A DNA stretch of 32,000 nucleotides from Nitratidesulfovibrio vulgaris str. Hildenborough (GCF_000195755.1 NC_002937.3:2310001-2342000); one strand, 5' to 3'. Counted from the first letter of the stretch, positions 1 to 32,000 are shown. Numbers and translations are program-made. The notes: generated from the letters alone by a model not told the origin.

Positions 1-230
1 CTTGCAAATACCACACCACCCTGCACATATTATTTTCAAGTATAGAATTGTTGATATAAAGGTATGCGTCCGTGTATGATCCATGCTGAAGCCACCTTGG
101 CCCCCTGTCCAACGAAGTCGGACAGGGGCCCCCCGATGCAGGGGGCGTGGCATCGCATGCGGCATGAACAGGATTCGCTGACTCTACACATTGCTCACCA
201 ACGCGCCGTCTCACCGCCTTCGCGTGTGGG

Positions 231-971
231 ATGACGACGCCAGACGGTCACGGGCAGAGAGAGACGCAGATGCACGACGCACCAGTCGCCAGTCGTGGCA
301 CGGCTGACAAAGGTCAGCACAACGGCTATCGCCGCCCCTGCGCCCTTGCACACGTCTGTGTGTTCGTGACCCTGACCGTATCGTTTCTTCTCGCACATGC
401 CTTGCCACACAAGGCTTGGAGTAACATACAGACTCCGGCACAGGAGGCCTCGGCGAACGTCCAGACGAGGGCTGCCAGTCCCCCGACTGACCTGCACGCA
501 GGCACCCCCGACACGCCATCAGCCTCCGCCTCATATGCCGAGGCGAAACCTGCCACGACAGACCGCAAGCGTCGGCATCCGGCAATCGCGCCGGACAGCG
601 CATACCCCCATGGAATCCCTGACACGCCTGTTGAAGCCATCGTCCTGCGCATCGCCGATGGCGATACCATCATCGTGGACATCCCCGGCTATCCACCCAT
701 CATCGGCCATCGAATCGCCGTACGGGTGGCAGGTTGCGACACTCCGGAAAGCAACGACCCCCGGCAGGAGATGCGCACCCTCGCCCGGCGCGCCACCTTC
801 CGTACCCGCGAGATGGCCCCGCCGGGTTGCACCGTGCGCCTTCACAACCTGAAACGTGACAAGTACTTCAGACTTCTCGCCGACGTGGAGACACCAGTTG
901 GCGACCTCGGCACACACCTCATCGGCGAAGGGCTGGCAAGACCCTACTCCGGCGGACGCAAGACGTGGTGA
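231..971 (+). CDS. Thermonuclease (staphylococcal nuclease-like, SNase) family protein, probably membrane-anchored or secreted
   Basis: 246-aa ORF. The C-terminal ~110 aa carry SNase hallmarks (IADGDTI, RVAGCDTPE, RDKYFRLLADV, GLARPY). The N-terminus has a hydrophobic segment (VCVFVTLTVSFLLAHAL) followed by a Pro/Ala/Thr-rich linker. ATG at 231; the true start among in-frame ATGs is uncertain. Confidence 0.7.
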   Translation: MTTPDGHGQRETQMHDAPVASRGTADKGQHNGYRRPCALAHVCVFVTLTVSFLLAHALPHKAWSNIQTPAQEASANVQTRAASPPTDLHAGTPDTPSASASYAEAKPATTDRKRRHPAIAPDSAYPHGIPDTPVEAIVLRIADGDTIIVDIPGYPPIIGHRIAVRVAGCDTPESNDPRQEMRTLARRATFRTREMAPPGCTVRLHNLKRDKYFRLLADVETPVGDLGTHLIGEGLARPYSGGRKTW

Positions 972-1240
972 CCACCGCCACCATCCCGCGCCAGCCATCA
1001 GTCCGCAAGAAAACACCCCCGGTCGCCGACATAGAGGCGGCGCACGCTCATGGCTTACGTGCCGGACAATGCGGGACTGAAACAGTCCACGCGGCCACTT
1101 TCCATGTGCGCAGGGGGCAGGCATCGACGGCGGGTCGACCATGGGCACCGCAGAGGTGCTTCCATATCTCTTCAGGTGCCTCATGACGAACGTAACGACA
1201 TGCCGTTGCAAAAGAACATGTGATCGCAACCAAAAAAAAG

Positions 1241-1269
1241 TTGACGGCCAATTCGAAAATATGTATCAC
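1241..1269 (+). promoter_or_regulatory. Sigma-70-like promoter candidate for the RRM protein gene (TTGACG-N17-TATCAC)
   Basis: TTGACG at 1241-1246, a 17-nt spacer, TATCAC at 1264-1269, preceded by an A-tract. It would give a ~100-nt 5' UTR ahead of the ATG at 1376. Confidence 0.35.
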
Positions 1270-1375
1270 GGACCCATTCATTCACGGCGTTGACTTTTTC
1301 GTCTTGGACTTCGCATGGGCAAAGCTCCGTACCGATAAAGCATCAAGCCGAACTTTTCTTACGGAGCCTTTTTTC

Positions 1376-1645
1376 ATGGCCAAGACTCTCTATGTGGGCA
1401 ACCTGCCCTTCAGCGCTTCTGAAGACGACGTTCGCAGCCTTTTCACCAACTACGGTGAAGTTGTTTCCGTTAAGCTCATCATGGACCGTGAAACCGGTCG
1501 TCCCCGTGGCTTCGGCTTCGTGGAAATGAACGACGGCGACGCTGGCGCTGCCATCGAAGCTCTCGACGGTGCCGATTTCATGGGCCGTGCTCTCCGCGTG
1601 AACGAAGCGCAGGAGCGTGCCCCCCGTCCGAAGCGCGCTTGGTAG
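1376..1645 (+). CDS. RRM-type (RNP-1/RNP-2) glycine-poor RNA-binding protein
   Basis: From the internal ATG at 1376: [23 protein letters not shown] (RNP-2 LYVGNL) and RGFGFVEM (RNP-1). 89 aa. The upstream part of the 1220 ORF has no protein-like character. Confidence 0.9.
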
Positions 1646-1667
1646 CGTAGCCTTAAGACATCCACAA

Positions 1668-1700
1668 GAGGCCCCTTCCTCAGGAACGGGGCCTCTTTGC
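1668..1700 (+). terminator. Rho-independent terminator or attenuator between the RRM gene and infA
   Basis: GAGGCCCCTTCC-tca-GGAACGGGGCCTC stem (12 bp with one bulge) followed by TTTGC. It lies only ~25 nt before the infA RBS. Confidence 0.6.
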
Positions 1701-1724
1701 ACTTTCTTGCCTAGGAGGCACTTG

Positions 1725-1988
1725 ATGGCAGCTGACGATCATATTGAAATGGAAGGCGTTGTTGAAGAGGCCCTGCCCGGTACGCTCTTCCGTGTCGTGC
1801 TGGAAAACGGTCACGAAGTTCTCGCGCACCTGTGCGGCAAAATGCGCAAGTTCCGCATCCGCGTCCTTCCCGGTGACAAGGTCACTGTGCATATCTCCCC
1901 TTACGACCTGACCAAGGGCCGCATCGCACGCCGTACGACCACCCCTTCCGGTGGCCCCCGCCCCGCCCGTTCCGGCAACCGTCGCTAG
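1725..1988 (+). CDS. infA: Translation initiation factor IF-1 with a basic/Pro-rich C-terminal extension
   Basis: ATG at 1725, preceded by AGGAGG at 1713-1718. [61 protein letters not shown] is a typical IF-1 S1-fold. An extra ~15-aa tail ([17 protein letters not shown]) follows. Confidence 0.9.
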
Positions 1989-2389
1989 GTCGCATCACCT
2001 CGCGTACAACGCATGACGCAGGCGCCCCCGACGGGCGTCCGCGTTCGTGCAGACGTTTTCCGCCATTCCACACCCTGCCAAGCGTCTCACGCAGCAAGAA
2101 AAGCCCCGCTGGCCGATTCACGATACCCGGAAGTCTTCCAGCGAGGCTATCTGCTCACTCCGCGCGCTTCGCGCCCCGTGTGGTCCTACCGCGACCCAGA
2201 CGGGCAATCCCTCGCGGAAGCCCCGACCGGGAGTCGTTCCAACGCTGACCGGCTCATGAACTGTTGCACACATCCCCCACGCGCCCCTTCGGCATGAACC
2301 GCACCAGGGCTGACTGTATGCCGGAAGCCCGCTTCCCCATCAGTGGGTCACATCCATGCACCTGTCCCCCCTTGGCGCAAGGCAGTGCC

Positions 2390-2441
2390 ACGCACCCCGG
2401 TAACGCACCCCGGCAACGCACCCCGTTGACGCACTCCGGTT
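2390..2441. repeat. Four tandem copies of a 13-nt unit (acgcaccccggta consensus)
   Basis: Read directly: acgcaccccggta / acgcaccccggca / acgcaccccgttg / acgcactccggtt. The array lies in the convergent intergenic region between infA and the GNAT gene. Confidence 0.85.
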
Positions 2442-2522
2442 TCACACACGAACCAGAGTCCAGGGAAGCTTGTCGCACTTGTATCCGCCAGCACACGCCA
2501 CAGCGCGCGTTCCTGCGGGCAT

Positions 2523-3029
2523 CTACACCTCAAACGCTTCGTGAAAGGTCACGACGCCCTTGGGCACTTCACCTTTGAACGGCATGGCGAAGAGATACTC
2601 CGGCGGGACGCCTTCGACATTCAACCCCGGCGCATTCATGAACCCGAAACGGACGTAGTAGGTGGGGTGCCCCACGAGGCAACATCCTGCGGCACCAAGC
2701 GACTGCAGGCGGGCAAGCCCTTCGCGCACCAGTGCCGTCCCCACACCTCGGCGCGGATACGCAGGGTGCACCGACAAGGGGCCAAGGCCAAACCAGCCCT
2801 CCGTACCGTCAGACACCGCCACTGGCGAAAAGGCCACATGGCCGATGACGCGGCCATCAAACACGGCAACCAGCGACAACGAAAGAGCCCCGGCGTGACG
2901 CAAGGCTTCGATGACATATGGTTCCCGCTTGTCACTGATGTCCAGCGTCGCAAACGCCTTGGCGGTCACCTCGAATATGCTGCCGATGTCCTCCGGCACT
3001 TCCTCCCGTACAATCATGGAAGCCACCAT
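2523..3029 (-). CDS. GNAT family N-acetyltransferase (YhbS-like)
   Basis: Acetyl-CoA binding motif (HPAYPRRGVGTALV), and the C-terminal YYVRFGF motif typical of this GNAT subgroup. Start set at the ATG at 3029, after GGGAGAG; the ATG at 3017 is also possible. Confidence 0.8.
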   Translation of the reverse strand: MVASMIVREEVPEDIGSIFEVTAKAFATLDISDKREPYVIEALRHAGALSLSLVAVFDGRVIGHVAFSPVAVSDGTEGWFGLGPLSVHPAYPRRGVGTALVREGLARLQSLGAAGCCLVGHPTYYVRFGFMNAPGLNVEGVPPEYLFAMPFKGEVPKGVVTFHEAFEV

Positions 3030-3100
3030 GTGCTCTCCCTGTAGGTGCATGTCTGTCCCTGGTTTCTTTCTGATGCACTGCCACACCCGCCACCGGGCAG

Positions 3101-4147
3101 TCATCGCTGTTTCTTCACTGATTTGACGAGCTTGCTGAAGTTCTTGTCCCTATGTCTTCTCTCATGCAACGACAGGGCACCGAACGCAGCCTCTTTCCGC
3201 AGCCTGATGTAGTTGTCGTAGCGCTCCTGCGAGAGAGTGCCCGCCTCTAGGGCTGCCCGCACCGCGCAGCCCGGTTCACGCTCGTGCCGGCAATCGTGAA
3301 ACCGGCATGACCCGGCAAGCCGTTCAACGGCCTCACCCACGAAACCCTCTTCCGATTCCGGGCCGATGACGCCGAATTCCCGCATGCCGGGAGTATCGAC
3401 CAGCAGCCCGCCACCGGAGAGTATGACCATCTGACGGCGCGTCGTCTGATGCCTGCCTTCCCCCGTGGCGCTCACATGCTGTGTCGCGAAAAGCTCACGC
3501 CCCAGCAGCAGATTGGTCAGCGTCGTCTTTCCGACCCCCGACGACCCTAGCAGGCAACAGGTCTTTCCCGCCTCCACCGCAGCCTTCACGGCATCCACGC
3601 CATCTCCGCTGTACGCGCTGGTTGCAATCACATCGACATCCGCCACGCTGTGCACGACTGCGACCAGCCCCTCGAGGGCTTCTGCCGAGACCATGTCCGT
3701 CTTGGTGAGCACTACAACGGGCTTCACCCCACCCTCGCGCACCATGAAGAGATAGCGCTCAAGCCTGTTGGGACAGAAATCGTAGTGGCACGACTGCACG
3801 ATGAACGCCACATCGACATTGGCTGCGATCATCTGGTGGCGCCCTGTTTGCCCTGCGGTCCTTCGCCTCAGCCATGTCCGGCGGGGCAGCACATGATGGA
3901 TGACACCAGCGGAAAGCCCTCCATGAATATCCAGCGCGACCCAATCCCCGACGCAGGGATAGTCTGCCGGGTCGTCGTGCTCATGGATGAAGCGCCCTGA
4001 CACTTCTGCCGCAATCTCACCAGCGTTTCCCGTTGCCATGCAACGCCCCCGGTCCACAGCCACGATGCGTGCCAGCGACAGGCCGTCTGCAAGCCACCTT
4101 TCTCCATGTCCGGCGAACCATTCGTCATATCCCGAATCCGATAGCAT
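3101..4147 (-). CDS. rsgA: Ribosome small-subunit-dependent GTPase A
   Basis: Circularly permuted GTPase motifs (LTKTD, then GSSGVGKTTL, then DTPGMREF). C-terminal zinc knuckle CRFHDCRHEREPGCAV. ATG at 4147, preceded by GGTGGGAG. Confidence 0.9.
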   Translation of the reverse strand: MLSDSGYDEWFAGHGERWLADGLSLARIVAVDRGRCMATGNAGEIAAEVSGRFIHEHDDPADYPCVGDWVALDIHGGLSAGVIHHVLPRRTWLRRRTAGQTGRHQMIAANVDVAFIVQSCHYDFCPNRLERYLFMVREGGVKPVVVLTKTDMVSAEALEGLVAVVHSVADVDVIATSAYSGDGVDAVKAAVEAGKTCCLLGSSGVGKTTLTNLLLGRELFATQHVSATGEGRHQTTRRQMVILSGGGLLVDTPGMREFGVIGPESEEGFVGEAVERLAGSCRFHDCRHEREPGCAVRAALEAGTLSQERYDNYIRLRKEAAFGALSLHERRHRDKNFSKLVKSVKKQR

Positions 4148-4448
4148 CGTGCTCCCACCTGTTCCGTTGCAGAACACGGCAGACAGCACTGCCGCATTCG
4201 AAGTAGAGTGACAGGTATACGACCGGTACCCACCCGACCACCTCGTAGACGCTTAGTAGTGATGCTGTAGAACACCTGTGCCCGCGCCCCCGAAGAACGC
4301 GCGGGGAGGGGGCTTGGCATCCTCACGTGGTCAGTCTATAGTCGCTCCTGTCTATCGGCCATGGTCGGCGACGACCTCACCAGAACACCCTAGCATTCGG
4401 AGTTTTTTTGAAGAATTCACTCCAGATGGAGCTTGTGCCGCACCTCCG

Positions 4449-4493
4449 GCAAAGGCTCCTGCACATCTAGCACAGGACTGCCGGAGCCTTTGC
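4449..4493. repeat. 11-bp perfect inverted repeat (GCAAAGGCTCC ... GGAGCCTTTGC) with a 23-nt spacer in the rsgA/HTH divergent region
   Basis: Arms at 4449-4459 and 4483-4493, ending ~30 nt upstream of the HTH gene start. Could be an operator or a 5' UTR stem-loop. Confidence 0.5.
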
Positions 4494-4521
4494 TCGTTCC
4501 TTATTCCAATGAGGAGGGAGC

Positions 4522-4791
4522 ATGATGGCATACCGGAACGCAGCTGCGGTACTCCCGCAGCATCTTCTGGAAGAGATACAGAAACACGTCGATGGGGCGT
4601 TCCTGTATATCCCGCGTAGACAGGAACAGCGCAGGCGATGGGGCGAGAACAGTCCCGCACGGGAAGAGATGATGCGGCGTGATGCCGCCATTGTCGCAGA
4701 CTATCTTGAGGGTGAACGCGTCAGGAGTCTCTCTGAACGCTATCACCTCTCCGACAAGGCCATCTACAGGATCATCGCAAACCGGAAGTGA
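4522..4791 (+). CDS. Small helix-turn-helix DNA-binding protein (Mor / CD3324-like family)
   Basis: 89 aa. N-terminal LPQHLLEEIQKHVDGAFLYIPRR and C-terminal HTH (VRSLSERYHLSDKAIYRII) resemble the small Mor-type activator family as I recall it. GAGGAGGGAG RBS at 4511-4520; start at the ATG at 4522 or 4525. Confidence 0.6.
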   Translation: MMAYRNAAAVLPQHLLEEIQKHVDGAFLYIPRRQEQRRRWGENSPAREEMMRRDAAIVADYLEGERVRSLSERYHLSDKAIYRIIANRK

Positions 4792-4798
4792 ACATGAG

Positions 4799-4832
4799 CA
4801 AGACCCGCCTCCGTCACCGGAAGCGGGTCTTG
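4799..4832 (+). terminator. Strong hairpin immediately after the HTH gene (10-bp perfect stem, no U-tract)
   Basis: CAAGACCCGC (4799-4808) pairs with GCGGGTCTTG (4823-4832), with a 14-nt loop. No T-run follows, so intrinsic terminator function is uncertain. Confidence 0.4.
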
Positions 4833-4926
4833 AAGCATGACGGGGCGATACGCCCTCACCCCACGCCCTACAAGGTGTCGGCGACAGGCCCCCGAGGCAT
4901 CCATCGTGATTGCGGGCGGACTCAAC

Positions 4927-4960
4927 GCAAAAGAGGCGAAGCCTTTCGGCTTCGCCTCTT
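4927..4960 (-). terminator. Rho-independent terminator of ssb
   Basis: AAGAGGCGAAGCC-tttc-GGCTTCGCCTCTT, a 13-bp perfect stem. On the minus strand it is followed by TTTTGCG. It lies 22 nt downstream of the ssb stop. Confidence 0.7.
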
Positions 4961-4981
4961 CACATCTCATGTGCTGACGCC

Positions 4982-5512
4982 CTAGAACGGCACGTCGTCC
5001 ATGCCGCTGGCTTCCGAAGGGAACGCCGGGCCGAGGTCGTCGTCATAGGCCTGGTTGCCCATGTCGTTGTTGCGGTTCTGCTGGCGACCGCCCTGCCCAC
5101 CCTGACCGGATTGGCCGCCACGGCCGCCGGTGGGATTGAACGAACGACGGGGCGAACCGCCGTCTTCGCCCTGTTGCGCAGCCTCGCCACGACGGTCGAG
5201 GAACTGCACGCGCTGCGCCTTTATCTCCGTGCTGTACCTGTCCTGCCCCTGCTGGTCCTGCCACTTGCGTGTCTGCAGGCTGCCTTCGACAAAGACGAGG
5301 CTACCCTTGCCGAGGAAGTTGGCGCAGTTCTCGGCGGCACGCTGGAACACGACGACGGTGTGCCATTCGACACGGTCGACCTTGTTGCCTTCACGGTCGA
5401 CGTAGCTTTCATCAGTGGCGATGCGCAGGTTGGCGATGGGGGTGCCGTTCTGGGCATAACGCAGTTCGGGGTCTCGCCCGAGTCTTCCGATAATCATCAC
5501 TTTGTTGAGCAT
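4982..5512 (-). CDS. ssb: Single-stranded DNA-binding protein
   Basis: MLNKVMIIGRLGRDPELRY...WHTVVVF OB-fold, a Gly/Gln-rich linker and an acidic tail ending DDVPF. ATG at 5512, after GAGAGGA. Confidence 0.95.
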   Translation of the reverse strand: MLNKVMIIGRLGRDPELRYAQNGTPIANLRIATDESYVDREGNKVDRVEWHTVVVFQRAAENCANFLGKGSLVFVEGSLQTRKWQDQQGQDRYSTEIKAQRVQFLDRRGEAAQQGEDGGSPRRSFNPTGGRGGQSGQGGQGGRQQNRNNDMGNQAYDDDLGPAFPSEASGMDDVPF

Positions 5513-5551
5513 GGTATCCTCTCGAGGGCGGCACACCGCCCGGTTATCATT

Positions 5552-5917
5552 CTAGGACGCGGGAGCGAGGCGTTCGAGTTCGTCGAGAGCGGCTTCGATT
5601 TCGTCGCTCAGACGATTGGCCTCACGCGGATTCCACTCTGCAAGGGCCTCTTCGAGGTTCGCCTTGAGAACGGCAGCGCGTTCTATCCCCTGCCCCAGCG
5701 CCTTGCGCAGGGTGTCGTTCCACCCGGCGAAGTTGCAGGCGTCGTCGAGAGCCGCGACCAGCTGAAGCACACCGCCGCCGTCAGGCCCGACCGGGCCGTC
5801 AGGCCACACGAGTGTGGTCAGACGGGGCCATGCTTGCAACACTTCCTCTTCCCGGAAGGTCGATGCCGAAACCCTGATCTGCAAATATCTGCCCACGGCT
5901 ACTCCCGTTCCTCCCAC
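5552..5917 (-). CDS. Hypothetical protein (acidic, helical C-terminus), last gene of the carboxylase cluster
   Basis: The ORF starts with GTG at 5917, overlapping the upstream gene by 19 nt. GTG at 5896 is an alternative, placed 5 nt after GGGAG. I recognise no domain. The sequence is protein-like (LEEALAEWNPREANRLSDEIEAALDELERL). Confidence 0.5.
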   Translation of the reverse strand: MGGTGVAVGRYLQIRVSASTFREEEVLQAWPRLTTLVWPDGPVGPDGGGVLQLVAALDDACNFAGWNDTLRKALGQGIERAAVLKANLEEALAEWNPREANRLSDEIEAALDELERLAPAS

Positions 5918-6549
5918 TCCGTCTGGACTCTGGCAACCACCTCTTCGATGAGCGGCAGCTGTTCCTGCGGGCAGACGCCTATGAGCGGCTGCCCCGCATC
6001 CACGTTCTCGTTATGCTGGAAGTACACCGCATAGATGACCCCGTCGGGCCCGGAGTACCCCAGCGAAACTTCGCGCTTCATGCGCGACATGATGAAAAGC
6101 TCCATCCCGTCATGCACGGTCACCGACCGCGACCCCGAAGCCTTGATCTTCTTGTCCACGTCCGGCGTGAAGTAGTACTTCGCCCTTTCCGGCGCGTTGA
6201 ACAGGTTCAGGGTACGCTGCAGGATGATGCGCAGCACCTCGTCACGCGAGAGGAAGTGACGGATGACCATAAGAGGTGTACGTGCCTCGACGAAACGCCC
6301 CTCAAGCGACGTCTCGATGCTGGTCACCTCTCCCTTCTCCCCGGCGTGGATGGGCTTCTTGTTGTGTTCACGTTCGATGGTGGCAAGCAGTGTGCCCGGC
6401 TTCTCCTTCCACATGCCCGACACACCGCGCACGCGCGTACCCACGGCGAGGTCGCCGAAGGTGACGACACCGCAGTGCGGTGCCACGACCTGTATCTCTT
6501 CGTAGGGCGAAGCCTTTATCTCTTCAAGCAGTTTCGTAACGTCCAGCAT
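5899..6549 (-). CDS. Biotin/lipoyl attachment-domain protein with two tandem biotinyl-like domains (BCCP-like carrier)
   Basis: The second domain (GMELFIMSRMKREVSL...VDAGQPLIGV) aligns to the BCCP EAMKM region and retains Met-Lys. The first domain (GTLLATIEREHNKKPIHAGEKGEV) has His at the Lys position. ATG at 6549, after GGAGAAGGAAAG. Confidence 0.7.
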   Translation of the reverse strand: MLDVTKLLEEIKASPYEEIQVVAPHCGVVTFGDLAVGTRVRGVSGMWKEKPGTLLATIEREHNKKPIHAGEKGEVTSIETSLEGRFVEARTPLMVIRHFLSRDEVLRIILQRTLNLFNAPERAKYYFTPDVDKKIKASGSRSVTVHDGMELFIMSRMKREVSLGYSGPDGVIYAVYFQHNENVDAGQPLIGVCPQEQLPLIEEVVARVQTEWEERE

Positions 6550-6567
6550 GGCTTTCCTTCTCCTGCC

Positions 6568-8823
6568 CTACCGGTAGTAGAGATTGCGGCCGCCCATGGT
6601 CAGCAGGGCCTGCTTCACATTGGCGCGGATGTCGCGACGGTCCCATATGCCCTGAATGTGTCCGCGCGAGAGGGCGCGGTAGGCACGATGGTAGTCGGGG
6701 GGAATGTCCATGCCCGTGGTCTCCTTGATGACCCCGGGCCCCGCAAAGCCGATGTTGGATGACCGCACGGCGAACTGGTATGGCGAACAGCCGAGGAAGC
6801 TGGCCACAGGCCCGGCGTAGGAGTTGGTGTCGTACAGGACGAGGTACAGCCCCCCGGCCTCGATGTAACGGCGCACGGCGATGGTGCAGCGCGGCATCTG
6901 GATGACACCGTTGGTGCCCTCCTGAATGCGGATGCCCGCCGTGCCATGCACATAGGCGAGGAAGGGGTAGCGCTTCTTCTTGGCTCGTTCAGCCGCCTGA
7001 ATGAACTTCTCGCCCTCTGCGGCACCGACGGAACCACCACGGAAATCGGCCACCAGCATGGCGACCACGACCTTGGTGTTGTCGATACGCGCCTCGAACG
7101 TGACGCAACCGCTCTTGAGGCCCGTCTTCTGCTTGGCCTGATCGAGCTTGACGTCGAAGCCCTCGAAGGAAAGCGGATTCGCAGCCTCGACTTCGGCGTT
7201 GAACTCGAACACCGAGCCCTCGTCGAAGACGTTATGCAGATACCACTGGTACTCCATGGGGAAATGGTGCCCGCACGAGGTGCACACCCCGGCGAACTCA
7301 CCGAACAGGTCAGGGGCCCACAGGTCGAGACAACCGTGTGTGGCGGCGTTGGGGCAGGTGATGGCCCTGTCCTGCTTGGCGCGGGGGCTCACATAGCTCC
7401 AGTTGCCGTTACGCTGCTCGGTCTCGTCCCATTCTGAAAGGGTCGTCAGGTCGCGGGCCGTATCCTCGCAGGCACCGCCGGAACCGGGCAGGGCGCAAGT
7501 GATGCGTCGCCACGGCTTGAGCACCTTCTCCTTGAGCACCTGCATCTCGGCATCGACCTCTTCGAGCACATAGGCGATCTTCTGCTGGTGCTTGCGGAAC
7601 AGGTCGTACTTGAAGGTCGAGTACACGTCCCACCACATGTCCCACCACATGGACGCGGCCTTGCGCATGACGGGACGCCTGTCCTTGCATGCGGCGCGGG
7701 CGAGGCGCAGGAACTTGCGCTGCCTGCGCGCCACGAGGCGGTCTTTCGCGGAGGACGACAGACTCCAGCGCACATACACGCTGTCGAGGTCGAGGTCGGC
7801 GGTCTTGCGCCGACGGCGCAGGGCCATGGCACGCAACGGGGCGAACCCCTTCACGCCAAGCAGCACCTCGTCGGTGGCGCGGATGACCTCTTGCCGCAGG
7901 GTGCGGAAGAAGTCGAAGTGGTACGGACGCGCCCCGAGAGGCGGTTCGTCGATGACGTGGTCGATGTACCCCGACCGCAGGTTGTCCGCGGCGGTGATGC
8001 GCAGTTGCTGCGCACATTTCTCGATGAGTTCGGGCGTGGCCCGCTGACCGTGGCGCAGCCGTCCCTCGATGGCGGCGCCCCCTTCGGGCGAAATGACCGA
8101 ATAGTAGCCGTGAGACAGCATGAGACGCCTGTCTGCAAGGCCGATGGCCTCGGCACCGCCCGAACCGCCCTCGGAGAAGACGGCGATGACAGGCACACGC
8201 AGCCCCGCCATCTCATACAGGTTGCGCGCAATCTGCTGTGCCGCACCGGGGTAGTCCTCCACCGGGAACGAACCCGGCGTGAACACATAGGTGTGTATGG
8301 GAATGCCCTCGGTCTCGGCGACCTTCATGTAGTGCAGGGCCTTGGCATTGCCCCACGGCTTGACGGAACCGCCGTTGCGGAACTCCTCGCCGTGGCCCTT
8401 CTCCTGCCCGATGACCATCACCGGCTGATGATAGGTCTTCTTGCCGCTACGTCGCGTGATGTAGGCGCGGGCGATGAGCATGCTGGGGTCGATGCTGTAT
8501 TCGTCCTTGCCGCCGATCTCGGTGAAGTTGTCGTAGACGTTCTCGAGGATGTCGCGCAGGCAGATACGCTGCGCGTGCCGCACGATGCGCACCTTGTCCA
8601 TGGGCGTAAGCTCGGCTTCGAGTTTGCGCTCCACGAAGGTGAAGAGATCTTCGAGTGTGGCGAGGGCGGGCCCGTTTTCCCCTTGGGCGCCCGTATCGCG
8701 CTGCGAGAACTCCGCAAGGCGCGTCGCAAGAAGCTCGATATTCTCGTTATGCTTGCCGCCGAAGATGTCACGGATGTAGCCGAGACGCTCGACGAGATGC
8801 TGTACTCTCTTCTCGTTGTCCAT
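6568..8823 (-). CDS. Acetyl-CoA carboxylase carboxyltransferase, single-chain alpha (N-terminal) / beta (C-terminal) fusion
   Basis: 751 aa. The N-terminal half is AccA-like (TPGSFPVEDYPGAAQQIARNL...FSEGGSGGAEAIG). The central part has an AccD-type zinc-ribbon remnant (CPNAATHGC...CTSCGHHFPM). The C-terminal half is AccD-like (DFRGGSVGAAEGEKF...GFAGPGVIKETTG). Confidence 0.9.
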   Translation of the reverse strand: MDNEKRVQHLVERLGYIRDIFGGKHNENIELLATRLAEFSQRDTGAQGENGPALATLEDLFTFVERKLEAELTPMDKVRIVRHAQRICLRDILENVYDNFTEIGGKDEYSIDPSMLIARAYITRRSGKKTYHQPVMVIGQEKGHGEEFRNGGSVKPWGNAKALHYMKVAETEGIPIHTYVFTPGSFPVEDYPGAAQQIARNLYEMAGLRVPVIAVFSEGGSGGAEAIGLADRRLMLSHGYYSVISPEGGAAIEGRLRHGQRATPELIEKCAQQLRITAADNLRSGYIDHVIDEPPLGARPYHFDFFRTLRQEVIRATDEVLLGVKGFAPLRAMALRRRRKTADLDLDSVYVRWSLSSSAKDRLVARRQRKFLRLARAACKDRRPVMRKAASMWWDMWWDVYSTFKYDLFRKHQQKIAYVLEEVDAEMQVLKEKVLKPWRRITCALPGSGGACEDTARDLTTLSEWDETEQRNGNWSYVSPRAKQDRAITCPNAATHGCLDLWAPDLFGEFAGVCTSCGHHFPMEYQWYLHNVFDEGSVFEFNAEVEAANPLSFEGFDVKLDQAKQKTGLKSGCVTFEARIDNTKVVVAMLVADFRGGSVGAAEGEKFIQAAERAKKKRYPFLAYVHGTAGIRIQEGTNGVIQMPRCTIAVRRYIEAGGLYLVLYDTNSYAGPVASFLGCSPYQFAVRSSNIGFAGPGVIKETTGMDIPPDYHRAYRALSRGHIQGIWDRRDIRANVKQALLTMGGRNLYYR

Positions 8824-8896
8824 GCTGTCGCTTCCCCCGCTTTACCGGCGGGGACGGGTCGGATGCGCGATGCCGCGCGATGCGCGGCGTGAACAG

Positions 8897-10345
8897 CTAG
8901 AACCGCAGGATGCGGCCGGTGTTGTCGCGCAGGAAGTTCACGTTGGAACGCAGCTCATCGCCCGCCTTGTTCTGCCCCTGCAACGTCAGTCCTTCAAGGA
9001 AGCTGACGCCGCGCCGTTTCACCTCTTCGAGGTCCTTGCCCCAGATGATGGCGAGGGCGAGGTTGGGGTCGAATTCGGTGGGGATGTCGTAGGGCTCTTC
9101 GGTGGGGACATGCGTATACATGCGCGCCCAGTCCTCTTCGGGCCAGCCGAAGGCGTCGATACGCCCGACCCACGGCGTGAACCGGTTGTCGGGGTCTTCA
9201 GCGATGAGGCGGTACTCGATGCCGACACCTTCGAAGGTGATGTCCTCCTGACCGTAGCCGAGAGGCTGCCCGAGTCCGATGCGAATCTGTTCGGCGATGA
9301 GGTCGACCTCTTGCCCGTTCACCCTCGCGATACGGGCGGAGACGCCGTTCTCGACCTGGATGCGCGTGTTGACCTCCATGAGGAAGGGATGACCGTCACG
9401 TGTGACGATCCATTCCCACGTACCCACGTTGTCGTAGCCGACCTTCCGCGCCATGGCGAGCGAATGGTAGGTGATGTCGCGCAGCACCTGCGCCGCGTCG
9501 AACCCGTACTCGATGGAGGTGGGGTCGAACCCCGGCGCAACCTCGATACGCTTCTGCAGGCCGATGGACTGGATGGAGCAGTTGCGCGTGCCGAAATGGA
9601 CGGGATTGCGCCCTGTCCTGTCGGAGACGATCTGCACTTCGAGGTGGTTGAAGTCGCGGATGCGCTGCTCGATGAGCACCCCTTCGTCCTTGAACTGACG
9701 CAGGGCGTAGTTGCGGATGCGGCGATACACCGACTTGAACAGGTCGAGGTCGTAGACCTCTTCGATGCCCATGCCCCCGCCGCCGGCAGAGGCCTTGACC
9801 AGCACGAGAGGCCTGCGGATGCCCTGCTGCTCCTGAAACTCGTAAAGGCTCTGTGCGACCTTTTCGGCTTCAAGTTCATCGTAGATGGGCTTGTCAGACC
9901 CCGGCACCGTGGGCACGCCGAGACTGCGCGCGAGGCGCTTGGTGTTGATCTTGTCGCCCAGTTCGCGGATGACGCGCCACGAGGGGCCTATGAAGATGAG
10001 CTTGCGCTCACGCTGCGCCACGCGCCGCGCGAAGCGGTAGTCCTCTGCGAAGAAGCCGTAGCCGGGGTGCACCGCTGTGCAGCCCGCGTCGTCGGCGACG
10101 GCGAGTAGTTCGTTGGCATCATGATAGGAGGACACCCGATAGAGGCTGTTGGCCCCGCCCAGTTCACGGGCGAGTCTCACATGGCCTGAGGCGGCGTCCT
10201 CCGCCGTGTACACGCAGGTGAACTCCAGACCCAGCCGGTGGCAGGCCCGGACGATACGGGTAGCGATTTCCCCTCTGTTCGCCACCAGCACCTTATGATC
10301 GTTCGTCTGCACCAATATCCCTCGTTGTTTCTTTGGACTCTTCAT
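8897..10345 (-). CDS. accC: Biotin carboxylase (ATP-grasp)
   Basis: KVLVANRGEIATRIVRAC, plus ATP-grasp and biotin-carboxylase C-terminal regions. The first ATG at 10345 overlaps pilZ by 53 nt. In-frame GTG at 10312 (5 nt after GAGGGA) and GTG at 10291 are alternatives. Confidence 0.9.
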   Translation of the reverse strand: MKSPKKQRGILVQTNDHKVLVANRGEIATRIVRACHRLGLEFTCVYTAEDAASGHVRLARELGGANSLYRVSSYHDANELLAVADDAGCTAVHPGYGFFAEDYRFARRVAQRERKLIFIGPSWRVIRELGDKINTKRLARSLGVPTVPGSDKPIYDELEAEKVAQSLYEFQEQQGIRRPLVLVKASAGGGGMGIEEVYDLDLFKSVYRRIRNYALRQFKDEGVLIEQRIRDFNHLEVQIVSDRTGRNPVHFGTRNCSIQSIGLQKRIEVAPGFDPTSIEYGFDAAQVLRDITYHSLAMARKVGYDNVGTWEWIVTRDGHPFLMEVNTRIQVENGVSARIARVNGQEVDLIAEQIRIGLGQPLGYGQEDITFEGVGIEYRLIAEDPDNRFTPWVGRIDAFGWPEEDWARMYTHVPTEEPYDIPTEFDPNLALAIIWGKDLEEVKRRGVSFLEGLTLQGQNKAGDELRSNVNFLRDNTGRILRF

Positions 10346-10736
10346 TCCGTTGTTCCGCGGCCTTGCGCTCGGCAATCTGCCGCTTCTGCACTTCGAGCAC
10401 CAGTTTGTCGAGATGCTCCTCCTGCGCCCTGTTGGGGCCATCGAACGAACAGGCCACCAGTCCGGCGTCGCAACGCCGCACCACATGGGCCAGAAGCCCC
10501 TCGATGTAGGGTTCGCCATCGACGAAGAGGTCGAGCCTGAAGTGCTCCCCATCCACAAACGCATCGCACGGTGCAAGCAGGGCAAGCCCGAGTGCGCTGA
10601 TGTCCCTCACGGCGTAGAGGCCGTGCGACGGAACGACGGCGGCTACCCCCTGCACCAGGGCCCTGTAGGCCTGCCTTGCACCATGTGTGGTCGGAAGGCT
10701 GAAATCGAAATCGTCGAACTCGTCGAATTCGGACAT
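10293..10736 (-). CDS. Stand-alone PilZ-domain (c-di-GMP-binding) protein
   Basis: RQAYR (RxxxR), then DISALG (DxSxxG) 19 residues later. This is the canonical PilZ c-di-GMP binding signature. A charged helical tail follows. The ATG at 10736 lies 4 nt after the motB stop. Confidence 0.75.
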   Translation of the reverse strand: MSEFDEFDDFDFSLPTTHGARQAYRALVQGVAAVVPSHGLYAVRDISALGLALLAPCDAFVDGEHFRLDLFVDGEPYIEGLLAHVVRRCDAGLVACSFDGPNRAQEEHLDKLVLEVQKRQIAERKAAEQRNEESKETTRDIGADERS

Positions 10737-10740
10737 ATGG

Positions 10741-11475
10741 CTACCTGACGACGCGACGCTCCAGAACGAACTCCACCCTTCGGTTGCGGGCACGGTTTTC
10801 GTCGGAGGTGTTCGGGAAAAGCGGGTCTAACTCACCAAGCCCGGTGGCTGTCAACCGTGCAGGCTCGATACCCGCCCCAAGAAAATAGCGCAACACATTA
10901 ACCGACCGCAGTGCCGAAACTTCCCAGTTGTCCTTGAACCGCGCGTTGGCCGAGGGCTGCACGTCGTCTGTGAAACCCTTGATATTGATGTTCTGCTCGC
11001 GCCGACGGATGAAGAGGTCTTTCAGGGTCGCCAGCACCCTGTCCGCACCGGGGGCAAGTTCTACGGCACCGGGGGCGAAGAGCACCTCGGAAGGAACGCG
11101 CAGGGTGATGACCCCCTCGTCGAACACGGCACCGATGACACCTTCCACGCCGTTCACGGTGAAATAGGTGCGCATCTCGTTGTACGTCTGCCGTTGCGCC
11201 TCGATGAGCTCGCGTTGCAGACGCACCGTTTCGAGCAGCGCCCCCTCGTCGGTGCGGACGTTGCTGGTGGTCAGTTCCGATTCCTTGCCGCCGAAGACCA
11301 TGCGCACGGTCTCGAACGATTCCGCGAAACGCTTCTTGTCGATGCTGGAGAGCGAGAACAGCAGGATGAAGAACGCAAGCAGGAGCATCGAGATGTCAGA
11401 CAGCGTCGTCATCCACTCGTTCGGCGGTTCGTCCTCTTCGACGTCAAAGAGGGGTTCGTCATCGCCAGGAGCCAC
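10741..11475 (-). CDS. motB: Flagellar stator protein MotB (OmpA-like C-terminal domain)
   Basis: WMTTLSDISMLLLAFFILLF plug/TM motif with the conserved Asp. C-terminal OmpA-like peptidoglycan-binding region (NRARNRRVEFVL). The GTG start at 11475 overlaps the motA end by 17 nt. Confidence 0.85.
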   Translation of the reverse strand: MAPGDDEPLFDVEEDEPPNEWMTTLSDISMLLLAFFILLFSLSSIDKKRFAESFETVRMVFGGKESELTTSNVRTDEGALLETVRLQRELIEAQRQTYNEMRTYFTVNGVEGVIGAVFDEGVITLRVPSEVLFAPGAVELAPGADRVLATLKDLFIRRREQNINIKGFTDDVQPSANARFKDNWEVSALRSVNVLRYFLGAGIEPARLTATGLGELDPLFPNTSDENRARNRRVEFVLERRVVR

Positions 11476-12220
11476 TCTTACGATCCTTCGGCGGCAGGAA
11501 CGACGAGAGCTTCTCGTATACCAGCCGCGGGTTGTTGTTCTCGAGGATGGACTTGGCCCCCTCGAAGATGATGAGCAGGTGCAGTTCTTCCTGCATGCTG
11601 CGCGCCTTGAGCTTGCCCGCTATGGGCAGAAAGACGAGGTTCGACAGCAGGGCCCCGTAGAAGGTGGTGATGATGGCCACGGCCATGGCGGGGCCTATGG
11701 TGGTGGGGTCGTCGAGTGTGGCGAGCATCTGCACGAGGCCGATGAGGGTACCTATCATGCCGAAGGCCGGGGCGAAACCGCCCAGCCTGTTGAACACCGA
11801 TATGGAGATGTTGTGCCGCCGTTTCATGGCGGAAATCTCGATGGCGACGGTGGTGCGAATGAGCGTAGGGTCGGCATTGTCGGCGATGAGCTGGCACGCC
11901 TTCTTGATGAGCGGATTCTCGGTCTGCACGTTCTCGAGGGCGATGATGCCCTCACGGCGGCTTATCTCGGCGATGCGCACCATGGTGCTGACGATGTCGC
12001 GCGCCTCGACCTTGCGGCTGCCGAAGGCCTTCAGGCCACCACGCACGGCCTGCCAGACCTCTTCAAGAGGGAACGTGACCAGAATGGAGGCGAACGTGCC
12101 GCCGAATACGATCATGGCACTCGGCAGGTCGATGAACTTGCCCGGCGCAGCGCCCATGAGGATGGCGCCAATCACAAGGCCGAAGCCGATGATGACGCCT
12201 ACAAAGGTTGCAATATCCAT
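11459..12220 (-). CDS. motA: Flagellar stator protein MotA (MotA/TolQ/ExbB proton channel family)
   Basis: 253 aa with four TM segments. The conserved C-terminal channel region is present (GFAPAFGMIGTLIGLVQML...TTFYGALLSNLVFLPIAGKL). Confidence 0.85.
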   Translation of the reverse strand: MDIATFVGVIIGFGLVIGAILMGAAPGKFIDLPSAMIVFGGTFASILVTFPLEEVWQAVRGGLKAFGSRKVEARDIVSTMVRIAEISRREGIIALENVQTENPLIKKACQLIADNADPTLIRTTVAIEISAMKRRHNISISVFNRLGGFAPAFGMIGTLIGLVQMLATLDDPTTIGPAMAVAIITTFYGALLSNLVFLPIAGKLKARSMQEELHLLIIFEGAKSILENNNPRLVYEKLSSFLPPKDRKSGSWR

Positions 12221-12335
12221 AGGTTCAGCCTATAGCACCTCATGCGGCGGATGTAATGCCCTTACGGGCTGACATGCCGCCGCAGCTTCGTGGACACGCC
12301 CCCCTGCTCCTCACCCCGTTAGCCTTGAGTATCTT

Positions 12336-13160
12336 ATGCAAAACCCGGAAAAAGTCCAGATTGCCGCCCAAGCGGTTCGTACGGCCCTGCCGCAAGGCTT
12401 CTCTCCCCGCGTGGGCATCGTCCTCGGCACGGGTCTCGGGGCACTCGCCAACGCGGTGACGTCCCCGGTCGCCATCCCCTACGAGAGTCTGCCCGGCTTT
12501 CCGCGTTCGACCGTCGCCTCGCATGCGGGCAGCTTCCTGTGCGGCTTTCTGGGCGGTGCCCCGGTCGTGCTACAGCAGGGACGCTGCCACCTCTACGAGG
12601 GATACCAGCCTGAAGACGTGTGCATGGGCGTGCGGGTGATGGCGGCCCTCGGTGCTGCCACACTTGTCATCACCAATGCTGCGGGCGCGCTGAATCCGCA
12701 ATTCGACGCGGGCGACCTCATGTGCATCACCGACCACATCAACTTCACCGGGCGCACCCCGCTGGCAGGCCCCAATCACGACGCGTGGGGACCACGCTTT
12801 CCCGACATGAGCGCACCCTACGCCCCCGGTCTTGTCCAGTTGGCCATGCGCGAGGCGGGGCAACTGGGCATCCGCCTCGAACGCGGTGTCTATGTGGGCG
12901 TTCACGGACCGCAGATGGAGACACCTGCCGAAACGCGCATGTTCCGAACACTGGGGGCCGATGCCGTGGGCATGTCCACCGTGCTGGAGGTCATCGCCGC
13001 CCGTCATCTGGGCATGAAGGTTCTTGGCATCTCGTGCCTCAGCAACAAGAATCTGCCAGACTGCATGGAAGAGGCCCCGCTTGAGGAGGTCATACGCGTC
13101 GCAGGCATGGCGGGCGAGCGTCTCACCCGGCTTGTGGCCGCCATCGTGCCCCACATCTAG
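12336..13160 (+). CDS. punA: Purine nucleoside phosphorylase (trimeric PNP-I / inosine-guanosine type)
   Basis: GIVLGTGLG, STVASHAG, QGRCHLYEGY, ITNAAGALN and VGMSTVLEVIAARHLG motifs of the PNP/MTAP family. Confidence 0.9.
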   Translation: MQNPEKVQIAAQAVRTALPQGFSPRVGIVLGTGLGALANAVTSPVAIPYESLPGFPRSTVASHAGSFLCGFLGGAPVVLQQGRCHLYEGYQPEDVCMGVRVMAALGAATLVITNAAGALNPQFDAGDLMCITDHINFTGRTPLAGPNHDAWGPRFPDMSAPYAPGLVQLAMREAGQLGIRLERGVYVGVHGPQMETPAETRMFRTLGADAVGMSTVLEVIAARHLGMKVLGISCLSNKNLPDCMEEAPLEEVIRVAGMAGERLTRLVAAIVPHI

Positions 13161-13363
13161 ATTATAACACGGGCGTCCCGCCATGCATGAACGCGCGAGA
13201 CGCCCGCCAAACAAGCCCTTGCGGCGTTTCGAGCCTGTTTCGTCACCCCGTCGGCATGAAGGTGACACTTGCAAGGCGTCTCGTGGTGCGCTACAGCACC
13301 CACCGCAACTTTCGCTTTTTCCCCCCTCCGGCACACCGCCGGGCCAGCATCGAGGATAATCTC

Positions 13364-15205
<1,842 letters not shown>

Positions 15206-15239
15206 ACCGGCGCACTGCGCGCAGCACCTCGCAAGATAC

Positions 15240-15276
15240 AGGCCCCCGCGTCATCACGATGCGGGGGCCTTCTGCA
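15240..15276 (+). terminator. Terminator hairpin after typA
   Basis: AGGCCCCCGC (15240-15249) pairs with GCGGGGGCCT (15261-15270), with an 11-nt loop, followed by TCTGCATTC (a weak U-tract). Confidence 0.55.
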
Positions 15277-15591
15277 TTCATGCCGCCTCGCGCCCGGGGC
15301 AGGCGGTCGAGAGTCCGAACAACCACGGAAATGGACACATGGCGCGCAAGCCTGTGCCGCAGGGGGCCGAAGAGGGCGAAGGCGTTCACCATGCGGCAGT
15401 TCGCAACCCGTTATCGTCGCTGCCGACCATGAAGCCGACAGTGGAACCGGTGATGCGCCCGGCACAACGCCCTCTGGCGTCGGAGTTCCGTCGCGGACGC
15501 AGGAGTGGGACACACGGCAACACGCGATTAACACCATGGAATAAAAGACATGCCCGTGTAATGACAGGGCGCGGCAAAGCCACATGACGAA

Positions 15592-15607
15592 TGGAGCGTT
15601 TCTTGCT
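15592..15607 (+). promoter_or_regulatory. Sigma-54 (-24/-12) promoter candidate: TGGAGCG-N4-TTGCT
   Basis: There are exactly 10 nt between the GG (15593-15594) and the GC (15605-15606). It matches 10 of 12 specified positions of TGGCACG-N4-TTGCW. It lies ~35 nt upstream of the ATG at 15641. Confidence 0.35.
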
Positions 15608-15640
15608 TGCTGCAAGGCAAGACCACTCAAGGAGCAGACC

Positions 15641-16009
15641 ATGAAAGAGACTCTCGCCACAGCCGCCGCCCGCAACCTCTCCGACGAAGACCGCGACATG
15701 CTGCGCCGCCTTGCGCTGGCTACCGGAGAAGACGGGCCCCGCGCTGCACTCGACATGGGGCTGCGCGACCGGCTTTGCGCCGAAATGGCCGAAATGGCCG
15801 ACGCCGTGCGTTCGCTGCTGGCCCTTCTCGACAGGCACGACGCCGTGGCGGCCTTGCCTGAACGCGCCCTGCCCGCCTATCAGGACGTCATGGAGCGTAT
15901 CGGGTCCGCAGCCCTGCGGGCGACAGACCTCGTGGACAGGTCGCGCACACTCGACCGCGACACCCTGCTGGCCCTTGCCCCCGCCGAAGCCAGGACGACC
16001 CTGCAATAG
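15641..16009 (+). CDS. Hypothetical protein (122 aa, Ala/Leu/Arg-rich, helical)
   Basis: ATG at 15641, preceded by AAGGAG. I recognise no domain. The composition is typical of a real high-GC gene, but support is only ORF plus RBS. Confidence 0.5.
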   Translation: MKETLATAAARNLSDEDRDMLRRLALATGEDGPRAALDMGLRDRLCAEMAEMADAVRSLLALLDRHDAVAALPERALPAYQDVMERIGSAALRATDLVDRSRTLDRDTLLALAPAEARTTLQ

Positions 16010-16273
16010 CTTCACGGTTTAGAACGACGGTGCTGTCCACGACATGGATGCCGGAGACGCCCGCTACAAGACGACCGTCCACGGTAGCTACCGGCAAAGA
16101 TTGCCCCGCGCCGCAATGAACCATGCAGCAAGACCCAGCACGGGGCAGCCAGCATCCACAATCAGTCTCCACAGCCCGTATCGGCCGCTTGCATCACTGC
16201 CAGCTTCCGGCCTTACGCCGGGCTTACCGTCGGGCCAACCGCCCCGCACCGACGGCAGGGTCTCCCCTACGCC

Positions 16274-17251
16274 TTACGCCAGCCCGGAGAAGAACGACAC
16301 GGCCCGCGACTCTGCCCAGTACCTGTTGTGACGGTTCATGGAGACGAAGCCCACATGCCCCCCGTGCAGCGGCACTTCAAGCGTGAGTGCGTCGTTCGTT
16401 ACGGCCTCGTCCCACGGAAAGCACGAAGGCGAGAGGAACGGGTCGTCAAGGGCGTTCACCACCAGAGTGGGAACCCGGATGGCGGCAAGATGCGGCGCGC
16501 AGCTGGCCCGTGTCCAGTAGTCCAGCGCCGAAGAGAAACCGTGCAGCGGTGCGGTGAACCGTTCATCGAACTCGCGGAAGGTACGCATCGTCTCCAGTCC
16601 CGAAACATCGACCTCGCCGGGAAAACGTTGCGCCTTGAGGCGCATCTTCGGACGCAGCATCCGCATGAAATAGGCCATGTAGACGGCGTTCGATGGTCTG
16701 TCGAGCACCGCAGCCGCACCCACGAGGTCGCACGGCACCGAGAAGACCGCCGCCCCCGTCACCTGCGAAGGCACAGATGCCGCATCCTCGCCGAGGTACT
16801 TCAGCGTCTGGTTGCCGCCCATGCTGAAGCCCACCAGCACGACACGCCCATACCCCTGCGCAACGCACCACGCCACAGCCGCCGCGACGTCGATGGTCTG
16901 ACCGCTGTGGTACATGGGCAACAGACGGTTGTCCTCGCCGCCGCATCCCCTGAAGTTACGTGCTGCCACATCCCACCCGGATTCCAGCAGGGCACGGGCC
17001 ATACCCGTCATGTACTTGCGCCCGGTGTCGCCCTCGAGACCATGCGACACGATGGCGACACGGTCGCCACGTTGCCCGTCGGGACGCGCCGTGAGCGTAT
17101 CCAGATTGAAGAAATCGCCATCTTCCGTCTCGATGCGGATACGCCGGTACGAGACCTCGGGGTGAGGGCGGAAGAGTACGGGGAACATGGTCTGCACATG
17201 CGGATTGTGCAGCAGGGGCGGGCAACGGTAGGATGAGGGGAGAAGCGGCAT
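16274..17251 (-). CDS. Alpha/beta-fold hydrolase (YheT/ABHD-like)
   Basis: The ATG at 17251, after AGGAGG, gives 325 aa. HGLEGD, the nucleophile elbow GFSMGGN and the C-terminal GGHVGF are typical of the YheT subgroup. The upstream 104 codons of the ORF are not protein-like. Confidence 0.8.
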   Translation of the reverse strand: MPLLPSSYRCPPLLHNPHVQTMFPVLFRPHPEVSYRRIRIETEDGDFFNLDTLTARPDGQRGDRVAIVSHGLEGDTGRKYMTGMARALLESGWDVAARNFRGCGGEDNRLLPMYHSGQTIDVAAAVAWCVAQGYGRVVLVGFSMGGNQTLKYLGEDAASVPSQVTGAAVFSVPCDLVGAAAVLDRPSNAVYMAYFMRMLRPKMRLKAQRFPGEVDVSGLETMRTFREFDERFTAPLHGFSSALDYWTRASCAPHLAAIRVPTLVVNALDDPFLSPSCFPWDEAVTNDALTLEVPLHGGHVGFVSMNRHNRYWAESRAVSFFSGLA

Positions 17252-17595
17252 GGGGCCTCCTGCGAGCGAGATGAAAGCGATACGGCACCTCTTCCATACT
17301 GCCACGAAGGCGCGCACGAAGGTGCCCGGCGGGGAGATGTGCACGCCAAGCCCTACCCCGCCGCCGTCGGCGAAGCAAGTCTCCAACAGTGTCAGACACA
17401 TCTGCCGCGCTGCAGACACAGGACGCACACGACGCATGAAGGCGCACGTACTGCCCTGTACGCCGGGGCGTCCGGCTTCCATCCCGGTTCTTACCGCCCT
17501 CACGGCCCACACCGGCCCAGACAGGATACAGACAGGGTACGGCATAAGTGATGACAACCGCACCCTGCCGGGTTAGGTAGCCGCACGGAGAACGC

Positions 17596-18765
17596 ATGAC
17601 CCACAACACCGACATCATCATCCTCGGCGCGGGGGCCTCAGGCCTCATGTGCGCCATGACCGCCGCCACGCGTGGACACCGCGTCACCCTCGTCGACCAC
17701 GGCGGCAAGCCCGGACGCAAGATACTGGTGGCAGGCGGCGGCAAGTGCAATTTCACCAACACCGAGGTCGGCCCCGACGACTACGTGGGCCGCAACGCCG
17801 ATTTCTGCCGTTCGGCGCTTGCCCGCTTCTCGCCGTGGGAGATGGTCGCCCTTCTCGAAGAACATGGCGTACCGTGGGAAGAACGTGACCACGGGCAACT
17901 CTTCTGCCGACGTTCCGCAGCCGATGTGGTCGAGGTGCTCACCAGCCGCTGCCGAGACCTTGGCTGCCGCTTCGAGATGGGCCGCATGGTGACAGGCGCG
18001 CGCCGCGATGCAGATGGCTTCATCATCGACTGCGAAGGTACACGGCTTGCGGCGTCGCGTCTCGTGGTCGCCACAGGCAGCCCCGCATGGCCGCAAGTGG
18101 GCGCCAGCGACATCGGGCACCGCATCGCCCGCAGCTTCGGGCATCGCATCGAACCTGTCCGGCCCGTCCTCGTACCGCTGGTGATGCCCGAAGGCTGGCA
18201 GCTTGGCGGCTTGCAGGGCATCAGCCTCGAAGCGGGCATCTCTACGGGCGGTGTCACCTTCGTACGCGACCTGCTGTTCACCCACCGGGGCGTCAGCGGC
18301 CCCGCGGCGCTTCTGGCCTCGTGCCACTGGCTGCCCGGTATGTCGCTACAATTCGACTTCCTGCCCGGTGTGGACATCCCCGCACTGTGCGAAAGCCCCG
18401 ACCATCGCCGCCAGCTGGTACGCACCATGCTGACACGCCTGCTTCCTGAACGACTCGCCACGCGCCTCATCCCCGAGGACCTCGGTGGACGCAAGGCGGC
18501 TGAACTTTCACGCGCCGACCGCCAGCGCCTTGCAGATGCCGTAAGGTCGCATACCGTCGTCCCCACTGGCACGGAAGGGATGCGCAAGGCGGAAGCCGCC
18601 GCCGGAGGAGTGGATACGGGCGAGGTGTCGTCGCGCACCATGGAAAGCCTGAAGATGCCGGGACTCTTCTTCAGCGGAGAGGTGCTTGACGTGGCAGGGC
18701 ATCTCGGCGGCTACAACCTCCACTGGGCGTGGGCCAGCGGCAGGGCCGCAGGCGAGGCCATCTGA
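17596..18765 (+). CDS. HI0933/YhiN-type FAD-dependent oxidoreductase (BaiN/RdsA family)
   Basis: N-terminal Rossmann motif (DIIILGAGASGLMCA), GRKILVAGGGKCNFTN and C-terminal GGYNLHWAWASG. GGAG RBS 6 nt upstream. Confidence 0.85.
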   Translation: MTHNTDIIILGAGASGLMCAMTAATRGHRVTLVDHGGKPGRKILVAGGGKCNFTNTEVGPDDYVGRNADFCRSALARFSPWEMVALLEEHGVPWEERDHGQLFCRRSAADVVEVLTSRCRDLGCRFEMGRMVTGARRDADGFIIDCEGTRLAASRLVVATGSPAWPQVGASDIGHRIARSFGHRIEPVRPVLVPLVMPEGWQLGGLQGISLEAGISTGGVTFVRDLLFTHRGVSGPAALLASCHWLPGMSLQFDFLPGVDIPALCESPDHRRQLVRTMLTRLLPERLATRLIPEDLGGRKAAELSRADRQRLADAVRSHTVVPTGTEGMRKAEAAAGGVDTGEVSSRTMESLKMPGLFFSGEVLDVAGHLGGYNLHWAWASGRAAGEAI

Positions 18766-18873
18766 AGCCATCCCCCGTGGCGGGCTAGAGGACCTGCACC
18801 CGTCTTGGCGGACAAGGGCGTCCATGGTAGATGCATAGAAGAAATCTATTCATCAGACATGGAGTCATAGACG

Positions 18874-19197
18874 ATGCAGATACTGATCATCCTGTCGAGC
18901 AGCGACCCGGAAATCAAGTGGAACGCCGTTCGCTTCGGCAACGTCCTGCTGGGCGAAGGCGACGACGTGACCATCTTCCTCAACGGCCCTGCGGTCGACC
19001 TTGCCGCCGGTGACAGCGCCACCTTCCCCATCGCCGAACAGGCGAAGCTGTTCTCGCTCAGCGAAGGCGTTCTCGCCGCCTGAGGCAAGTGCATGGGCAT
19101 CCACGGTGTGGATGCGGAGACCTCGCTTGCCCCGCTTTCCAACATGAAGTTCCTCACCGAACAGGTTCGCAACGCGGACAGGATTCTCAACTTCTGA
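18874..19197 (+). CDS. DsrE/DsrF-like family protein with in-frame UGA (predicted selenocysteine, U-G-K-C motif), 107 aa
   Basis: The 69-aa ORF ends at the TGA at 19081-19083, but the same frame stays open for 37 more codons to the TGA at 19195-19197. Of these, 30 of 37 end in G/C (hand count). The joined protein ...SEGVLAA-U-GKCMGIHGV...FLTEQVRNADRILNF matches the DsrE-family layout, where homologs have ACGxC. A SECIS-like hairpin follows the UGA. Confidence 0.8.
19084..19131 (+). promoter_or_regulatory. Bacterial SECIS-like recoding stem-loop immediately 3' of the UGA
   Basis: Core 7-bp perfect stem: GCATCCA (19097-19103) pairs with TGGATGC (19109-19115). The apical loop is CGGUG and contains GU. 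An outer helix pairs GGCAAG (19084-19089) with CTTGCC (19126-19131). The apical loop lies 21-25 nt after the UGA. Confidence 0.6.
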
Positions 19198-19200
19198 TGC

Positions 19201-19236
19201 ATGCGGCCCAGCTGCGCCATCGCAACCGGGCCGCAT
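19201..19236. terminator. Hairpin between the convergent selenoprotein gene and cbiB (possible bidirectional terminator)
   Basis: ATGCGGCCC (19201-19209) pairs with GGGCCGCAT (19228-19236), with an 18-nt loop. There is no clear U-tract on either strand. Confidence 0.3.
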
Positions 19237-19255
19237 TGCCTACCATAGGCCCCGT

Positions 19256-20218
19256 TCACCACGGAACGCCGAAAATCCAGCCCGCCAGCAATGCTGCCAG
19301 CCACAGGGTCACCGCCCCGGCAAGCCCCGCCAGCCGAAGATGGCGCAGGAGTCCTTCGATACGCGGGCCGTCCCACTGTGTACCTGCGGGGCCGAGCAAG
19401 GGTTTCTCCTTAACCTTGCCGAAATAGACGGCACTGCCGCCCATATAGGCCCCGTGCAGCCATGCGGCAGCCGCCATGGGCCACCCGGCATTGGGACTTT
19501 CCATGCGCCGCGCATCGGACGCCACGCGCGGCAACCCGGGCCACTGCCCCGGAACCCCGGCGAAGGGGGCCGTCACCCACAGCAGCACCACGCAGCACCG
19601 CGCAGGCACCCATGCCAGCACGTCGTCGAGGCGGGCACAGGCCCATCCGAGACGTTCCCATCTCTCGGTGCGGTAGCCCCACATGGAGTCCATGGTGCTC
19701 ACGGTCTTGTAGCACCACAGCCCTACGGGGCCACCTGCCACCAACCACAGGAAAGGGGCCACGAAGCCGTCATTGAAGTTCTCGGCAAGGGTCTCGGCCA
19801 GTGCGCGACGCAGACCGTCACGGTCGAGGGCCGACGTATCGCGACTCACCAGCATGGCAAGCGCAGCGCGCCCCTCTTCAAGGCTTCCATGTTCGACGGC
19901 ATGCAGAGCCGCCCTGCCCTCACGCAGCAGGCATCCCAGCGCAAGGCCCGCATAGGCCAGCCACAGCGAGACGAGCGCACCCACCACGGGAAGTGCGCCT
20001 GCAAGGGTGACTACCACACCCGCGCATAGCACAGCCAGCACCGTGCATACCACCCCGGCGGGCCGTGTCGCACCAAGGGCCCTGCCCAGTCGCTCCAGCG
20101 GCCCTAGCAGATGTCCGATAGCCCTCACGGGGTGCGGCAGCCAGCGGGGGTCGCCCGCCAGCATGTCCAGAACGAACGCAATGGGCGGCAGCCACAGCAG
20201 GGTGTCGAAGCTTGTCAC
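19256..20218 (-). CDS. cbiB: Adenosylcobinamide-phosphate synthase
   Basis: LDMLAGDPRWLPHPVRAIG signature and multiple TM segments of CobD/CbiB. Start assigned to the GTG at 20218, which overlaps the trmL stop as GTGA and gives 320 aa. The upstream 137 codons of the ORF run antisense-free through trmL and are not protein-like. Confidence 0.85.
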   Translation of the reverse strand: MTSFDTLLWLPPIAFVLDMLAGDPRWLPHPVRAIGHLLGPLERLGRALGATRPAGVVCTVLAVLCAGVVVTLAGALPVVGALVSLWLAYAGLALGCLLREGRAALHAVEHGSLEEGRAALAMLVSRDTSALDRDGLRRALAETLAENFNDGFVAPFLWLVAGGPVGLWCYKTVSTMDSMWGYRTERWERLGWACARLDDVLAWVPARCCVVLLWVTAPFAGVPGQWPGLPRVASDARRMESPNAGWPMAAAAWLHGAYMGGSAVYFGKVKEKPLLGPAGTQWDGPRIEGLLRHLRLAGLAGAVTLWLAALLAGWIFGVPW

Positions 20219-20694
20219 GGCATGGTCTCCGGGGTGTGCTGGTCGAGTTCGCCTGTGGCGGCAAGGGCCTGATACAGCACCACGCCCGTAGCCGTGGAAA
20301 GATTGATGCTGCGCACCTCTCCCCATATGGGGATGCACACCCGGTGCGGGGTGAGGTCGAGCACCTCCTGCGGCAGCCCCGTCGTCTCCGGGCCGAAGAC
20401 GAGCATGTCGTCCGGGGCGTAGGTGAACCGATGCACGGCGGTACCCCCGCGGGCACTGGTGGTGACAAGGCGTCTGCCTTCGACCCCGCGCGAGAGAAAA
20501 TCCTCCCAAGAGGCCCAGACGGTGAGCGGCACATGCGGCCAGTAGTCGAGTCCCGCACGCTTGAGGTAGCGGTCGTCGAGACTGAAACCCAGTGGTTCGA
20601 TGAGATGCAGGCGGGTGCGCGTGGCGGCGCAAAGGCGCGCGACGTTCCCGGTGTTGGGCGGAATCTCGGGATGGTAGAGGACGATATGCATCAT
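20215..20694 (-). CDS. trmL: tRNA (cytidine/uridine-2'-O)-methyltransferase TrmL (SpoU/TrmH class)
   Basis: MHIVLYHPEIPPNTGNVARLCAA..., LVFGPETTGLP and SINLSTATGVVLY SPOUT motifs. ATGATG at 20694/20691, after AGGAG. Confidence 0.9.
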   Translation of the reverse strand: MMHIVLYHPEIPPNTGNVARLCAATRTRLHLIEPLGFSLDDRYLKRAGLDYWPHVPLTVWASWEDFLSRGVEGRRLVTTSARGGTAVHRFTYAPDDMLVFGPETTGLPQEVLDLTPHRVCIPIWGEVRSINLSTATGVVLYQALAATGELDQHTPETMP

Positions 20695-20750
20695 GGCTCC
20701 TGCGGCCGCCGGCTGCGGCGAGGGCACACTACCCCGAAGGCGTCTGGCGG

Positions 20751-20779
20751 AAAAGCCCCGGCATCGCCCATGCCGCGGC
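20751..20779 (-). terminator. Rho-independent terminator downstream of the GH3 gene
   Basis: Minus strand: GCCGCGGCAT-gggcg-ATGCCGGGGC (10-bp stem with one mismatch) followed by TTTTCC. It separates the GH3 operon from trmL-cbiB. Confidence 0.5.
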
Positions 20780-20936
20780 AAGGCAGAGGTACGGGGAACA
20801 CGCGAAGGCAGCGAGACAGGCGTGCTTCAGACTGCGTGGTACCGCCTCTGCGTTCCGCCTCGGATGCCAGCGTAGCCGCCTCCCGCACACGAAGCCCGTG
20901 AATGCAGTGACGTGCCTGCGCGAGCCGCCGCTGGGG

Positions 20937-22382
20937 TCACTGCCCGATGCCGATGCCAGTGCCGGTCCCGACGCCGATGCCGATGCCCGTACCGCGCCCG
21001 TAGCGCGCACCCTGTCTGTCGTCGAAGGGGTCGCGTTGCAGCGTGTCGCGGTCGCGGCACAACGGCTCATCGCCGCGCGGCATGGGCAGAGTGAGACGCA
21101 GGGGGCGCGGCGCGCCAGTCGGGTCGGGCACGGCAGGGACGGGGGCGATGGCAGTGCCTGAAGAATCTCCCTGCGCGATGGCGCCGGGTGATGCCACCGT
21201 AAGCACGGACTTGAGTCGCATGATACGTTCCCACGATTGCCGCAGCCTTTGTTCGGACACCTTGCCCTCACGCACGAGACGCACGAGCGTGGCATGGACC
21301 TTCTCGGCAAGCCCCTCGTCCCATACGAGATTGTTGCCGAAGAGCAGGATGTCGGCCCCAGCCTCCACGGCGAGACGCACGGTCTCGTCGAGGGAATAAC
21401 GGGCGGTGATGGCGCCCATCTGCAGGTCGTCCGTCACCACGACGCCCTTCCAGCCGAGGTCGCGCCGCAGCAGTCCGTCGATGGTGCGTTGTGACAGCGT
21501 GGCAGGATGCGCCGCATCGATGCGGTTGTTGTAGAGATGACCCACCATGACCATGCCCGCCCAGTCGTCGCGCAGGAGAAGGGCATAGGGGCCGAGTTCT
21601 TCGCGCCGCCATGTGGACGAGATGTCGGTGACGCCAAGATGCGAGTCCTGCAACGAACTGCCATGCCCCGGAAAATGCTTGAGAGAAGCCACAACACCGC
21701 GCCATGCCAGCCCGTTGACGAAAGCTGCGGCATGGGACGCCACGCGGCACGGGTCGCTGCCATAACTGCGTTCGAGGCGGGCTATGACAGGGTTCGACGG
21801 ATTGACGGCAAGGTCGACCACCGGCCCGAAATCCACGTTGAGTCCCACCTCCGCCATCTCCGTGGCGAGCGTGGACGCCATGCGACGCGTATCCTCCGGG
21901 CTGCCCTTGCCGAGAGACGCCGCAGAAGGATAGGCGAAGAACCCGTACTCGGGCTTCAGGCGTCGCACCCTTCCGCCCTCCTGGTCGACGGCGATGAACA
22001 GGGGAACCGGGGCCGCCGCCTGCAACGCCCCCGTCAGACGGCTCAACTGCTCTTTGGAGACGATGTTGCGCACCCGCACCGACGGGTCCATATCCCTGTC
22101 GAACAGGATGACGCCACCCACATGCCCTGCGGCGATGCTGCGAAGGATGGGGCCTGCATCCGCAGGTTCGGCCCCACGGAAGCCGAGCATGAGCATCTGT
22201 CCCGCCATGGCTTCGACCGTGGCGTTGGCAGAGGCGCATTGCGCAGAGGCCACGGTGAGGCACAACGCCAGCAGCACGGCGAATGTAGACGCCAGCCAGC
22301 GCAGACCACCTCTGTTGTGCCTCTGCGGTGAAAGCCCCCCACAGGGCGACGAACAGTAACCCGGCACCACAGGAACAGTCAT
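20937..22382 (-). CDS. Glycoside hydrolase family 3 (NagZ-like beta-N-acetylhexosaminidase) with signal peptide and C-terminal extension
   Basis: GH3 N-terminal domain motifs (FIAVDQEGGRVRRL, KHFPGHG, VVTDDLQMGA). N-terminal signal-like LRWLASTFAVLLALCLTVASAQCASA. The ATG at 22382 overlaps the upstream stop (TGATG). A ~110-aa Pro/Gly-rich tail ends GTGIGIGVGTGTGIGIGQ. Confidence 0.85.
   Translation of the reverse strand: MTVPVVPGYCSSPCGGLSPQRHNRGGLRWLASTFAVLLALCLTVASAQCASANATVEAMAGQMLMLGFRGAEPADAGPILRSIAAGHVGGVILFDRDMDPSVRVRNIVSKEQLSRLTGALQAAAPVPLFIAVDQEGGRVRRLKPEYGFFAYPSAASLGKGSPEDTRRMASTLATEMAEVGLNVDFGPVVDLAVNPSNPVIARLERSYGSDPCRVASHAAAFVNGLAWRGVVASLKHFPGHGSSLQDSHLGVTDISSTWRREELGPYALLLRDDWAGMVMVGHLYNNRIDAAHPATLSQRTIDGLLRRDLGWKGVVVTDDLQMGAITARYSLDETVRLAVEAGADILLFGNNLVWDEGLAEKVHATLVRLVREGKVSEQRLRQSWERIMRLKSVLTVASPGAIAQGDSSGTAIAPVPAVPDPTGAPRPLRLTLPMPRGDEPLCRDRDTLQRDPFDDRQGARYGRGTGIGIGVGTGTGIGIGQ
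20943..20993 (-). repeat. Hexanucleotide-periodic repeat (gccgat-like) encoding a Gly-X dipeptide tail
   Basis: The plus strand reads cccgatgccgatgccagtgccggtcccgacgccgatgccgatgcccgtacc. It translates on the minus strand to GRGTGIGIGVGTGTGIGIG at the extreme C-terminus of the GH3 protein. Confidence 0.7.
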
Positions 22383-24034
22383 CACGCCCCCAGAATGCCG
22401 GGACGCACCTGGCATTTCACGCGGATGTTGCGCCCCGCCGTGCCGTAGTCGTCCACCATGTTGAACGACGTGGCTTCCACCACCTCCACAGCCGCCTCGT
22501 CGTCATCCACCCCAAGCGAGGCGAGATGCTCAAGCAGCGCCTGCCCGGCATCACGTTTGGCGGCTTCGATGTCGTAGCGGGTCCCCACTTCGCGGCGCAC
22601 GTCGAGGGTTGGGATGAAGAGCACCCCCTTCTCGGTATCGGCGAAGAGTTCGAGTTCAGCCGTCGTGCGGGTCAGTGCGGCACCGATGGCATTGGCCACG
22701 GCGTATTGTTCCGGCACATCCACTCTGCGGCCCAGCGCGTCAGCCAGCAGGGGGCGCAGCACCTCGGCGGGGCCGCCCATGACATAGGCGCGCACGGGGT
22801 CGACCCGACGCCCCTGCAAGAGTTCCATGATGGTGTACACCGGGCGGGCGTTGATGGCGTCGACGAGTTCCGTCACTGCTTCCGCGATGCGGCGTACGGC
22901 GGTGGTCACGGCTTCGGACGCAAGACGTTCGGGGAACATGTCCCACAGTGCCGCCAGGTCACGGATGCCGCGCCGGGAAGCCTCCACCTCGCCCACGTGG
23001 GCCTTGCCCATGTAATTGAGCGCGTCGATGAGGGTCGGCTGCGTGCCGCCCAGTGCCATGCTGGGGCCCATGCGTTCGGGTCCCACACGCACCGCCCCGG
23101 CCTGCACATGAAGGCGCGAGTCGCCCCCCACACCGATGGAATGGGTGCGCAAGGCACGCACCAGCGTGGCGTAGCTGCCCACGTCGATGCCGTCGCGTTC
23201 GATGACCGGGGCGCCGGAGGCGAACACCGCGATGTCTGTGGTCGTGCCGCCCACGTCGAGGATGACGCAGTCCTCACGGATGTCGCACAGGGCCACGATG
23301 CCCATGACACTGGCGGCCGGGCCGGAGAGGATGGATTCGACAGGCACCTCGCGCGAGACGGCGAGAGGCATGGTGCCGCCATCGGCCTTGAGCACATGGA
23401 TGGGCGCGGCAAGCCCCATCTCACGCGCGGCGTTCTCGATGGCGTCCGCGAAGGCGTTGTACACCCGCCACACGGCGGAGTTGTAGTACGCCGTGGCCAC
23501 GCGGCGCGGAAAGTTGAGCTGCCCCGAAAGCCGGTGCCCCATGGAGACGAAGTCGCCGCACTCCATGAGCTTGCCCCCGATGGCCTGTTCGTGCGCGGGG
23601 TTGCGGGTGGAGAACTTGCCCACGGCTGCGTAGACGCGCACGCCTTCGCGACAGTAGCGACCCGCCACTGCGTCCAGCGAATCGGCGTCGATGCCGGCAA
23701 TCTCCACGCCGCGGTGGTCGATGGAACCGGGTACGGACTGGTAGAAGCGCCCCACGCGCACATGCTCCGGGTCGATGCCCGGCCCGCCAGCCACCACCAC
23801 GCCCACCTCTTCGGTGCGCCCCTCGACGATGGCGTTGGTGGAGAGGGTGGTGCTGAGATTGATGCGTGTCACGGCGGCAGGTTCCACCGTCTCCAGCAAT
23901 GTCCGCATGGCCTGCCGCACCGACGACAGCAGGTCGTGGTGGTCGGTGGGAACCTTGCAACTGCACACCACCCTGCGCCCGTCCATGACGACGGCGTCGG
24001 TGTGGGTGCCGCCCACGTCTATGCCGAGAAACAT
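22382..24034 (-). CDS. Hydantoinase/oxoprolinase (HyuA-like, ASKHA fold) family protein
   Basis: MFLGIDVGGTHTDAVV N-terminal phosphate-1 motif, and later ILDVGGTTTDIAV. The ATG at 24034, after GGGGAGG, lies directly after the pdxA stop (TAGCATG). 550 aa. Confidence 0.8.
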   Translation of the reverse strand: MFLGIDVGGTHTDAVVMDGRRVVCSCKVPTDHHDLLSSVRQAMRTLLETVEPAAVTRINLSTTLSTNAIVEGRTEEVGVVVAGGPGIDPEHVRVGRFYQSVPGSIDHRGVEIAGIDADSLDAVAGRYCREGVRVYAAVGKFSTRNPAHEQAIGGKLMECGDFVSMGHRLSGQLNFPRRVATAYYNSAVWRVYNAFADAIENAAREMGLAAPIHVLKADGGTMPLAVSREVPVESILSGPAASVMGIVALCDIREDCVILDVGGTTTDIAVFASGAPVIERDGIDVGSYATLVRALRTHSIGVGGDSRLHVQAGAVRVGPERMGPSMALGGTQPTLIDALNYMGKAHVGEVEASRRGIRDLAALWDMFPERLASEAVTTAVRRIAEAVTELVDAINARPVYTIMELLQGRRVDPVRAYVMGGPAEVLRPLLADALGRRVDVPEQYAVANAIGAALTRTTAELELFADTEKGVLFIPTLDVRREVGTRYDIEAAKRDAGQALLEHLASLGVDDDEAAVEVVEATSFNMVDDYGTAGRNIRVKCQVRPGILGA

Positions 24035-24035
24035 G

Positions 24036-25256
24036 CTACCTCCCCTTTGCGTCGCAGAGCATACAGGCCAGTTGCAACGCGGCGGTGAAACTTCCGGTGG
24101 AGGCGCGCCCCGTCCCGGCGATGTCGAAGCCCGTGCCATGGTCGACCGAGGTACGCACGAACGGCAACCCCAGCGTGACATTCACGGCATCGGAAAAATG
24201 CAGCAGCTTGAGCGGGCCAAGCCCCTGGTCGTGGTACATGGCGAGCACGGCGGGATAGCCCCCCCCGGCGGCCCTGTGGAACAGCGTATCGGCGGGGAAG
24301 GGCCCTTCGACGGCCAGCCCTTCGCGCCGCGCGTCCTCGATGGCGGGGGTGATGACCTCTATCTCTTCACGCCCGATGCGCCCCGATTCGCCCGCGTGCG
24401 GATTCAGCCCGCACACAGCCACGGGGCCCTGAAGCCCCAAAGCCCGCACGAAGGCCGCAGTGAGTCGCAGGCAGCGCAGGACACGCTCACGGGTGACGAG
24501 GTCGGCCACTTCGCGCAACGGCGGGTGCGTGGTGACAAGGCTGACGCGCAACCTGTCTCCGCACAGGTGCATGCACACCTCGTCGTCGGCGAGTCCCGCA
24601 CGGCGGGCGAGATACTCGGTATGTCCGGGGACGTCGAATCCGGCGGTATGGAGCATGGCCTTATGCAGAGGCAGGGTCACGACTCCGGGAACGACCCCGG
24701 CGCACAGCAGGTCGCAGGCAGCGGAAAGGGCGACCCCGGCGGCGCGCCCGCCTGACACGGTGGCCTCGCCCACGCGCACGTCAAGGCCATCCAGCCCCGG
24801 CGGTTCGTACAGGTAGATGCCCGGGCCTGCGGCGAGGGCATCACCGGGGGTATCGACGCGCGTCCAGAATGCCTTGCGGGTATGGGCGAAGAGTGAAGCC
24901 TCGGCACCGATGCACAGCACTGTGCGTCCGGCAAGGAAGGGCAACAGCGCTGCCGCATGACGGGCGGTATCCGCATCCGGCGAAGTGTCAGGCTGTGCCG
25001 CACCTGTCGTCAGGGGTGCAGTCGCTTCCTTTTGCAGGCCAGCCCCATCGGCGCAAACATCCGGTGCTGACGCACTGGTGCAAATATCCCGCGCTGAAGC
25101 ACCGGCACCCTTTTCAGGCGGTGACGTATTGGCATCGGTCGAACGCCGCACCACCTCGCCAAGCAGACGGCAGGCGAGTTCAGGCCCCAGTCCGTTGGAG
25201 TCACCCAGCGTCACGCACAGGGGCGCGACGGGCTTATGCGAAAAATGGTCCACCAT
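24036..25256 (-). CDS. pdxA: 4-hydroxythreonine-4-phosphate dehydrogenase family protein (PdxA-like) with a ~65-aa low-complexity insertion
   Basis: GDSNGLGPE, GHTEYLA, TTHPPLREV, CGLNPHAGE, AMYHDQGL and RTSVDHGT motifs are all present. Start provisionally at the ATG at 25256, with a weak RBS. Confidence 0.8.
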   Translation of the reverse strand: MVDHFSHKPVAPLCVTLGDSNGLGPELACRLLGEVVRRSTDANTSPPEKGAGASARDICTSASAPDVCADGAGLQKEATAPLTTGAAQPDTSPDADTARHAAALLPFLAGRTVLCIGAEASLFAHTRKAFWTRVDTPGDALAAGPGIYLYEPPGLDGLDVRVGEATVSGGRAAGVALSAACDLLCAGVVPGVVTLPLHKAMLHTAGFDVPGHTEYLARRAGLADDEVCMHLCGDRLRVSLVTTHPPLREVADLVTRERVLRCLRLTAAFVRALGLQGPVAVCGLNPHAGESGRIGREEIEVITPAIEDARREGLAVEGPFPADTLFHRAAGGGYPAVLAMYHDQGLGPLKLLHFSDAVNVTLGLPFVRTSVDHGTGFDIAGTGRASTGSFTAALQLACMLCDAKGR

Positions 25257-25474
25257 CCCGGCACAGTATGCCGATTCGAGGTACCTGTCCAGACCACCAC
25301 GAGGGATGTTACCCTTGCCCACAGCGGTCTCCTGGGCGTCTGCGGCGCGCCATCGGCTACGCAATGGGAGGAGAGGCCGCAGGCTTCACGAGGTATCAGC
25401 AGGGCATCGACAACTGCGACACAGGCGGCTGACAGAAGCCGGTGGCAGAAACTGATGGCAGACGCATGTAGCGG

Positions 25475-25513
25475 TGACGTCCGGCTATGACGTCCGGCTA
25501 TGACGTCTGGCAC
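25475..25513. repeat. Three tandem copies of a 13-nt unit (tgacgtccggcta), each containing the palindrome GACGTC
   Basis: Read directly: tgacgtccggcta / tgacgtccggcta / tgacgtctggcac. The array lies between the asparaginase-like stop (25527) and the pdxA start (25256). Confidence 0.85.
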
Positions 25514-25526
25514 CACCGCCGTCGCC

Positions 25527-26480
25527 CTACTCCCCAGTGACGGGGTCGGGCGTCACCGACGCATGAACGGTGCCGTCGGCCCGCGCGTAGGCATGGGCGA
25601 TATGGTCGGTGTTGCAATGCACCCCGTAGCGCCCGTGGCGGTCAAGCATGATGAGTCCGGCATGTCCGCCCACGCGCCTGTGCAGCATGTCGATGGCCCG
25701 CCGCGCAGCCTCGTCGGGCAGACATTCGCGCAGGTGTTCACAGGCGCAGTGCGTCATGAGCGTACGCATGACGCCTTCTCCGAAGCCCGTGGCAGAGGCC
25801 CCGCCCGTCTCGTTGTCGGCGTAGGTCCCCGCACCGCACAGCGGCGAATCGCCCACACGCCCCGCCAGCTTGAAGGGCGTCCCCCCGGTGGAGGTGGCGG
25901 CGGCGACGTTGCCGTGGATGTCCAGCGCCACGGCACCCACCGTCCCCTTGGGAACATCACCGGCGGGTGCGGTGTCCGTGACGGGCCGGAAGGCATCATG
26001 GGTGCTGTACCCCGCGCGCGAACGCAGGGTCTCGTAAAGAAGGCGCTCACGTTCCACAAGCAGGGTTGCCGGGTCGACAGGCTTTAACCCCTGTTCGAGG
26101 GCGAAACGCTCGGCCCCTTCCCCCACCAGAAGACAGAATTCGGTGTCCAGCAGGCGCCGGGCGATGTCCACGGGGTTGGCGAAGCGACGCACCGCCGCCA
26201 CACCGCCAAAGTCCAGCGTGGCACCGTCCATGATGGCGGCGTCGAGTTCGATGACACCATCGCGGTTGAGTACGGCCCCTCGCCCTGCGTCGAAGGTCGG
26301 GTCGTCCTCCAGCACGTTGACGGCGGCACGAACCGCCTCGACTGCCGTCGCGCCGTCGCGCAGCAAAGGCCACGCAGCCTCGACGGCGCGACGGCATCCT
26401 GCGATATGGGCTTCCTGACGGTCGGCGGGGATGGTCCATGCACCGCCGTGCACGATGATTCTGGGTCGGGTCATTGGCAT
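25527..26480 (-). CDS. iaaA: Isoaspartyl peptidase / L-asparaginase (Ntn-hydrolase, plant-type asparaginase family)
   Basis: IIVHGGAW, DDPTFDAGRGAVLNRDG, the autoprocessing site GTVGAVALD and GDSPLCGAGTYA. Start at the ATG at 26480 or 26474, with a weak RBS. The longer ORF leader is not protein-like. Confidence 0.85.
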   Translation of the reverse strand: MPMTRPRIIVHGGAWTIPADRQEAHIAGCRRAVEAAWPLLRDGATAVEAVRAAVNVLEDDPTFDAGRGAVLNRDGVIELDAAIMDGATLDFGGVAAVRRFANPVDIARRLLDTEFCLLVGEGAERFALEQGLKPVDPATLLVERERLLYETLRSRAGYSTHDAFRPVTDTAPAGDVPKGTVGAVALDIHGNVAAATSTGGTPFKLAGRVGDSPLCGAGTYADNETGGASATGFGEGVMRTLMTHCACEHLRECLPDEAARRAIDMLHRRVGGHAGLIMLDRHGRYGVHCNTDHIAHAYARADGTVHASVTPDPVTGE

Positions 26481-26759
26481 ATCCGAACGATGCGCAGCAA
26501 TGCCTTGAAAGCTGCCACGCGTGCTGACGGTATTGATGGCACAAGGCCGGGCACAGGTCGCGCCGGACATCACGGGCATATACCCGTGCGCTGCGGCGGG
26601 CCACTTATACGGCATCCCGTTGCGACGGAAAAGAGGAAACGTACCCCGACCACCTGTGGGCAGGGGCATTCTGTTGATGGTGCCAGCTTTCACCTCGGGA
26701 GCACTCACCCCACGAAGGGTCGCCAACCCGCGCCTCTCTGGGGGGGCGTATCGCGGGGG

Positions 26760-28682
26760 CTAGGTGCCCTGCCCTGTCACGGGGGCGAAGCACATGGCGG
26801 CAAGCGGGGGTAGCGTCAGTTCGATGAAGTGCCCGCCACCCCAGTGGTCTTCCCGTGCCATGACGGCACCGGCGTTACCCACGTCACTGCCGCCGTAGTA
26901 GGCACTGTCGGTGTTGCACAGCTCACGCCACGTGCCGCCACGCGGGCAGGGCACGCGGTAGAAGCGACGCACCACGGGCGTGAAGTTGAAAATCCACAGG
27001 AGAGGTCGTTCACCCGCGGCCAGCCGGAGGAAACTGATCACCGAACTGCCGTAGTCCGCGAAATCCACCCAGCGGAAGCCCGACCAGTCGTGGTCGCGCC
27101 TGTGCATGGCAGGTTCGGAACGCAGCAACCGGTTGAGGTCGCCCACCAGCCGCGCGATGCCCTCATGGGCGGGGAAACGGTAGAGACACCAGTCCAGTTC
27201 GCGGCTTTCGTCCCACTCGTTCCACTGGCCGAATTCGCCCCCCATGAACAGCAGCTTCTTGCCGGGATGCGCCCACTGGTAGGCGTAGAGCAACCGCAGG
27301 TTGGCCTGTTGCTGCCACATGTCGCCGGGCATCTTCGACAGCAGCGCCCCCTTGCCGTGCACGACCTCGTCATGTGACAGCGGCAGCACGAAATTCTCGC
27401 TGAAGGCGTAGAGCATGGAGAAGGTCAGCGAACCGTGGTGATAGGCCCGGTGTATCGGGTCTTCTGCAAGGTAGCCCAGCGTGTCATGCATCCAGCCCAT
27501 GTTCCACTTGAAGCTGAACCCCAGTCCGCCCGTGTAGACCGGACGGGAGACACCGGGCCATGCGGTGGATTCCTCCGCCAGCGTCATGGCACCGGGAAAC
27601 TCGGCATGGATGACCGTGTTGACCTCGCGCAGGAAGTCCACGGCATCGAGGTTCTCGCGTCCGCCATGCCTGTTGGGCAGCCACTGCCCCGCTTCGCGCG
27701 AGTAGTCGAGGTAGAGCATGGACGCCACGGCGTCCATGCGCAGACCGTCGATGTGGAACTCCCGCAGCCAGTACAGGGCATTGGCGGTGAGGAAGTTGCG
27801 CACCTCGTTGCGCCCGTAGTTGAAGATGTAGGTTCCCCAGTCGGGGTGTTCGCCAAGGCGCGGGTCGAGGTGCTCATACAGCGCCGTACCATCGAAACGC
27901 CCAAGGCTCCATGCGTCCCGCGGGAAATGGGCCGGGACCCAGTCGAGGATGACGCCTAGCCCTGCCTGATGGCACCTGTCGACGAACCGTTTGAACCCCT
28001 CGGGCGAACCGAAACGCGAGGTCGGCGCGTAGTAGTGCCCCGTCTGGTAGCCCCACGACTGGTCGAGGGGGTGTTCCGCCACGGGCAGCAGTTCAAGGTG
28101 AGTGAAGCCCAGTCCCGTGGCATAGGGAATGAGCTGGTCGCCCAGTTCATCGTAGGTCAGGAACGGATGGCCGTCGCCATGCCTGCGCCGCCACGACCCG
28201 AGATGCACCTCGTAGATGGAGACCGGACGTTCGAGGGGCAGCCCCTGACGCGCCCGTTCAGCCATCCACGCCCCGTCGCCCCATGCATGGTTGTCGATAT
28301 CCCATGCCACCGACGCCACCCCGGGGCGCATCTCCGCCCACAGGGCGAAGGGGTCGGCCTTCTGCTCTTGCCGACCATCGGCCCCGCGCACCACGAACTT
28401 GTAAAGCGACCCGCGGCGCACTCCGGGCACGAAGGCGGCCCATACGCCCGACACCCCCACGGGGAAAAGGGGGCAGCCCTCATGCCGCCAACCGTTGCAG
28501 TCGCCGGACAGGTGCACGGAACGGGCATTGGGGGCCCACACCGCAAAGCGATAGCCCGCCTCGCCATCCTGTACTGCCGGGTGTGCGCCGAGAATGCGGT
28601 AGAGGTGCCTGTGCCGCCCCATGCCGAAGAGGTAGAGGTCGAAAGGCTCGATGAACAGGGGACGGCTGCACGGAATGGTCAC
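26760..28682 (-). CDS. glgB: 1,4-alpha-glucan branching enzyme
   Basis: 640 aa with GH13 catalytic regions ([40 protein letters not shown]). The GTG start at 28682 overlaps the glgA stop as GTGA. Confidence 0.95.
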
Positions 28683-30148
28683 GCGCCCTCCTCACCGGGG
28701 GAGACCCCCAGTTGGGCGTAAAGGTCGAGGTAGGCGCGTCCGGCGCGTTCCCAGGTGAAGGCCTGTGCCATGGCGCGTCGCACCATGCCCTGCCAGTCGC
28801 CGGGGGCCGTGGTCCACAGGTGCACCGCATCGAGGATGGCCCGCAGAAAGGCCGCGGACTCGCACCGGCCGAAGGTGAAGCCCGTGCTCTCCGGCGAGGG
28901 CCACGGGACGATGGTGTCGCGCAGCCCGCCCACGGCCGTGGCCACGGGCGGTGTGCCGTAGCGCAGGGCGTACATCTGGGTGAGGCCGCACGGTTCGTAC
29001 CGCGACGGCATGAGAAAGATGTCGCTGCCCGCCTGGATGCGGTGGGCGAGGTCTTCGGTGTAGCTGACGATGGTGCACACCCGGCCCCGGTAGGCCTCCA
29101 TCAGCTCAAGGGCCCGCGCCTCATGGGTCAGATTGCCCTCGCCGAGGATGATGACCCCGACGTCGCTCTCCATGAGGCGGGGCAGGATGTCGAGCAGCAG
29201 GTCTATCCCCTTCTGCCCGCGCAGTCTGCCGATGAAGCCGAGGATGGGACGCCTGGCAAGGTGCGGGTCGAGGCCGAGTTCTTCGATGAGGGCGCGCTTG
29301 CACTGCGCCTTTCCTGCAAGGTCCGTGGGCGTATAGCGGCAGGGGAGGAAGCGGTCGTTGCCGGGCGACCAGATGTCGTAGTCCGCACCGTTGAGGATGC
29401 CGTGCAGGGCGTGGGCACGCTTCCGCAGGATACCGTCGAGACCGCTGCCATAGGCGGGGCCGAGAATCTCACGCGCATAGCTGGGGCTGACCGTGGTCAC
29501 CTTGTCGGCATAGGCGATGCCCGCCTTGAGCAGGTTGAAGTCGCCCCAGAATTCCGCGCCGTCCACGCTCCATGCCTGCGGGGGCAGGCCCGAAGTCTCG
29601 AAAAGACGCGAGGCGAAACGCCCCTGGAAGGCGAGGTTGTGTATGGTGAGCACACTGCGCGTATCCTGCCAGAACGGGTCGGTCTGCCGCAGGAAGTAGA
29701 GAAAGGCGGGCACAAGTGCCGTCTGCCAGTCGTGGGCGTGCAGCACTGCCGGGGGCTGCCCCAGACGGCGCATCAGCGCCAGCAGCGCGCGGCAGAAGAA
29801 GACGAAGCGTTCGCAGTTGTCGAAGTAGTCGCCCTTGTGGTCGTTGTAGTAGTAACGCCTGTCGAAATACTCGCCCCGGTGGATGAAGTAGACCGGCATG
29901 CCATGATAGTCGGCCTCGAAGACGTCGCAGGTGATGGGGGCCCACGGGTAGCCCACATGGCAGTCGGAGACCGTCAGCCGGATGGGATAGTCCGCCGTTC
30001 GCAATCTGCCATAGAAGGGTGTCACCACCGCCGTGGGCACGCCCATGCGGTGCAGGGCAAGGGGCAGCGCACCAAGCACATCGCCCAGCCCCCCGCTTTT
30101 GGAGAAGGGGTACATCTCCGATGTGGCGAACACGACCTGCCGTTGCAT
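28679..30148 (-). CDS. glgA: Glycogen synthase (ADP-glucose type, GT5)
   Basis: [24 protein letters not shown] (KxGGL motif), plus the C-terminal [22 protein letters not shown] at 30148, after GGAGA. Confidence 0.95.
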
Positions 30149-30176
30149 GATGGCTGTCTCCACGGATGCCGGGGCA

Positions 30177-30644
30177 TCACACCGCACCGCGGTTGCGGCG
30201 CAGAAAATCGGCGATGATGGTCGCATGATCGAAGGCAATGGGCTGCGGCAGTGCGTCCGGCGAAAAGAACCGTGCCTGCGCCGCGTCATCGCCCGCATGG
30301 GGTTCGGAACCGGTGCCCTTGGCGATGCGCGCCGCGTAGACCACGCTCATGGTGTGATGCCGCGGGTCGCGGGCCGGGTCGGAGTAGACCCCGACCAGCC
30401 CCTCCAGCGTCACCGCAAGTCCCGTCTCTTCTCTGGCCTCGCGCACGGCGGCGTCCTCGGCCGATTCGCCGTAGTCGATGAAGCCGCCGGGCAACGCCCA
30501 GCCGTGCGGTTCATTCCGGCGTTCGACCAGAACGATGCCCCTGCCGGGGGCATGGATGACCACGTCCACGGTGGGGGCGGGATTGCGGTACATGACCACC
30601 TGACCGCCGCAATGCGGACAGGGTATGTTGTGCGTCATCCTCAT
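30177..30644 (-). CDS. NUDIX hydrolase with N-terminal CxxC zinc-ribbon-like motif
   Basis: Nudix box [25 protein letters not shown]-terminal CPHCGG. ATG at 30644, after GGGGAG. It ends 28 nt upstream of glgA. Confidence 0.85.
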
Positions 30645-30694
30645 ACTCCCCACGAATGACCGTCCTGCACGGGCGGAAAGATGCCCGAGTCTGA

Positions 30695-30723
30695 AGAATA
30701 CGCAACAGCCCGCCACAAGACAA
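30695..30723 (-). promoter_or_regulatory. Sigma-70-like promoter candidate for the NUDIX-glgA-glgB operon (TTGTCT-N17-TATTCT)
   Basis: On the minus strand the -35 TTGTCT is the complement of 30718-30723. After a 17-nt spacer, the -10 TATTCT is the complement of 30695-30700. It lies ~50 nt upstream of the ATG at 30644. Confidence 0.3.
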
Positions 30724-31096
30724 GCATCTGCGGCCTCCCCCTTGCTCAGAGGCGCCTGCCCCTGACGTCGCACATGGTATGGACCGCATTGGGATGCGAC
30801 ACCCATGGTGACGGCACGATGCCATCCGCGTGACACGACGGCGCAGGCACGGTTCACACAGGCCGGGCACAGGCAATGATGTCGCCTCGCCCGCAGGTAT
30901 CTGCAGGTGACAGGCTTCTGGCTGCCAGCAGCCCAGTGGAGAACCGGACGGAGGAGGCTCGCACGTCCGGGCGGGCGGGCCGACAACGCAGCATGTCGCA
31001 CACCTTCTGACGCGCGTCTTCCGGGGCATGCCCGAGGCCGACACTTGAGGCCCGGCGCTCAGTCAGACGTCCGACCTCCCGTTCGACCCGGCATAC

Positions 31097-31124
31097 GGTC
31101 AGGCTTCCGGCGAAGCGCCTGACC
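31097..31124. other. GC-rich stem-loop inside the long non-coding region
   Basis: GGTCAGGCTTC-cggc-GAAGCGCCTGACC: 11 bp pair, with a 2-nt bulge. Confidence 0.5.
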
Positions 31125-31386
31125 GAACATCGTCCGAGCATCGCCCGAACGTCGGCCAAGCGTCGACCAGACGTCCCGCCCCCTGCCAGCCCGACTCCAG
31201 ACAAGGCTTCCGACCAGACTTCCGGCCAGAGTTCACGGCTGACACACGGCCATGTGCACCGGATACCCGGCCATGTTCCGCGCCAGAAGCACAGTCGGGC
31301 GACAGGTGCGACGGCACGCCCCGTCACCCCGCCAGAAGCCCCCGTGTACTGCGTCAACCTGCGTGCCTTCCGCCCGCGTCCGCAGG

Positions 31387-31623
31387 TTATGCCCGCTTGA
31401 CCTCCAGCGTGGACTCTCCGGCCGTGAGAAGGTAGTTGCCTGAAGGGGTCTCAAGCAGGTACTCCGCACCGGGGAAGAGTTGCGCACGCGCGCTCCATTC
31501 ATCATTGATGAACACGTCGCGCGCACCGCCGCTTTCTTCGAAGCGAACCTGCGTTCCATCGGACAGCACCACGACCTCGGCCTCGTTCAGGGAAAGGGGA
31601 AGATCCCGTTCGGTGTATTCCAT
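31387..31623 (-). CDS. Hypothetical small protein (78 aa)
   Basis: ATG at 31623, preceded by GGAGG. The sequence is beta-strand-rich (EVVVLSDGTQVRFEE...YLLETPSGNYLLTAGESTLEV). I recognise no domain. It is divergent from tex. Confidence 0.45.
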   Translation of the reverse strand: MEYTERDLPLSLNEAEVVVLSDGTQVRFEESGGARDVFINDEWSARAQLFPGAEYLLETPSGNYLLTAGESTLEVKRA

Positions 31624-31712
31624 GACGTACCTCCAAAAAGGACTCTGTTGGCACACACCTCCACACCGGAGGATATTGCCATCCTTCTACACCCCAACCG
31701 AAGATACCACAA

Positions 31713-32000
31713 GTGACTGAAACGATTCCACACGACTCTGTCGCACATCGCCTCGCCGCCGACTTGGGCATCACGACCGCACAGGCAAGTGCGGCACTCA
31801 AGCTTTTCGACGAGGGGGGCACCATCCCCTTCGTGGCCCGCTATCGCAAGGAGGCCACTGGCGGCCTCGACGAGGTGGCCCTCACCGCCTTGCGTGACGG
31901 CTGCGAACGGCTTCGTACGCTGGACAAGCGACGTGACGCCATCATCGCCTCCATGACGGAGCGCGAACAGCTTACCCCCGACCTCGCCAAGGCCCTCCAT
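31713..32000 (+). CDS. tex: Tex-like transcription accessory protein (S1 RNA-binding), 5' fragment running off the window
   Basis: Not in the ORF track because no stop lies within the window. Translation from the GTG at 31713 gives ...LAADLGITTAQASAALKLFDEGGTIPFVARYRKEATGGLDEVAL...RRDAII...LTPDLAKAL. This matches the conserved Tex/YhgF N-terminus (PFIARYRKE.TGGLD). The exact start is uncertain. Confidence 0.85.
   Translation, partial: MTETIPHDSVAHRLAADLGITTAQASAALKLFDEGGTIPFVARYRKEATGGLDEVALTALRDGCERLRTLDKRRDAIIASMTEREQLTPDLAKALH

Follow-up and report, generated by a model that had tools for sequence, protein, structure and literature searches.

The window analysed here, one strand of 32,000 nucleotides, carries at 18874..19197 what we consider, with a probability of about 0.93, to be a complete gene for a DsrE-like (YchN-type) selenoprotein of Desulfovibrio vulgaris. 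On this reading the in-frame UGA at 19081..19083 is recoded as selenocysteine (Sec) 70 with the help of a conserved hairpin, and the product is a protein of 107 aa. The gene has 107 codons followed by a terminal TGA, and all features described below lie on the plus strand.

This gene has already been catalogued within a known family, and the present result is a re-discovery and not a new finding, since the identical protein was published as a selenoprotein in 2006. The family “DsrE-like protein, UXXC” was defined in a study of the Sargasso Sea, together with a predicted SECIS element (Zhang, Fomenko and Gladyshev 2005, PMC1088965), and “DsrE-like” is one of eight selenoproteins reported for D. 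vulgaris (Zhang et al. 2006, PMC1794560). Supplementary file 4 of the latter gives, under “#DsrE-like >Desulfovibrio_vulgaris”, the sequence MQILIILSSS...LAAUGKCMGIHGVDAETSLAPLSNMKFLTEQVRNADRILNF, with U at position 70. The 107-aa translation of the window is identical to this sequence. Gene, Pfam family and U-x-x-C motif are the same as in the two publications, with no difference between them. A preliminary description of this DNA had stated that Sec-containing DsrE-like proteins were predicted in deltaproteobacteria, and this statement was exact. Reviews from 2022 and 2026 list the family (representative WP_014524487.1) among the bioinformatically identified selenoproteins, with functions largely unknown.

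The public annotation presents a different picture. The 69-aa product that ends at the UGA is an exact match of AAS96708.1 / UniRef100_Q729W2 from Nitratidesulfovibrio (Desulfovibrio) vulgaris Hildenborough, and the flavoprotein encoded upstream is an exact match of AAS96707.1 / WP_010939509.1 from the same strain. Public records carry the 69-aa form as “sulfur reduction protein DsrE”, which bears out the suggestion that the gene is mis-annotated as a fragment. In long contigs with the gene order of the window, the 69-aa gene is called together with a separate in-frame ORF of 34 aa that starts at Met74. A literature search under the guessed locus tags DVU2234-2236 returned nothing.

In terms of gene layout, translation from the ATG at 18874 reaches the TGA at 19081-83 after 69 aa. 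A putative Shine-Dalgarno-like GGAG, read from the sequence, lies at 18861..18864, 9 nt 5' of the ATG. Beyond the UGA, a further 37 codons (19084..19194) stay open in the same frame up to the TGA at 19195-97, and this C-terminal tail is absent from the public annotation. Codons ending in G or C make up 30/37 of the tail, and 19/36 and 13/36 when it is read in the two alternative frames; the corresponding counts are 59/69 for the N-terminal part and 304/389 for the upstream flavoprotein gene. The ORF at 19089..19427 is in a different frame from the selenoprotein gene. The preliminary description had reported the 69-aa ORF with its 37-codon extension, the 30 G/C-ending codons and the frame of the overlapping ORF, and all three were reproduced here.

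None of these features surpasses chance when the window sequence is taken alone. At the composition of the window (64.3% G+C), a 37-codon open stretch has a chance of about P = 0.48. The local fold reaches -25.7 kcal/mol with z = -1.29, and 22/200 shuffled sequences were as stable. Significance comes only from cross-genome comparison, and the case for recoding thus rests on the other genomes.

We scanned one genome per species with N-terminal peptide patterns only, which gave 36 loci, and all of them were matched across residues 1-107 by tblastn. Because the loci were found through N-terminal patterns only, conservation of the tail is an independent observation. Column 70 holds a stop in 35 of the 36 other species, always TGA, and a TGC in the remaining one (L036). 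With the window included, the stops at the Sec column are TGA in 36/36 cases, with no TAA or TAG. The true terminators of the same genes are more mixed (TGA 20, TAG 11, TAA 5), and given this usage the probability of 36/36 TGA is about 6e-10, a value to be read with the compared genomes being mostly Desulfovibrionaceae and not independent samples.

The tail itself behaves as coding sequence. Among the 31 indel-free genes it contains no in-frame stop, versus 53 and 37 stops in the other two frames. Variation by codon position is 0.28, 0.29 and 0.47, with the third position being highest, and the median dN/dS is 0.33 in the tail and 0.21 in the N-terminal part. These sequence comparisons indicate that the tail is a translated part of the protein under purifying selection.

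We found 312 relatives among 5.8 billion proteins, almost all with a length of exactly 69 aa and named either “sulfur reduction protein DsrE” or [quoted passage not shown]. Only a few relatives are full-length, with 106 aa. Among these, P0001, P0004 and P0005 have Cys at the UGA column, and the full-length Cys relatives keep the tail pattern GKCM-H-V...NMK-L...AD(K/R)I. In the case of P0002, the protein record has Trp at the Sec column and its DNA has TGA. An exhaustive profile search added about 100 remoter relatives (E up to 1e-10), mostly of about 106 aa.

When 74 of these distant full-length homologs were aligned, both cysteines of the A-C-G-T-C motif proved at least 90% conserved. They form a nearly invariant C-x-x-C, and the Sec column corresponds to its first Cys. 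The U-G-K-C centre of the window protein (codons 70-73, TGA GGC AAG TGC, 19081..19092) aligns with this family motif. The UGA column is TGA in the Sec-form genes and Cys in at least 90% of these homologs. This agrees with the earlier claim that the UGA falls on the first Cys of the DsrE-family motif. The related proposal, that Cys homologs should extend over the entire protein and carry Cys in the UGA column, found support in P0001, P0004, P0005 and L036, and in at least 90% of the 74 distant homologs.

Pfam assigns the read-through protein, with the UGA read as Cys, to DsrE (PF02635) over residues 1-107 and profile positions 1-116 of 116 (E = 2.5e-7; 31.3 bits against a cut-off of 22.7). The 69-aa fragment remains below the threshold, with E = 0.22. 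No NCBIfam model reached its cut-off; the sole match was YedF, below threshold.

As for the RNA, the predicted SECIS hairpin occupies 19097..19115, within codons 75-82. Its 5' arm spans 19097-19104, its loop GGU 19105-19107 and its 3' arm 19108-19115. The perfect inner pairing joins GCATCCA (19097-19103) with TGGATGC (19109-19115) around a loop CGGTG. The stem begins 13 nt and the loop 21 nt from the UGA, with no indels affecting this spacing in 36 genes, and the loop distance falls inside the range of 16-37 nt that the bSECISearch model reportedly uses.

The first 48 nt from the UGA form a gapless alignment of 33 distinct sequences, and an 8-bp helix between columns 17-24 and 28-35 is paired in 92% of cells. 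Four of the eight pairs show two-sided change (19-33, 20-32, 21-31 and 17-35). Pair 19-33, for instance, occurs as A-U in 14 sequences, G-C in 6 and C-G in 5, and is unpaired in 8/33; pair 17-35 is unpaired in 12/33. Compensatory cells number 18, compared with 3.2 ± 1.5 in shuffles, and 0/500 shuffles reach the observed value. When the 3' partner was slid as a control, pairing fell to 25-52%. RNAalifold likewise reports columns 18-24 with 28-34 as the sole consensus helix.

The codons that build the hairpin show the same constraint. Among 55 conserved degenerate codons, only His77 (CAC in 31/31) and Val79 (GUG in 31/31) are free of synonymous variation, and these two codons make up the upper end of the stem. 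Outside the hairpin, 52/52 conserved codons vary synonymously, and the wobble base of Gly78, in the loop, varies freely with an entropy of 1.53 bits. Furthermore, residues 76 and 80 are coupled via the stem, with Ile accompanied by Asp-GAU, Val by Asp-GAC and Leu by Glu-GAG. The stem is a clear case of an RNA structure shaping the protein sequence at residues 76 and 80.

The loop reads GGN, widening to CGGNG when the closing C-G pair is left unpaired, and G25 and G26 are invariant in the 33 sequences. A small apical loop containing guanosine is the criterion described for bacterial SECIS elements (PMC1088965). The hairpin has such a loop, which is a weak sign by itself as the Gly codon also forces G-G.

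The Cys forms gave a control that is only partly clean, because two of the four (L039 and L042) retain part of the stem. The hairpin is lost in L036 and L040. Of the stem, 5 bp remain in L039, a close relative, and 7 bp in L042, there with a loop CAU.

Taken as predicted from the aligned sequences, the inner hairpin is a conserved and covarying SECIS element. The preliminary description had pointed to a SECIS-like inner hairpin 13 nt after the UGA, and this part was strengthened by the conservation, the covariation and the frozen synonymous sites. It had also described an enclosing GGCAAG/CTTGCC helix (19084-89 with 19126-31, span 19084..19131). This outer pairing is present in the single-sequence MFE fold of the window and is not conserved in other genomes, as neither the folds of the 35 other genes nor the consensus structure contain it; we rejected it as a part of the SECIS element, and it is probably not functional. 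No Rfam family reached its gathering score in the window, and a permissive scan gave only a chance match to naRNA4 (E = 0.51).

In bacterial Sec decoding, the SECIS element recruits SelB-GTP-Sec-tRNA(Sec). The ribosome would meet the UGA at 19081-83, where the mRNA hairpin 13 nt downstream probably acts as the bacterial SECIS. SelB-GTP-Sec-tRNA(Sec) would be recruited by the predicted hairpin, Sec inserted and translation continued to the stop at 19195-97.

The genes selA, selB, selC and selD were not found within the 32-kb window, and a tRNA scan of the window gave no tRNA(Sec). The literature places this machinery in the same organism. Sequences of D. vulgaris SelA and SelB are given in supplementary file 3 of Zhang et al. 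(2006, PMC1794560), and the same paper lists SelD, FdhA and other selenoproteins for D. vulgaris. Strain Hildenborough also has a crystallised selenoprotein, the [NiFeSe] hydrogenase. With SelA, SelB, SelD and this hydrogenase reported for D. vulgaris, the genome, according to the literature, thus has the Sec machinery that the preliminary description had wished to see confirmed. Its proposal of Sec insertion at 19081-83, leading to a 107-aa U-x-x-C protein, is upheld by both the comparative evidence and the published sequence.

For the fold, the Cys homolog P0001, which is 75% identical, was modelled as a proxy for the window protein using AlphaFold with the 74-sequence alignment. The model has a pLDDT of 98.2, compared with 54.8 when an alignment of 4 sequences was used. 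Residue 70 ends the strand 66-70 and is followed by helix 71-76. The tail contributes helix 71-76, strand 86-88, helix 90-99 and strand 102-105, which suggests, as far as the model goes, that a product of 69 aa would be unable to form the domain.

Foldseek placed YchN of E. coli (1JX7) first for the P0001 model, with TMq 0.84, followed by DsrE/DsrF-like proteins and 2HY5_A (DsrE of DsrEFH) with 0.78. When the family profile was compared with the PDB, YchN 1JX7 was matched with E = 4e-9 and its C-K-T-C aligned with U-G-K-C; a search of the PDB with the single sequence gave nothing meaningful, and the profile was needed. YchN, deposited as a hypothetical protein, also shares the C-terminal DKV-TF strand (...DKVLTF). 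It differs in having Cys in place of Sec, about 25% identity, a length of 117 aa and small insertions. The product is a single-domain alpha/beta protein of 107 residues from the YchN branch of the DsrE superfamily: YchN is the best profile and fold match, the C-x-x-C sits at a strand/helix junction and the C-terminal strand is of the DK(V/I)xxF type.

The fold is also common to TusD (YheN, 2D1P) and DsrE (2HY5), the catalytic subunits of the TusBCD and DsrEFH sulfur relays. Both differ from the selenoprotein in carrying a single Cys in place of C-x-x-C and in forming heterohexamers with F/H or C/B subunits, and their profile E-values are weak (0.009 and 0.27). No ORFs for DsrE/DsrF/DsrH-type partners were found in the window neighbourhood or among the 25 most recurrent Pfam families of 130 neighbour ORFs. 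Because of this lack of adjacent partner-subunit genes, the gene is not filed as DsrEFH/TusBCD. Another related family is SaoD (the CD2369 family; Haft 2022 preprint, 10.1101/2022.07.06.499078), which has an invariant CxxC. SaoD is reported as never being a selenoprotein and as belonging to a nine-gene SAO neighbourhood, whereas the gene in the window encodes a selenoprotein without a conserved neighbourhood; this comparison was made by description only.

The family profile places the Sec column opposite the Cys that stands at chain position 90 in TusD (2D1P). We take this residue to be TusD Cys78, the persulfide-accepting active-site residue, after subtraction of a 12-residue tag. By the P0001 model, Sec70 and Cys73 lie where the strand ends and the helix starts, at the site of both the family C-x-x-C and the active-site cysteine of TusD/DsrE.

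As for the chemistry, we consider the chances about even that Sec70 makes the nucleophilic attack in a selenol/thiol centre for redox or sulfane-sulfur chemistry, in which Cys73 would be the resolving residue and a selenenylsulfide would form. The main alternative, which we judge rather unlikely, is a pure sulfur/selenium carrier similar to TusD/DsrE, where a persulfide or selenosulfide on Sec70 is passed to a partner with no U-x-x-C redox cycle. The alignment of the Sec column with the active-site Cys of TusD and the fold match to DsrE 2HY5_A are both in line with a carrier, and the characterised members of the DsrE family are sulfur-transfer proteins. Against this, conservation of the second Cys reaches at least 90% in the YchN-like family, while the TusD match has no second Cys three residues on. 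Partners of TusBC/DsrFH type, or TusA/DsrC genes, were not seen beside the gene, here or elsewhere, and in the literature the family is grouped with U-x-x-C redox motifs. In one genome (L034) the motif reads U-x-x-S; this variant argues against an absolute need for the second Cys, which may be dispensable, and leans toward the carrier.

In terms of genomic context, an HI0933/BaiN-type flavoprotein gene lies upstream at 17596-18765, on the same (plus) strand and separated by a gap of 108 nt. The remaining genes in the window are housekeeping or unrelated. They encode RsgA, acetyl-CoA carboxylase, MotAB, a phosphorylase-superfamily protein (PNP_UDP_1), BipA, a hydrolase and CobD, as well as a SpoU methylase, GH3, a hydantoinase, PdxA, an asparaginase and glycogen enzymes. 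We rejected the HI0933 flavoprotein, CobD, the SpoU methylase and the alpha/beta hydrolase as partners, each being adjacent to the selenoprotein gene in 0/36 other species.

A Pfam census of the 130 nearest neighbour ORFs revealed no broadly recurrent family. The commonest families are specific to clades: response regulator (7), SpoIIE (6) and MltA (5). In one Solidesulfovibrio-like clade, an upstream ORF of 123 aa with no Pfam match accompanies a downstream MltA gene. In a more distant clade, a CGGC-domain gene adjoins the selenoprotein gene.

The preliminary description had suggested the flavoprotein as a possible redox partner, and this suggestion was not sustained. A dedicated redox pair, co-transcribed with the HI0933/BaiN-type flavoprotein, appears very unlikely to us: the shared strand, the 108-nt gap and the lack of a terminator-like site between the two genes agree with it, but the flavoprotein gene lies within 6 kb in 0/36 other species and no FAD-oxidoreductase occurs among the recurrent neighbour families. 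A scan of 17300-19500 detected neither promoter nor terminator signals, which speaks neither for nor against co-transcription. The selenoprotein gene is a stand-alone gene, and its adjacency to the flavoprotein is local to N. vulgaris.

Lastly, a genuine stop at the UGA, leaving a 69-residue protein or a decaying pseudogene with tail and hairpin arising by chance, is hardly credible: a 37-codon open tail is expected about half the time in a single sequence, the hairpin of the window is not unusually stable and the public annotation is of 69 aa, but the stops at the column are TGA without exception, the tail is open and under purifying selection in 31 genomes, the Cys homologs are full-length, the hairpin covaries, and the 69-aa fragment, which is short of two strands and two helices of the fold, scores below the Pfam cut-off.

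Recoding of the UGA to Sec70 thus remains our reading of this gene. To the published record, the present analysis adds 35 further species-level genomes with TGA, a quantified covariation of the SECIS element, a confident fold model and a gene context that is not conserved. The GenBank and UniProt records of this model sulfate reducer, along with hundreds of homologs from genomes and metagenomes, still present the protein as a fragment of 69 residues, and gene callers sometimes add a spurious ORF of 34 residues for the tail. A model built on the SECIS alignment and the U/C column could serve to correct the truncated records. The remaining value lies in fixing this persistent mis-annotation and in the biochemical role of the U-x-x-C protein, which is testable as D. 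vulgaris Hildenborough is genetically tractable.

The gene is found mainly in Desulfovibrionaceae and related sulfate reducers. With Sec70 placed where TusD/DsrE have their persulfide-carrying cysteine, the protein could conceivably be a stand-alone selenium-based carrier of sulfane sulfur (or selenium), or a reductase, a proposal that we regard as unlikely. If true, this would be a sulfur-relay site in selenoprotein form, and the substrate of the protein could connect the use of selenium with sulfur metabolism in these organisms.

The hairpin (window 19097-19115) downstream of the UGA leaves a mark on the protein it lies within. In alignment A2, which covers the first 48 nt from the UGA across the homologous genes, column 19, the first base of codon 76, forms a base pair with column 33, the wobble position of codon 80, within codons 75-80 of the gene (window 19096-19113). 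As a result, Ile76 occurs with Asp80 encoded by GAU, Val76 with Asp80 encoded by GAC, and Leu76 with Glu80 encoded by GAG, so that the SECIS stem imposes the covariation of two protein positions.

At the Sec column, one 107-aa database entry (P0127) has Arg at position 70 and is otherwise identical to the window read-through product. Its source is an ENA metagenome contig of 559 nt, and the Arg implies that this contig has CGA in place of the TGA at window 19081-19083. Either a sequencing error or natural variation with loss of Sec could account for the difference. In either case, the entry shows independently that the frame is continuous. For several contigs of the window's species, the public gene calls contain a separate 34-aa ORF (L044:10220-10324, equivalent to window 19093-19197), which is the in-frame selenoprotein tail starting at Met74. 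The selenoprotein gene is broken into two spurious entries in those calls.

In the genome of Solidesulfovibrio alcoholivorans DSM 5433 the gene is present as two paralogues on two scaffolds (L012:6001-6318 and L019:6001-6318), both with TGA at the Sec column and the hairpin.

In terms of gene neighbourhood, the Solidesulfovibrio-like clade shares a conserved ORF directly upstream on the same strand (L002:262-633, L006:5457-5828, L013:5495-5863 and L020:2402-2770), which encodes about 123 aa (MAEDFRTLLME...) and lacks a Pfam match, and an MltA-like gene downstream. This synteny is restricted to that clade. In a more distant clade, made up of several Cys forms and a single Sec form, the DsrE-like gene (L038:460-789, L040:5646-5975, L041, L042:84-413 and L043) adjoins one for a CGGC-domain (PF08821) protein, and in L040 a YcaO gene (3688-5643) lies upstream of it. 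This neighbourhood may reflect a functional link; it is absent from the window's genome. There, the selenoprotein gene converges with a minus-strand CobD/CbiB gene, with the two stops only about 58 nt apart (window 19198-19256), and a consensus scan of this interval found no hairpin resembling an intrinsic terminator.

Finally, the second Cys of the motif is missing in 1 of 36 sequences. This is the Sec form of Desulfosarcina sp. OttesenSCG-928-A07 (L034:92-409), which reads U-G-K-S as opposed to U-G-K-C, with TCC replacing TGC. If this U-G-K-S motif is real, a resolving Cys would not be strictly required.
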